A DNA stretch of 60,930 nucleotides, filler included, from 5 parts of 5 records of this genome joined end to end with filler, not necessarily neighbours in it; one strand, 5' to 3'; positions 1 to 60,930 are shown, counted from the first letter of the whole stretch. Notes: generated by a model from the sequence alone, not told the origin. Numbers and translations are program-made.

Positions 1-2
1 GG

Positions 3-584
3 TATGTTTATTGTTCGAATAATCCGTTGAATAAGGTTGATCCGACTGGGCTGAGAGACGCTCCTGGAGCTTATCGGCCAGATGCAACAGGCTATAAGTT
101 AACAATCAATGTTAACCAACCAGGAACAGGTGGCGATCGGGAACCCTATGAGATGGATGGGTTGACACCAGGGACAGGGCATGCTTTTGTGACTATAACA
201 GATAATGATTCTGGGCATTCAATGAGTGCAGGATTTTATCCTGACTATACAGACGGTTCAAGGCCAAAGGATGTTTTATTAAATGGATCAGTATCGGGTA
301 AAGTCGTAGATGATTCAAGTTATGATAGAAGTAAAATAGACGTAATGAAATCTTTTGAAATTACTACAAACCAAGGTTTGAAAGTAAAAGAATTTATTTC
401 TGGAGCTAAATCGAATCCAGAGTATTACAATTTAAATGATTATAATTGTTCTGATTTCGTTATAGATGCTTCAAGAGAAGGAGGGATTAATCTACCTGAT
501 ACACAAGGGAAATGGTTAAACGGTGGAGGCTCAAATCCAGGTGACTTAGGTGAGGATTTAAGGACCCTTGAGACTGATGGATAA
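3..584 (+). CDS. Rhs-family polymorphic toxin, C-terminal part (5'-truncated), with a permuted papain-like toxin domain
   Basis: The frame from nt 3 reads YVYCSNNPLNKVDPTGL, the Rhs core/DPxG cleavage signature. The tip carries GHAF...GFYP...YNLNDYNCSDF (His before Cys). Confidence 0.85.
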   Translation, partial: YVYCSNNPLNKVDPTGLRDAPGAYRPDATGYKLTINVNQPGTGGDREPYEMDGLTPGTGHAFVTITDNDSGHSMSAGFYPDYTDGSRPKDVLLNGSVSGKVVDDSSYDRSKIDVMKSFEITTNQGLKVKEFISGAKSNPEYYNLNDYNCSDFVIDASREGGINLPDTQGKWLNGGGSNPGDLGEDLRTLETDG

Positions 585-601
585 AAAAGAGAGAACAAAG
601 T

Positions 602-826
602 ATGATTTCAAAAATTAAATATATAATTCCAGTAATTATATTCTTTTTACCAATTCCTATTTGGTTACAACCTGTTGAAAAGTGGGGAACTGAACCCGTT
701 TGGATTCCATTGTTTTTAGTTCTATTTCAATCATTAAAAAATCCAATATCATATCTAACTCTTTTTTGGCTTCTTCCAATAGGAATGTTTCTATGGCTTT
801 ACAAATCACGGAAAAGTAAGAAATAA
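602..826 (+). CDS. Small membrane protein, candidate immunity protein
   Basis: 74 aa, hydrophobic segments, starts 17 nt after the Rhs toxin stop. Confidence 0.55.
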   Translation: MISKIKYIIPVIIFFLPIPIWLQPVEKWGTEPVWIPLFLVLFQSLKNPISYLTLFWLLPIGMFLWLYKSRKSKK

Positions 827-841
827 ATGTTTTAATTTAAG

Positions 842-1329
842 GATGGGTCTAATTTGTATGTTCATTGGACGAATAATCCGCTGAATATGATTGACCCAAC
901 TTGACTTTTTGGGCAGAAGTATTTTGCAGAGTAATATGGTGAACCTATGCAATATCTAGATATTTTTAAGTCGACTATGTATAACGATAAAACAGCCAGA
1001 GTCTATGGTAGCGGTAATAGTCATTTTTTAAATCGAGTCAGGATATAAATGCATACGAAAAACTTGGACGATTATTACCAACGGGTATGGGTGATGCCCC
1101 AATAGATGCTACTAATGGTTTAATTACAAATGTTATAAATCCTGATACAGGTGTAAAGGTTTCATTAACTGTAGAAACAAACGATAAGAAAGAAGATATT
1201 AGTAATTGGGATATCCAAATTGGTGTTCCAGTTACAAATCCTGAGAATGATTCGATTATTTGGAAAACAATGAACGTTGATTATAGTAAGGATGGGCTGT
1301 TCAGATCTTATTTGATAATCCAGATTTAA
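842..1329 (+). pseudogene. Decayed orphan Rhs core/toxin module
   Basis: 842-904 translates DGSNLYVHWTNNPLNMIDPT*, an Rhs core motif with TGA at the Gly of DPTG. The residual ORF 1087-1329 may be the toxin tip. Confidence 0.7.
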
Positions 1330-1372
1330 TGTATCAAATATTTGAGCAAACAAAGATTGAAGAGTGAAGTGA

Positions 1373-2017
1373 ATGAAAATTAAAACATTATTTTATAGTT
1401 TAATATTGATATCAATAACTGGTTGTACCTGTGTTGATGGTAATATAGAATCCTATCCAGATTTGTTTGATAATAGAAGTAGTTCTTTATTCTATGAACT
1501 GATAGATGAGAATGCTGATGTTATTTATAGAGGAGAAGCTATAATAGATGAATCTGGATTCTTTGAATTTAAATTTCCAAGTAGATATTCCAATTCAAGT
1601 ACTTTACAATTAAGTGGCAGTAAAAATCTTCCTGCATCAATTCTTGGATCTTCAACAATTTTCTTAAACAGAAAGCAAAAAAAATATAATCTTGGTAAGC
1701 TTTATTCATATGATTATATGGATTTGAATATTGAAGAAATTAATTATGAAGATAATCTAAGACTGTATATTAACTGGTCTTCAAATATTCCAAATGTTGA
1801 TAAGTATAAAATATCAATACTTCGCTTCAAACCAAATGATTATAGTTTTAAATTAGTTTTTGAACAATATATTGAGCATAATCATTATGATCTAACTAAG
1901 TTGCTAAATGATAATTCTTTTTCTAAGGAATCATTGTATGTGTCTCTTTCAGCTGTTAGATTTTTATCTGAAGATGAGGTTGTTGTTGGAGAATCTAAGG
2001 CTTATATAATTCCATGA
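1373..2017 (+). CDS. Lipoprotein of unknown function, candidate immunity protein of the orphan Rhs module
   Basis: MKIK...LISITGC lipobox; very AT-rich; follows the orphan toxin remnant. Confidence 0.6.
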   Translation: MKIKTLFYSLILISITGCTCVDGNIESYPDLFDNRSSSLFYELIDENADVIYRGEAIIDESGFFEFKFPSRYSNSSTLQLSGSKNLPASILGSSTIFLNRKQKKYNLGKLYSYDYMDLNIEEINYEDNLRLYINWSSNIPNVDKYKISILRFKPNDYSFKLVFEQYIEHNHYDLTKLLNDNSFSKESLYVSLSAVRFLSEDEVVVGESKAYIIP

Positions 2018-2191
2018 ATCATATCTGTATTTATCAATTAATCTTGTGTCCGGGAGTGCAAACTCTTCGGTTAAGGATTATAACTTCAGAGTAGGAAAGA
2101 TATGTTTCTACCATTTGATTATTACAGTATTCTAAATACTGATACCATAATTACGACAATTTAAGATATTATACATTTAATAAGGAATCTT

Positions 2192-3556
2192 ATGAAAAAA
2201 ATCATACTACTATTATTAACAGGTCTTCTATGCTCCTGTGCCACCCAGATCGTAAGATGGTCTGATAAGTCTGATGAAATGTCCAGCCGTTCACTGCCTT
2301 GCGAATCCAATCAAGATGTCTTCCATGATTTTCTCTGGACAACACCTCCTCTCACGGCGCGTAAGATAGATAGTGACTTTATATTTGCTGATGAGGAATA
2401 TACTCTCAAAGCTACTGAGAACGGGGTAATAGTCACTAAAGAAGGGAGAGAACACTCTTTTGTATTTATTGAGAGTGACAAAGATAAATACCCGGATACA
2501 AGTTATCTGAAACCGACGACTAAAATCGTACATAAGTGGGTTCCCAGAACGACCACAAGAATGGAATCTGTACCGGTAACGAAGACTCGTACCGTCCCAG
2601 TAACGACCTACGGTGCCAACGGTGCGTCCAGCACCAGCTATAAGACAGAAGTCTATACAGACTTTGAGCATAGAACGATCACAGAAACAGATTGGGTGTG
2701 GGAAAGTCATAGTGAACCGACCTATAAAGTTCCATCCTTTCATTACTGCGATATTGAGATGGATGGTGAAACGTTGTTTTGGATATATAAGATAGATGAT
2801 CAATACTACCTCCAGAATCCCAACTATCTTATGTGTACAGAAACAAATGAATCCTTCTGGGGGGACAAAGAAGTCAATATCATCTTTGTGGACAGTAATG
2901 GTAATGGGGTTTTCTTTGAGGATGAAGATCATGTTCTCTTCAATACCTGGAATCCATACGATCCGGAAAGCAAATACTCGGAGATTTCCTATCTTATGGA
3001 TAATAAATGGTACTATGCCGATATTCTGAAAAAGGAACTGTTCCTCGATTTCATTCCTACAGAAGGGAAGATCGAATTTTCCTATCTCAATGAACGTTTT
3101 ATGGATACCAATGGGCAGGGAACGTTAACCATAAATGGTATTGACGGCCATAAATCTCTTATTAATATTAATGGTAAGAAGTACAAAATCAGAGATGGAA
3201 AACCATTCAAGTCAGAGTACGGATTTTTTAATCTCAAGATCTCTATACCTCATCATCTTGATTACGAAGAAATCTATACTATTGATGAAACTGAACCAAA
3301 TAAAGTTATTGACTATTCTCTGACAGATGAGGCAGTACTGCTTGAGATAAAAAACATTTTTGCGAAGAACTATTTCGTAACGGTTAAAACTGGTGATGAT
3401 GAGAGAACTTTTTATAATATGAAAAAAATGAATATTCCTCTTGGAGAAAGTACTGTAGAAATCAGTGTCAATGGGTTTACATTCGTGAAGAAAATTGACT
3501 CATTAACGACAGGTGAGGTCTCTATTGATTTCGAAGAGGAAATTAAAAATCTTTAA
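2192..3556 (+). CDS. Hypothetical lipoprotein (454 aa)
   Basis: AAGGA RBS, MKKIILLLLTGLLCSC lipobox, long ORF. Confidence 0.75.
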   Translation: MKKIILLLLTGLLCSCATQIVRWSDKSDEMSSRSLPCESNQDVFHDFLWTTPPLTARKIDSDFIFADEEYTLKATENGVIVTKEGREHSFVFIESDKDKYPDTSYLKPTTKIVHKWVPRTTTRMESVPVTKTRTVPVTTYGANGASSTSYKTEVYTDFEHRTITETDWVWESHSEPTYKVPSFHYCDIEMDGETLFWIYKIDDQYYLQNPNYLMCTETNESFWGDKEVNIIFVDSNGNGVFFEDEDHVLFNTWNPYDPESKYSEISYLMDNKWYYADILKKELFLDFIPTEGKIEFSYLNERFMDTNGQGTLTINGIDGHKSLININGKKYKIRDGKPFKSEYGFFNLKISIPHHLDYEEIYTIDETEPNKVIDYSLTDEAVLLEIKNIFAKNYFVTVKTGDDERTFYNMKKMNIPLGESTVEISVNGFTFVKKIDSLTTGEVSIDFEEEIKNL

Positions 3557-3856
3557 ATATCTGTTATGAATGATGGGATATTAAGGAAGAAAATCCCTAC
3601 CTGTACGATATGCCATTGAGTCTGCCTGACCATTTAGTCGGATATTTTTGAAAATATTTTTTTCTATATTATTCTCTCCATCAATGTACTGATGGTTGCG
3701 GGCTTTCAGTATATTGAAGCTTTGTCATTGAGTATTTGAAAAAAGTATATTATTGGGCCATTATGTTGCTTCTTTTGAGTAAGTTTTTCTTGATATTATG
3801 CCGATAAATAAATAATTGAATATTATTGGTTTTTAGTAAAACTATCAGGAGAAAAT

Positions 3857-4600
3857 ATGGAATCTATCAAGAAAAAAATTGCTCTATTTGTGTTTTTATT
3901 GTTCGTCAGTTTTTACGTAAGCTCACAGAATGCGGCGATTATGGTCACGGAAGTAGGGAATGTCGGAATCGGAACCGAGGCTGCTACTGAAAAACTGGAT
4001 GTATCGGGAAATGCCAGGGTCCGGGAAAACCTCAGTATAGAAGGGAATTTCACGGTAGCCGGTGTCGGCCATGCCTACGTACCGAGGGGGGCCATACTGA
4101 TGTGGTCCGGCAGTATAGAAGAGATCCCGGAAGGATGGGTTTTATGCGACGGCCAGTCCCATAACATACGCTTGGAGGATGATACGGATCTTACCGTACA
4201 CACTCCCGATTTGAGAAGCCGGTTTATCGTCGGAGCCTCTCCGGAAGGGACTGTACTGGCCGATGGATTAAGCCCTTACCCTGTCGGGGCTAAAGATGTA
4301 AACGGCGAGGGAGAAGAGAAGCATACATTGACTGTTGAGGAGATGCCGGCCCATGATCATGGGGGATCTAATAATTATACCAACACCGATGGGGCGCATC
4401 GGCATTATACTGGCATGACAAGTAGTCATACAGGCAATACGAAGCGTGTTACTGTAGGCTGGGATGAGTCACAAGGAGCACAATATACAGCTACCGATGG
4501 TGCCCACCGGCATAGGTTCACCATCCCATCGGAAGGGGGCGGGCAGGCCCATGAGAACAGACCCCCTTATTTCGCCCTGGCCTTTATTATGAAAACCTGA
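3857..4600 (+). CDS. Secreted phage tail-collar/tail-fibre-tip domain protein
   Basis: AGGAG RBS; Sec-like signal; GNVGIGT; VPRGAILMWSG..IPEGWVLCDG..PDLRSRFIVG; GEEKHTLTVEEMPAHDH; HENRPPYFALAFIMK. Confidence 0.85.
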   Translation: MESIKKKIALFVFLLFVSFYVSSQNAAIMVTEVGNVGIGTEAATEKLDVSGNARVRENLSIEGNFTVAGVGHAYVPRGAILMWSGSIEEIPEGWVLCDGQSHNIRLEDDTDLTVHTPDLRSRFIVGASPEGTVLADGLSPYPVGAKDVNGEGEEKHTLTVEEMPAHDHGGSNNYTNTDGAHRHYTGMTSSHTGNTKRVTVGWDESQGAQYTATDGAHRHRFTIPSEGGGQAHENRPPYFALAFIMKT

Positions 4601-4662
4601 AGCCGGCTCTTCCGGATTGTTAAAAGAGGATTCGGATGGCTGCATCCTGCTGGAAGGAAACC

Positions 4663-5235
4663 TCAGAAATCAGGATCCAGCTGTCGGATCGCCTCCAGCT
4701 TTTCAAGTGACTCCGCATCATCTCCCCGCAGTTTATAGAGCACCGCCTGAAGATAGAGAGTCTCGAGAGAAGCAGGGTCAATCTTAAATGCCCTTTCCAG
4801 GTCGGAATCCGCATCCTTCAGGTTTCGCTTATCCAGATGCCCCTCGGCACTCTCCAGCAGAGACTCCAAGGAGATCATTTGGATATAGAGGACCTGGGTG
4901 GCATCGGCAAAGTCGAAGGATATCGTTCCTTCCTCAAAGCCAGATTTCCTGACGGCCACATTATGGACTCCCTTCTTCAATTCGGGAATCATAAATCGGC
5001 CGTTTATATCAGAAACCACTTTATGTACCTCTTTATCCGTATCGGGATCATACAGAGATATATCGGCGCCGCTGCAGGGCTTGTTCTTGGAATTATACAC
5101 GATGCCGAAAAGGGGAGCCCTTTCGAAATCGTGGATCTCCTTCATCTCGAAGACATCATTGGTGAGCCTGCCCGAGGCGCAGGAGGATAGGACCAATGCT
5201 GCGGCGAGAATAAAGTAAAGCCTATTTGTATACAT
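4663..5235 (-). CDS. Lipoprotein with carboxypeptidase-regulatory-like domain and C-terminal TPR; last gene of the T2SS-like operon
   Basis: LVLSSC lipobox; SDINGRFMIPELKKGVHNVAVRKSGF; TPR-like helices; overlaps the upstream gene. Confidence 0.7.
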   Translation of the reverse strand: MYTNRLYFILAAALVLSSCASGRLTNDVFEMKEIHDFERAPLFGIVYNSKNKPCSGADISLYDPDTDKEVHKVVSDINGRFMIPELKKGVHNVAVRKSGFEEGTISFDFADATQVLYIQMISLESLLESAEGHLDKRNLKDADSDLERAFKIDPASLETLYLQAVLYKLRGDDAESLEKLEAIRQLDPDF

Positions 5236-6121
5236 AGCGTTCTTCTCCGTCGATCATGAGGATGATTCTGTCTGATTTCACCTCTAAGAGCCGGTAGGGG
5301 GATTGATCCGCCCCCTGAAGCAGCTCGAAGGTTCTGTTGGTTCTCTTGTCCAGGATATAGTAAAGCCGTTTGCTCTCATTGACACTCATGCCGACATAGC
5401 AGAGCCAGGCGGGGCCCTCCGCCATACGGGGAGGGGGCGGCGCCTGAGGCGTCGGTTCTTGTGGGGTCTCGACCAATACGGCCTCCCTTCGGGGCCGGGG
5501 GAAATTGAAAAGCCTTCGTATCAGATATCCTTCTGCCCTAGCGGAGCTCTCCCTTTTCCGGACCTCGATGAAAGCCAATGCCTCTCCAGCGCTGAGAATT
5601 TCCTCCGATTTTTCGTCTGGAAGGCTTAGAACGGCGGGAGAAATGATGAGACCGGCGCTGGTCTTGCTCTGGGAAGCATGGATCGTCAGGTTCTCAATCC
5701 TGAGGTACTGAGGCCAAGCTGACAAAGCCCTGATAAGCTTTAAGAGGCTGGGCATGCTCGTGTCCAGCTGATAGTGAAAGCCGCCCCGGCCGTTTCTGTT
5801 GACCAGATTGTAGGATTTGATCTCGTTGCCTGTACTGCGGATAGTTTCGGACAGTTCCAGGCCTATCCTGATAAGATCTTCATCGACAAGCTCAGGATAG
5901 AAGAGAGAATCGTTCTCATTGATGAACTCTTCCATCCGCTTCTCCGAGCTCGCATCATTCTGAAGAGAGCCGCTCTGTCTGGATTGGCTCAGCTGGGCGG
6001 AAACCCTGTTCAACAGGGCCTGCTTTTCCCGGATGTCTCCAGAGAGGACAATTCTCAAGCCCGACGAGAGGAGGAGCATCGCGAAAAGGATGGAAATGAG
6101 GATCTTGTAGGGACCTTTCAT
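5222..6121 (-). CDS. T2SS/T4P assembly-platform protein (GspM/PilO-like, with Pro-rich C-terminal extension)
   Basis: N-terminal TM plus coiled coil; LLKLIRALSAWPQYLRIENLTI resembles PilO; operon position. Confidence 0.5.
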   Translation of the reverse strand: MKGPYKILISILFAMLLLSSGLRIVLSGDIREKQALLNRVSAQLSQSRQSGSLQNDASSEKRMEEFINENDSLFYPELVDEDLIRIGLELSETIRSTGNEIKSYNLVNRNGRGGFHYQLDTSMPSLLKLIRALSAWPQYLRIENLTIHASQSKTSAGLIISPAVLSLPDEKSEEILSAGEALAFIEVRKRESSARAEGYLIRRLFNFPRPRREAVLVETPQEPTPQAPPPPRMAEGPAWLCYVGMSVNESKRLYYILDKRTNRTFELLQGADQSPYRLLEVKSDRIILMIDGEERYVYK

Positions 6122-7119
6122 TTGAGCACCCCTGTGATATTGAATCTTTCTCTCTCCCCCTCGAGAGTAGGCTGAATGCTGCTGGGGATAATCTCCTGAA
6201 ACAGACCCGTCCCATAGAGATCCGATACCAGCTCCAGGGCGTTGTCGGTCTCGCCCCTCAGGTCGATCCGTTCCTCGGTAAAGACGAGGTTGCTAATCAA
6301 AACCCTTCTCTCCACAGCCTGAGCAAGGGACTGCATTATGCCATAGGCATCGGCGGGGACCGAGTCGGCTATGCCCGTCATCTGAATACGCAGAGGGGAT
6401 GTCTCACTGACAGCCGACGCTTTCCGATTCTCCGCCGCTACCATCTTCTTCTGATGCTCCCTGGCCGCCGCCAGATCATTTGTTAACAGCCCTCTCTCCC
6501 TATAAAGAGAAAATAGGTCTAGCAGAGAGAAAAGGAGAAGCCCCGACAGGATTACCGCGGCCGCTACGGGAAGCCATATGGATTTCTTCCTCTGAGAAAA
6601 GGCAGGGCGCCTGAAGGCCTTCACGGGGTGTAAGGAGAGGCCCCCATTACCGATAGCAAGGGCATCGTCCGGAGCCTTTTCGGTTTCATAGGAATCGAGG
6701 CCATTGATCTCGGTATCAAAAACCCCATACCTGTCACTGCCCAGGGAGAGGGAGTACAGGCCGGGTTTTTTCACAAGCTGAAAGAGGTAATAAAGCGGCT
6801 TTCCCTGGTTCTGGTAAGGTGCAAGGACCTCTTTGTGCATCAGGCAAAGGATAATGGTCCTCTTCTTCCCCGAACCTGTTAGATAGTAATCAGTTATCAG
6901 GTCGTCGTAGGGACCGGGATGGATGGAGCGGATGTACTGTGAGATAAAAGCCCTGATCTGCTCGTCCTTGGTCAGCTGGGTCGGAACGGCGTACAGATGG
7001 CTGTCCGACGCTGAGATGATGATGCCGTCGCCGGATGACGATATTTTTTTCCCCGGCGAAAGGGGATCATAGAGCCTGAGACCGTCTCTCTCAATTCTTC
7101 CGTACAAAAGATTCATCAC
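6118..7119 (-). CDS. GspL/PilN-like assembly-platform protein
   Basis: Cytoplasmic N-domain, central TM, coiled coil, C-terminal PilN-like domain (IDLRGETDNALELVSDL...RFNITG). Confidence 0.6.
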   Translation of the reverse strand: MMNLLYGRIERDGLRLYDPLSPGKKISSSGDGIIISASDSHLYAVPTQLTKDEQIRAFISQYIRSIHPGPYDDLITDYYLTGSGKKRTIILCLMHKEVLAPYQNQGKPLYYLFQLVKKPGLYSLSLGSDRYGVFDTEINGLDSYETEKAPDDALAIGNGGLSLHPVKAFRRPAFSQRKKSIWLPVAAAVILSGLLLFSLLDLFSLYRERGLLTNDLAAAREHQKKMVAAENRKASAVSETSPLRIQMTGIADSVPADAYGIMQSLAQAVERRVLISNLVFTEERIDLRGETDNALELVSDLYGTGLFQEIIPSSIQPTLEGERERFNITGVLK

Positions 7120-8303
7120 AACACCGATCCGTATATGGTTACCAGCGGAATCACAACGTTTACAACAAACACAAGCATCAGCCCCCCTATGCCGACAATC
7201 ATCACAGGTTCCACCATGGTCATAATCAGTTTCATCCTCTTTTCAATAGAGTTCTTATAGTAATCGGAGAGCTGGGAGAAGATATTCTCCACATTTCCCG
7301 TTGATTCGCCGAAGCTTATCCATTGGCTTATCCTGTCGGGAAAGGCAGTGCTTTCCTTAAAGGCCCTGGACAGAAGCTCTCCCTTCTTGATCTTTTCCCG
7401 GATGGCGATCAATTGATCCCTGATTTCCCTGTTCTTCAGAACCGCCGCGCTCTGGGTCAGAGCATCCTCAAGGCTGATGCCGTTGGCGCTCAGAATCTGG
7501 AGCGAGTAGAGGATGTTGTAATATTCGCCTTCTCCCACCAGTGTCTTGATCAGAGGGAGCCGGATCAGGATCCTGTCCATGGCGAGGGCCGCCGAGTGAC
7601 TCACTCTGCGAAGCAGCGCGAGAAGGGTCAGGATCATAAGGGATGTCGGAACGAAGAGAAGGCTTGAAGAACGGAAGCGTTCCAGTTTCAGGATAAGCGC
7701 CTCGATCTCAGGGGACGAGCTCCCCAACTGCTGTATGATCTCCTGTATCGCCGGGATCACGAAAAGGGACGCCAGAAGCGCCGCCAGGAGGACCAGAACC
7801 GTTACGAAGGCGGGGTAGATCATAGAACCTATGACGAGGTCTCTGAATTTCTTTCTATCCTCAAGGTAGCTCTGGAGCTGATTCATGATCTGTTTCAGTG
7901 AGCCGATCCTCTCTCCGATGGATACCAGGCCGAGGTAGAGGGGAGGAAGATTGCCGCAGGCTTGGTTCAACGCCTGGTGAAAGCTCTCTCCCTTTTGAAG
8001 GCGCTCTCCAATGGTCTGGTTCAGGCTCTTGCTTTTGCGGCTGCCCAGTCCCTTGGCGCCGAGGATCAGGCTGTCCTTGACGCTGAGCCCCGCGTTCATC
8101 ATCAGCGCCAGCGAAGAAGTGAAGTCCAGGAGGGTCTGAAGGGAAACCTTCCGCCCTGAGGAACGGGTCAGCTCCCGGCACTCTACCAGGATCCTGCCGT
8201 CCCTTCTGAGCTCATTGACCAGGCTGTCCCTGGATGAGGCGTTAAGGATGCCCTTGTGAATCTTTCCGTCCTGCTCCGTGATCAGGCATCTATATTTCGG
8301 CAT
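7116..8303 (-). CDS. gspF: Type II secretion system inner-membrane platform protein F
   Basis: Two T2SSF repeats: IGERIGSL..SMIYP and GESTGNV...MVEP. Confidence 0.92.
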   Translation of the reverse strand: MPKYRCLITEQDGKIHKGILNASSRDSLVNELRRDGRILVECRELTRSSGRKVSLQTLLDFTSSLALMMNAGLSVKDSLILGAKGLGSRKSKSLNQTIGERLQKGESFHQALNQACGNLPPLYLGLVSIGERIGSLKQIMNQLQSYLEDRKKFRDLVIGSMIYPAFVTVLVLLAALLASLFVIPAIQEIIQQLGSSSPEIEALILKLERFRSSSLLFVPTSLMILTLLALLRRVSHSAALAMDRILIRLPLIKTLVGEGEYYNILYSLQILSANGISLEDALTQSAAVLKNREIRDQLIAIREKIKKGELLSRAFKESTAFPDRISQWISFGESTGNVENIFSQLSDYYKNSIEKRMKLIMTMVEPVMIVGIGGLMLVFVVNVVIPLVTIYGSVL

Positions 8304-9771
8304 TGAAGAATACCACCCTTTGGATCTCGGAAACCGAAGTCATTCCCTGTTTCAGCGCCCAGAGAGCATTGAAGGAGAAAGGATTCAAACCGTTTCTTGT
8401 AATATGGTCGATGATCTCGTTAGAGTGCTGGGCCTCGCAGATCACCTCCTCCGTCTCCTTGCTGTTGAGAAAGTACTCAATGATAGGGGTACGACCCTTG
8501 TATCCGCTTCCCCCGCACTCCTCGCAGCCCTGCGGCTCATAGACCGTAAGCTCCCGGTCTCCGATACCGAAGAGCCTCCTTTCCTGGTCGCTCATAGCGC
8601 GACGGGCTTTGCAGCTGCAGAGTTTCCTCACAAGCCGCTGGGCTATGACGCCCCGGATCACCGAACCCGTCAGGTAGGCGGGAACCCCCATATTGAGGAG
8701 CCTCGTGATGGCAGAAGGCGCGTCGTTTGTATGGAGGGTGGAGAGAACAAGGTGCCCGGTGAGAGAGGCTCTGATGGCCAGCTCAGCCGTTTCCTTATCC
8801 CGGATCTCCCCCACCATGATCGTGTCCGGGTCCTGGCGCAGCACACGGCGCAGGAGGGTACTGAAGGAGAGGCCTATCTCATCGTTCGTCTGAATCTGAT
8901 CAATCCCGTCGATGACAAACTCAACGGGATCTTCGATGGTGATGATCTTCTTCGTATCCGACTTAATGTGGTTGAGCATGGCGTTGAGGGTCGTGGTCTT
9001 ACCGCTTCCCGTGGGGCCGGTCACCAGGATAAGGCCGTGGGGATGGGAGCAGAGGCGGCGGATATCCCCTCCTATCCTCTCCGGGAAGCCAAGCTTCCCC
9101 AGCTCGGCCGCCGCCGAGCTGTCCAGATTCAGAAGCCTGAGGACTATGGACTCCCCCTTGGCGATGGGGACCACCGAGATACGGATATCCAGGGAGAGGC
9201 CTCCCGACTCAACGGTAAACCGTCCGTCCTGGGGCTTTCGCGTCTCCATGATATTAAGGTTCGCCATGATCTTGAGACGGCTGGAAACGGCCTTGAACCG
9301 CTCCCTGGTGAAGCTTGTATAGACCTGAAGCAGGCCGTCGATCCGGAAACGGACCACCGCTTCTTCGCTGAAGCATTCGAAATGGATATCCGAAGCCTTC
9401 TTCTGTACCCCGTCTATCAGAAGGCTGTTCACCAGGTTGATGATGGGGGCGTCATTGGCCAGACGGTCTATCTCCAGGCGCTCAGAGCCCTCTAGAAAAA
9501 CGTCCTCTCCCTTTTCCTTGGAGAGTTCCCGGCCCAGAAATGAGGTCAGGTCGTCGTCCCCTATCAGAACCTCCCGGATTTCCCGTCCCCGGAAGGTATT
9601 GCCGAGCACCTTGTTCAGCGTCCGATCCAGAGGGGGGGTGCACAATCCTATGGAGATGGACGCGGCATCCTCATCCAGTTTTATTACCCGGTTGTGCTCG
9701 ATGAAGTCCAAAGAGAACTGTTCGATTCCCGGCTTGAGGGGAAGATACTCGCTGATCAGCTTTTTCGTCAT
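8290..9771 (-). CDS. gspE: Type II secretion system ATPase GspE/PulE
   Basis: ASDIHFE, GPTGSGKTTT, TIEDPVE, LRQDPD..VGEIRD, GHLVLSTLHTND, Cys-rich Zn motif. Confidence 0.95.
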   Translation of the reverse strand: MTKKLISEYLPLKPGIEQFSLDFIEHNRVIKLDEDAASISIGLCTPPLDRTLNKVLGNTFRGREIREVLIGDDDLTSFLGRELSKEKGEDVFLEGSERLEIDRLANDAPIINLVNSLLIDGVQKKASDIHFECFSEEAVVRFRIDGLLQVYTSFTRERFKAVSSRLKIMANLNIMETRKPQDGRFTVESGGLSLDIRISVVPIAKGESIVLRLLNLDSSAAAELGKLGFPERIGGDIRRLCSHPHGLILVTGPTGSGKTTTLNAMLNHIKSDTKKIITIEDPVEFVIDGIDQIQTNDEIGLSFSTLLRRVLRQDPDTIMVGEIRDKETAELAIRASLTGHLVLSTLHTNDAPSAITRLLNMGVPAYLTGSVIRGVIAQRLVRKLCSCKARRAMSDQERRLFGIGDRELTVYEPQGCEECGGSGYKGRTPIIEYFLNSKETEEVICEAQHSNEIIDHITRNGLNPFSFNALWALKQGMTSVSEIQRVVFFNAEI

Positions 9772-11948
9772 AGCTCAGCCCCCAGGATGTCATCGTACTT
9801 GTTCCTGAGGCGATTAATCCGGGACAGGGAGGAGCTTGTCGACAGGATGTCCTCCTCAATATAGGGTATGATGTAGACGACGAACTCCGTATTCTCATAG
9901 TTCTCCTGTCTATTCTGGAAGAGGTATCCCAGAATGGGGATGGAACCAAGTACGGGAACCTTCTGAACCGTCTGGGTCAGCTCCTGCTGAAGGAGGCCTC
10001 CGATAACAATGGGCTTCCCCGCCGGAGTTCGTATATTGGTTTCTATTATCTTTTCCGAGGTGGGGGGCAGGGTTCCCACCTCATCGCTCTGGGCTGCCGA
10101 CTCCTGCCTGGAGATGGTGGTGGAGACCTTCATGGTAATCATGTCGTCCCCGCTGACCCAGCCGTTCAGATCGATGAAGAGACCCGAGGTGATCTCTCTG
10201 GAAACTCCCTTGACCTCTTCGTCTCCCGTATCCGTGTCTTTGACCGTGTCCCTGTAGCGATAGGTATTGGTATTGCGGAACCGGGCCTGTTCTCCCGAGA
10301 GGGCGTTCAGAGTGGAGTCGGCCATGATCTTGGCCTTTGACTGGCTTATATCCGTGTTCAGGTCCAAAGACCATTGGTAGCCGAAGGAGTTGGTGACATC
10401 GAAGGCTATATCCAGGGTCGCTCCGATCTTGCCCAGGTAGGAGGTTACGCCGTCGGCGGTTTTTACCGCGTTTCCCGACTCCGTATCCCAGTTGAACTTC
10501 TTGTTCTCGAAGTACTGAATCACCAGGATGTCGTAGCGGATCTGGGGGACGGGCCTGTCAATGGAAGAGAGCTCTCGCTGAAGCGCCCGGTATTTCGCCT
10601 CTTCCCCCTCGAAAAACAGAAGCCTGTCATCATTCGTGGTGACGATATCGTCCTTGGAAATGGAAGGCGGCAGGGCCTTGATAAACTCTTCGGCCTTGAT
10701 GTATTTCAGATCGATCTGGTACACGCTCTTGGGCTGATCGATCAGTTTGAGAAAGCGGGAGAACTCATCAACCTGATTCTCGGCGATATAGGCCACGATC
10801 CCGCTGGAATCGGGGATGTTGACGATCTCGATATTCTTAAATGACTCGGGCATCATGGACTGAAGCTTTTCCGGATCGACGAAGGATAGTTCATAGCGCG
10901 CATAACTCCTGGAGCCTATGTCATTATCCATCTTGGAGATAAAGGTCTGGACACGGTCTATATCATTGACCGATCCGTAGAGCAGGAGTGTCTTGGTCTT
11001 CCGATCCACCTTGATCGTCGTCTTTGCTGTGAGGGAAGGGGGAAGCAGCTGCATCAGGTCGTCAGGGTAGATATTCCTGAGTTTGATAATGCTCGATGTG
11101 TAATAATTCTCGACAATGCTCCGGCGCTGGGAATCAAATATATAGTAAGTCTCTCCGACTAATCTGAACTCAGAATCCCCCTGTTCCAGGATAATGGAAA
11201 GAATCTCTTCGAACGATTTGTCTTTGATATAGAGGTTCTCGATTATTCCGTTATTCTGTCCCAGGAAGATGAACTCCTTATCGCAGGAACGGAAATAGTT
11301 CATCAGAAGCTTTTTGAATCCTTCCTGGTCCACATTAATTGAGTAGGCCTCATCCTTTTTCGTTATCATCCCCTCGGGAATACTGTCAGACATGGCTGCG
11401 GAAGCCCCAGCCCTGGATTGGGGTTTGTATTTGATATAATAATAGCCGTCGAGAATCTCCAGAAAATAATCATCGTACTTTCTGATTACAATCTCCAGTA
11501 TTCTCTCTATAGGGAGGTCCTTAACATGCAGTGTGATAAGATCGGGAGGAAGGGCGTCGAACAGAATGGTCTTTCTGGAATCCTGAGACAGCTTTTTTAA
11601 AAAATGAATACTTGAAACCTCATCCGCATCTATGTTCAACAGACCGTCAGCGCTTGTTTCCAGATTGATTCTGGATAGAGATTTATGGTTGTCCATATCC
11701 CTGATATAGAGCCTGTTCTGTGTCAGGAAGATATCGATGGCTTCCTCGGCCGTGCCTCCGGAGAAGTAAAAGGTGGCAGATCCTTCTACCGTTTCATCCG
11801 GAATGATATTGATGCCGGCCGCCTTGGATAAAGCGAAGGCGATATCCCGTACGGGGCGGTTAATAAACTCCATCTCATCAATCTCCTGCGCCAGCAGGGA
11901 GGAGGAAAGGAATAGAAGGATTAAACTAAACAGGATAAATCGTTTCAT
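9768..11948 (-). CDS. gspD: Secretin (GspD/PilQ family)
   Basis: Signal peptide, repeated N-domains, C-terminal secretin motif IVIGGLL...KVPVLGSIPILGYLF...EFVVYIIPYI. Confidence 0.9.
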   Translation of the reverse strand: MKRFILFSLILLFLSSSLLAQEIDEMEFINRPVRDIAFALSKAAGINIIPDETVEGSATFYFSGGTAEEAIDIFLTQNRLYIRDMDNHKSLSRINLETSADGLLNIDADEVSSIHFLKKLSQDSRKTILFDALPPDLITLHVKDLPIERILEIVIRKYDDYFLEILDGYYYIKYKPQSRAGASAAMSDSIPEGMITKKDEAYSINVDQEGFKKLLMNYFRSCDKEFIFLGQNNGIIENLYIKDKSFEEILSIILEQGDSEFRLVGETYYIFDSQRRSIVENYYTSSIIKLRNIYPDDLMQLLPPSLTAKTTIKVDRKTKTLLLYGSVNDIDRVQTFISKMDNDIGSRSYARYELSFVDPEKLQSMMPESFKNIEIVNIPDSSGIVAYIAENQVDEFSRFLKLIDQPKSVYQIDLKYIKAEEFIKALPPSISKDDIVTTNDDRLLFFEGEEAKYRALQRELSSIDRPVPQIRYDILVIQYFENKKFNWDTESGNAVKTADGVTSYLGKIGATLDIAFDVTNSFGYQWSLDLNTDISQSKAKIMADSTLNALSGEQARFRNTNTYRYRDTVKDTDTGDEEVKGVSREITSGLFIDLNGWVSGDDMITMKVSTTISRQESAAQSDEVGTLPPTSEKIIETNIRTPAGKPIVIGGLLQQELTQTVQKVPVLGSIPILGYLFQNRQENYENTEFVVYIIPYIEEDILSTSSSLSRINRLRNKYDDILGAEL

Positions 11949-11957
11949 AATTACACC

Positions 11958-12377
11958 TTAAATACACTGATAGAGTATGGAACCTGCACAAAGGAACGGG
12001 CCGAATGGAATCTTCGCACTGCGGTCATACCGACCTGAAATATACATCACCAGAAAGAAGGACAGTCCCAGCAAAGACGCGTAAAGGTTGGTGAAATACC
12101 AACCTGCTATCCCGCTTATGCCACCCAGTGCAAGAGCTAACTTGACATCCCCCAACCCCAGGCGTCTTCCGGATATGAAGTAAATCAGGAGGTAGCTGGA
12201 AAATGCTACGGCTGAATGAAGGAGAAAGGGCAGTGGGAATCGCCCATAGTAAATAGTAAACGCAAGGGCCGATAAGGTCCACCCGCCAAGGCTTGTCCAG
12301 TTGGGAATCTTCCTATACCTGAGGTCGAAGTAGAAAACGGGAACGCTGATCAATGCAAGGAGGGATAATCTAAACAT
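11958..12377 (-). CDS. Prepilin peptidase (A24, short form without N-terminal Zn domain)
   Basis: DLRYRKIPN, LGLGDVKL, IPFGPFL motifs. Confidence 0.9.
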   Translation of the reverse strand: MFRLSLLALISVPVFYFDLRYRKIPNWTSLGGWTLSALAFTIYYGRFPLPFLLHSAVAFSSYLLIYFISGRRLGLGDVKLALALGGISGIAGWYFTNLYASLLGLSFFLVMYISGRYDRSAKIPFGPFLCAGSILYQCI

Positions 12378-13395
12378 CAGCTTCCCGTCCCTTTATCGAT
12401 TTAGATACGATTTGGATGGTACCGGGGAACTCATCCTCTTCGATGGGGGGGATCCGGCAAAACAGATACTCCCATGTTTTGTCCTTTCCCTCTATCTCCA
12501 GCTTCCAGAACCAGCTTATGGTTCCCAGGTACTTTAACAGTTCGTTTTTGATCTCCTGATCGCACTCCAGTAGGGATTCCAAGGTCTCGCTGTTGATCTC
12601 AGACCGGCTGCGGGCATTAATGATATTGTTCTTTATGATATGGGCATTGCCCAGAGGCTGCCCCAGCCAGGGATAGTTCAGGATGGCGTCCAGCACTGCG
12701 GGATCACAAAAATTCACATTGATCTGGGGTGCCGCCGTGAGCAAAAGAGAGTAGGGCCGCTTATCTCTGACCAGGAGGGTATTGAGCTCTGATTGGGGAA
12801 TCTTCTCTCCGCTTTCGTTGTAAGTGTTTATCTTCTCCGTAATGCTTTGCACCTTCCCGGGATCATAATCATTCTGACTGAGATAGGCTTCGATCACCTC
12901 TTCCGGGCAGGTTCTTACATTGAGATAGCTGTACAAGGTGTAGATCGAATCCCAGTGTTCTTCAGGGAAATAGGAGTATATCGAGTCGGCGGCGTCTGCA
13001 AATCTATCGACCCTTTCCGTTGCCCATTGTTCTGATAATGAGACATCGGCCATTTTATCTTGCAAGCTTGTCTTCTTCCAAAGGTCCAGGGAGTCGAAAT
13101 TCGGATTGATACGGCTGGAACACTCGGCCAGCGAATATTCGTAGTCCGCATCGGAGAGAGATTCCAGATGATCCCATATGCCATCGTATTCGGAATCCGC
13201 CTCGGTCTCATTCAGCAGCGCTTCCATTACTGATACTGCCTTTGCATAGAGATGCTCGTCTTCCTTCACCTTTGCATCCAGCTTCTCCAACTCCCTGTTG
13301 GCACTTAAAACGAAAGTCGATCCCAGAATGATAAGAGTGGAGATAAACAAGAGAAGGCAGATCGTCGTAAAACTGATGTATCCGTCACTCCGCAT
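12370..13395 (-). CDS. GspK-like minor pseudopilin
   Basis: MRSDG|YISF prepilin-like N-terminus without E5; SRINPN and QINVN motifs; large size. Confidence 0.7.
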   Translation of the reverse strand: MRSDGYISFTTICLLLFISTLIILGSTFVLSANRELEKLDAKVKEDEHLYAKAVSVMEALLNETEADSEYDGIWDHLESLSDADYEYSLAECSSRINPNFDSLDLWKKTSLQDKMADVSLSEQWATERVDRFADAADSIYSYFPEEHWDSIYTLYSYLNVRTCPEEVIEAYLSQNDYDPGKVQSITEKINTYNESGEKIPQSELNTLLVRDKRPYSLLLTAAPQINVNFCDPAVLDAILNYPWLGQPLGNAHIIKNNIINARSRSEINSETLESLLECDQEIKNELLKYLGTISWFWKLEIEGKDKTWEYLFCRIPPIEEDEFPGTIQIVSKSIKGREADV

Positions 13396-13867
13396 GGCCG
13401 ATCACACAGCTCCCCAGAGTCAAGCTTGTTTTAATATCTGTATGAACAGTGTTCAGATTAAGGACGTAGGTGGAAGGGGAATCCCCTTTATCCAGACTGA
13501 AAGACTTCAATGAGGGAATCCTGTATCTACTGATCCGTTCGCCCTCCTGAATCATCACTTCATCTTTCCTGACCGAGATCTTATAGTCAGGCGTCTCATC
13601 AAATGAGGATTGAATCTCATAAGCTCTCTCTCCATTCGACCGGACTTCCAGTCCGGGCTGCCATGGCTTCCATTGCATCGATCCGAAATCGCTTTCGAGC
13701 CTATGAACCAGACGGATCAACTGGGCGTTCTCATGGGAACGCTGCCATAGGGCTACAGCCTTTTTCTGGTTACTCTGCAAGAGAGGGAAAAGGATTGAGA
13801 GTATAAGACTTAAGATTAAAATGCCGACAATCGTTTCGGCATAGGTGAATCCGTCATTCCTCTTCAT
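13385..13867 (-). CDS. Minor pseudopilin (GspJ-like)
   Basis: MKRNDG|FTYAE type III signal followed by a hydrophobic helix. Confidence 0.75.
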   Translation of the reverse strand: MKRNDGFTYAETIVGILILSLILSILFPLLQSNQKKAVALWQRSHENAQLIRLVHRLESDFGSMQWKPWQPGLEVRSNGERAYEIQSSFDETPDYKISVRKDEVMIQEGERISRYRIPSLKSFSLDKGDSPSTYVLNLNTVHTDIKTSLTLGSCVIGHAE

Positions 13868-14060
13868 GTGTGAAAATCCATCCGGACTGGTTGTTTAACG
13901 ATTCCGAGATAGAGCTCAAAATTGAGCTCTGCTTGTCATGTGAGCGATAGATCTGATGGAATGCCAGCATAAAAGGTCCCATTGTCAATGAGATAAGCAA
14001 TAAGGTTATCAGAACATCCAGAAGGATCGAACCTTCTTCAGCCTTCCCATGATTTGACAT
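13854..14060 (-). CDS. Short minor pseudopilin (GspI-like)
   Basis: Likely start MSNHGKAEEG|SILLDVLITLLLIS; overlaps both neighbours. Confidence 0.6.
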   Translation of the reverse strand: MSNHGKAEEGSILLDVLITLLLISLTMGPFMLAFHQIYRSHDKQSSILSSISESLNNQSGWIFTHEEE

Positions 14061-14487
14061 CTTGCGCATTTCCCTCACCGCCGGCAAAGCCGTCGGAGCC
14101 GTAGGATTCGATAGAGTAGGGCAAGCCGGATTCTCCGGGAATCTCATAGATATACTCATTGCCCCAGGGATCTTCGAAATCGTTCTTATTGACGTAAGGT
14201 CCTATCCAGTTTTCCGGTACGGGCTCTATGTGGGGCTTCTGCCAAAGAGACTTCAGACCCTGATCTGAGGAAGGGTACTTGCCGTTGTCCAGGTAATAAC
14301 TGTCCAACGCCATGCTGAGGGCCTGAATCTCGCTTCTTGCCGAGACCACTTTGGCCCTTTCCAGGTACTTCATTCCCATAAATCCGACGCTTCCTGTCAG
14401 GATAACTACAATTCCTATTACTATAAGGGTTTCTACGAAAGTCCAGCCTTCTTCATTGTGCATTAGTTTATTTATGAATTTTATCAT
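14038..14487 (-). CDS. gspG: Major pseudopilin GspG
   Basis: EEG|WTFVE; ALDSYYLDNGKYPSSDQGLKSL...WIGPY..DPWGNEYIY..SYGSDG. Start at 14487 or 14463. Confidence 0.92.
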   Translation of the reverse strand: MIKFINKLMHNEEGWTFVETLIVIGIVVILTGSVGFMGMKYLERAKVVSARSEIQALSMALDSYYLDNGKYPSSDQGLKSLWQKPHIEPVPENWIGPYVNKNDFEDPWGNEYIYEIPGESGLPYSIESYGSDGFAGGEGNAQDVKSWEG

Positions 14488-14691
14488 AAGTGGGATAGTA
14501 AGTGAGAAATAGCAAACTGTAAAGTACTTTTGAGCGATTGTGGCACGTATGTTCAGAAATGTTATTCCCAAAATACCGGAATCAGGCATCTTTTATTTAA
14601 TATTGACTAAGTATTTTAATAATACGGTTAATTCCTTTGATAAGTGATCCATCGACAGTTTAAGTCCAGTATGAGATGCAAGAGATTGGTA

Positions 14692-14720
14692 TTGTTCACG
14701 TTTTCGCATTTGACTATAAT
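14692..14720 (+). promoter_or_regulatory. Sigma70-type promoter of the matrixin gene
   Basis: TTGTTC-17 nt-TATAAT, ending 6 nt before ATG 14727. Confidence 0.5.
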
Positions 14721-14726
14721 CTATCA

Positions 14727-15281
14727 ATGCCAAAAATCATCTTTATTGCTATTACTTTCTTCTTAGTTATCAGTTGTCAAGAATACGATACCTATCATTG
14801 GGTAGATAGGGAGATTCACTATTATATTAACAGGGAAGCAAATCAGAGTACCGTTGACGCTGTAAAAGCTGGTTTTTTGATTTGGGAGAAGGAAATTGAT
14901 AAAAGATTTGTATATTCAGGGATCAATAAGGCCGGAATCAGGCGTGATGGAAAATCAACCGTTTCCTTTTTAGTTAAATGGCCTTCAAGTCTACCCTTTC
15001 ACCATGTCGCATACTGTAAAAACTGGTATAGAAAAGACAGGATAGTCGAGAGTGATATCATCTTTAATATGGAGTTGGTGAAATTTACAACTTTAAAAAC
15101 TCATAAACCAGATTCTTACTATATTGAAGGTGTCTTGATTCATGAGATCGGACATTTGCTTGGATTAGGGCATATTGATAATGAACATTCCGTAATGTAT
15201 CCGGATTTTTCTATCGAAGCCTCAAGGCGAATATTGATTGACAGTTTTACACTAAACGAATATTATCGTTTGCATCATTGA
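14727..15281 (+). CDS. Matrixin-family (M10) zinc metalloprotease lipoprotein
   Basis: FLVISC lipobox; ESDIIFN; HEIGHLLGLGH; Met-turn SVMYP. Confidence 0.88.
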   Translation: MPKIIFIAITFFLVISCQEYDTYHWVDREIHYYINREANQSTVDAVKAGFLIWEKEIDKRFVYSGINKAGIRRDGKSTVSFLVKWPSSLPFHHVAYCKNWYRKDRIVESDIIFNMELVKFTTLKTHKPDSYYIEGVLIHEIGHLLGLGHIDNEHSVMYPDFSIEASRRILIDSFTLNEYYRLHH

Positions 15282-15295
15282 AAGAGGTTAAGGAA

Positions 15296-15826
15296 ATGAA
15301 TGAAAAAATAATCTCAGTTTTACTTTTGGTTGTCATTGTTATTTTCGGATGCAGAGATGCTTCAGGCGGTGCTGGAGCCGATACCGATATGTCAGGATAC
15401 TACTCTAAAACCGAAGTGAACGAACTGATCTCCAATCTAGAAGTTGAGATTGAGAATAATAAGACTTCGGTTATCGGAGCAACTATGACTTGGGAACCTG
15501 GAGGAATTTTTTACTATCCCTTGTTTAGCAAAAGCGATGGATTCAACGAAGAGGCGAGGGCGCAGGTGGCCATGCCTAGTAGTGGTAAAATTAGAAACGT
15601 CACTTTTAATGCTGGAGCTAATACTCTTGCAAGTTCCGCTACTATGAAGGTTCGTAAAAACGGTTCTGATACGGGTATCTCTATTACTATAGGCGCAGGT
15701 GGTACTGGTGTGTTTTCAAGCAGCGGCAGCGTGTCTTTCGATAAAGAGGATTTGATCAGTTTCAGTATAGATTCTGCCTCGGGAACAGGTATACTGTATG
15801 CCACTATTTCGATGATTTTCGAGTAA
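15296..15826 (+). CDS. Hypothetical lipoprotein
   Basis: AAGGA RBS; VIFGC lipobox; YYSKTEV, short coiled coil, beta-rich C-domain. Confidence 0.7.
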   Translation: MNEKIISVLLLVVIVIFGCRDASGGAGADTDMSGYYSKTEVNELISNLEVEIENNKTSVIGATMTWEPGGIFYYPLFSKSDGFNEEARAQVAMPSSGKIRNVTFNAGANTLASSATMKVRKNGSDTGISITIGAGGTGVFSSSGSVSFDKEDLISFSIDSASGTGILYATISMIFE

Positions 15827-15852
15827 TATATAATCTCTATTGAAGTTTTGAG

Positions 15853-15873
15853 ACCGCCTTGTAAAAGGCGGTT
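15853..15873 (+). terminator. Probable intrinsic terminator
   Basis: ACCGCCTT/AAGGCGGT hairpin followed by an AT-rich tail. Confidence 0.5.
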
Positions 15874-16010
15874 ATATTATATGTTTGCGTTTTCAAATCT
15901 TACCGTTGTTCATTGTTACTCAATACGATAATTATATTATCCCAGCTTTGTTCTTCTCTCCAAACGTGGTATTTTTATATTATGACTATCATCCATTTCA
16001 GCCCCACCCA

Positions 16011-16110
16011 NNNNNNNNNNNNNNNNNNNNNNNNNNNNNNNNNNNNNNNNNNNNTTAATTAATTAANNNNNNNNNNNNNNNNNNNNNNNNNNNNNNNNNN
16101 NNNNNNNNNN
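16011..16110. other. Artificial contig spacer
   Basis: N-run containing TTAATTAATTAA (stops in all frames). Confidence 0.99.
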
Positions 16111-16127
16111 CTAAGCCCCTTTGGAAT
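16111..16127 (+). repeat. 17-nt sequence also present at the contig end (41885-41901)
   Basis: CTAAGCCCCTTTGGAAT at both termini of contig 2. Confidence 0.9.
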
Positions 16128-16200
16128 CCCTATTAGTTTAGGCTTATTCAATATTTCAACCCGAAGTAGAGGCAACCTCGGGCTATATAAGGCAGATACA

Positions 16201-17133
16201 ATGAGTTCTCTTCTTGATAAAAAACAGACCGGCATAGTTTTCAGCGTCCAGAAATATTCCGTTCACGACGGTCCCGGAATCAGGACTCTCGTGTTCCTTA
16301 AAGGATGCCCTTTAAACTGTGCATGGTGTTCCAACCCCGAATCCCAGAATTTCCAGCCCGAACTGGCCTACAACCGCAACAAGTGTCTTGGTATCGACAA
16401 GTGTACCCGGTGCGTGGACCATTGTTCATCCGGCGCAATCACCTTCGGCGAAGATGAAAAAATCGATCTCGATCACGATCTAGCCAAAAACGAACTGCAT
16501 CTTGCCAAAGCCTGCCCCAATGAAGCCATCATTGTTTACGGTGAAGAGCAAAGCGTGGATAAGGTGCTCAAACGCGTTGAAGAAGATGAAATGTTCTACG
16601 TCCGTTCCGGCGGAGGCATGACCCTTTCCGGCGGGGAACCATTTGCTCAGCCCGACTACGCCCTTGCCTTGCTTCGTGAAGCACGCCGCCGCCATATCAA
16701 CACTGCGGTTGAAACCTGCGGTGCCGCCGCATGGGAAACCTTTGAATCCTGTCTGCCCTACGTGAACACCCTCATGTTCGACATCAAGTCCATGGACAGT
16801 GACAAACATAAGGAATTCACCGAACACTCCAACAAGACGATCCTCGATAACCTCAAGAAGATCAAAGAGCATTTCCCCAAACTCAAGATCAGGGTCCGTA
16901 CCCCCATCATTCCCGGCTTCAATGACAGCGAAAAGGATGTCATGGACATCATCAACTTCATCTCTGAACTTCCAGGCGAGAAATGTGAATATGAAGCCCT
17001 TGAATACCACCGCATGGGCCAGCCCAAGTATGAGAACTTAGGCCGAGATTTTCCGCTTGATGCTTCCACTCAGCTAAATGGAGAAATCTTCGCCAAGATC
17101 AAAGGATTGGTAGACAAATACAATAATTTTTAA
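16201..17133 (+). CDS. Glycyl-radical enzyme activating enzyme (radical SAM), IslB/HpsH-like
   Basis: HDGPGIRT..FLKGCPLNCAWCSNPESQ; ferredoxin insert; SGGGMTLSGGEP; RTPIIPGFND. The resemblance to isethionate sulfite-lyase activases is from recall. Confidence 0.92.
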   Translation: MSSLLDKKQTGIVFSVQKYSVHDGPGIRTLVFLKGCPLNCAWCSNPESQNFQPELAYNRNKCLGIDKCTRCVDHCSSGAITFGEDEKIDLDHDLAKNELHLAKACPNEAIIVYGEEQSVDKVLKRVEEDEMFYVRSGGGMTLSGGEPFAQPDYALALLREARRRHINTAVETCGAAAWETFESCLPYVNTLMFDIKSMDSDKHKEFTEHSNKTILDNLKKIKEHFPKLKIRVRTPIIPGFNDSEKDVMDIINFISELPGEKCEYEALEYHRMGQPKYENLGRDFPLDASTQLNGEIFAKIKGLVDKYNNF

Positions 17134-17351
17134 CCCGTGGTTTAATGGGAGCGGATGTGTGTGGTTTGTGGATTTGAGTGCAATCGAATCATCTTTGGCT
17201 GCATCCGTTCCCGTTTAATATCGGCTGACCGCCATCTCCGGTTACGTACGGGTTAGTCTTTCCACTCTGCAGCACCACGGGATGTTCCCGTAACGATCCC
17301 TTCACACTCCCTGTTACCGGGAGCATCCCGAGCAGAGCAATTAAGGTCGGC

Positions 17352-17402
17352 AAACCAAAAATCCCCCCGCAGATTTAACTCTGCGGGGGGATTTTTGGTT
17401 TT
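17352..17402. terminator. Bidirectional intrinsic terminator
   Basis: AAACCAAAAATCCCCCCGCAG-loop-CTGCGGGGGGATTTTTGGTTT between convergent genes. Confidence 0.85.
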
Positions 17403-17425
17403 AGGCGAAACTATGCAACTCAAAT

Positions 17426-18619
17426 CTATTCATCATCAGGCCTCACAAAATTCTCAGCAACCACTCCGGGAACAGACTCGACATAAATAGACTGCGAAGG
17501 AAAAGCGAAACCTGTTCCGGCTTCAACTTCAACAATCTCTTTAATGCGATAGGCCAGATCTTCCCTTATTTTCAACCAATCCATCCAGTTGGTGGTCTTG
17601 GTGAATGCGTAAAGCTGAAAATCGATGGAAGAATCTCCGAACTGAACCACACGCATAAAAGTGGAAACTTCCGGCGGGTGCGCGTAATCATCATTGCTCA
17701 GAATATATTCCATGACCCGCTCTTGTATAAGCTTAAGCTGCTCCGTTGTTGTGCTGTATTCCACCCCGATACTCCACAAAATACGCCTGTGAGTCATCTT
17801 GGTAAAATTGATCAGGCAGTTATCAGAAAGAGTCGAGTTCGGAACATATACAGGAGCTTTATCAAAACGGCGGATGCGAGTGGAACGGAACCCGATAAAC
17901 TCAACGGTTCCATCAACTTTGCCATCAACCGTTACCCAGTCGCCGACATCAAAGCGACTTTCGGCAATGATGGAAATTCCGGCAATAATATTCTGAAAAA
18001 GGTCCTTGGCACCCAGAGCAACAGCCACACTGAAAAGTCCAAGACCTGTGAGAATAGGTCCGATATCGATACCAAAAAGCTCAAGTATGCTCGCCACACC
18101 CATCAGGACAACGAGGAACTTAACCATCTTGATCAGCCAGTCCACAAGAGACGGAGTCAGCACTTTCTCAAGTTTACGGAAAATTTTAGTGGCCACAGAA
18201 ACAAGATTGAAAGCGGACCAGAAAATCACGAACAGAATTAATGCCTTAACAATGGTATTCGTAAACTTTTCCACAGGCAGCGGTAAATCAAGACATTGAT
18301 CCGCAAAAAACAAACCCAGCACAACCGGAATAAAACGGATGGGTTCAGCAAGGGCTTTGAGAACACTGCCGCCGCCTTGGGTCTCGTGTTTTTCCAAGAT
18401 GTTCTGCAAACGGTTCATGGTGAATTTTGTGATAAACCGGCGCAGAATTATGAAGAAAAGAAATACCCCGACAGCCTGCCCAATATTGATCAGGCTCACG
18501 CCCGGTATACCGTTTTGCCAGACATCAAGCCCGAGATCTTTAACATGATCAAACCAGTCGAATACCGTTGAATGTTCAACTTCAACAGCTTGAGTTGCAT
18601 TTTGAGTCGCATTGTCCAT
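17426..18619 (-). CDS. MscS-family mechanosensitive channel (YnaI-like)
   Basis: AVALGAKDLFQNIIAG, FDVGDWV, GTVEFIGFRSTRIR, VPNS, FAFPSQ. Confidence 0.92.
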   Translation of the reverse strand: MDNATQNATQAVEVEHSTVFDWFDHVKDLGLDVWQNGIPGVSLINIGQAVGVFLFFIILRRFITKFTMNRLQNILEKHETQGGGSVLKALAEPIRFIPVVLGLFFADQCLDLPLPVEKFTNTIVKALILFVIFWSAFNLVSVATKIFRKLEKVLTPSLVDWLIKMVKFLVVLMGVASILELFGIDIGPILTGLGLFSVAVALGAKDLFQNIIAGISIIAESRFDVGDWVTVDGKVDGTVEFIGFRSTRIRRFDKAPVYVPNSTLSDNCLINFTKMTHRRILWSIGVEYSTTTEQLKLIQERVMEYILSNDDYAHPPEVSTFMRVVQFGDSSIDFQLYAFTKTTNWMDWLKIREDLAYRIKEIVEVEAGTGFAFPSQSIYVESVPGVVAENFVRPDDE

Positions 18620-18779
18620 AAATGGTCCCACCTTAAAATTTAGAGTAAGAATACTACCAGACCTTAGCAAAGATTATGCACCTGTCAATGCAACACGATT
18701 CTTTTTCACTTATAAAAAATTAAGGGCTTGCGAAACCTCACAAGCCCTTAATCAATCATTATAAGAATCTACTCCCTCT

Positions 18780-20210
18780 TCAAACCTCAACCCCGGCCTT
18801 CTTCAACTTACGGAAAACAGTAGTCCGGTTAACATTCAAAGCCTTGGCTGCCTTGGGGATTGAGCCGTGAATCTTCACCGCATTTAACAAAACCTGCGTC
18901 TCGAATTCAGCCATGATTTCCTTGAGATCCTTGCCTCCGTATCCATCTATGTTCAGCTCAAAGCCGTTGGAAGCTTTGGAGACAGCACTTTTCTCGATCA
19001 TCGCTGTGGGCAGATTTTCAATCTGAATCAGGTTATTGTCACAGGTGACTACCAGACTGTGAATCAGGTTTTCCAGTTCACGAATATTACCGGGCCAGCG
19101 GTAGTTGAGCATGACCTCTTCGGCGTAGGCGGAAAGACGGACCTGTCTTTTATAGCGGGTGTTGAACTGCTTGAGGAAAAATCCAATGATGGCGTGGAGA
19201 TCTTCGCCACGGTCACGCAAGGGCGGAATATTGATGACCGCAACCTGCAAACGGTAAAAAAGGTCGCTGCGGAAATTACCGTTCTTTACTTCTTCTTCAA
19301 GGTTGCGGTTGGTGGCGGCAATGACCCGTACATCTATCTTGCGGGCTTTTGTGGCCCCGACCCTCTGAATTTCACCGTCCTGCAAAACTCGCAGCAGCTT
19401 ACCCTGCATGGGCATGGGCAATTCCCCGATTTCATCAAGAAAGAGAGTTCCCTTGTCTGCCATTTCAAAAAGGCCGAGCTTACCTTTGGAATCAGCACCG
19501 GAAAATGCTCCGGGCGCGTAACCAAACAGTTCTGATTCGATCAAATTTTCCGGGATGCATGTACAGTCGACCTTGAAGAATGAATTGCTCTTACGCTTGC
19601 TGTGATCATGCATCTCGCGAGCCATGACATCCTTACCAACCCCGGTTTCCCCGAGGTAAAGGACCGTGGCATCGGTCTTGGCGACCCGCTGCACCTGCGC
19701 GAAAAGATCCTTCATAACCTTGCTCTGCGGGGCAAGATAAAGGGTTTCAGGCTTTTGATTGATGCCGTGCTGGTACTTATCGATGAGCTGCCGCTGAGCC
19801 GCGACCTGATCCTTAAGCTGTGAAATAAGAGCAATGTCACGCACATAAGTAACGACAAGCTCTACATCCTCATCATAATCAAAGATAGGATGAGCGGTGA
19901 GTACCACCTTGCGCCCCTTGCCGGTCATCTGCACTGTGGTGGCACTCTTCTTGGTCTTAACCACTTCAGAGTTCAGAGCCACATCGAATGTACCATCCTT
20001 GACCAGATCACGCACATTGCGCCCCAACAGGTCCCGCGCTTCCAGCCCGGTAAGATTCTCGTACATGGTATTTACGGCCAGTGTTTCCCCATCCTTATTG
20101 GAGATATACAGACCGTCGCTCATGGTATCGAAGACGTGGCAGAGATAATTCGAAATAACATATTTATATTTCGGGGAAATTCTTTTGGGATAAACGTCTT
20201 CATGTTTCAT
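18780..20210 (-). CDS. PAS-domain sigma54-dependent transcriptional activator
   Basis: PAS; GETGVGKD; ESELFGYAPGAFSGA; WPGNIRELEN; C-terminal HTH. Confidence 0.95.
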   Translation of the reverse strand: MKHEDVYPKRISPKYKYVISNYLCHVFDTMSDGLYISNKDGETLAVNTMYENLTGLEARDLLGRNVRDLVKDGTFDVALNSEVVKTKKSATTVQMTGKGRKVVLTAHPIFDYDEDVELVVTYVRDIALISQLKDQVAAQRQLIDKYQHGINQKPETLYLAPQSKVMKDLFAQVQRVAKTDATVLYLGETGVGKDVMAREMHDHSKRKSNSFFKVDCTCIPENLIESELFGYAPGAFSGADSKGKLGLFEMADKGTLFLDEIGELPMPMQGKLLRVLQDGEIQRVGATKARKIDVRVIAATNRNLEEEVKNGNFRSDLFYRLQVAVINIPPLRDRGEDLHAIIGFFLKQFNTRYKRQVRLSAYAEEVMLNYRWPGNIRELENLIHSLVVTCDNNLIQIENLPTAMIEKSAVSKASNGFELNIDGYGGKDLKEIMAEFETQVLLNAVKIHGSIPKAAKALNVNRTTVFRKLKKAGVEV

Positions 20211-20228
20211 AGCAGAGTCTTCCTTTAA

Positions 20229-20954
20229 TTACATACAGGAATAAAAAATGGAGCTACCCGCAAAAAGGATCAAAGCCAGCAGGACTTTGCGGCTGGTCTC
20301 TTTCCTGAAATTACGGGAGCAACGAATACCCACCCAGCCACCGATCAAAGCGGCAGGACAAGCAGCCAGAAAATAGGCCAGAGTCTGAGTATTTTGCAAG
20401 CCCGCAGCCATCTGCACGGAAAGTATGGCGAATCCGGTAAGGATAAAACAAGCCCCCAGCGTGCCCTTGGCAGCATCAGCAGTCCAGCCGGACATGGCTG
20501 TGTAAACAGCCAACGGCGGACCGTTAAATCCAAAGGCCGAACCCAAAAATGTGGACAGGCTGCCTGCCAGCAACCCCCAACGGGAATTGATGCCGCCCGG
20601 TCCGCCCTTTTCAAGGAACAGAGCATAGAATGCATAGCAGATCAAAAAGAGCGCCATGAGCATCTTCAAAGTTTCATTGGGCAGGGAACTGATCAGGTAA
20701 ACCCCGGCTATAGTCCCGACAATTCCGCCAAGAAAAATATAACGCAGATCGGGCCACTGGATATATTGCCTGAAATTCCAGCCCAGTTGCAGATTGAGGC
20801 TGAGCACGATCAAAGTCGAACTGGGAACCGCCACGCTTAAGGGGATAAACGGGACCACAATAGGCATGGCAACCATCGCCGCACCAAGACCAGCAATATG
20901 ATTTACTATCCCGGCAATGAACCAGGCTCCTACGTATATAAATAAGTCTTCCAT
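20229..20954 (-). CDS. TauE/SafE (TSUP) family sulfite exporter
   Basis: 241-aa multi-TM protein; AGLGAAMVAMP and GSAFGFNGPP repeat motifs. Confidence 0.85.
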   Translation of the reverse strand: MEDLFIYVGAWFIAGIVNHIAGLGAAMVAMPIVVPFIPLSVAVPSSTLIVLSLNLQLGWNFRQYIQWPDLRYIFLGGIVGTIAGVYLISSLPNETLKMLMALFLICYAFYALFLEKGGPGGINSRWGLLAGSLSTFLGSAFGFNGPPLAVYTAMSGWTADAAKGTLGACFILTGFAILSVQMAAGLQNTQTLAYFLAACPAALIGGWVGIRCSRNFRKETSRKVLLALILFAGSSIFYSCM

Positions 20955-20965
20955 ATTTTTATCTT

Positions 20966-20981
20966 AGCAATTTTTCTGCCA
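20966..20981 (-). promoter_or_regulatory. Sigma54 promoter of the TauE/activator operon
   Basis: Minus strand TGGCAGAAAAATTGCT (GG-N10-GC). Confidence 0.7.
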
Positions 20982-20992
20982 GCATTTTTGAT

Positions 20993-21008
20993 TGGCATCA
21001 TGCTTGCT
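20993..21008 (+). promoter_or_regulatory. Sigma54 promoter of the amidohydrolase
   Basis: TGGCATCATGCTTGCT (GG-N10-GC). Confidence 0.8.
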
Positions 21009-21056
21009 CAAAGGGGGAACATAATTTCGCATTAATACTTTTTAAGGAGTAATCAA

Positions 21057-21893
21057 ATGAACGTTATCGATTTCAGATTCAGACCCAATACCCCCGAAGT
21101 AATCAACGGCATTGCCAATAGCGCAATGTTCAAGGATCTCTGTGAAGCAATTGAATTTCACAAGCAGAAGCCAGAGCCGTTTGAAGACATCATCAAGGGC
21201 CTCGATGAAAACAATGTGGTCAAAGCTGTAATCACCGGTCGCGACTGCGAAACCACCTACGCTTCCATGGCTAACGGCAACGGTGCGCTGCTTGATTTTT
21301 GTCAAAAATGCCCTGAAAAATTCATCGGTTACTGGGGTATAGACCCGCATAAAGGCATGGATGCAATCCGCGATCTCCAGAAAGCGGTAACTGAAAATGA
21401 TTCCATCCGTGGTGCTGCCGTTGATCCGTATCTTGCCAAGATTTACCCTAACGACGCCAAGTACTATCCGGTTTACTCCAAGTGCTGCGAACTCGAGATT
21501 CCCATCATTTTCACCACCGGAACCGCAAGTTTTGTTCCCGGCGCGGTAATCGACCACGTTGCACCCCGCTACATCGACTTCGTTGCCCGCGACTTCCCGG
21601 AACTGAAGATCATCATGAGCCACGGCGGCTACCCTTGGGTCAATGAAGCAATCATAGTAACCCAGCGCAACAAAAACGTTTTCATGGAAATCTCCGAATA
21701 CGAACTATGGCCTCAGGCTGAAGCTTACGTGCAGGCAGCCAACACCATCATCGGTGACAAACTCATGTTCGCTTCCGCACACCCTTTCATCGACTACCGT
21801 GAGCAGCTTGAAAAGTACGCCAACCTGCCCTTTGAAAAAGACGTTTACGAAAACGTCATGCACAACAATGCAGCCAAAGTTCTCGGCCTTTAA
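21057..21893 (+). CDS. Amidohydrolase_2-family protein
   Basis: AAGGAG RBS; YYPVYSKCCELEIPI, FPELKIIMSHGGYPW, DKLMFASAHP, NAAKVLGL. Confidence 0.88.
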   Translation: MNVIDFRFRPNTPEVINGIANSAMFKDLCEAIEFHKQKPEPFEDIIKGLDENNVVKAVITGRDCETTYASMANGNGALLDFCQKCPEKFIGYWGIDPHKGMDAIRDLQKAVTENDSIRGAAVDPYLAKIYPNDAKYYPVYSKCCELEIPIIFTTGTASFVPGAVIDHVAPRYIDFVARDFPELKIIMSHGGYPWVNEAIIVTQRNKNVFMEISEYELWPQAEAYVQAANTIIGDKLMFASAHPFIDYREQLEKYANLPFEKDVYENVMHNNAAKVLGL

Positions 21894-21939
21894 GATTTTC
21901 TTCTAGGGACCTCACTACCCGAAACTGCTCCAAGCAGTT

Positions 21940-21976
21940 ACCCCCGAAAAGTCGATTTTTCGGGGGTTTTTCTTTT
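21940..21976 (+). terminator. Intrinsic terminator
   Basis: ACCCCCGAAAA/TTTTCGGGGGT hairpin plus T-run. Confidence 0.75.
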
Positions 21977-21999
21977 AATTTAAACAAGTTACAATCTAT

Positions 22000-22115
22000 G
22001 TGCAAACTTGCAACCCGGTGCATTTTTGCAACACCTACACAGTATCCCTCAGTAATTCAAGTAAATATCACAAGAAGCAAACCTCCCCCCCTTGTCCCGG
22101 TTGCCATTTTGCAAC
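22000..22115. promoter_or_regulatory. Candidate enhancer (UAS) sites of the TRAP promoter
   Basis: GTGCAAACTTGCAAC (22000), GTGCATTTTTGCAAC (22018), GTTGCCATTTTGCAAC (22100). Confidence 0.6.
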
Positions 22116-22294
22116 AAAGGTTTACAAAACAGACCGCTCCCGTTATCCAGACCCCACCAGATCTGGATGTGAACTTTTTCACCTTCTGCCTGCAACAAGC
22201 CCCTTAGACTTCGTTTGTTAAGAACAGGTAACGCGCTTATCATGATCTTTTTCCCCTATTCATACACCTGTGAAAGAAAAGGAGCGGGCACTCA

Positions 22295-22310
22295 TGGCAC
22301 AGCAATTGCT
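22295..22310 (+). promoter_or_regulatory. Sigma54 promoter of the TRAP operon
   Basis: TGGCACAGCAATTGCT, consensus -24/-12. Confidence 0.88.
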
Positions 22311-22360
22311 CAATGTGAAAAAAATGGCAAAGCCAGATTTGTGTTAACCAAAACAATTAA

Positions 22361-23404
<1,044 letters not shown>

Positions 23405-23442
23405 GGCTCATTCGAACAATTTCAGAAGAAGGGTAGATTATT

Positions 23443-25335
23443 ATGGCAACCAATATGGCTCCCACTGCGGTGGGAGCCCCTTCACAGGAAAAACCCCGCC
23501 GCGGGTTTCTGCAGATGCTTAATGATGACTTTGAAAAGCCGTTCCTTTTCATCGGGCTGCTTTCCATCATCCTCATCATTACCTTCCAGACCTTTTACAG
23601 ATACGTGGTAACCAACCTCACCGAAGATGCGGGTTCCGCTGTCTGGACCGAGGAACTGGCCCGTTTCATCTTTGTCTGGATTTCGTACCTTGCCGCCCCG
23701 CTGGCAATTAAAAAACGCGAAAACATCCGTGTGGACATTGTTTTCGACCGTCTGCCCCAAAAATGGCAGCACATTTTCTGGATGGTCAACAACCTCTGCT
23801 TCATAGTACTGGGTGTTGTTGTAGCCATTATGGGTATGGACCTGATCAGCATGCAGATGCGTTCTCCCCAGATTGCACCCGCGCTCCAGATTCCGTACTA
23901 CATCCCTTACATGATCCTGCCCGTAGGCTTCAGCCTCATGGTGCTTCGCCTTGTTCAGGACACCATTAAGGAAATTAAAAGATCCAGCATCATGCACGGT
24001 GTTGCTGCAGCTGTAATCACTGCGCTCATCTTTATCCCGGTCCTGCTGGGCATTGATTTCGGCGCAACAACAGTTCTGTTCGGTTACTTCCTGCTCTTCC
24101 TGATCATCGGCGTACCCATCGGTATCAGCCTAGGACTTGCTTCTCTGGTAACCCTGCTCAGTTCCGGCTCCCTGCCCATCGACTACGTTGCGCAGATTTC
24201 CTTCACCTCAATCGACAGCTTCCCCATCATGGCGATCCCCTTCTTTATTGCAGCGGGTATCTTCATGGGCTCCGGCGGACTGTCCGAAAGACTGCTTAAC
24301 CTCGCTGACGAACTGCTCGGGCCTCTGCCCGGTGGTATGGCACTGGCAACCATTGCAACCTGCATGTTCTTTGCCGCCATTTCCGGCTCCGGTCCTGCAA
24401 CGGTTGCGGCTATCGGCTCCCTGACTATTCCAGCAATGATCGAACGCGGTTACGATAAATACTTTGCCTGTGCTGTTGTTGCTGCAGCTGGCGCCATCGG
24501 GGTTATGATTCCCCCCTCCAACCCGTTTGTTATCTACGGTGTTGCATCTCAGGCATCCATCGGTAAGCTTTTCATTGCAGGTATCCTGCCTGGTGTTCTG
24601 ACCGGTCTGGTACTCATGGCTTTCAGCTACTGGGTATCCAAGAAAAAAGGCTGGATGGGTGAAGAAAAAGAACGTTCCTTTAAATCCATCACCAAAGCCT
24701 TCTGGGATGCCAAGCTGGCACTCATGGTTCCGGTCATCGTTCTCGGCGGTATCTACGGCGGATTGATGACCCCCACCGAAGCTGCTGCTGTTGCGGCCTT
24801 TTATGGTCTCATTGTCGGTATCTTTATTTATAAGGGCCTCAACCGACATAATATTGTGGATTCCTTCATGGAAGTGTGCTCCACATCCGCCATCGTCATT
24901 ATCCTCATGGCCATGGCGACCATATTCGGTTACATCATGACCGTTGAGCAGGTTCCCGCGAAAATCGCAGGTTTCATCCTCGGCATGACTAATAGCAAGA
25001 TTGTCATTCTGCTCTTGATCAACGTGCTGCTGCTGGTCATCGGCACCTTCATGGAAGCCCTTGCAGCCATCGTAATTCTGGTTCCGATCCTGCTGCCCAT
25101 CGTTACCAAGGTCGGAGTTGATCCGGTCCACTTCGGTATCATCATGGTTGTTAACCTCGCTATCGGATTCGTAACGCCTCCGGTAGGGGTAAACCTCTTC
25201 GTGGCCTCCTCCGTTGCCAAAGTTAAACTAGGCGACGTATCCAAGCAGGTCCTGCCCATTCTCGGCCTGATGATCGCCGTACTGCTGGCAGTAACCTACA
25301 TTCCAGAAATATCCCTCATGCTTGTGGGTGATTAA
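23443..25335 (+). CDS. Fused TRAP small and large permease (DctQ-DctM)
   Basis: WTEELARF..NIRVD (DctQ); AIPFFIAAG, ISGSGPAT, IPPS, TPTEAA, DPVHFG, TPPVG (DctM). Confidence 0.93.
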   Translation: MATNMAPTAVGAPSQEKPRRGFLQMLNDDFEKPFLFIGLLSIILIITFQTFYRYVVTNLTEDAGSAVWTEELARFIFVWISYLAAPLAIKKRENIRVDIVFDRLPQKWQHIFWMVNNLCFIVLGVVVAIMGMDLISMQMRSPQIAPALQIPYYIPYMILPVGFSLMVLRLVQDTIKEIKRSSIMHGVAAAVITALIFIPVLLGIDFGATTVLFGYFLLFLIIGVPIGISLGLASLVTLLSSGSLPIDYVAQISFTSIDSFPIMAIPFFIAAGIFMGSGGLSERLLNLADELLGPLPGGMALATIATCMFFAAISGSGPATVAAIGSLTIPAMIERGYDKYFACAVVAAAGAIGVMIPPSNPFVIYGVASQASIGKLFIAGILPGVLTGLVLMAFSYWVSKKKGWMGEEKERSFKSITKAFWDAKLALMVPVIVLGGIYGGLMTPTEAAAVAAFYGLIVGIFIYKGLNRHNIVDSFMEVCSTSAIVIILMAMATIFGYIMTVEQVPAKIAGFILGMTNSKIVILLLINVLLLVIGTFMEALAAIVILVPILLPIVTKVGVDPVHFGIIMVVNLAIGFVTPPVGVNLFVASSVAKVKLGDVSKQVLPILGLMIAVLLAVTYIPEISLMLVGD

Positions 25336-25358
25336 TGAATAGGTTCCAAAGTTAAATT

Positions 25359-25398
25359 AAAGGCCCTGCAAATCCGTTAGGATTTGCAGGGCCTTTTT
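25359..25398 (+). terminator. Intrinsic terminator
   Basis: AAGGCCCTGCAAATCC-GTTA-GGATTTGCAGGGCCTTTTT. Confidence 0.88.
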
Positions 25399-25517
25399 GT
25401 ATTTTAACATCCTAGTAACCATCCCTCCTTTACGAAAAACCGAATTGGTATTAAGTTGTGCCAGTACTTTATTAACCGGACAACTTTAATAACAATATTT
25501 CTGAACCTGTTGCTTAT

Positions 25518-27143
25518 ATGAATCTGACTTCCAAGCTGCTACTAGAAATCAAGACGGTTCTATTACTGTTCTTTCTTTGCGTCTTCTCTGTTCCCACTCT
25601 CGCTTATGCGAAAAACGTAACAGTGACGCAGATAAACAACGGCACCTTGACCCTGTCCATGGCTGAAGTGGTAAAACTGACTATCCGTAACAACTCCAAT
25701 GTTGCTACCAATTATCTACAGCGCGTTACAGAAAAATTCGACCTTGAAAAAGCAGAAGCCAAATTCGAGCCGGTCATCAATATTGACGGAACATTCAACG
25801 CAGAAGCATTCCAGCGCAACATGCGCACCTCCGACAACGGCACCCAAACCCCGGCTTCAAAGTGGAATGCCGGAGCCAAGACTTCCATAACCCAGAAGCT
25901 GCCCACTGGGGGAGAACTTGCCTTTGTCTGGGACAACAACTACTCCGAAGACAGTGACGGAACCCTGAGCTACGACGGGGATTCTTCCGTATCCCGCACA
26001 AAAACCTACACCCGTGAAGCTTCTTCCCAGTGGCGCATTGAATTAACCCAACCCCTGCTCAAAGGAGCCGGGATGGATTACAACATGGCCTCCATTCGAC
26101 TGGCCCGCATCACCGACAAGATCAATATTCTCAGCCTGCGCGACAACCTCAGCGGTCTAATTAATTCGGGCCTCAATTACTATTTCACATTCAAACAAGC
26201 CAAAGATAATATGGCAATCCAGAAGCAAGCACTTGAACGCTCTGAACGACTGCTGGAAGTAAACAAATTTAAACAAAAAATGGGACGTATGTCCGCTAGT
26301 GACGTGGTTCAGGCCGAAGCCGATGTGGCTTCGAGCAGGCTTTCCCTTGAAGAAACACGCAACAGCCTTGATGAAGCCCGCCGAAACCTGCTCAACCATC
26401 TCGAAATGGACCCCAATCTGGAAATTGAACCAGTCAATGACGAAATCCGGGATATTAAAGCTGATTACGAACGCTGCATGCAGGTGGCCCTGAAAAACAA
26501 TCAGGATTACATGGGCAAGGTCTTCGCGGTTACTCAATCAGACATCAACGCCATGGTGGTCGAAAATGAAAGGGAATGGCAGCTTGATCTCAAAACAGGC
26601 TACAAAGAGACCCAGACAATCAAAAATTCATACTCCGCCTCCACCAGCGACGATGAACTTTCTGCCGGAGTGGAACTGACGGCCCCCATTAATTTATGGG
26701 GCGATGACCAGCTGGAAAGAAAAAGAAAGCTGCTTGCAGCCGAGGTCGACAAACGTAAGGCAAGACTGGAACTGAAACGGGCCAAGACCAATTTACAGAC
26801 CAAGGTTGCAAACGCCGTACGTAACGTAAAAATGCGCTGGAAAATGATTGGACTGGCTAAAAAGAACACTGAACTCAAAGCCCTGCAGCTAAAAAACGAG
26901 AATACCAAGCTCATGGTAGGCCGAACGACCAACTTCGAGGTGGTTTCATACCAGAACCAGCTGGTCCAGGCTCAGCTGTCAGAAACCTCGAAACATATTT
27001 CATATGTTCAGGCCCTGCTCGCCCTTGACCAGATCCTAGGCACAACCATGGAAACATGGCATGTTAAGTTTAAGCATAATGACAAGCAGCTGGAAGAGGA
27101 TCTCAACAACACAATCCGTCCCCTGGTCTGGACATGGTGGTAG
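25518..27143 (+). CDS. TolC-family outer-membrane efflux protein
   Basis: Signal peptide; two OEP repeats (ELTQPLLKG..., GRMSASDVVQA, GRTTNFEVVSYQ). Confidence 0.88.
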   Translation: MNLTSKLLLEIKTVLLLFFLCVFSVPTLAYAKNVTVTQINNGTLTLSMAEVVKLTIRNNSNVATNYLQRVTEKFDLEKAEAKFEPVINIDGTFNAEAFQRNMRTSDNGTQTPASKWNAGAKTSITQKLPTGGELAFVWDNNYSEDSDGTLSYDGDSSVSRTKTYTREASSQWRIELTQPLLKGAGMDYNMASIRLARITDKINILSLRDNLSGLINSGLNYYFTFKQAKDNMAIQKQALERSERLLEVNKFKQKMGRMSASDVVQAEADVASSRLSLEETRNSLDEARRNLLNHLEMDPNLEIEPVNDEIRDIKADYERCMQVALKNNQDYMGKVFAVTQSDINAMVVENEREWQLDLKTGYKETQTIKNSYSASTSDDELSAGVELTAPINLWGDDQLERKRKLLAAEVDKRKARLELKRAKTNLQTKVANAVRNVKMRWKMIGLAKKNTELKALQLKNENTKLMVGRTTNFEVVSYQNQLVQAQLSETSKHISYVQALLALDQILGTTMETWHVKFKHNDKQLEEDLNNTIRPLVWTWW

Positions 27144-27152
27144 GAAGAAACC

Positions 27153-28904
27153 ATGGATAAGATGCTCATCACCCCTTTCAGGGAAACAATATTTCAAGTC
27201 ATGAACGACGGAGTCATGATTCTGAACAATAAAGGGATCGTGACCGGGGCCAACCCCGCTATTGCAAAAATGCTGGGCATTTCCGGTGATGAACTGGAAG
27301 GCATGCCCCTCATGGCAGTTGTGCCTCCGGTGGAAGAAAATGATGAATTCATGCAAGCCCTGCTGGATTCCATTTACAAAGACTGCATCATCAACAATCG
27401 GGCAACTCCATATTACAAAGAAGACGGAGAAAAAATTTACCTTTCAGTCAGCGTTTCCCGGCTAAAAGACAAAGAAGGAGCTGTTGGCGGGGCTGTGCTG
27501 GTCCTGCGCGATGTCACTGAAATCGAAAAACTGCGTCAGGAAGAAAAGCAGTTGAATCAGGATCTGACCCGGGCCATGCGCGATGCGGATGAATCCAACA
27601 AAGCCCTGAAAGCCTCGCTCACCCAAGGGAAAAAAGTCCGATTCATGCTTATCGCAGCCGTATTTTTATTTTTCTGCGGGGTGGGTGCTTTTTTCTGGTT
27701 CAATCCGACTTTCATGGAAATACCCGAGACCTTTAAAGCAACCCCGAAACAAAAGACGGAAACAAAATATCAGAGCTTGGTAATCAGCCCCCGTCCGTTC
27801 TCACGTTCCATTTCACTTTCCGGAGTTGTGGCCCCGCTGGAAGAACTTACTCTCGTGGCCCCATTCAACGGAATCATCACCAAGACCGACTTTTTCTACG
27901 GGGAAAGGATTCCACGCAACCAGACCATTATAACTCTGGACACCTCTGAGATTGCCAGCAAGATGCGCTCGGCATTTACCGAATACATCAAATCACGCAA
28001 AAAATATTACGAACTGACCAACTGGAAAAAGACTTCCGAAGTACTCAAGGCCAGACGGGAACTGGAACAGGCCAGACGGACCCTGAGCAGCTCAAAAGCC
28101 AAGGCCGACGAAGACAAAATATTATTTGATAAGGGCATCATCCCCAGAAACCAGTACGATACTTCATTTCAAGAGCTGAAAAACAATGAATCGCGGCTCA
28201 TTTCCTGTCAGGAAAACTACCGCGACATACTCAATAAGGGAGACCATGAATATGTGGAAATAGCCCGCATGGAACTAGCCAATGCAGAAACAAACTACAA
28301 AAACCTGCAAGAAAAGATGGCCCGGGCCATGGTTACCGCCCCGGTATCAGGAGTGGCCCTGCGCCCCAATTCCAAAAGCGGAAAGGCCAAAGAAATTACC
28401 AGCGGCATGAGTGTTTCCGAAGGGCAGCCGCTGCTTTCCATTGCCAGCCTTGAAGGCTTATCCATCTCCGCCAAGGTGGATGAACTGAACATCAACAGCC
28501 TTCAACTGGGCCAGCCGGTCACCGTCACCGGAGACGCCTTCCCGGACCACAAGCTCAAAGGCGAAATCGCCATGATTTCCTCTCAAGCCGGAGGTGAAGG
28601 AAAAGTGCCCACTTTTGAAACCACCATCCGTCTGCCCCACCTGCCCAAAGATGTAAGCAAGAATGTGCGCATCGGCATGACCGCCAACATGCAGGTGGAG
28701 ACATACTCCAACAAAAACGCGATCATGGTGCCCTTCACCGCCATCAACCGGAACGGAGGCCAGACCTTCCTGCGAGTCAGACATAAAGACGGTAGCATCC
28801 GTGAGGTCAACGTTGAAACCGGGTACACCACTATCAATGAAGTGGAAATCCTCTCCGGCATTGAACCGGGAACAACCATCCTGCTTAACCCGGAAGTGTT
28901 CTAA
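27153..28904 (+). CDS. Periplasmic adaptor (MacA/HlyD-like) with N-terminal cytoplasmic PAS domain
   Basis: PAS (MNDGVMILNNKGIVTGANPA...VLRDVTE), coiled coil, TM, then LVAPFNG/VTAPVSG lipoyl halves, VDELNI, RIGMTA, VEILSGI. Confidence 0.88.
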   Translation: MDKMLITPFRETIFQVMNDGVMILNNKGIVTGANPAIAKMLGISGDELEGMPLMAVVPPVEENDEFMQALLDSIYKDCIINNRATPYYKEDGEKIYLSVSVSRLKDKEGAVGGAVLVLRDVTEIEKLRQEEKQLNQDLTRAMRDADESNKALKASLTQGKKVRFMLIAAVFLFFCGVGAFFWFNPTFMEIPETFKATPKQKTETKYQSLVISPRPFSRSISLSGVVAPLEELTLVAPFNGIITKTDFFYGERIPRNQTIITLDTSEIASKMRSAFTEYIKSRKKYYELTNWKKTSEVLKARRELEQARRTLSSSKAKADEDKILFDKGIIPRNQYDTSFQELKNNESRLISCQENYRDILNKGDHEYVEIARMELANAETNYKNLQEKMARAMVTAPVSGVALRPNSKSGKAKEITSGMSVSEGQPLLSIASLEGLSISAKVDELNINSLQLGQPVTVTGDAFPDHKLKGEIAMISSQAGGEGKVPTFETTIRLPHLPKDVSKNVRIGMTANMQVETYSNKNAIMVPFTAINRNGGQTFLRVRHKDGSIREVNVETGYTTINEVEILSGIEPGTTILLNPEVF

Positions 28905-29572
28905 TGCTCTGCATCGAGGACGTACATAAATCCTATTTGCTGGGCACTGTTGAAGTGGAGGTGCTCAAAGGCGTCAACCTTACTGTTGCTGAAGGTGAAC
29001 TTGTAGCTATCCTCGGCTCTTCAGGCTGCGGCAAATCCACACTCATGAACATCATGGGTTTTCTGGACCAGCCCAGTTCAGGCACATACCGTTTCAACGG
29101 CAAACTGGCTGATAAAATGAGCGATGACGAGCTATCTGACATCAGAAATCATGAAATCGGCTTTGTATTCCAGCAATTCAACCTACTCCCTAAACTGACC
29201 GCCCTTGATAATGTATCCCTGCCCCTGCTCTATCGCGGTGTTCCTAAAAAAGAACGGGAAAAACTGGCCAAGGAGATGCTCACCAAGGTCGGCATGGGCG
29301 AACGCGGGGGGCACCGCCCCAATGAACTTTCGGGTGGCCAGCAGCAGAGGGTTGCCATTGCCCGCGCGCTGTGCGGGGGACCTTCGCTGATTTTGGCTGA
29401 CGAACCCACCGGGGCATTGGATACAGCCACAGGCAAGGATATCATGGACCTCTTCCTGAGCCTGAACAAAAAAGAAGGGATCACCGTGGTCATCATTACC
29501 CATGATCCCGGTCTGGCAAAACGTTGTAAACGTTCCATCCGCATGCAAGACGGCAGATTGGAGGGCGCATGA
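28904..29572 (+). CDS. ABC transporter ATP-binding protein (MacB/LolD-like)
   Basis: GSSGCGKST, LSGGQQQRVAIARAL, LADEPTGALD. Confidence 0.95.
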   Translation: MLCIEDVHKSYLLGTVEVEVLKGVNLTVAEGELVAILGSSGCGKSTLMNIMGFLDQPSSGTYRFNGKLADKMSDDELSDIRNHEIGFVFQQFNLLPKLTALDNVSLPLLYRGVPKKEREKLAKEMLTKVGMGERGGHRPNELSGGQQQRVAIARALCGGPSLILADEPTGALDTATGKDIMDLFLSLNKKEGITVVIITHDPGLAKRCKRSIRMQDGRLEGA

Positions 29573-30741
29573 TCCTAGGTGAAAACATAAGGGAATCATT
29601 TCGTTCGCTCATGGGAGCCAAGCAACGTTCCGTGCTGGCCCTGATCGGCATCGTCATCGGCATCGGCTCGGTAATCGCCATGGTCACTGTAGGACAGATT
29701 GTTGAAGATGAAGTCATCCGCCAGTTCAAAGAAATGGGAACGGATGTCTGTTCCGTACAGCAGGAATACGACGGCAGCAAAAATACGGGATTTCGTCTCC
29801 AAGACGTGCTCAAGATTACGCAAGCTTGCTCAACCATCCGCACGGTCGCACCCTATGTATCATTTTATAATGACCTGAAATTTTCCGGCAAACGCACTTC
29901 ATGTCCCGCGCTGGGTGTTACTGAAGAATTTGCGCGGCTCTATAAAATACCCATCAATGCGGGTAGATTCATCTCCGATCTGGACGGTCATGCCGCATTC
30001 TGTGTCCTTGGTGACAGTAAAGCCAAATGGCTGCGCGAAAACGGGGAAAGCGATCCCGTAGGCAAACAAGTAATTTTTGACGAGCGCATCTACACCGTGA
30101 TCGGCATTGCCGATGCAGTACCCATGGGCACCTTCACCCCCTACGAAATAAACGAAGGGATCATGATTCCCATCAAGACTGCCATGCGCAGTCAGGAACG
30201 CCCTCAGATCAACACTTTCGGAACCAGAATGAGAGAAAGCGGCATCAGCGAGCAGGCTACCGAGCAGCTCAAAAAATATTTCAAACTTACTTCCAAAACT
30301 GAAATCAGGGTCACCAGCGCCGAAGAGCTTGTAGCGCAGATGAAAAAACAAATGCGCATGTTCACCGCCCTGCTGGGAGCTATCGGTTCCATCTCCCTCA
30401 TCGTAGGCGGGGTGGGAGTAATGAATGTCATGCTGGTTTCGGTTTCAGAACGCAAAAAAGAAATCGGTATCCGCCGGGCCATCGGTGCCAAGCGCAAGGA
30501 TATCCAGTTCCAGTTTCTGGTGGAATCCATCATCCTTTCCTTCATCGGAGGGCTGCTGGGAACGGCACTAGGGGTCGGGGCCACTGCCATCATCTGCAAC
30601 TTCGCCGACTGGTCCTTCTTTGTTTCTGAAGAAGCGGTCATGCTTGGGGTGGGAGTATCAGCAGCTGTAGGAATCTTCTTCGGCTACTATCCGGCAAGAC
30701 AGGCTTCGGCCTTGAGCCCCATTGATGCTTTGCGGTCCTGA
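29569..30741 (+). CDS. MacB/FtsX-type ABC permease
   Basis: LIGIVIGIGSVI; IVGGVGVMNVMLVSVSERKKEIGIRRAIGA; YYPARQAS. Confidence 0.95.
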   Translation: MILGENIRESFRSLMGAKQRSVLALIGIVIGIGSVIAMVTVGQIVEDEVIRQFKEMGTDVCSVQQEYDGSKNTGFRLQDVLKITQACSTIRTVAPYVSFYNDLKFSGKRTSCPALGVTEEFARLYKIPINAGRFISDLDGHAAFCVLGDSKAKWLRENGESDPVGKQVIFDERIYTVIGIADAVPMGTFTPYEINEGIMIPIKTAMRSQERPQINTFGTRMRESGISEQATEQLKKYFKLTSKTEIRVTSAEELVAQMKKQMRMFTALLGAIGSISLIVGGVGVMNVMLVSVSERKKEIGIRRAIGAKRKDIQFQFLVESIILSFIGGLLGTALGVGATAIICNFADWSFFVSEEAVMLGVGVSAAVGIFFGYYPARQASALSPIDALRS

Positions 30742-30808
30742 TTAGACACCTGCATCAGCTACACATAAAAATATCAAGCCGACCCCAAAAAGAGCCGGCT
30801 TGATACTG

Positions 30809-33082
30809 TTATGGTACAGCAGGGGCTGCCGGAACGGCTGTTTTTGCTTTCATGCGTTTATCTGCATCATTTGATGCAGCTGCCGCAATGGCTGATCGCT
30901 CATCATCCGAAAGTTCCGCACCATCCGGAATCTGAACCGAGACGCGGGGACGGGCGAACTCAATCCCGGATTCTGCAAACTTCTCACGAAGCATGGCTAA
31001 CACATGCTTGCGGATGGTGAACTGACTACCCGGGCGGGTCATAAACTTAAGGCGCATGCGCATGCCGTATTCTTCCATAGCCATAACACCCTGACACTTG
31101 ATATCGTCGAGGAGCATTTCATTAAACTCCTCATCAGCGCGAATGGCCTTATTGATCTTTTTGATGATCTTTTTGACCTTCTTCACGTTGGTATCAAAGG
31201 GCACCAGATACTGAAGTTTCATAATCGCCCAGTCACGGGTATTGTTCTTGACCATTTTCATGGAACCGAAAGGGATGGTATACAAAAATCCGCGATGATG
31301 GCGTAGTTTGATGGAACGGACCGAGATGGCCTCCACAGTTCCTTTAGCCCCGGCGGTTTCAATGTAATCCCCGACCCGGAAGGCATCATCCATGAGAAAG
31401 AAAATTCCGGAAATGATGTCCTTGACCAAAGTCTGGGAACCGAAACCGATAGCAATACCGAAAACACTGGCCCCGGCAATAAGCGGGCCGATATTAACTC
31501 CGAGAGCCGCAAGCACGATGAGCACGGTCAGCACAAGGATAGTGGCGAATAGAAACTTCTTAACCAGTTGCAGCAAGGTGCTGAAACGATCCCCTTCATA
31601 GCTGTTCTCATCCCCCTTTGTTTTTTCGGCAATCTTGCGCTCAAAAAAGCGGCTAATGAAAATCCAGACCACGTAAGCCACAATAAGTGCGGACATAGAC
31701 TCAAAGGCCGCACCGACCACCCTTTCTCCAAGATCAAAATCAATTCCCCATGCATCGATAAGATCAAAAGCGATTCCGCAAAATATAAGAACACGGAAAC
31801 TGCCGACCAGAAAGGATTGAAAACGACTGATGTGGTTAGCATCAACGTCATCTTCATCATCAACAGAAACAGCAAAATCAGCAGCAAAAGCTACCAGCTT
31901 CTGAATGCCCATATCAGCCAGAAAGTAGGATGGTAAGGCCAGCAGAGTCATGAATCCCGGAACCATAGCTTCGTCCCCCAGAACGACAAGGGCCAGTTCC
32001 CAGAAAACCCAAAAACTCCATAGATATACCTGAGCACCAATATGCCAGAACCCGGCAAGTTGACTTCCCATGCTGTTTACACGGGCGCGGGCAACTATGA
32101 ACTCCCTGATATTGTGTCTGTTAATAAAAAGTAGTGTTGAAATGATAGAGACTACTGCAAATCCCACACAAGAACTGACCAGAAGATAAACCGTTTCACT
32201 CTTGTGCTCCAGCCGGATCAGAATATCCAGAAGAACGCCTACGGAAATAACGGCAGCAATGCGCAGGTTCCATCGATGCATGTAACGGGCAGTATTCGTA
32301 TTGAGTTTCAGATAACGCAGAGACGGGGCTGCAGGGGCCAGCAAAAAACGAGAAACAAGACCAATCACTTCAAGAGTTGCCATAGAAAGCAACCATGCGG
32401 CCAGCACCGGCCTCCCTGATGTTCCATCATCAAAAACAAGTAAGTAGACTGCACTGATGGCAGAAGAAACGAAAACCAGCCCCACAAGGTCGATACAAGC
32501 CCGGAAAAACAAACGCCCCATCTTTGTATACCAGAGCGCGTCTTCGGGAGTCTGTGAGATTTTAGTCCGCAATCCGATAGTCATTTTACGATAGCCGAAC
32601 ATCCCCCCGATCCAGAAAACAGTCAGCAGAAGCAAGGCCAGCCCATGTTCTCCCGGAGTCATCTTCTGATTACTGCCCAGAATGGCCTGCAAGGCCTTAG
32701 GCACTTCATCCTGTGCAACAGCCGCCCCGGAAAAGAGAGTAGAAAAACGTTCATGAACAAGAGCCATCCCATCCTTGAACTTATGACTCAAAGCAGCGAA
32801 CCCGGAAGGCTGGACAACATCGGTCTTCAGTTGAGTTACATTTTTCTGCATCTCCGTAATGAGCATCTGACGGACCCGCTCATCAGGCATGCCTGACAAA
32901 ATAATGTGTACCTGTTCCGGAGTAATATTTTCCGGAAGACTTTGAACATCCGCCGGGATATTTTTAACGGTAACCATACCCGGAACCGAACCGGGAACAG
33001 GTTCGGCATGGGAATTACAGGACCATAAGAACAATCCCGCAGCAATTAACAATACATATATAAAATTTGTCTTTCGAATCAT
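30809..33082 (-). CDS. Large MscS-family channel, copy 1
   Basis: Signal peptide, multi-TM region, AIGFGSQTLVKDIISG..FRVGDYI..GTVEAISVRS. Confidence 0.92.
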   Translation of the reverse strand: MIRKTNFIYVLLIAAGLFLWSCNSHAEPVPGSVPGMVTVKNIPADVQSLPENITPEQVHIILSGMPDERVRQMLITEMQKNVTQLKTDVVQPSGFAALSHKFKDGMALVHERFSTLFSGAAVAQDEVPKALQAILGSNQKMTPGEHGLALLLLTVFWIGGMFGYRKMTIGLRTKISQTPEDALWYTKMGRLFFRACIDLVGLVFVSSAISAVYLLVFDDGTSGRPVLAAWLLSMATLEVIGLVSRFLLAPAAPSLRYLKLNTNTARYMHRWNLRIAAVISVGVLLDILIRLEHKSETVYLLVSSCVGFAVVSIISTLLFINRHNIREFIVARARVNSMGSQLAGFWHIGAQVYLWSFWVFWELALVVLGDEAMVPGFMTLLALPSYFLADMGIQKLVAFAADFAVSVDDEDDVDANHISRFQSFLVGSFRVLIFCGIAFDLIDAWGIDFDLGERVVGAAFESMSALIVAYVVWIFISRFFERKIAEKTKGDENSYEGDRFSTLLQLVKKFLFATILVLTVLIVLAALGVNIGPLIAGASVFGIAIGFGSQTLVKDIISGIFFLMDDAFRVGDYIETAGAKGTVEAISVRSIKLRHHRGFLYTIPFGSMKMVKNNTRDWAIMKLQYLVPFDTNVKKVKKIIKKINKAIRADEEFNEMLLDDIKCQGVMAMEEYGMRMRLKFMTRPGSQFTIRKHVLAMLREKFAESGIEFARPRVSVQIPDGAELSDDERSAIAAAASNDADKRMKAKTAVPAAPAVP

Positions 33083-33291
33083 ACGCTCCTCACACAAGCA
33101 TCACTGAAGATTTTGAGGAGCAAACTATTCACACTTTATTTTTTGTGTAAACCATATTCGCAATACATTACGAACTTGTAATTTTCCTTTAAGCAAATAC
33201 GCAATTACATTACGCGGCTGTAACTATTCTGTCCCTTAAGGTTCAACTGATAAAGAGCATAAAGCAACCCGAAAAGAGCGGCTTGATCCTG

Positions 33292-35544
33292 TTATGGTAC
33301 TGCAGTGGCCTCAGGAATGACCACCTTTGCTTTCAGTCGTTTATCCTCATCACTTGAGGCTGCAGCAGCGATGGATGTCCGTTCTTCATCCGTAAGTTCC
33401 GCACCGTCGGGAATCTGGACCGAGACACGAGGCCGTGCGAACTCAATTCCGGCTTCCGCAAATTTCTCCCTGAGCATTGCCAGCACGTGCTTGCGGATAG
33501 TGAACTGGCTGCCAGGACGGGTCATGAACTTAAGACGCATACGCATCCCGTACTCTTCCATAGCTACAACGCCCTGACACTTGATGTCGTCCAGGAGCAT
33601 TTCATTGAACTCTTCGTCAGCGCGGATGGACATATTAATCTGTTTGATGATCTTCTTGACGTTCTTCACGTTGGTGTCAAAGGGAACCAGATAATACAAT
33701 TTCATGATCGCCCAGTCGCGGGTATTATTTCTAACCACTTCCATGGCCCCGAAGGGAATAGTATACAAAAAACCGCGATGATGACGCAGCTTGATGGAAC
33801 GGACAGAAATTGCCTCAACAGTTCCTTTGGCTCCGGCGGTCTCAATGTAATCACCGACCCGAAAGGCATCATCCATAAGAAAGAAGATCCCGGAAATAAT
33901 ATCTTTAACCAAAGTCTGAGAACCAAAACCAATGGCAATACCGAAAACACTGGCCCCGGCAATGAGCGAACCTATATTCACACCAAGGGCCGCAAGGACA
34001 ATCAATATTGTCACTACAAAAATAGTGGCGAAAAGAAACGTCTTAACCAGTTGCAGCAGGGTGCTGAAACGATCACCTTCATAACAGCTCCCTTCATCCT
34101 TCCTTTTTTCGGCGATCTTACGTTCAAAAAAACGGCTGATAAAAATCCAGATCACGTAAGCCATGATTAAAGCGGACATTGATTCAAAAGCTGCGCTGAC
34201 TATCCTTTCGCCAAGATCGAAATCAAATCCCCAGACATCAATAAGATCAAAAGCAATTCCGCAAAACAAAAGAACACGGAAACTGCATACCAAAAACGAC
34301 TGAAAACGGCTGATATAATTAGCATCCATTTCATCTGCATCATCTGAAGAAACAACAAAATCAGCAGCATAAACTATCAGCTTCCGAATTACCATATCGG
34401 CTAGAAAGTACAAAGGTAAGGCCAGCAAAGTCATGAACCCGGGAAGCATGGCATCATCTCCCAGTACTACAAGAGTCAGCTCCCAGAAAATCCAGATACT
34501 CCAGAGACATACCTGAGCACCGACATGCCAGAATCCGGCAAGTTGCCTGACCATGCTTTCTACACGGGTGCGGGAAAGTATGAACGCCCTGATATGGAGC
34601 CTGTTAATGAAGAGTAGTGTTGAAAGGATTGAGATTACGACAAATCCCGCACATGAACCGACCAGCAAATAAATGGTTTCGCTTTTGTGCTCCAACCGGA
34701 TAAGGGTATCCAAAAGAACGCCCACAGAAATCACAACAGCTATACGAAGATTCCAGTGATGCATATAACGGGCGGTATCTGTATGCAGATTAAAAAAACG
34801 CAGGGAGGGGGCATCAGGAGCCAGCAGGAAACGGGAAACAAGACCAATCATTTCGAAAGTTGCCATGGAGAGCAGCCATGCAGCAAGCACCGGCCTCCCG
34901 GAAGTACCGTCATGCAAGATAAGCAGATAAATTGCACTAAGAGCAAGAGAGATAAAGACCAGGCCTATAAGGTTGATACAGGACCGAAAAAACAAACGAC
35001 CCATCTTTGTGTACCAGAGTGCGTATTCCGGGATTTGCGAAATTCTAATCTGCAGCCCGGCAGTCATTTCCCTATAACCGAACATGCCCCCGACCCAGGC
35101 AAAAGTCAGTAGGAGCAGGACCAATCCATGTTCCCCCGGATTCATATTTAGGTTACTGCCCAGAATAGAGCGAAAAACCTTGGGAACTTCATCATGTGCA
35201 ACAGCCGCCACGGAAAGAAAAGTAGAAAGCCGCTCACAAGCATGTGCCATCCCTTCCTTGGACTTCTGGCTCAGGGCGACGAACCCGGCAGACTTGGCAG
35301 CTTCTTTTTGCATCTCCCCAATGAGCATCTGGCGGACCTGTTCATTCGGCATTCCGAAAAGAATAGAATTTACCTGTTCCGGTGACAGATTTTCCGGAAA
35401 ATTCTGAATAGCAGCCTGAGTATTTTTAACAGGCATTATGTCCGAAACCGATCCGGAGCCATCTCCAGCATAGGTATTAGGGGGCCAAAAGAATAGCTCC
35501 GCTACAATTAATAATACATATAAAAAGTTTGTCTTTCGAATCAT
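33292..35544 (-). CDS. Large MscS-family channel, copy 2 (tandem paralog)
   Basis: Co-linear with copy 1, with long identical stretches. Confidence 0.92.
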   Translation of the reverse strand: MIRKTNFLYVLLIVAELFFWPPNTYAGDGSGSVSDIMPVKNTQAAIQNFPENLSPEQVNSILFGMPNEQVRQMLIGEMQKEAAKSAGFVALSQKSKEGMAHACERLSTFLSVAAVAHDEVPKVFRSILGSNLNMNPGEHGLVLLLLTFAWVGGMFGYREMTAGLQIRISQIPEYALWYTKMGRLFFRSCINLIGLVFISLALSAIYLLILHDGTSGRPVLAAWLLSMATFEMIGLVSRFLLAPDAPSLRFFNLHTDTARYMHHWNLRIAVVISVGVLLDTLIRLEHKSETIYLLVGSCAGFVVISILSTLLFINRLHIRAFILSRTRVESMVRQLAGFWHVGAQVCLWSIWIFWELTLVVLGDDAMLPGFMTLLALPLYFLADMVIRKLIVYAADFVVSSDDADEMDANYISRFQSFLVCSFRVLLFCGIAFDLIDVWGFDFDLGERIVSAAFESMSALIMAYVIWIFISRFFERKIAEKRKDEGSCYEGDRFSTLLQLVKTFLFATIFVVTILIVLAALGVNIGSLIAGASVFGIAIGFGSQTLVKDIISGIFFLMDDAFRVGDYIETAGAKGTVEAISVRSIKLRHHRGFLYTIPFGAMEVVRNNTRDWAIMKLYYLVPFDTNVKNVKKIIKQINMSIRADEEFNEMLLDDIKCQGVVAMEEYGMRMRLKFMTRPGSQFTIRKHVLAMLREKFAEAGIEFARPRVSVQIPDGAELTDEERTSIAAAASSDEDKRLKAKVVIPEATAVP

Positions 35545-35783
35545 ATTCGCCTCGCAAGAGCATCATTTAAGATTTCAAGAAGCAAACCACTCACGCTTTA
35601 TTTTACGTATAAACTATATTTATAATACTTTTAAGCGAAGATGCACGAACAATGCGAGGCTGTAATTATTCTGTTCCCTTATAGTCAACAGCAGAGAAGC
35701 AACTTGGCCAGCTAAAAATCAAAAAGGGCTTGCAGCAGATGCCGCAAACCCTTTTTTCAATAAGGATGTGGAGATGGAAAGAT

Positions 35784-36647
35784 TTAATAGGCCTTGCGCT
35801 TGTTAATATTCTGCCCGATGACACTGAAAGTATTTTCGACTACAAAAATAGCTTCAGGATCGATATCAAAAACAACCTGCTCAAGGGAACGCAAACGCAG
35901 GTTATCGGTAATGGAATAAACCATATCAATGCGTTCACCGGAATAACCACCCTTGCCGGGAATAATGGTGGCATGCATCTTTTTATTCCGAGTCAGTTCG
36001 TGGATTATAATTTCCGATTTGCGGGAAATAATACGAACAGCCTTGCGCTGGTTAAAAAGCGAAAGCACGTACTCAGTCAATACGGAACTGATAAAAAGCA
36101 TGAGTAACGAGGCAATTATCTTATCCGGGGTATACCTGCTCAACGCAAAACTCATGACAACAGCGTTGATTACAAAATAGAAGGCCCCGAACCTTATCCC
36201 GTAACGCTGGTTGAGGATAACCGCCACAACATCAAGTCCGCCTCCCCCGCCGTAAGTTCTCAGGATAATCCCGCATCCGGCCCCCATAATCGCACCGGAT
36301 GCAATGGACGCATACATCTCATTTTGGATGCCAAGGTCAAGATGCACATAGGAAGTCAGCATCGTAACCATACCCATGGTCAGCAGGTTAAGAAAAAAAA
36401 ACCTGCGACTGACCCCTTTCCAAGCCAAGATGAACAACGGGATATTCAAAAGCAAATACCACCGGGACAAAGAAAGTTCCGGTGATATTTTCTGCATTAC
36501 AACTGCAAATCCGTAAAGAGCTCCGGGCACAAAATTATGGTGTGCAGCAACACCGTTATACCCGATGATAAAAACAAACGCCCCGACCATGAGCAGGAAA
36601 ATATTCCAGACAAGGGAGTCACTAATCTGCCTGACTTTATGTTCCAT
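35784..36647 (-). CDS. YitT-family membrane protein
   Basis: LLNIPLFILAW, GGGGLDVVA, GKGGYSG, DIDPEAIF. Confidence 0.9.
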   Translation of the reverse strand: MEHKVRQISDSLVWNIFLLMVGAFVFIIGYNGVAAHHNFVPGALYGFAVVMQKISPELSLSRWYLLLNIPLFILAWKGVSRRFFFLNLLTMGMVTMLTSYVHLDLGIQNEMYASIASGAIMGAGCGIILRTYGGGGGLDVVAVILNQRYGIRFGAFYFVINAVVMSFALSRYTPDKIIASLLMLFISSVLTEYVLSLFNQRKAVRIISRKSEIIIHELTRNKKMHATIIPGKGGYSGERIDMVYSITDNLRLRSLEQVVFDIDPEAIFVVENTFSVIGQNINKRKAY

Positions 36648-37584
36648 AGTTATGGGCCTTTCTCCTCAAGAAGTTGAGAGATCCACCATAGAGGGCAAAA
36701 AGAATTCCTGAAATAATTATCAAACCGCTGAAAACCTGATTCGTATTAACTGGCTCATGAATGACAAACCAGGCCACAACTGCACTTGCCGGGGGCAAAG
36801 TGTAGTAAAACAAGGCCGCCTTGGAAGCTCCGATAGCCTCTACAGCCATATTCCAAAACAGATAGCAGAGGATTGAAGCAAAAACAGAGAGATAAATAAG
36901 CGAAACCACGAGATTGTAAGTGAACTCGGGCATTACGATCTGACCGCCGGTTTCCCAAAAATACAGAGGGACAATGTACAAAGTTCCGAACAGGCAGCAG
37001 GACATAAGCAGGGTTGTCTGACTTATCTTGCCGGCCACTTTATTTACAACGGTATTGTAAATTGCGGACATCATGGCCGTACACAGAATAAGCAGGTCGC
37101 CCTTGGCCAGATGCATGTTCAGCAGTGTATCGAGACTGCCGTCAGTAACCAACAGGGCAACTCCGAAGGTGCTGACGGCAATCCCCGCATACATGCTCGG
37201 CTTGAGCTTTTCCTTCATGAAAAATTGGGCAATCAAGGCAGTAAGCAGGGGAGACATGGTTGAAATAAGGGACATGTTCAACGCTTCGGAAGTCTCCCCG
37301 GCAATAAAGACCAGAGTATCGTAAAGGGAGATGCCGCAAAGAGCGATGACGGAGAGCTCTTTCCAATAGCGGGCAACCAGATGACGCTCTTGAATGAAAG
37401 CCCTGAGTCCGAAGGGAAGGAAAATCAGCGTGGCCAGCACCCAGCGCAACAGGTTGAGTGTAGCGGGGTCAATGGTCCCGGCCAGTCCGCGTGCAGCAAC
37501 AAAGTTACCGCTCCAGTTAAGAATACCAAGAATAATAAACAGATATCCAGCTTTCTCGGTTTTTTTGAATTCATTCCACTTCAT
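36637..37584 (-). CDS. DMT/EamA-family transporter
   Basis: AGGAG RBS; WSGNFVAAR, GDLLIL, YLFWNMAVEAIGASKA; about 10 TM segments. Confidence 0.92.
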   Translation of the reverse strand: MKWNEFKKTEKAGYLFIILGILNWSGNFVAARGLAGTIDPATLNLLRWVLATLIFLPFGLRAFIQERHLVARYWKELSVIALCGISLYDTLVFIAGETSEALNMSLISTMSPLLTALIAQFFMKEKLKPSMYAGIAVSTFGVALLVTDGSLDTLLNMHLAKGDLLILCTAMMSAIYNTVVNKVAGKISQTTLLMSCCLFGTLYIVPLYFWETGGQIVMPEFTYNLVVSLIYLSVFASILCYLFWNMAVEAIGASKAALFYYTLPPASAVVAWFVIHEPVNTNQVFSGLIIISGILFALYGGSLNFLRRKAHNYGT

Positions 37585-37599
37585 TGTCCAGCTCCTAAA

Positions 37600-37949
37600 A
37601 TATTATAATGGCCCGCCCGCTTTGCAGTGGGCAGGCCTAAACCTCTTTGTTGGGAAATATGCCGATGGAAAATTTCCGTACTTCAAGGATGTCGGTTCAA
37701 ATATCTCGTTACCGGACAAGCTCTTGGAAAGTTGGGCTGGTGACGCTTCTGGCGGAAACCGGATTTCATTGCGTTGAGAATTCCGGTGAAGAGGATGTTG
37801 CAGCCAAAGAGATAAGTATTCTGCAATACCCGAAGCATAAAGACCGTGGGTCCTACGGCTTTCACCTTCAATGTGCCCAGTTGCTTTCCAAGAGCTTAAC
37901 TCGATCAAGGCTTATGTCTTGTTTCGAAAAATACCGGTAGCACAATCAT
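37600..37949 (-). ncRNA. Candidate structured ncRNA or 5' leader transcribed from a sigma54 promoter
   Basis: 14-bp perfect long-range stem (37718-37731/37884-37897), several internal hairpins, GC hairpin at 37610-37637, no credible ORF. Confidence 0.55.
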
Positions 37950-37959
37950 TCAGCCCTAA

Positions 37960-37975
37960 AGCATATGATGTGCCA
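37960..37975 (-). promoter_or_regulatory. Sigma54 promoter
   Basis: Minus strand TGGCACATCATATGCT (GG-N10-GC). Confidence 0.75.
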
Positions 37976-38039
37976 CACATGTAAGTGGCTAATTTAATTG
38001 AATTATATAAACACAACATAATACAAAACAAAAAAAGAG

Positions 38040-38122
38040 CGACACTAATGTCGCTCTTTTTCGCAAAAACAATGTAAAACGTCTTATTTTATGTCATTTT
38101 ACTTAAAACGACACAAGTGTCG
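38040..38122. promoter_or_regulatory. CGACA-N4-TGTCG palindromes, candidate enhancer sites
   Basis: CGACACTAATGTCG (38040) and CGACACAAGTGTCG (38109). The first lies inside an A/T-flanked terminator-like hairpin (38032-38061). Confidence 0.7.
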
Positions 38123-38155
38123 TAATGCGCTACAAATGTCATATTACACAAATCA

Positions 38156-39625
38156 TTAAAGTCCGTATTTTTTAAGTTTTCTCTGCATGGTGCGCATATT
38201 TAAGCCCATTTCTTCTGCAGTAGCACCTTTTTTCCAATGATTCCGCTCTAGTGCCTTAAGAAGAACATGTCTTTCAAAAGATTCGACAGCATCAGAAAAA
38301 GTTGTACCTGATTCGAACAATTTCACTGCTTCTCCCACTTCCGGACCGGCCTCAGGGGTATGAATACCCAGATCACTGAAGACCATCTCCCCGAAAGTAA
38401 GATATCGCTCAAGCACATTCTGTAATTCACGAACGTTTCCGGGCCAATGATGATGGTCCATGGCGGCCCTGATTTTACCGGGAATTCGCGGCAGCGAATC
38501 AGTCCGCCCCAGATAACGGGCCATAAATTCGTTAATAAGCAACGGCAGGTCCTCGATCCTCTCCCGCAGGGGCGGAACATGGATTGGCAAGACGTGCAAC
38601 CGGAAAAAGAAATCAGAGCGCATCAGCCCCTGCCGGACCAACTCACTGAGGTCCCGGTTGGTAGCGGCAATGAGCCTGAAATTAGAGGAGCGTGGTTCGG
38701 TTCCGCCCACCGGAGTATAAAGCCTGCTTTCAAGGGCACGCAACAGCTTGACCTGCAAGGCAAGATCAATCTCTCCCACTTCATCAAGAAACAGGGTACC
38801 CCCGTCAGCAGCAGCCAGATAACCCTGACGATCGGAAGTTGCACCTGAGAAAGCACCTTTCACATGGCCGAAAAACTCACTTTCCATCAGGTTGGACGGG
38901 ATAGCCCCGCAGTTGACCGGCACATAAGTCCCTTCGGACCCGCTCTGTTCGTGAATAGTCTGGGCCACCAGATCCTTACCGGTCCCTGTTTCACCAAAGA
39001 TAATCACATTGGAATCGCGCTTGGCAGCTTTCATAATCAGCTTGAAGACTTCACGCATGCCATTGCTTTTGCCAATAATACTCCCGAACTTAAAGCGGTC
39101 CTCAAGGGTCCCCCGCAAGTTCTGGTTCTCCTGCATGAGTTCATACTCACGAAGTTTCTGGGCACTGACATCAACCATAATCCCTTCAAGAATGGAAGGA
39201 TTGCCCTCTTCGTCATAAAGGCATTCACCCTGATCCCAAATCCACTTCTGACGGTCGGAATCAAGGCAGACCCGATAAAGAAGTTTATAGGAACGATGGT
39301 TCAGGATCGCTGCGTTCTGTTCTTTACGCATGACTGAAAGATCATCAGGATGGGCCAGAGTTTCCATGACATTGGTATGCTGATCTGTGAAAAACTCCGG
39401 AGCTACTCCAAAAAGCTCACTACTCCCCTTACTGACGAAATCGAGTGTCGGGTGCATATTCTCGTCAAGCGAACAACGGTAAACCATCCCCGGAAGGTTG
39501 TTAAAAAGGCGGGTCAGCTGCAGTTTACTCTCCTGCAACTCTTTTTCGGTTTCTCTGGAAGTTTTAATCTGCTTCTCAAAAAGGCGGCATTGTTCAAGAA
39601 GCTCATCATATGTAGGTTTATTCAT
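38156..39625 (-). CDS. PAS-domain sigma54-dependent transcriptional activator
   Basis: GGAGAGG RBS before MNKPTY; PAS (NLPGMVYRC); GETGTGKD; ESEFFGHVKGAFSGA; WPGNVRELQN; HTH. Confidence 0.95.
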   Translation of the reverse strand: MNKPTYDELLEQCRLFEKQIKTSRETEKELQESKLQLTRLFNNLPGMVYRCSLDENMHPTLDFVSKGSSELFGVAPEFFTDQHTNVMETLAHPDDLSVMRKEQNAAILNHRSYKLLYRVCLDSDRQKWIWDQGECLYDEEGNPSILEGIMVDVSAQKLREYELMQENQNLRGTLEDRFKFGSIIGKSNGMREVFKLIMKAAKRDSNVIIFGETGTGKDLVAQTIHEQSGSEGTYVPVNCGAIPSNLMESEFFGHVKGAFSGATSDRQGYLAAADGGTLFLDEVGEIDLALQVKLLRALESRLYTPVGGTEPRSSNFRLIAATNRDLSELVRQGLMRSDFFFRLHVLPIHVPPLRERIEDLPLLINEFMARYLGRTDSLPRIPGKIRAAMDHHHWPGNVRELQNVLERYLTFGEMVFSDLGIHTPEAGPEVGEAVKLFESGTTFSDAVESFERHVLLKALERNHWKKGATAEEMGLNMRTMQRKLKKYGL

Positions 39626-39649
39626 GCTTACCTCTCCTGCAAACATGTG

Positions 39650-39677
39650 CGACATTTGTGTCGCGACACTTATGTCT
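39650..39677. promoter_or_regulatory. Tandem CGACA-N4-TGTC sites upstream of the activator (autoregulation candidate)
   Basis: CGACATTTGTGTCG immediately followed by CGACACTTATGTCT. Confidence 0.7.
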
Positions 39678-39775
39678 CAATTAAATTTAGTGCAAGCAAA
39701 AAAGTATACAGTTATGTGCGTAATAGACCCCCTAAAAAAAACGGCTGGCCCAGTTCATGAGCCAGCCGCTTATAT

Positions 39776-40051
39776 CTATTGCGCTTTGTGAAGTTTATCC
39801 AACCCGTATTCAGAAATACGGTAGACGGACACAAGCTCCCCTTTGTCATCCACATAAGAACCTTCCTCGTGAAGGATTCCAACGGCCTTAAGGGACTTAA
39901 GGTGTTCTGAAATAGTTGAGACAGAGCAATATTTCTCGCCGGGATAATAGGCGCAGACAAGCTCATGAATCCCCTTAACATCAAGGGGTTCGCCGTTACC
40001 AAAGATTTCCGCAATATAAAGCTTGAGCGGCTTCTGGATTTGCATATTCAT
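39776..40051 (-). CDS. Small winged-helix-like protein
   Basis: AAGGAG RBS; helix-rich start, then HLKSLKAVGIL...YRISEYG wing pattern. Confidence 0.65.
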   Translation of the reverse strand: MNMQIQKPLKLYIAEIFGNGEPLDVKGIHELVCAYYPGEKYCSVSTISEHLKSLKAVGILHEEGSYVDDKGELVSVYRISEYGLDKLHKAQ

Positions 40052-40062
40052 ATCTTGTCTCC

Positions 40063-41067
40063 TTAATCCACGTTACGAAGGTTAACCATGTCTTTGGGAT
40101 TCCCTACGACCATGACCATACCAATGGTGATGATTGCTGCACCGATAAGCAGGGAAGCTGTAATTTCGATTTCGGTAAAAATCGCACTGAAAAAGATGCC
40201 CCACAGGGAGTAGGTAATATTAATAGCCATGGCACGGCTAACACCGGTCATGTTCATGGCCCGGTACCAGCAGAGGTAGGAAAGTGCTCCGGCAAATGCA
40301 GCAACAGGGAAAACCCAGGAAATTTCACTGGTCAGTGCGGGGACGATGAGATCCCAACCGCCTGCAAGAGGAAGAACAACTGTCAGGAAGACTGTTGTGG
40401 AAGTAAGCTGGCGAACGTTGAGGGCAACAGCAGGATCAAGGAAGTCCATGCTGGAGGTAGCCAGCACGCCTTCAACCCCCCAACCGAAAGTAGCTACAAG
40501 GGCGAGCATGATACCGAGGTAGAATTCGGAGCCCACTGCACCTTCGGGCGGGGTGTAGCCGATGACAATACCACCGACAATGCACATGACCAGACCGACC
40601 CAAGCCCTTTTACAGATACGTTCTTTAAGAAAAATTGAAGCAAAGACGGAAGCTACAGCCGGGTAAAGGGCTGTGATGGGCATCACATAAGCCGCTCCGG
40701 CGAATTTAGCACCCAGAAAATAGCAGGACATGGCTACCGGACCGCCGAAAACAGCGCCGAGCATAACCAGACGTGCAGGCTTACTGCGCAGGGTACGGCC
40801 CAATTCCTTCATCCTGCCGGTAATGACATTGTAAATCAGCAACCAGAAAGCGGAAAAACTGTCGTGAAGGCCGGCTACGGTCAACGGAGCCAACAACCAG
40901 AGACTGTCGTCAGCAAAAGCCGCGATACCGAAGGCCATTGCCAGAACAACACCATCAAACCCCCAGGTGATACCGGAAAGCAGAGCCCAAAAAAGCCCTT
41001 TTTTTGCAAAACCCACGTCCTGTTTCAGCTTCAGACCGTCAAGGGTTGTCGCGCTTGCAGTACTCAT
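40063..41067 (-). CDS. DMT-family transporter (LicB-like)
   Basis: Start MSTASA; GGPVAMSCY, ALYPAVAS..FLKERI, RAMAINITYSLW. Confidence 0.85.
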   Translation of the reverse strand: MSTASATTLDGLKLKQDVGFAKKGLFWALLSGITWGFDGVVLAMAFGIAAFADDSLWLLAPLTVAGLHDSFSAFWLLIYNVITGRMKELGRTLRSKPARLVMLGAVFGGPVAMSCYFLGAKFAGAAYVMPITALYPAVASVFASIFLKERICKRAWVGLVMCIVGGIVIGYTPPEGAVGSEFYLGIMLALVATFGWGVEGVLATSSMDFLDPAVALNVRQLTSTTVFLTVVLPLAGGWDLIVPALTSEISWVFPVAAFAGALSYLCWYRAMNMTGVSRAMAINITYSLWGIFFSAIFTEIEITASLLIGAAIITIGMVMVVGNPKDMVNLRNVD

Positions 41068-41132
41068 GTGTTCATCCCCCATTCCCGCGAAGCCACACCC
41101 CCGGCCCACGGCAGTTGTATAAATAGTACAAA

Positions 41133-41154
41133 AGGGCCGGAGTACTCCGGCCCT
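41133..41154 (-). terminator. Palindromic hairpin / terminator
   Basis: AGGGCCGGAGTACTCCGGCCCT followed by a T-run on the minus strand. Confidence 0.6.
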
Positions 41155-41220
41155 GAATATATTCAATAAAATCAAACAGGCGACCTAGAAAGTGCCAAAT
41201 AACACTTTCCGGCTGACTGG

Positions 41221-41802
41221 CTATGCGCAGTCGTGCTTGTCCCAAGGCTCGCGGTTGTCACGCTGCAGAGCAACTTCCATACGTGCGAGAGCTTCTTTAA
41301 GTTTGGTAACTTCTTTGATCTTCATGTTGGGATCTTTGAGAACCTGGTAGAGAACGGAACCGGTGCAGTCTGCGGGAACGAGCAGGTCAGCAACGTAGCA
41401 GATGGTTGCGATGATATCAGCAGCAGTAGCGGAACGCTCAACTTTGCCTGCTTTCTTGTTGATGCCGAGGCCAGCGAAGTAGAGACCTTCGTTGCAAGCA
41501 AGAGCAATCAGGGTGCGGCGATCAGCAGCTTCAGAGATCTGTGCAACAGCAGCTTCAAGAACAGCACCGTCAACATCACCGAGTTCAACAACAGCGAAAG
41601 CGCCGTCTTCTTCGAAAACCTTGGCAATGCCTTCGGGTGCAACAGCAGCTGCGCCTTCGATTTTGGAAGCTGCAGCAGCAACGTCTGCATTATCAAAAGA
41701 AGCTACGGAAGCAGTCTTTTTCATAAATTTTTTGAGAGCTGCGCCGTCTGCGTCAACTGCTGCGGAACCACAAGCCACGAGGATTACTTTTTTATCTGCC
41801 AT
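41221..41802 (-). CDS. Reduced alkaline-phosphatase/phosphodiesterase-fold-like protein
   Basis: AAGGAG RBS; C-terminus FAGLGINK...ADIIATICYVADLLVPADCTGSVLYQ resembles the end of AlkP-superfamily cores; strongly biased codons. Confidence 0.55.
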   Translation of the reverse strand: MADKKVILVACGSAAVDADGAALKKFMKKTASVASFDNADVAAAASKIEGAAAVAPEGIAKVFEEDGAFAVVELGDVDGAVLEAAVAQISEAADRRTLIALACNEGLYFAGLGINKKAGKVERSATAADIIATICYVADLLVPADCTGSVLYQVLKDPNMKIKEVTKLKEALARMEVALQRDNREPWDKHDCA

Positions 41803-41827
41803 TTTATTTTCTCCTTAAATTAAGTGG

Positions 41828-41901
41828 GATTTGATTCGCTTCGCGCTTTTGACGAATTGATTTCGCCTCCAGCGGCCAAAGGAGCTAAGCCCCTTTGGAA
41901 T
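41828..41901. repeat. REP-like intergenic element cut by the contig end
   Basis: Contains the CCAAAGG/CCTTTGG hairpin; the last 17 nt equal the contig start. Confidence 0.6.
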
Positions 41902-42001
41902 NNNNNNNNNNNNNNNNNNNNNNNNNNNNNNNNNNNNNNNNNNNNTTAATTAATTAANNNNNNNNNNNNNNNNNNNNNNNNNNNNNNNNNNNNNNNNNNN
42001 N
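41902..42001. other. Artificial contig spacer
   Basis: N-run with TTAATTAATTAA. Confidence 0.99.
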
Positions 42002-42031
42002 ATGCCCACATCCCTTCGGGATATAAACCAA

Positions 42032-44098
42032 TCATGACAAATTCACGCTGATCCGCGATGACCCCAAAATCCTTTCCAACGCCTTTTTCAGATCCTCTTC
42101 CCGGTAAGGCTTGGGGATGGTCCCCTGAAAACCGTATGTCCCAAAATTAGCGATCACCGGATCATTAGAATAGCCGCTGGATACAATAGCCTTGACATGG
42201 GGATCGATTTTCAGCAATTCCCGAATGGTTTGCTCTCCGCCCATGCCATCCTTGATGGTTAGATCCAGTATAACCACATCAAAAGGTTTGCTCGAATCTT
42301 TTTGCTTCCGGTATGCATCAATGGCCTCAACCCCATTCTTGACAGTCGCTGCGGCATAACCGAGCCGTTTCAACATCTGTCGGGACAGTTTCCTTAACAT
42401 CTCCTCGTCGTCCATCACCAATACGTGCCGGATCGATGATGGGGCATCCGGATCACCACCCTCTGCGCTTTGCCCTTCGCTCTCTGCGGATTCGGCCGGA
42501 AGATAAACGGATACAGCAGTCCCCGTGCCGGGAGATGAGTCAATGACAATGTGCCCCCCATGCTTTTGAACAATGACATAGGCCGTGGCCAGCCCCAGCC
42601 CCACCCCTTCTTGCACCCCCATGGCCTTTGTGGAAAAATAGGGGTCGAATATTTTCTCCAGGTGTTCTTCAGGAATGCCCACCCCCTGATCCTGAATGGA
42701 TATGTGTACATAATCGCCTGGTTCCAGAGGGAGGCCGGGATCCCGTTTTTTTTCCTCAAACCGCAGATTCTCTGCCTTGATGGACAGGATCCCTCCATCA
42801 GGCATGGCCTCCACCGCGTTATTGACCACATTTCTGAAAACAGCCATCATTTCATGGGGATCATAAAACACAGGCCAGAGATCCTTCGAAACAGACACAT
42901 TGTGGGAAATTTCACTGTCGACGGGAATGGCGTCCGGGACACTGCGCAGCAATCCTTTTAACGAATTCACTGCCTTCACCGGCGCTCCGCCTTTGGAAAT
43001 AGCCATCAGTTCATGGGTTAGGTCCCTGATCTTTAAGGAAGCGCTGTTGGCTTCATTCAGAAAACCCGCCTGATCCGATCCGGGTTCCGCCTGTTCTATG
43101 GCCATGAACAGGTTGCCGATGATGACAGATATAAAGTTATTGTAGTCATGGGCGATACCGCCGGTGAGCGTAGCGATGGCCTCCATTTTCCGGGCCTGGC
43201 GGAGTCGGGCTTGAAGTCTCTGACTTCCCTCATGGGCGCGTTTACGTTCAGTGATGTCTAAATGGGTTGAGATACTGTAAATGGGAGTTCCGTTTTGGTC
43301 AAAAACGGTATCAACATTTAACAGCACATCAATGATATTGCGCTGCTTGGTGATGACCTTTAACTCCTCGTTTTTGATTCGTTTTCCCTTTTTCCACTTT
43401 TCAAAAATCCGTTTTGCTTCTTTTTGAGACTCCGGTGCATACAAGGTTGTAATGGCAGGCTCTCCCTGTAATTCCGCTTTACTGTCATATCCGAGTGTTT
43501 TGACAGCGACGGTATTACAATCCACTATTCTTCCATCAAATGAAACATTGTATGCCATGAGCGGGATATTTTCAAAATACCTTTCGAACTTCAGTCTCTC
43601 GGCCAATAGCATCTCATCCGCCCGCTTGCGCTCGGTAACATCCATGAGGTTCCCCACAACCTTATGGACTTGTCCGTTTTTTAAAACAGGATTCCCGATG
43701 GTGCGCACCCAGAGATGTTCGCCCTTTGCCGAAATGAATGGTAATTCCAAATCGTACGATTCACCTTTATCTATTGCAGCTTGAAAGGCCCGATCAATTT
43801 TTTCTCTATCCTCAGGTGCGTAAAATGAAATGTCTTGATTAAGGTTATTCGGATCGTGGCCATCTCTGCCCACGCCATAAATGCGATACATTTCATCCGT
43901 CCATTTTGTTTTTTTTTCTCCAACATGGTATTCCCAACCACCCACTTTGGTCAGCCTTTGTGTTTCGTTCAGCATCCGCTCGCTTTCCCTCAACGCCTTT
44001 TCAACCTGCGTCAGTTTAACAACCTCTTTTTGAAGTTCCGATACCTTTTGTTCCAACGCTCCATGGATCGGTTTCGTGGCCATCAGAAGATCCTCCAA
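42032..44098 (-). CDS. Hybrid sensor kinase (PAS-PAS-HisKA-HATPase-REC)
   Basis: GGIAHDYNN H-box; DQGVGI, FDPYFSTK, GLGL; receiver VLVMDDEE..ILDLTI..IPKPY. Start at 44098 or 44083. Confidence 0.93.
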   Translation of the reverse strand: MEDLLMATKPIHGALEQKVSELQKEVVKLTQVEKALRESERMLNETQRLTKVGGWEYHVGEKKTKWTDEMYRIYGVGRDGHDPNNLNQDISFYAPEDREKIDRAFQAAIDKGESYDLELPFISAKGEHLWVRTIGNPVLKNGQVHKVVGNLMDVTERKRADEMLLAERLKFERYFENIPLMAYNVSFDGRIVDCNTVAVKTLGYDSKAELQGEPAITTLYAPESQKEAKRIFEKWKKGKRIKNEELKVITKQRNIIDVLLNVDTVFDQNGTPIYSISTHLDITERKRAHEGSQRLQARLRQARKMEAIATLTGGIAHDYNNFISVIIGNLFMAIEQAEPGSDQAGFLNEANSASLKIRDLTHELMAISKGGAPVKAVNSLKGLLRSVPDAIPVDSEISHNVSVSKDLWPVFYDPHEMMAVFRNVVNNAVEAMPDGGILSIKAENLRFEEKKRDPGLPLEPGDYVHISIQDQGVGIPEEHLEKIFDPYFSTKAMGVQEGVGLGLATAYVIVQKHGGHIVIDSSPGTGTAVSVYLPAESAESEGQSAEGGDPDAPSSIRHVLVMDDEEMLRKLSRQMLKRLGYAAATVKNGVEAIDAYRKQKDSSKPFDVVILDLTIKDGMGGEQTIRELLKIDPHVKAIVSSGYSNDPVIANFGTYGFQGTIPKPYREEDLKKALERILGSSRISVNLS

Positions 44099-44294
44099 AG
44101 AACCTCACGTGAGACTGATCATAGAATCCGAAAAGGTAAACAATTAATATGATTTAAGCGGTTTAGGGGTTGTATATGGTAGTGATTATTATTATGGTGT
44201 ATGTCAAGGTTTTTTTGTAAATTGAGGACATTGATTAGGTATGAAATCGCTTGGAATCAAAGACCGGGTTTTTTTCAGATGTATCCTTAGGACC

Positions 44295-45614
44295 TTAGGG
44301 TTGCCCCCCGCTTCCGCCATCTTCCGTGGCCGGCAGATATATGCGGACAGAGGTTCCCACATCCAACTTTGATTCAATACAAATGAGCCCGCCATGATTT
44401 GTAACAATCCCATAGGCTGCGGACATCCCCAACCCACGACCCACAAAGTGGGTTGTAAAAAACGGATCATACACCTTCTCCAGGGTTTTTGAATCCATAC
44501 CTTTTCCGTTGTCCTCAACGTGAAGGCATACATAGGGCCCTGGTTCGTGATTGGGATGTTCACGCTTTAAAGCCCCATTCAACATCTCGTTTTCACATGA
44601 AATTTGAATGAAGCCATCCTTTCCGACAGCTTCAACGGCATTTTCAATAACCGCGGAAACCACCATGCTGAGCTGGTTCGGATCCACGGTGACCCTTGGC
44701 ACATCCGGGGCCGGATTGAACTCCATTTGGACGGAACCGGGGATATTCCGGCGCATGGACAATACAATGGATCTCACAAAATCGCTCATGACAAGAGGTC
44801 TGGAATGGTATCTTCCCCTGAGACCGCAGGCTAGAAGCTGGGAGGTTAGATTCGCCATGCGGTCCGCGGCCCGTTTCATGGGTTTGACGCAATGCATGAT
44901 CTTTTCATTGTTGGAAAAATCCATTTCCAGGAGCCCGGTGTGAGCGGTGATGGATGACAGGGCATTGTTGAAATGATGGGCGATACCACCCGTCAGGGTG
45001 GCAATGGCTTCCATCTTCCGCATTTTCCGTGTCTGCTCTTCAAGCCGCTTTCGATCGCTGATATCGTGAATGGTGGCCAGAATGGCATCTTCCCCCCCAA
45101 TTGAAATCCGGCTTGAATAGACCTCCACATCTATGATGGATCCATCACGACGGACATCTCTCAGTTCGTAGACGGCTTCGAGATTTTTCGGCCATCTCTT
45201 TCGCCGGTCCTCAAGTATCTTTCGGTCCTCTTCATGGATAAATTGGAGAACGTCGCTTCCCAAAACTTCCTTTTCATCATCAAAGCCATGCAATTCCAGC
45301 CATTTCCCATTAACTTCAACAATCTTGCCGTTTTTTGCCAGGCTCATGGCCTCTCTAGACTCTCGAAACAGGGTCCGATAACGTATTTCACTCTGCCGAA
45401 ACGCTTCCTCTGCACCTTTAAGATCCTTGTGCATCCGCATCAGCTTTTTATTTTGCGCCTCCAGTTCAACCTGGTAAATCTGAAGATCCTCAAGAAGGTT
45501 TCGAATGTCGGTGGCGGACATCTTTTTGAGGGAGGAAGCGCTCTTCGTAAGCATTTCTTCCGTCTGCCGCCGAAGCTTTAAAGCACTTTTCATGCCTGTG
45601 CCACTCCGTTTCAT
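44295..45614 (-). CDS. PAS sensor histidine kinase (no receiver)
   Basis: GGIAHHFNN; DNGKGM, DPFFTT, GRGLGM. Start reassigned to ATG 45614 (G-rich RBS) because the longer ORF overlaps the riboswitch. Confidence 0.9.
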   Translation of the reverse strand: MKRSGTGMKSALKLRRQTEEMLTKSASSLKKMSATDIRNLLEDLQIYQVELEAQNKKLMRMHKDLKGAEEAFRQSEIRYRTLFRESREAMSLAKNGKIVEVNGKWLELHGFDDEKEVLGSDVLQFIHEEDRKILEDRRKRWPKNLEAVYELRDVRRDGSIIDVEVYSSRISIGGEDAILATIHDISDRKRLEEQTRKMRKMEAIATLTGGIAHHFNNALSSITAHTGLLEMDFSNNEKIMHCVKPMKRAADRMANLTSQLLACGLRGRYHSRPLVMSDFVRSIVLSMRRNIPGSVQMEFNPAPDVPRVTVDPNQLSMVVSAVIENAVEAVGKDGFIQISCENEMLNGALKREHPNHEPGPYVCLHVEDNGKGMDSKTLEKVYDPFFTTHFVGRGLGMSAAYGIVTNHGGLICIESKLDVGTSVRIYLPATEDGGSGGQP

Positions 45615-45670
45615 GGGGAACCCCCCCTCATGAACTGCGAGGTTTTCAGATTCAGGATGAAATCGCATGT

Positions 45671-45712
45671 AAACAAAAAAAGCCCCCGGGGCATAATCCA
45701 AACAGGGGCCTG
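45671..45712 (-). terminator. Riboswitch expression-platform terminator
   Basis: Minus strand GGCCCCTG...CCGGGGGC followed by TTTTTTTGTTT. Confidence 0.75.
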
Positions 45713-45734
45713 CATCGCTACACAACCACAAGCA

Positions 45735-45820
45735 TTTCGGCAACCTGGCAATCATGACCTGTAAGGTTTTAGACCCACGGCTTTGCGTACCCCCCCCTTT
45801 CGAAGGGTTTGCCTTTTCGT
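45735..45820 (-). ncRNA. Cyclic di-GMP-I (GEMM) riboswitch
   Basis: Minus strand GAAAAGGCAAACCCTTCGAAAGGGGGGGTACGCAAAGCCGTGGGTCTAA...ATGATTGCCAGGTTGCCGAA fits the GEMM consensus. Confidence 0.92.
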
Positions 45821-46048
45821 CAGCATTTCCAAATGAGCTTACGATAGAATGATGGTTGTGTAAAGGAAAAATCAGTAAGGCCTTTTAAGATAAAGGGTTT
45901 GAAAATTCGTTGCACCGGTTCACGCATCAGGAATGCCAATCCATCAAAAAAGTTGACATGCACCCGGAAATGGTTACTTTTAACCTCAAACGGTACGAAA
46001 TGCAACGCGGTGCAACGCGTTAGGCCGCTTTCAAAAGGAATCCACGTC

Positions 46049-47149
46049 ATGAAAAAAATGCCATCTCCGGTAAACCGTGACAACTGTGGAAAGGTCCTCA
46101 GGGAAATACGCCGGAAATTCGGAAGTATGTCCATGGCTGAACTTGCCAAGACACTCGGTGTATCGCGCAGCACGGTCATGAGGATCGAAGCGGGAAAGAC
46201 GCTCCCTTCCGAAGAGCTGTTGAATCGCCTGAAGGCCATTCAACTGATCGGCATATCCAAATTCCAGGCGCTGTCTCAAAAAAACAGCGACCATTTCACC
46301 ACATTCATGGATGGGATCGGAGAAAACGCCGATGATTTTTCAAATAACATGAATACCCATATGGTTAAAGCCCTTACGCCTTCGGGGATCATGGCCGGAT
46401 TGGGAACCATCGCAAGCGCATCCCTGAACATATCCACATCGGTTGTGAGCGCCGTCCCGGTTCTTTCAAGCCTGGCGGGATACGGCCTGGTAAAAGGGTT
46501 AAAGGCCATTGTTGAAGCAAACGATCTCAATTGTACTGAAAAGGATGGCCTCTGGGAAATAACCGGAAAAGATAAACAAAACAGAGTTTCTAAACAGGGG
46601 GGAACAGACATGGATGAAAAAAAAGCAGGTATGGATGGTGATTTTGGTCTTGGCGGTCTTTTTAAGGGTTTGGGGAATTTGATTGAAACGGCCTCAAAGC
46701 TGGCGGAAAAAGGTGAAGAGATCTCCAAATCGGGGGAAATTGATTTCAGCGGTTTAGACAAGATCAAAGGACTCCAGAATTTGAAAGGCGTTTACGGCGT
46801 GAGGGTTCGCACCATGGCCGATGGACGGCCATCGGTCCAACCTTTCGGGAACATCAAAAAGGCCTCCGGGAAAACCCCTAAAGGCCCGGTGGTGGAAGAA
46901 GTGCGCGAGCCCATCATCGATATCTTCGATGAACCGGACGAAATTAGTGTTGTGGCTGAAATGCCCGGCATTGACGAAAAGGATGTTCAGATTGAAATCA
47001 AGGGGGACATTCTGAATATCACAGCTGAAGGAAAAGCCAGGAAATATCAGAAAGAAGTGCTGCTTTCCCGTGAAGCCACGGCCGAAAATATGACCTGGTC
47101 CTATAAAAACGGCATGCTGGAAATAAAGATCCCAACGGGCAACAATTGA
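46049..47149 (+). CDS. XRE-family HTH protein in frame with an Hsp20/GvpH-like domain (second start possible at 46610)
   Basis: LREIRRK..MSMAELAKTLGVSRSTVMRIEAGKTLPS; C-terminal REPIIDIFDE..VAEMPGI..YKNGMLEIKI. Confidence 0.8.
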   Translation: MKKMPSPVNRDNCGKVLREIRRKFGSMSMAELAKTLGVSRSTVMRIEAGKTLPSEELLNRLKAIQLIGISKFQALSQKNSDHFTTFMDGIGENADDFSNNMNTHMVKALTPSGIMAGLGTIASASLNISTSVVSAVPVLSSLAGYGLVKGLKAIVEANDLNCTEKDGLWEITGKDKQNRVSKQGGTDMDEKKAGMDGDFGLGGLFKGLGNLIETASKLAEKGEEISKSGEIDFSGLDKIKGLQNLKGVYGVRVRTMADGRPSVQPFGNIKKASGKTPKGPVVEEVREPIIDIFDEPDEISVVAEMPGIDEKDVQIEIKGDILNITAEGKARKYQKEVLLSREATAENMTWSYKNGMLEIKIPTGNN

Positions 47150-47212
47150 TTCGTAACCGTTTACATCTCTCCCCCGCCCGCACCTGCAGCCCGTCCAAAA
47201 GGAGAGCACACC

Positions 47213-47723
47213 ATGAGAAGCTTGATTTACGTTCCCGTCATTCATGAGGCAGCGGATTTGGGGAGCATTTCCGCTGTCGCCCATGAAAAAGGGCATGATA
47301 TCTTCGGACAAACCCGGTGGGAAACCCACAGGGAAATCGTGAAATCCTTTTGGGAACAAATATCAATCTATTTCCGGGACATTGTCGCGGATGGTCTGGA
47401 AATCTTTCAGGACGGGTTGCCGGTGGGTGGGGAAATTGCCCGCAAAATCATACATGAAGGCGCTGACAGGGGCAGCGAAAATTACCGGATTGTACTGGAC
47501 CTCATCAATCGGGGCGGCATTATAAAAAAAACCGAGGACATCACACTGCTCAAAAAAGAACTTATGAGAACAAAACAACTTTCCCGGCAGGACTCACATG
47601 GGGAAGAAGAAACCGATGTCTTTCAAAACCTGATTTCCGGCGATCAATTAATGGCGGATCGAGACCGTTTTACGGCTCAAAGCATCAATGAAACCCTCGA
47701 GCACCGGGGCGTTCTTTTTATGG
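47213..47723 (+). CDS. Conserved hypothetical protein (3'-truncated), resembling genes seen in gas-vesicle clusters
   Basis: AAGGAG RBS; LIYVPVIH..DLGS, IFQDGLP, GSENY, KTED. The cluster association is from recall. Confidence 0.6.
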
Positions 47724-47823
47724 NNNNNNNNNNNNNNNNNNNNNNNNNNNNNNNNNNNNNNNNNNNNTTAATTAATTAANNNNNNNNNNNNNNNNNNNNN
47801 NNNNNNNNNNNNNNNNNNNNNNN
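47724..47823. other. Artificial contig spacer
   Basis: N-run with TTAATTAATTAA. Confidence 0.99.
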
Positions 47824-49896
47824 ACCAATGGTGTCCTGTCCTTTTAAGCGCACCTTATCTCCCGGTCGTATCTCAATACGTTCTTCCAGCTTTTCTTTGG
47901 CAATTGGTTTTTTAAATTCATCTGGACGGCGTTTATTGCGGTTTTCTTCTCTACGTCGCAGATTTTCCATTTTCTTTGAAATCTGGCCATCGTTTGAAGT
48001 TGATTTTCTATCTACTTCACCTTTCAGGTTATCTAATTTTTGGCGCGCAAGTTTGGTTTTTTCTTTATCGGCCTGGGCTTTTTTTATTTCCTGGATGGTA
48101 TTTTCTATTCTTTTATTTACCCCTTTTAATAAGGTATCGGCTTCCTCCCTGGCTTTTTTCAGAATCTCTTTCCGTTGTTTCTGAATATCCTGTAGTTCGG
48201 TTTCATACGATTCGGCGGTGTCATCCAAAATCTTTTCCACTTTGCGAATCTTCATTCGTTTGGTTTCCCAATAACGTTTATCACGATTAATCTGGCGTAG
48301 GTTGCGGTCGAAATCAATATGATCTTTTCCTACTTTTTCCGTTGCCTGTTCCAGAATATCTTCGGGTAATCCTATTTTTCGGGCAATTTCAAATGCAAAC
48401 GAGCTTCCTGGTTTTCCAATGTCCAGCTTAAAAAGCGGATTCATGTTTTGAGCGTCGTAAAGCATGGCTCCGTTGGAAATCCCTTCGGCCGACGATGCAA
48501 AATGTTTGAGGTTGGTATAGTGGGTGGTAATAACACCAAAGGTACGAAGTTGTGTAAGCTTATTCAGAATAGACTCGGCAATGGCTCCTCCCAGCATTGG
48601 TTCTGTTCCTGTACCGAATTCGTCGATAAGTATCAGCGTATTTTCGTTGCAGTTGCGTACAAAATGTTTCATGTTCATTAGGTGCGAACTGTATGTGCTC
48701 AGGTCATTTTCAAGTGATTGTTCATCGCCGATATCAATAAATAATTGGTTGAAAATGCCTGTTCTGCTGGCTTCGTTTACCGGGATTAGCAGACCACACT
48801 GTAGCATGTATTGTATTAAACCGGTTGTTTTCAAACAAACTGATTTTCCCCCGGCATTTGGCCCGGAAATGAGCAGAATGTGTTTTTCGTCGGTGAGTTT
48901 TATGTCGAGCGGAACAATTTTTCGGTTTTCTTTTTGTAAAGATTTTAGTAGTAACGGATGGATGGCCTGGTACCATTCGATTATTGGTTCATCGCCAAAT
49001 TCAGGTTTTATTGCATCGAACTCCACAGCCAGCAAAGCCTTCGAGCGGATAAAATCGATTTCGCCCAAAAAATTATATGAATACGAAAGTTCCTCCAGGT
49101 AAGGACGGATATCATTGGCAAACCCGGTTAATATTTTAATAACCTCTCGTCTTTCTGCATATTCCAGTTCTCGTATCTCATTATTTAGTTCAACAATCTC
49201 GTTTGGTTCAACATACGATGTTTTTCCGGTCGCCGATTCGTCGTAAACAATACCTTTTAGTTTGCGCTTATTGGCTGCTGCAATTGGGATTACTGCTCGT
49301 CCATCGCGAATTGATACCGATACATCTTCTTCTACCCAACCATCTTTTTGCGCTTGTTTAAGAATGGAATGTAAACGTTTCGACATGCTCGATTGCATGT
49401 TTAAAATGCTTTTTCGAATTTGTGCGAGTTCGGGTGAAGCATTATCACGAATTTTTCCAAACTTGTTGATGATGTTATCAATACGATCGTAGATATATGG
49501 GAAAACCTGGACTTGCGACGTTTTCTGTTTCAGAATAGGAAAAAACTCTTCTTCTTGTTTACTAAAGAAATTAACGATCGCACGTACCGATTCAAGCGAA
49601 CGTTTTAAATCAAACAATTCAGCAGGTTCCAAAAAGCGACCTTCCAAACGAATTTTTTGCAAAGCTTCGCGTAAATCGAAAAAATGTGTTGCAGGAAAAT
49701 TATCGAATTCGCGGATGATCCGACAAAATTCATCCACTTCATTCAGCTGTTGCAACAGGCTTTCGAAAGAGGTCTGAAAATGCATTTCTTCCACCCATTC
49801 GTTTCCCATTGTGCTGATACATTTGTTGTTCAGCATTTCGCGAATTCGGTCAAAACCAATTTTTGCCTCAAAGTTGTTTGGATAAATGTTTTGCAT
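47824..49896 (-). CDS. mutS2: MutS2 endonuclease (3'-truncated; Smr domain off-contig)
   Basis: ISGPNAGGKSV, IGDEQS..LSTYSSH, DEFGTGTEP, TTHY, GKPGSSFA; coiled coil; KOW start. Confidence 0.95.
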
Positions 49897-50018
49897 AGCT
49901 TTCCCTCAAATTGATTGCAAAAATAATAAAGATGTTTGAAGTTGAAGATTTATACAAAAAAGATCGTTTCAAACCAAAGTTATAGTTTAATGAATTTTCG
50001 CAAGTAGCCTCTTATTCT

Positions 50019-51056
50019 TTAACGGATTACTTTTAATGCCACGTGTTTAATTGCAGTGCGGTTGTGTGTATAGCTTATGTGAACAGTACCATCTTCTGTT
50101 TGAATAATACATGGGTAACTAAATTCTCCTTCAGGTTGGTTTTCCAGATGAAAGATATTGTTCCAGTTTATACCATTCTCCGAATAATACAGATCCAGTT
50201 TATTTCTTCCGGCTTCCCACGATTCCCCACTCTTAATGGGATTGTTGATTAAAAGTATTTCTCCTGTTTTTAGTGTAATGGCATCAATTCCCGAGTTCGG
50301 GTGTAATACATCGGTAGCTTTTGCTTCAGTCCAGCTTTCTCCTTCATCGTAAGACCAACTTTGCATGATTACATTTTGATTGCTTCGTAAAAGTGCCTGA
50401 ACACCTGTATCGGGGTAAATCAATAAAGTCGGTTGTATTATTTTAACTGAATCGTGTGATGGGATATCAATTTTATTCCATGTTTGACCACCATCAATTG
50501 ATCGTTCAATGTGCGATTTCCAAATCTCGTGCGACGGTTCTGTACTTGAAGGGCTAAGTATTACCCCGGATTTTAGTTGAACCGGTTTGTTTCGAATGGG
50601 GCCCAGAATTCCTGCAGGCAGTTTCTCCGGTTCCGACCAGGTTATTCCCTCGTCGAAAGAGTGCATCACCATTCCCCACCAACTGTTTGGGCTTGGCCCA
50701 ACTTTATAATAAAGATCGATTCTTCCACCTGGATTCCGGAACAATACCGGATTCCATGTAGGGTAAGATAAGGTGTCGTTTTTAAAACCATCAGCAACTT
50801 TTACCGGTTTGCCCCAGGCTTCGTTTTTAAAACGGGTGGTGTAAATGCTTACGTTTGGATGACGCTCATATGCTCCTCCAAAGTAGGCCATTAGTAAACC
50901 ATCTTTAACTTCAAGCAAGGTAGAAGCATGGCATTGGGCATACTGAGTTGTGTCAGATACAGATTGAGAACTAATTAGCTCTATTTGCAGCGTGTTGTTG
51001 TTTTGAGCACATCCCAATATTAACAAATAAGTTGCAGCAATTATAAATCGTAACAT
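50019..51056 (-). CDS. BNR-repeat sialidase-like lipoprotein
   Basis: ILGC lipobox; CHASTL; Asp-boxes SFDEGITW, SIDGGQTW, SYDEGESW; EFSYP. Confidence 0.88.
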   Translation of the reverse strand: MLRFIIAATYLLILGCAQNNNTLQIELISSQSVSDTTQYAQCHASTLLEVKDGLLMAYFGGAYERHPNVSIYTTRFKNEAWGKPVKVADGFKNDTLSYPTWNPVLFRNPGGRIDLYYKVGPSPNSWWGMVMHSFDEGITWSEPEKLPAGILGPIRNKPVQLKSGVILSPSSTEPSHEIWKSHIERSIDGGQTWNKIDIPSHDSVKIIQPTLLIYPDTGVQALLRSNQNVIMQSWSYDEGESWTEAKATDVLHPNSGIDAITLKTGEILLINNPIKSGESWEAGRNKLDLYYSENGINWNNIFHLENQPEGEFSYPCIIQTEDGTVHISYTHNRTAIKHVALKVIR

Positions 51057-51082
51057 TCTATATTGTAATTCCGGTTCAACTA

Positions 51083-52762
51083 TTATCCCTTTGGAACTTT
51101 CTCTTCCGGGAAACGTTTAGCATATTCTTTCCAGAACAGTTTTACCTCACTTTTCATTTCTTTCGATAAAGCCAGAATACCAAATAAGTTTGGAATAGTC
51201 ATTAAAGCAATGGTAATACCCGAGAGTGTCCAAACAATAGTTGTATCGGCAAACGATGCAAAAAAGAAGGCAACCACATAAACCAGGCGAAACCAAACGA
51301 CTCCTTTTACTCCAAATAGGAAGGTAACCGCCCTGTCGCCATAATACGACCAGCTTATGGCAGTTGAGAAAGCAAACATCAATAAACCAATGGATACGAT
51401 ATATTTTCCATAATCACCAAACCAGCTGCGGGTGAATGCAATTGTGGTTAATGGTGCACTATGCATCAACGATTTTCCGGTAAAAGTAACATTGTGTTCG
51501 TTTACTAACTTTCCTTCGTTAAATGTTAGTTCACCGTTGTAAGCTTGTTTGTCCATAAAAACCTTAACTTCTTCGGCAACCGAACGTGCATGTATAACAG
51601 TTGGTTGATTTTGTATTACTCCATCAATTACGGTTAGCTTACCCGATAATTGTTCTAATTCTTTTTTCCCGGCCAGGTAGTTGTAAAGGGTTTCTTTATC
51701 AGTTTGTGTTTTATCCGTATAAGAATCTGCCAGAACAATCAGGTCAGCTTCCTGAAATTGATTTTCCAGTTTTTCGGTCCAAACTCCCGAAGAAAGTAAT
51801 ACCAAACCGGTAAGCGTACAAATGATTATGGTGTCAATAAAAGGTTCCAGCAAGGCAACTAAACCTTCAGAAACTGGTTCGTGGGCACGTGCTGCAGCAT
51901 GTGCAATTGGAGCTGAACCCTGTCCGGCTTCATTTGAAAATAATCCACGATTAACACCCCGGTTAAAGGCAAAGGCAATACTTCCTCCTAAAAATCCACC
52001 AACTGCAGCCGATCCGGTAAATACTTGCCCAATAATAGCTGTAATTGAAGGAATGATGTTTTCGTAATTATAGAAAATAACGGCAAGTGCACCTATAAAA
52101 TAAATACCAGCCATTAAAGGAACCAAGGTTGAGGTAACCTTTGCAATTCGCTTAATACCTCCAATTATTACCAAGCCCAATAAGGCTGCAAGAACTGCAC
52201 CTGTTAACATGTGATTTATTCCGAATGTTTCGAATAATGAATTGGAGATGCTGTTTATTTGCGGCAAACTTCCTGTTCCAAACGATGAAAGTACAGTTGC
52301 AACAGCAAAAATTACGGCCAACCACTTTAAGTTTAGGCGGTTTTTCATGTAATACATGGGGCCCCCCGAAACTGAACCGTCGCTGGCAATTTCGCGATAT
52401 TTATGAGAGAGTGTAACCTCTACAAATTTGGTGGTCATACCTACAGCAGCTGTAATCAGCATCCAGAAAAGTGCCGCTGGTCCACCAAGGTGAATGGCCA
52501 AGGCAACCCCGGCAATATTACCTGTTCCAACTGTACCCGAAAGGGCTGTTGTTAAAGCTTGAAAGTGAGAGGTATCTCCCTGGTCTCCTTCTTTGTCAAA
52601 CTTTCCGCGTACGATACGAAGCGAGTGTTTCAGGTAACGGAATTGTGGAAACTTTAGGTAAATGGTAAAAAAGATACCGGTTCCTAATAATAAAAATACG
52701 AACCATTGAGAGCCTCCAATATAGCCATCAATTAAAGAGAGGATGTCGTTGAGTTTGTTCAT
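51083..52762 (-). CDS. Alanine/glycine:cation symporter (AGCS family)
   Basis: [53 protein letters not shown]. Confidence 0.95.
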
Positions 52763-53006
52763 TACTTGCAGTTTTTTTGAAATCGGGCTAAAAATAACAA
52801 ACATGTTCAATTTGTTAAAAAATGAGCTGTTTTATTTTTAAAATGTTATAAAAACGTGAGTTAAATCATCTTTTATCAGTCAATTTGCCAAGATTGTGAA
52901 TTGCACACCGCTTGGTTCATTACTTTTTTGTTTTCTTTTTGTTAAGCACATAAATCTGAATTGATTTTCTCGTAAATTCGTATTAGAAACTTTAAAACAA
53001 TTAATC

Positions 53007-53255
53007 ATGTTGCCAAAATTTCTATTAGCCGACAATTCACAGGAAACACCTGAAACAATTTTTGTTGTTCACACAGAAACTCCCCGTTTTATTGTTGAAG
53101 CTGATATTGACAATTTCTGGAATAACCAGGAAGTACATTGGATTGATGGAGAGCCAACCGAAGATGTAGCAGAACAGCTTATTGAGGCTGCTGAAGATTT
53201 TCTTGAAAAGGAGTTTGAAAATGAAGAGCTTCTTGCGGAAGAGGATGACGATTAG
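53007..53255 (+). CDS. Small acidic hypothetical protein
   Basis: 82 aa, LPKFLLADN..FVVHTETPRF, acidic tail. Confidence 0.7.
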   Translation: MLPKFLLADNSQETPETIFVVHTETPRFIVEADIDNFWNNQEVHWIDGEPTEDVAEQLIEAAEDFLEKEFENEELLAEEDDD

Positions 53256-53269
53256 CAGGCAATTACAGG

Positions 53270-53319
53270 TTACATGTTTCAGTGGCTGGTTTTATAAGCT
53301 TGTGAACTGAAACATGTAA
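53270..53319. terminator. Inverted repeat between convergent genes
   Basis: TTACATGTTTCAGT...ACTGAAACATGTAA. Confidence 0.55.
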
Positions 53320-53320
53320 A

Positions 53321-54034
53321 CTATGGTTTAAGCAGTGCAAGTTCTTCAAACGACAGATCCATCAGAGGAAAATCTTCCCAACCATTATAATCAAAATGCC
53401 ACCATTCCGATTCGTAATGGGTAAATCCAAAATGTGCCATAATTTGAAATAAGAAAGTTCGGTTTTTCAGAACATCTTCAGGTAAATCAGCATATTTCGA
53501 ATGTGCTTTCTCTGAAAATTCATCAAATTCGGTGGGCATTTTTAGTTCTTTACCTGTTTTTAAATTAATTAAGGTTAAATCAATTGCACAGCCCCGGTTA
53601 TGCCGCGAACCATATTGAGGATCGGCAACAAATTCGGTATTGGGATATACCTCGTAAAAACGTAGAGTTGCAGCATATGGACGGTAAGCATCAAAAATTT
53701 TTAATCCCAAATCATAAAACGCCAATGAATCCTGAACTAACTTTAAAGCTTCGGCAACTGGTTTTCGGGCATAAGCTTTGGGGGCTTTGTAAATAATTTC
53801 GTTTGTAAAATTATTTTTGGTGGCATATCGGATATCCAGTTCTACTCCTTTAATAAGCTGTTCAAGGTTAAGTAGGGCCATTTCCGGATTTTTACTGACC
53901 TGGTTGTTGAAATCGGAAACACTTACCACCAGCGGCAGGTTATATGGATTTCGTTTATTACTTTTTTTGTTATGGCTGCAGGATGTTAGCAACAATAGTC
54001 CCGATGCGATAAGGAAAAATAGTTGTTTGTACAT
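53321..54034 (-). CDS. D-alanyl-D-alanine dipeptidase (M15D, VanX/DdpX-like) lipoprotein
   Basis: LLTSC lipobox; DIRYAT.NNF, DAYRP, SRHNRGCAIDL, EWWHF. Confidence 0.93.
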   Translation of the reverse strand: MYKQLFFLIASGLLLLTSCSHNKKSNKRNPYNLPLVVSVSDFNNQVSKNPEMALLNLEQLIKGVELDIRYATKNNFTNEIIYKAPKAYARKPVAEALKLVQDSLAFYDLGLKIFDAYRPYAATLRFYEVYPNTEFVADPQYGSRHNRGCAIDLTLINLKTGKELKMPTEFDEFSEKAHSKYADLPEDVLKNRTFLFQIMAHFGFTHYESEWWHFDYNGWEDFPLMDLSFEELALLKP

Positions 54035-54043
54035 ATTTCTGGA

Positions 54044-55093
54044 TTAATCTTGTGAAACACCTTTTAACGATAATTGAATACGCTTTCGTGAAATGTCAAC
54101 ATCTTTTATCCGAACTTTAATGTGCTCGTGAAGCTTTACAATTTCGTTTGGATCGGAGATAAAGCGATCGGCCATTTCCGAAACATGGATCAGCCCCGAT
54201 TCCTTTATGCCCACATCAACAAAAGCACCAAATTTTGTAATGTTGTTTACAATTCCTGGTATTACCATGTCTACCTGAAGGTCGTTTATTGAGAAAATTC
54301 CATCGGCAAATTCGAAAACTTTAATAGGTTTGCGCGGATCGCGACCAGGTTTTACTAATTCGTTTTTAATATCAGTTAATGTTGGCAGACCCACTTCGGC
54401 TGTTACATATTTTTGAAGGTCAATTTTTGAAACCAGTTCGTCATTGCGAATTAAGTCGCTAAGCTCACATTTTAAGTCCCTGGCGATTTGTTTTACTATT
54501 TTATAAGATTCCGGATGAACACCCGAGTTATCCAAAGGATTATCGGCATCCGGAATGCGTAAAAAGCCAGCAGCTTGTTCAAAAGCTTTTGGCCCCATCC
54601 TGGGGACTTTTTTTAAAGTATCGCGCGATTCAAATAATCCGTTTTCTTTTCGGTAGTTGGTAATATTTTCTGCTAGTTGAGATCCCAGTCCAGATATATA
54701 GGTGAGCAGGTGTTTGCTGGCCGTATTCAGATTTACTCCCACCGAGTTTACACTTAGTTCAACCACCGAATCCAGGCTGCTTTTCAGGCTTTTCTGATCT
54801 ACATCGTGTTGGTACTGACCAACACCAATACTTTTCGGATCAATTTTTACCAACTCGGCAAGTGGATCCATTAAACGTCGTCCAATAGAAACAGCTCCAC
54901 GTACGGTAACATCATATTGCGGAAATTCCTGCCGGGCAACCGATGAGGCAGAATAAACCGAGGCTCCATCTTCGCTAACTACATAAACTCTTATCTCACG
55001 GCTGTAACGTAGCTTTTTAATAAAAGCTTCTGTTTCGCGGCTGGCTGTACCATTCCCAATAGCAATGGCATCAATCTGGTACATTTCAACCAT
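54044..55093 (-). CDS. tex: Tex-family RNA-binding protein (5'-truncated)
   Basis: IGNGTASRET, GASVYSAS, DPLAELVKIDPKSIGVGQYQHDV, C-terminal S1 domain. Confidence 0.95.
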   Translation of the reverse strand: MVEMYQIDAIAIGNGTASRETEAFIKKLRYSREIRVYVVSEDGASVYSASSVARQEFPQYDVTVRGAVSIGRRLMDPLAELVKIDPKSIGVGQYQHDVDQKSLKSSLDSVVELSVNSVGVNLNTASKHLLTYISGLGSQLAENITNYRKENGLFESRDTLKKVPRMGPKAFEQAAGFLRIPDADNPLDNSGVHPESYKIVKQIARDLKCELSDLIRNDELVSKIDLQKYVTAEVGLPTLTDIKNELVKPGRDPRKPIKVFEFADGIFSINDLQVDMVIPGIVNNITKFGAFVDVGIKESGLIHVSEMADRFISDPNEIVKLHEHIKVRIKDVDISRKRIQLSLKGVSQD

Positions 55094-55193
55094 NNNNNNN
55101 NNNNNNNNNNNNNNNNNNNNNNNNNNNNNNNNNNNNNTTAATTAATTAANNNNNNNNNNNNNNNNNNNNNNNNNNNNNNNNNNNNNNNNNNNN
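55094..55193. other. Artificial contig spacer
   Basis: N-run with TTAATTAATTAA. Confidence 0.99.
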
Positions 55194-55469
55194 TTACGAT
55201 GGGATGACACCACGCTGGGGGCCGTGGGCATCAGCGGCGGCAGCGTCGATCAGGATGTGGAGGTGGCTAAACCGGTTTTGGAGGCTTGGGATCGCATGGT
55301 GGCCGTGGCCCGTGCGTTGGCTCCTGCCCTTCCCCGGGAGATTTTGGATCCTGTCCAGGCCCCGATGGAGGTCTTGGAAGCACTAAAGGCCGCAATATCC
55401 CAAAACTCGGAAGTTTATCCAAGGGATTGGGAAATGATTCTGACAGGTTCCTTTTGGCTTATACGATGA
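55194..55469 (+). CDS. GlcG/HbpS (PduO C-domain-like) heme-binding protein, 5'-truncated, with C-terminal extension
   Basis: Open from the contig start: LRWDDTTLGAVGISGGSVDQDVEVA. Confidence 0.75.
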   Translation, partial: LRWDDTTLGAVGISGGSVDQDVEVAKPVLEAWDRMVAVARALAPALPREILDPVQAPMEVLEALKAAISQNSEVYPRDWEMILTGSFWLIR

Positions 55470-55548
55470 AGTTTGGGTCCACCTGTATGGACTCAATTAA
55501 GGGAAATAATACGTATTTACCCAAACATATTTCAAAGGAGTAGACCCA

Positions 55549-56946
55549 ATGGCTGTTAATGAAGAACTGCTTTCCGGTGTGGTACAAAAGGTCATCGCTG
55601 AACTAATGAAGGGGAAGGCCCCTTTGGCGAAGGATTTTGACGGTATTCACGCCTCCATTGACGAGGCGGTGGAGGGCGCCATTGTCGCCCAGCGGGAACT
55701 GATCGCCCTGCCCTTGACCAAACGTGATGAGATCATTGCAGCCATGCGCCGGACCGTACTCGACAATAATGAGCGCATGTCCAAGATGGCCATAGAGGAG
55801 ACCCAGTTCGGGCGCTACGATGACAAAATAAGGGAAAATATTCTATGCGCCACCAAAACCCTGGGCACCGAGGACATTCAGCCCGTGGCCAAAACCGGCG
55901 ATAACGGCCTGATGCTGCTTGAATATGCGCCAGTGGGCGTGATTGGTGCGCTGACGCCGGTGACAAACCCCACCGGTACCCTGATCCACAACGGAATCAG
56001 CATGATTGCCGCAGGGAACGCAGCCATTTTCAACCCCCACCCGACGGCTACCCAAACCAGCACGACAATGATTAAATTGCTCCACAAAGCCATTGTCGAC
56101 AGCGGCGGTCCGGCCGGCCTGATCAGCGCCGTGGCCAAGCCGACTTTGGGTACGGCCCGGGAGATCATCGATCACCCCAAAGTCAATATGCTGGTGGCAA
56201 CGGGCGGGAAACCCGTAGTCAAAGCAGTACTTTCCTCCGGCAAAAAAGCCATCGGCGCCGGAGCCGGCAATCCCCCGGCCCTGGTGGATGAAACGGCCCA
56301 TATTAGAAATGCCGCCGAATGTATCATCAGCGGTGGCAGCATGAACAACAATATCTTCTGCACCTGTGAAAAAGAAGTGGTTGTGGTGGACGAGGTGGCC
56401 GACTCGTTGATCAAATTCATGCAGGAATCGGGACGGGCTTATCTCCTCAGTTCGGAAGAGGCCGACCGGGTGACCGCCCTGGTAGTCACCGAAAAAGGCA
56501 AAATCAACCCCAAATTTATCGGCAAAAACGTTCAGCTTATTTTAAACGAAGTGGGCATTACCGTGGATGAAGCTTGCCGCTTGGCCATATTCGATGCCGC
56601 TGCCGACCATCCTCTGGTCTGGCTGGAGCAGATGATGCCGGTGATGCCGATCGTGCGGGTACCCAATATCAAGGAAGGAATCGAATTTGCTGTAAAAGTC
56701 GAGCAAGGCAACCGCCACACGGCCATCATGCACTCGACCAATGTAGACAATCTGACCGCATTTGCAAGGGCCGTGCAAACCACCATTTTCGTAAAAAACG
56801 GACCCGCCTATGCCGGAATTGGTCTGGGCGGTGAAGGGCATACCGCTTTCACCATTGCCGGCCCTACAGGCGAGGGGATGACTTCGGCCCGAACCTTTAC
56901 CCGGCAGCGGCGCTGTACCCTAGTGGAAGGCTTCCGGATTATTTAG
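55549..56946 (+). CDS. CoA-acylating aldehyde dehydrogenase (EutE/PduP family) with encapsulation peptide
   Basis: N-terminal NEELLSGVVQKVIAELM; PVTNPT, ATGG, GAGAGNPP, FCTCEK, TIAGPTGEG. Confidence 0.93.
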   Translation: MAVNEELLSGVVQKVIAELMKGKAPLAKDFDGIHASIDEAVEGAIVAQRELIALPLTKRDEIIAAMRRTVLDNNERMSKMAIEETQFGRYDDKIRENILCATKTLGTEDIQPVAKTGDNGLMLLEYAPVGVIGALTPVTNPTGTLIHNGISMIAAGNAAIFNPHPTATQTSTTMIKLLHKAIVDSGGPAGLISAVAKPTLGTAREIIDHPKVNMLVATGGKPVVKAVLSSGKKAIGAGAGNPPALVDETAHIRNAAECIISGGSMNNNIFCTCEKEVVVVDEVADSLIKFMQESGRAYLLSSEEADRVTALVVTEKGKINPKFIGKNVQLILNEVGITVDEACRLAIFDAAADHPLVWLEQMMPVMPIVRVPNIKEGIEFAVKVEQGNRHTAIMHSTNVDNLTAFARAVQTTIFVKNGPAYAGIGLGGEGHTAFTIAGPTGEGMTSARTFTRQRRCTLVEGFRII

Positions 56947-56960
56947 GAAAGGAGAAGATC

Positions 56961-57362
56961 ATGAACATCACTCTCGATGATGCATTGAAAATCATGGCTG
57001 CGGCACGGCAGAAGGCCCAGGAGATCGACGTGCCCATGGTGATTGCCGTCGTCGACGCGGGCGGTAACCTGGTGGCCCAGCAACGTATGGATGACGCGCT
57101 GCTCGTTTCGGTGGGTATCGCTTTGAACAAAGCGTATACGGCCGTGGCGCTGAAAATGGATACCGACAGCCTGGCTAAACTCAGCCAGCCGGAGCAGATG
57201 CTCTTTGGTATCCATAACGCCGATGGTGGACGGATCGTCATTTTCGGCGGCGGGATTCCTTTGAAAGACGGTGATCAGGTCATCGGCGGTATCGGTGTCA
57301 GCGGCGGCAGCGTGGAAGAGGATGTCGCCTGTGCCCAGGCCGGGTTGGATAGTCTCAAATAG
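56961..57362 (+). CDS. GlcG/HbpS (PduO C-domain-like) heme-binding protein
   Basis: IAVVDAGGNL..RMDDA..ALNKAYTA..FGGGIPL..IGGIGVSGGSVEED. Confidence 0.9.
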   Translation: MNITLDDALKIMAAARQKAQEIDVPMVIAVVDAGGNLVAQQRMDDALLVSVGIALNKAYTAVALKMDTDSLAKLSQPEQMLFGIHNADGGRIVIFGGGIPLKDGDQVIGGIGVSGGSVEEDVACAQAGLDSLK

Positions 57363-57373
57363 AAACCAATGCC

Positions 57374-57682
57374 ATGCAAATTGAACTGATCAAAGCCCCC
57401 CAGCAGGAATTGTTTGAAATGCTGCTGAGCAGTATCCGTCCTCTGGAGCGCAAACCTTTGGAGAAAACACAATGGGGGGCGGTAGGCCTGATCCAGGCGA
57501 AGCTGATCGATCTGTACTGGGCGGCAGATGCGGCCACCAAGGCCAGCAATGTCCATACGGCATTGGTGATGGGCAGCTGTCCCCAGCATATTCAAATGCT
57601 GGCCGTTTTCGGGAAACAGATGGCTGTTGAGACCGCGCTCGATAAAGTCCGCGAAGGCCGGGTAAAACGTTACGGGAAGTAG
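57374..57682 (+). CDS. GrpU-like BMC shell protein
   Basis: GAVGLIQ..AADAATKASNV..GSCPQH; GXCPQ is the GrpU Fe-S motif. Confidence 0.82.
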   Translation: MQIELIKAPQQELFEMLLSSIRPLERKPLEKTQWGAVGLIQAKLIDLYWAADAATKASNVHTALVMGSCPQHIQMLAVFGKQMAVETALDKVREGRVKRYGK

Positions 57683-57696
57683 GGAACGGAGATGGG

Positions 57697-59049
57697 ATGA
57701 TCACTGTTGATCAAATCAAGGAATGGGGAATTGTGGGAGCCGGCGGGGCTGGCTTCCCCAGCTATGTCAAACTGGGCAGTCAGGCAAGAATTTTTATTGT
57801 CAATGCGGCCGAATGTGAACCCCTGCTCCACAAAGATAAAGAAATTCTGCTGCACCACACGGATACCTTTCTGGCTGGATTGCAGGAATGCATGAACAGC
57901 ACCGGGGCCGAGCGTTGCATCATCGGCCTGAAAGCCAAACATACCGATCTGGTCGATACGTTGCGCAATGATTGCACTGGCAAAATTCAGCCCGAAGCCG
58001 AAATTTTTCCGTTGCGGGATTTTTACCCTGCCGGTGATGAAATTACCCTGATCTACGAAACCACCGGCCGGGTGGTGGGGGCGGGCGAACTGCCCATTTC
58101 CCAGGAAATTGTCGTCCAGAATGTCGAGACAATCTACAATGTAGGCCGGGCGCGTCCGGTGGTGACCACATTTTTGACGGTGGGCGGTGATGTAGCAAAA
58201 CCGATGAGCCTTGAAGTGCCCATCGGCGTTTCCTTTAAAGAAGTCATTTCTCTGGCCAAACCGAAGTCGGAAGGTTATGCCGTCATCGTGGGCGGTCCCA
58301 TGATGGGATGCCTGGCCGACGATTTGAATTTTCCGGTAACAAAGACCACCGGCGGCCTGCTTGTCTTTCCTAAAGACCATCCATTAATCCAGCGTTACAA
58401 TATCATGGGGGAAGAAAAACGGGTCTCCTTCATAGGCAAAGCTGCCTGCGACCAATGCGCCATGTGCACCGAACTATGCCCACGCAACCTTTTGGGCCAT
58501 CCGGTTGAACCCCACCTGGCCATGCGCCACTTGCTTTTTTCCAAAGGGTCATTTGCCCCTGATGCGGCCAATGCCCACACGCTCTACTGCTGTGAATGCA
58601 ACCTTTGCACCCTGATGGCATGCCCCGAAGGCCTTTATCCTTCCCAGGCCTGCATGTACAACAAACGGGAACTGATCCAGGCCAAAATGACCTATGATGG
58701 ACCGATTCGCAACACCCCGCATCCCTTGATCAGCTATCGCCGTACTCCGACCAAAAAGGTAATGGCCCGCTTGGACTTAAACCGCTTTGTCAATAAAGGT
58801 CCCCTGGTCCCTTTTGATTATCAGCCCGAAAAACTGACCATCGCGCTGCGCCAACATATCGGTGCACCGGCTGCCCCGCTGGTCGAAGCCGGAGATACCG
58901 TTGCCGAAGCGCAGAAAATCGCTACCGTGGGGAAAAACCTTGGTGCAGAAATTCATGCCCCATCCGCCGGCCTGGTAACCGAAGTCACTGCGGAATATAT
59001 CATGATGGCCGCCCAAAAAGAAGAAATCGCCAAACCGAATGAAGGATAA
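57697..59049 (+). CDS. pduS: PduS-like (RnfC/SLBB) Fe-S flavoprotein
   Basis: GIVGAGGAGFP, NAAECEPLL, YPAGDE, GGPMMG, CDQCAMCTELCP, CCECNLC...CP, QHIGAPA. Confidence 0.9.
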   Translation: MITVDQIKEWGIVGAGGAGFPSYVKLGSQARIFIVNAAECEPLLHKDKEILLHHTDTFLAGLQECMNSTGAERCIIGLKAKHTDLVDTLRNDCTGKIQPEAEIFPLRDFYPAGDEITLIYETTGRVVGAGELPISQEIVVQNVETIYNVGRARPVVTTFLTVGGDVAKPMSLEVPIGVSFKEVISLAKPKSEGYAVIVGGPMMGCLADDLNFPVTKTTGGLLVFPKDHPLIQRYNIMGEEKRVSFIGKAACDQCAMCTELCPRNLLGHPVEPHLAMRHLLFSKGSFAPDAANAHTLYCCECNLCTLMACPEGLYPSQACMYNKRELIQAKMTYDGPIRNTPHPLISYRRTPTKKVMARLDLNRFVNKGPLVPFDYQPEKLTIALRQHIGAPAAPLVEAGDTVAEAQKIATVGKNLGAEIHAPSAGLVTEVTAEYIMMAAQKEEIAKPNEG

Positions 59050-59054
59050 CGAAT

Positions 59055-59609
59055 ATGCCCTCCGCCATCGGAATCATTGAGCTTTCCAGCATCGCCACCG
59101 GTTTTCAGGTCCAGGACGCCATGCTGAAATCTTCCCAGGTCGATCTGGCCATTGCCCGCACCATTTGCCCGGGCAAATATCTCATCGTTGTGGGCGGCAA
59201 GGTCGCCTCTGTCAAATCCGCCATGGATGCGGGTAAAGCCGTTGCCGAAGGTTTCATCGTCGACGACCTCCTGATTCCAAATGTGGATGAACGGGTGTTT
59301 CCAGCGATGACCGGCTGCGTGACCCTGCCTGACAACTATCACCGTGCTCTGGGTGTGATCGAAACCTTTTCCGGGGCCAGTATCGTCGAGGCGGCTGATG
59401 CTGCCGTCAAATCAGCCCATGTCGCACTTTTTCGGGTTCATGTGGCCATGGCCATCGGCGGCAAAGGATTTTTATTGGTCTGTGGGGATGTAGCTGCCGT
59501 CAAAACGGCAGTCGATGCGGGGTGCCAACGTATTAAAAATGAGGGTACACTGGTCAATCGGGTCGTGATCACCGGTGTAACCAAGGAACTGTTTCAGGAG
59601 TACATTTAA
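59055..59609 (+). CDS. pduT: PduT-like tandem BMC shell protein
   Basis: [38 protein letters not shown]. Confidence 0.92.
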
Positions 59610-59887
59610 AAATATACGGGGAGGACGGGTTTCGCGCAAGAACGGGACTTCCCATAACGACCTATTTCAGCGGTCCCAAAATCAAATGGATTCTTGACAT
59701 CTTCTTCGTCGATCAGTGCTCCTATTTCTGTATTGCGACTCGATACAGCTCTGGTGTATTCGGTAAACCGCTCTTGTATCTTACCTTCGAAACTATTCAT
59801 TTTGTGTAATATTTGGCAGTTATATTCTGATATCCCTTCTGTTCGTGGATCGTAATATATCGATCACGGAAGCCCCCAAAGAGGGCA

Positions 59888-60304
59888 ATGCCCCAGATAA
59901 GACCCTCAACAACGATTTTTTATCAACATCCGAGAACGTTCATATCTTCTTTCCGTGATGCCGGCTTTAATTTAACGGCTGAGCAGTGGATCATTTTTGT
60001 GCATTTAGGCCAACAGGACGGTATATCCCAATAGGAGCTTGCAGACCGGTACGACAGAAGCAAGGTTGCCGCCCTGAATCTAATCAAAAAGCTATAAAAA
60101 TGCGGATCAATTGTCAGGCGGCCCGACCCGTTGGATGGGCGGTGCAATCGGGTTTACCTGACCTTTGCGGGGCGTAAGTTGCTACATCAGCTCATTCCTC
60201 TGGCTAAAACCAACATTGCCACTATGAGGAAAGGGGTTTCGGACGAGGAAATCAAACTCCTGAAAGCCATCGTCAGAAAGATCACCGGTAACCTTAAGCG
60301 CTAA
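59888..60304 (+). pseudogene. MarR-family regulator pseudogene
   Basis: One frame: ..LTAEQWIIFVHLGQQDGISQ*ELADR..LIKKL*KCGSIVRRPDPLDGRCNRVYLTFAG..; stops TAG 60032 and TAA 60095. Confidence 0.88.
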
Positions 60305-60930
60305 TTTATTTCAATTCATTGTTAATGGGTCAGCTCGAAGACATTTCCCTTGCCAAAATTGCCGGAACATCTTCTTCTACAGGGCTGGGCTACTATACTT
60401 TTTTGAGATAGGTTCTAAAAAGAAGTTTGGAAAACCATACATGACAAGGGGGTATTACGACAGTGGACCCCACGGTATATGTCGGAAAAATTATAGTTTT
60501 TTTTACAATGAGCCTTGCCACCGTAGGCAGGAATATTGTATTGATTGAATCTCTCGGTGAAGTTTTCTGATTCAGAAGTCCCTGACAGCAGCAATCGATA
60601 TGATGGAAGCAAGCTTCCAATCTCCGTACACACGCCATTTGTATCAAGTACATAAGAATTGTCGACCCGGATCTGGATAGCCTGGGTTCAAAAACAAAAA
60701 AGATCGAGATCGAAACCCGTTTTAGAACCTTGAATCATCGGTTGGGTTTTTTCGGTATATGCAGCTGCATGGAAGAAAAATCTTGTTAGCGTTCCCAGGG
60801 CACCGCATCTGTTTTGTTGCCGGACACTTCAAGGATGCCCAATACCTCTGTGTACCCGGTGTCGCGCATCTACGGCACCGAGCAAACGCATACCATGCAG
60901 TGCTTTACGACACAATTGTTCGCTCAACCC

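Follow-up and report, generated by a model that had tools for sequence, protein, structure and literature searches.

Organisation of the locus

The DNA analysed here, referred to as the window, is 60,930 bases long and is made up of five parts, taken from five records of one genome and joined with filler. At the locus described below, a two-gene transporter operon is read from the minus strand. Its first gene (36637-37584, minus strand) encodes an EamA/DMT transporter (Pfam EamA, E 7.6e-38), for which the weak NCBIfam matches, all of them under the cut-off, were to carboxylate, amino acid and amine transporters and to YddG. The Shine-Dalgarno sequence AGGAG (37592-37596) and the EamA start codon (37582-37584) were assigned from the sequence of the minus strand. 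The second gene (35784-36647, minus strand) carries the Pfam domains YitT_membrane and DUF2179, and overlaps the stop of EamA at its start. When the EamA protein was used as a query, 15 loci were found; seven of them, from records under the title Maridesulfovibrio or, in one case, Desulfovibrio sp., are 84-94% identical. A YitT gene follows EamA at 13 of the 14 EamA loci checked, and none was found after EamA in L008.

Upstream of the operon lies a gene for a sigma54 enhancer-binding activator (38156-39625, minus strand), with Pfam matches to PAS_3, Sigma54_activat, AAA_lid_14 and HTH_8. The probable start of this gene is the ATG at 39625, which stands behind a Shine-Dalgarno-like GGAGAGG; the ORF caller gives 39655. 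The activator is 84-94% identical in L001-L007, and its gene ends in a canonical terminator with a U-tract, called by the terminator scan at 38031-38062 (minus strand).

A sigma54 -24/-12 promoter, TGGCAC-N5-ATGCT (TGGCACATCATATGCT), was located by exact pattern match at 37960-37975 on the minus strand; the window holds just one other exact match to TGGCAC-N5-WTGCW. The sequence agrees with the -24/-12 consensus for Desulfovibrio, tGGcacg / tTGCt, as this appears in PMC4641369. The TGGCA and TGC elements are invariant in all ten homologues, and the promoter is also kept in L006-L009 and L014. Counting from the GC of the -12 element, transcription is predicted to start at about 37949 on the minus strand, 365 nt ahead of the EamA ATG; both the promoter and the count agree with the initial annotation, which had placed the start near 37949, about 365 nt before the DMT ATG. 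We refer to the interval between the predicted start and the EamA gene as the leader.

Two UAS, each an exact match to the palindrome CGACA-N4-TGTCG (to which no strand is assigned), lie upstream of the promoter, the distal one at 38109-38122 and the proximal one at 38040-38053, within the terminator hairpin of the activator gene. A third exact match, at 39650-39663, is found just upstream of the activator's own start, and all three exact matches in the window flank the activator gene. When up to one mismatch was allowed there were five matches in the window, a number that was obtained in none of 100 shuffles. A UAS is present upstream of the promoter at 10 of 14 EamA loci, where the unit of UAS and promoter is conserved, and in the ten loci having both, the distance from the beginning of the proximal UAS down to the start of the TGGC promoter match is 78-81 nt. 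The UAS, the promoter and both transporter genes are syntenic at all five of the leader-bearing loci (of the 15 EamA loci). The proposal that the region forms a unit with a PAS activator and two transporters is thus borne out by the domains of the proteins and by synteny.

Coding potential of the leader

The leader had been described as free of any credible ORF. This has to be modified in that two long ORFs exist, one of 101 aa in the sense direction (37603-37908, minus strand) and one of 97 aa in the antisense direction (37647-37940, plus strand); what stands is that neither of them is conserved. No Pfam family was found for the 101-aa or the 97-aa ORF. A sense ORF of at least 100 aa is present in only three of ten homologues. 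In most homologues the antisense ORFs share a start site, but their lengths vary from 31 to 112 aa, their frame changes between homologues, and the residues that they share map onto invariant loops of the RNA described below. Many of the indels in the leader are not multiples of three, even between homologues that are about 92-95% identical, and the reading frame is not conserved among the homologues.

A further candidate for translation is a 5'-terminal NUG peptide, as each of the ten homologues has ATG, TTG or GTG at the predicted +1; by eye, however, this peptide is conserved only as MIVLP, after which the frame shifts with the length of a run of T. We conclude that it is most improbable that the leader serves to encode a small protein, whether from the sense ORF, the antisense ORF or the 5'-terminal peptide.

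Predicted structure of the leader RNA

The 366-nt interval has a minimum free energy (MFE) of -121.4 kcal/mol, compared with -95.9 +/- 4.95 for shuffled sequences (z -5.15; none of 100 shuffles was as good), and the most divergent full-length homologue gave a z of -5.60 with the same architecture. The antisense strand also folds well, with a z of -5.01, and energy alone therefore cannot tell which strand is the RNA. The MFE fold reproduces a 14-bp stem, its GGGC/GCCC and GGUG/CACC extensions, three enclosed hairpins and a GC hairpin (37610-37637). Together with an ACCGG/CCGGT pairing, these are the elements listed in the initial annotation, and all of them were found where it had placed them.

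All of the RNA elements that follow are on the minus strand and are taken in order from the 5' end. The first 16 nt of the predicted transcript (37934-37949) form invariant columns in the alignment. They include ACCGG (37934-37938), which can pair with CCGGU (37711-37715) in a helix, P0, that forms in an alternative predicted conformer. A small 5' hairpin, H1/H2 (37901-37927), is present in the consensus fold and has one pair that is changed on both sides. Next comes a multi-branched 5' domain (37718-37897), seen in both the MFE and the consensus fold and closed by the 14-bp stem P1, the arms of which lie at 37884-37897 and 37718-37731. Eleven of the 14 pairs of P1 never vary, and the window has just two exact copies of the P1 14-mer, AAGCTCTTGGAAAG, one at 37718-37731 (plus strand) and one at 37884-37897 (minus strand).

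Within the 5' domain are the hairpins H6 (37843-37859), in which four of five pairs are changed on both sides, H8 (37792-37831), with two of ten pairs so changed, and H9 (37759-37786), with three of eight. The loops of H8 (UCUCUUUGG) and H9 (ACGCAAUGAA) are invariant, as are ACGCA and the junction UCCGCC, all of these lying within covarying stems. A CsrA-type GGA loop in H6 was considered and rejected because, by eye, GGA is absent from G306 and G003.

The 3' domain (37585-37717) is nearly invariant in sequence and contains the long-range helices H10/H11. Its elements are GUCCGGU (37711-37717), CGAGAUAU (37701-37708), an anti-SD-like ACAUCCUUG and GCUGGAC (37586-37592), along with an inner hairpin at 37642-37688. 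The GC hairpin noted above, here designated H15, is a GC-rich hairpin of 12 bp with three pairs changed on both sides, and is followed by a tail of A and U only (AUUAUAAUAUUUU) and then by the Shine-Dalgarno sequence. The H8 loop UCUCUUUG is complementary to CAAAGAGG of the 3' domain and both are invariant, although by our estimate an 8-nt match of this kind is expected by chance in an RNA as long as this one.

Covariation and selection

The alignment comprised ten sequences from about five to six lineages, and after removal of a spurious promoter helix the RNAalifold consensus contained 99 pairs. As one alignment served both to derive the structure and to count the pairs, the counts are somewhat biased in favour of the structure. 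Over the ten sequences and 99 pairs, 96.1% of the 975 pair cells hold standard pairs. The covariation that had been suggested as a check is seen in 16 of the 99 pairs, in which both partners have changed; 500 column shuffles gave 4.0 +/- 1.7 such pairs and never as many as 16, and two to six were obtained when the partners were slid by 1-3 columns. These compensatory changes are concentrated in H6, H9, H8 and H15 and are contributed for the most part by three to four lineages (G003, G004, G306 and G307/G308). In H6, for instance, the homologues have CCGU/ACGG, CCGC/GCGG or CUCC/GGAG.

On the sense strand 937 of the 975 cells pair, as against 837 on the antisense strand, and 111 cells are G-U; the G-U pairs favour the sense strand as the RNA strand. 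In G004 the H5/H6 branch has been lost by one clean deletion of 36 nt with everything else kept, which fits what a modular RNA would tolerate. The interval had been called a highly structured RNA, and this is upheld by the z of the fold and by compensatory changes in excess of both controls. We consider it very probable that the leader is a functional structured RNA.

It can be seen from the identities to the window that the leader changes more slowly than neighbouring synonymous positions. For five homologues the identity of the leader is 95.4, 92.4, 73.9, 76.6 and 66.7%, whereas that of the 4-fold sites of the adjacent EamA gene is, in the same order, 70.5, 54.7, 43.0, 51.4 and 34.3%, the values being 95.4 against 70.5% for the closest relative and 73.9 against 43.0% for one distant relative. 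Over the 3' 133 nt, the same five homologues are 97.0, 93.3, 88.8, 75.2 and 85.1% identical. Judged by these identities, the leader is under strong purifying selection.

Distribution and copy number

The leader was recognisable by blastn at five of the 15 EamA loci, and in L006 the similarity does not go beyond the promoter and the first ~50 nt. Its known carriers are a small group of marine sulfate reducers: it is present in nine of 26 genomes of Maridesulfovibrio, the genus to which the nearest relatives belong by record title, always at the same locus and in one place each (the copy in G004 being split by the deletion). Five genomes were searched whole; four of these hold the leader, with one significant place in each (in G004, two adjoining pieces), and G005 has a 51-nt match to the promoter region only. 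All other matches in the five genomes were of 17-39 nt, with E values of at least 0.13. In a DNA search of a sample of the family, four of 301 genomes gave a match, three of which are Maridesulfovibrio genomes already listed; the fourth, a 30-nt match in G074 (E 3.7e-4), was rejected as chance, since it sits within a helix-turn-helix-type coding sequence. A covariance model of the 5' domain found only the seed genome among 151, with no match in the 150 other family genomes, and likewise gave no match in L006-L015.

A pattern scan of metagenomes returned one stretch, by eye identical to the G003 homologue, which added no diversity, and searches of plasmids and phages gave no match to the leader. 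The leader was also found in three of the four sequencing runs examined, out of 19 listed; none of the 19 is on record as RNA. In X2 and X9 one contig spans the region from the promoter into the EamA start, and in X16 two overlapping contigs do so; no joints were seen.

These results bear on whether the leader might be a mobile-element relic, that is, a MITE with 14-bp terminal inverted repeats, or a decayed gene that is now neutral. As in MITE-like palindromic insertions, a perfect 14-bp inverted repeat brackets ~150 nt, and presence is patchy among close lineages (L006 and L007 are without the leader); the long ORFs on both strands could also be seen as remains of a gene. Multiple dispersed copies per genome, which the initial annotation had named as the mark of a MITE, were not found: copy number was judged in relatives, and there is one place in each leader-bearing genome searched. 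The leader, which is confined to one clade, present once per genome and in a syntenic position, is therefore no dispersed repeat. It is the whole 365 nt, not merely the part between the repeats, that is clade-specific, and no target-site duplication could be seen by eye. The empty covariance-model and plasmid and phage searches likewise speak against a relic, as do compensatory changes and a level of conservation far above that of synonymous sites. We regard this reading as largely refuted already, and consider an origin of the leader as neutral debris highly improbable.

Comparison with known RNA families

At the gathering threshold, a scan of the whole window against Rfam 15 gave only a c-di-GMP-I riboswitch (RF01051; 45736-45823, 73.3 bits), which lies elsewhere; its detection in the same scan indicates that known leaders are detectable in the window. 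When 37400-38200 was scanned at E <=10, only sub-threshold noise was obtained, the one hit in the leader being U6atac at 12.5 bits (threshold 33). Scanning of four homologous loci at E <=1 gave nothing recurrent but a sub-threshold U6atac look-alike, of 22.9 bits at one locus. The earlier impression that this is no recognisable known RNA is therefore supported by the absence of a family match in the Rfam 15 scans. In the literature searched, no description of the leader RNA or of a riboswitch tied to YitT/DUF2179 was found, and to the extent of Rfam 15 and of that literature the RNA is, as had been proposed, undescribed.

Leader or separate small RNA

The promoter-to-ATG distance is 366-398 nt in the structured clade, and outside it is 78 nt in L007, 278 nt in L006, 358 nt in L008, 268 nt in L009 and 180 nt in L014. 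The long leaders outside the clade (L006, L008, L009 and L014) are unstructured, with z values of -0.49, -1.58, -1.06 and +0.27, respectively. As sister lineages keep the promoter with short or unstructured leaders, the operon would seem to depend ancestrally on this promoter. No sigma70-like site was predicted within the leader in the scan of the window, and no other promoter was predicted for the orthologous EamA operons. Given this ancestral dependence and the lack of a predicted internal sigma70-like site, transcription of EamA-YitT should run through the structured RNA.

A different possibility is that the RNA acts in trans as a sigma54-dependent sRNA, either standing alone and ending at H15 or cut from the 5' UTR, in which case base pairing with other mRNAs, or the holding of a protein, would fall to the invariant loops of H8 and H9 or to the 3' domain. 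The -24/-12 promoter and cognate activator sites expected of such an sRNA are present, in silico only. H15 is a strong 12-bp GC hairpin with compensatory changes and an A/U-only tail, placed just before the Shine-Dalgarno sequence, and the invariant single-stranded loops stand within variable stems; the long P1 stem could, in addition, be a processing site. The sigma54 regulome of D. vulgaris Hildenborough is also reported to include four non-coding RNAs (PMC4641369).

However, an intrinsic terminator belonging to the RNA itself was not found, as the tail AUUAUAAUAUUUU is not a U-tract and H15 was not called by the terminator scan. A weak or factor-dependent stop at H15 may exist, and a by-eye search for an anti-terminator around H15 gave only 5-nt complements. 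Moreover, L006, L007, L008, L009 and L014 likewise have a hairpin only a few bases ahead of the Shine-Dalgarno sequence, although their leaders are unrelated and contain no structured domain the size of an sRNA, and no further promoter is predicted for the operon. On the comparative evidence a 5' leader is favoured over a separate sRNA, and we think a trans-acting sRNA unlikely. The initial annotation had offered an undescribed sRNA or a cis-regulatory RNA; the structured, non-coding and sigma54-promoted nature of the RNA stands, and the choice between the two leans towards the 5' leader.

A 5' leader could also be a constitutive structural UTR that does not switch, and that stabilises the mRNA against 5'-end-dependent decay, sets a fixed translation rate or provides an RNase III site. 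Structure and conservation are established for the leader, yet no alternative fold is backed by covariation, and P1 with its extensions would make a plausible substrate for a double-strand nuclease or a protective cap. Against this, the near-invariant ~130 nt of 3' sequence, mostly unpaired or weakly paired, exceeds what a passive stabiliser would need, and the sister lineage L007 has the same operon with a promoter-to-ATG interval of 78 nt. A purely constitutive role appears to us rather improbable.

Predicted alternative pairings at the ribosome-binding site

A regulatory 5' leader would act in cis, after transcription has started, and the predicted folds suggest how it might do so. In the conformer that we term fold B, GUCCGGU and CGAGAUAU, which lie 3' of P1, would pair with GCUGGAC and AUAUUUUAG and so clamp the stretch from the Shine-Dalgarno sequence to the AUG. 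Fold B is the predicted MFE structure in nine of the ten homologues. In it, two of the five Shine-Dalgarno bases are predicted to be paired in eight homologues and three of the five in G004, and the invariant anti-SD-like CCUU is predicted to be held by a decoy GAGG. In fold A, which is the MFE structure in G306, CCGGU would pair instead with the 5'-end ACCGG to give P0, and the invariant ACAUCCUUG is predicted to pair with all five Shine-Dalgarno bases in six of the ten homologues (not fully in the other four).

Fold A lies 2.4-9.7 kcal/mol above fold B in nine of ten homologues. Its pairing partners are transcribed earlier, so that it could precede fold B on the nascent RNA. The choice between the folds would be biased by the state of the large 5' domain, to whose conserved loops and junctions a ligand, a protein or another RNA could bind, and translation would be gated accordingly, which would add a second checkpoint to the signal of the activator.

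Five of the seven pairs of H10 never vary and none is changed on both sides. As P0, H10, the anti-SD-like sequence and its decoy are all invariant, covariation neither supports nor refutes the switch pairings. Compared with the unstructured leaders of other genera (the starts of L006 and L007 being one base off in this comparison), fold B is not predicted to make the Shine-Dalgarno sequence clearly less accessible. The reading that we put first, at about even odds, is that the RNA is a clade-specific, cis-acting 5' leader of the EamA-YitT mRNA that would gate the ribosome-binding site through these two alternative pairings.

A more specific form of this model would make the 5' domain the aptamer of a new riboswitch class, sensing a small molecule related to the cargo of EamA-YitT. 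The leader and the PAS sigma54 activator would then form a two-input AND gate in which transcription would need the signal of the activator and translation the signal of the RNA. As would be looked for in a riboswitch, the 5' domain has a conserved fold in which the stems covary and the loops and junctions are kept. Recurrence upstream of related genes in diverse taxa was not found, and conservation is higher in the 3' domain than in the 5' domain, whereas in a typical riboswitch the aptamer is better conserved than the expression platform. We consider such a riboswitch doubtful. If it were to exist, it would be a rare and recently evolved pairing of an enhancer-dependent promoter with a riboswitch.

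Discussion

The leader probably represents a new and very narrowly distributed RNA family, either a cis-regulatory leader or a sigma54-dependent non-coding RNA. If so, it would be an uncatalogued structured RNA family that originated recently within one genus. A leader that has come to lie between an operon and its ancestral sigma54 promoter would show the birth of a complex regulatory leader, a view that is afforded by the sister lineages, in which the leaders behind this promoter are short or unstructured. It might also provide a handle on the substrate of the EamA-YitT/DUF2179 pair, as whatever flips the RNA should relate to the cargo. The reach of these conclusions is one locus, in nine of the 26 genomes searched in one genus.

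Several sigma54-dependent non-coding RNAs are known, among them GlmY, Qrr1-5 and CrcZ. As in those cases, a -24/-12 promoter with a dedicated enhancer-binding activator is here predicted to drive a structured non-coding transcript. The leader RNA differs from them in lacking a canonical terminator and in running on into a downstream operon, one for which no second promoter is predicted. With the catalogued sRNAs compared, a set separate from the four D. vulgaris RNAs, it shows no relation in sequence or in Rfam.

A second comparison is with riboswitches and other structured 5' leaders that control a ribosome-binding site. The leader RNA shares with these a multi-branched domain in which variable, covarying stems carry invariant loops and junctions, a position upstream of a transporter operon, and mutually exclusive predicted pairings, one of which would bury the Shine-Dalgarno sequence. 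Accepted riboswitch classes recur across taxa and genes, whereas this RNA is found at one locus in one genus only; it also departs from riboswitches in that its putative expression platform is more conserved than its putative aptamer and its switch pairings are without covariation. The c-di-GMP-I riboswitch in the same genome is likewise a cis-regulatory structured leader, but at 87 nt it is far shorter than the ~365-nt leader RNA, to which it has no similarity.

The activator gene and its surroundings

In addition to the sites at the leader promoter, the window has two further copies of the activator-site palindrome CGACA-N4-TGTCG: one at 39650-39663, which is exact, and one at 39664-39677, which departs from it at a single base. 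This pair lies directly upstream of the probable start of the activator gene (ATG 39625), a position suggesting that the activator regulates its own gene. At the other end of the gene, the stem of the terminator hairpin (38031-38062) contains the proximal activator site (38040-38053), and this one palindrome may serve as both an RNA terminator and a DNA binding site. Upstream of the activator gene, and likewise on the minus strand, are a 91-aa ORF (39776-40051), with a hairpin and a T-run downstream of it, and a second EamA-family gene of 370 aa (40063-41175).

Conservation and variation of the leader

The first dozen or so bases transcribed from the predicted +1, GATTRTGYTRCC (37936-37949, minus strand), are also kept in L006 (3748-3762) and L007 (3949-3962), two orthologous EamA loci that do not have the structured leader; beyond this stretch their leaders are either unrelated to the structured leader or short. 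Among the leader-bearing homologues, an ATG, TTG or GTG always begins at the predicted +1. In one of the homologous loci, that of genome G004, the H5/H6 hairpin branch of the 5' domain is absent as the result of a single 36-nt deletion (columns 128-163 of the 10-sequence leader alignment), and the remaining leader is retained.

Two distant orthologous leaders, L009 (about 415-440) and L014 (about 3905-3930), have in common a TACAACGCCGCA..GGTGCGGCAA motif that in both is positioned downstream of the sigma54 promoter. One of the source records is titled Halodesulfovibrio and the other is an unclassified metagenome-assembled genome. The shared motif is possibly a conserved leader element of another kind.

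Other matches to regulatory elements in the window

A second exact match to TGGCAC-N5-WTGCW is present at 22295-22310 on the plus strand, with a one-mismatch copy nearby on the same strand (20993-21008); these are possible further sigma54 promoters. Elsewhere, a c-di-GMP-I riboswitch (RF01051) lies at 45736-45823 on the minus strand; it scores 73.3 bits, where the gathering score is 35. A 486-aa ORF (44295-45755, minus strand), with its start as called, begins inside the 3' end of this riboswitch.
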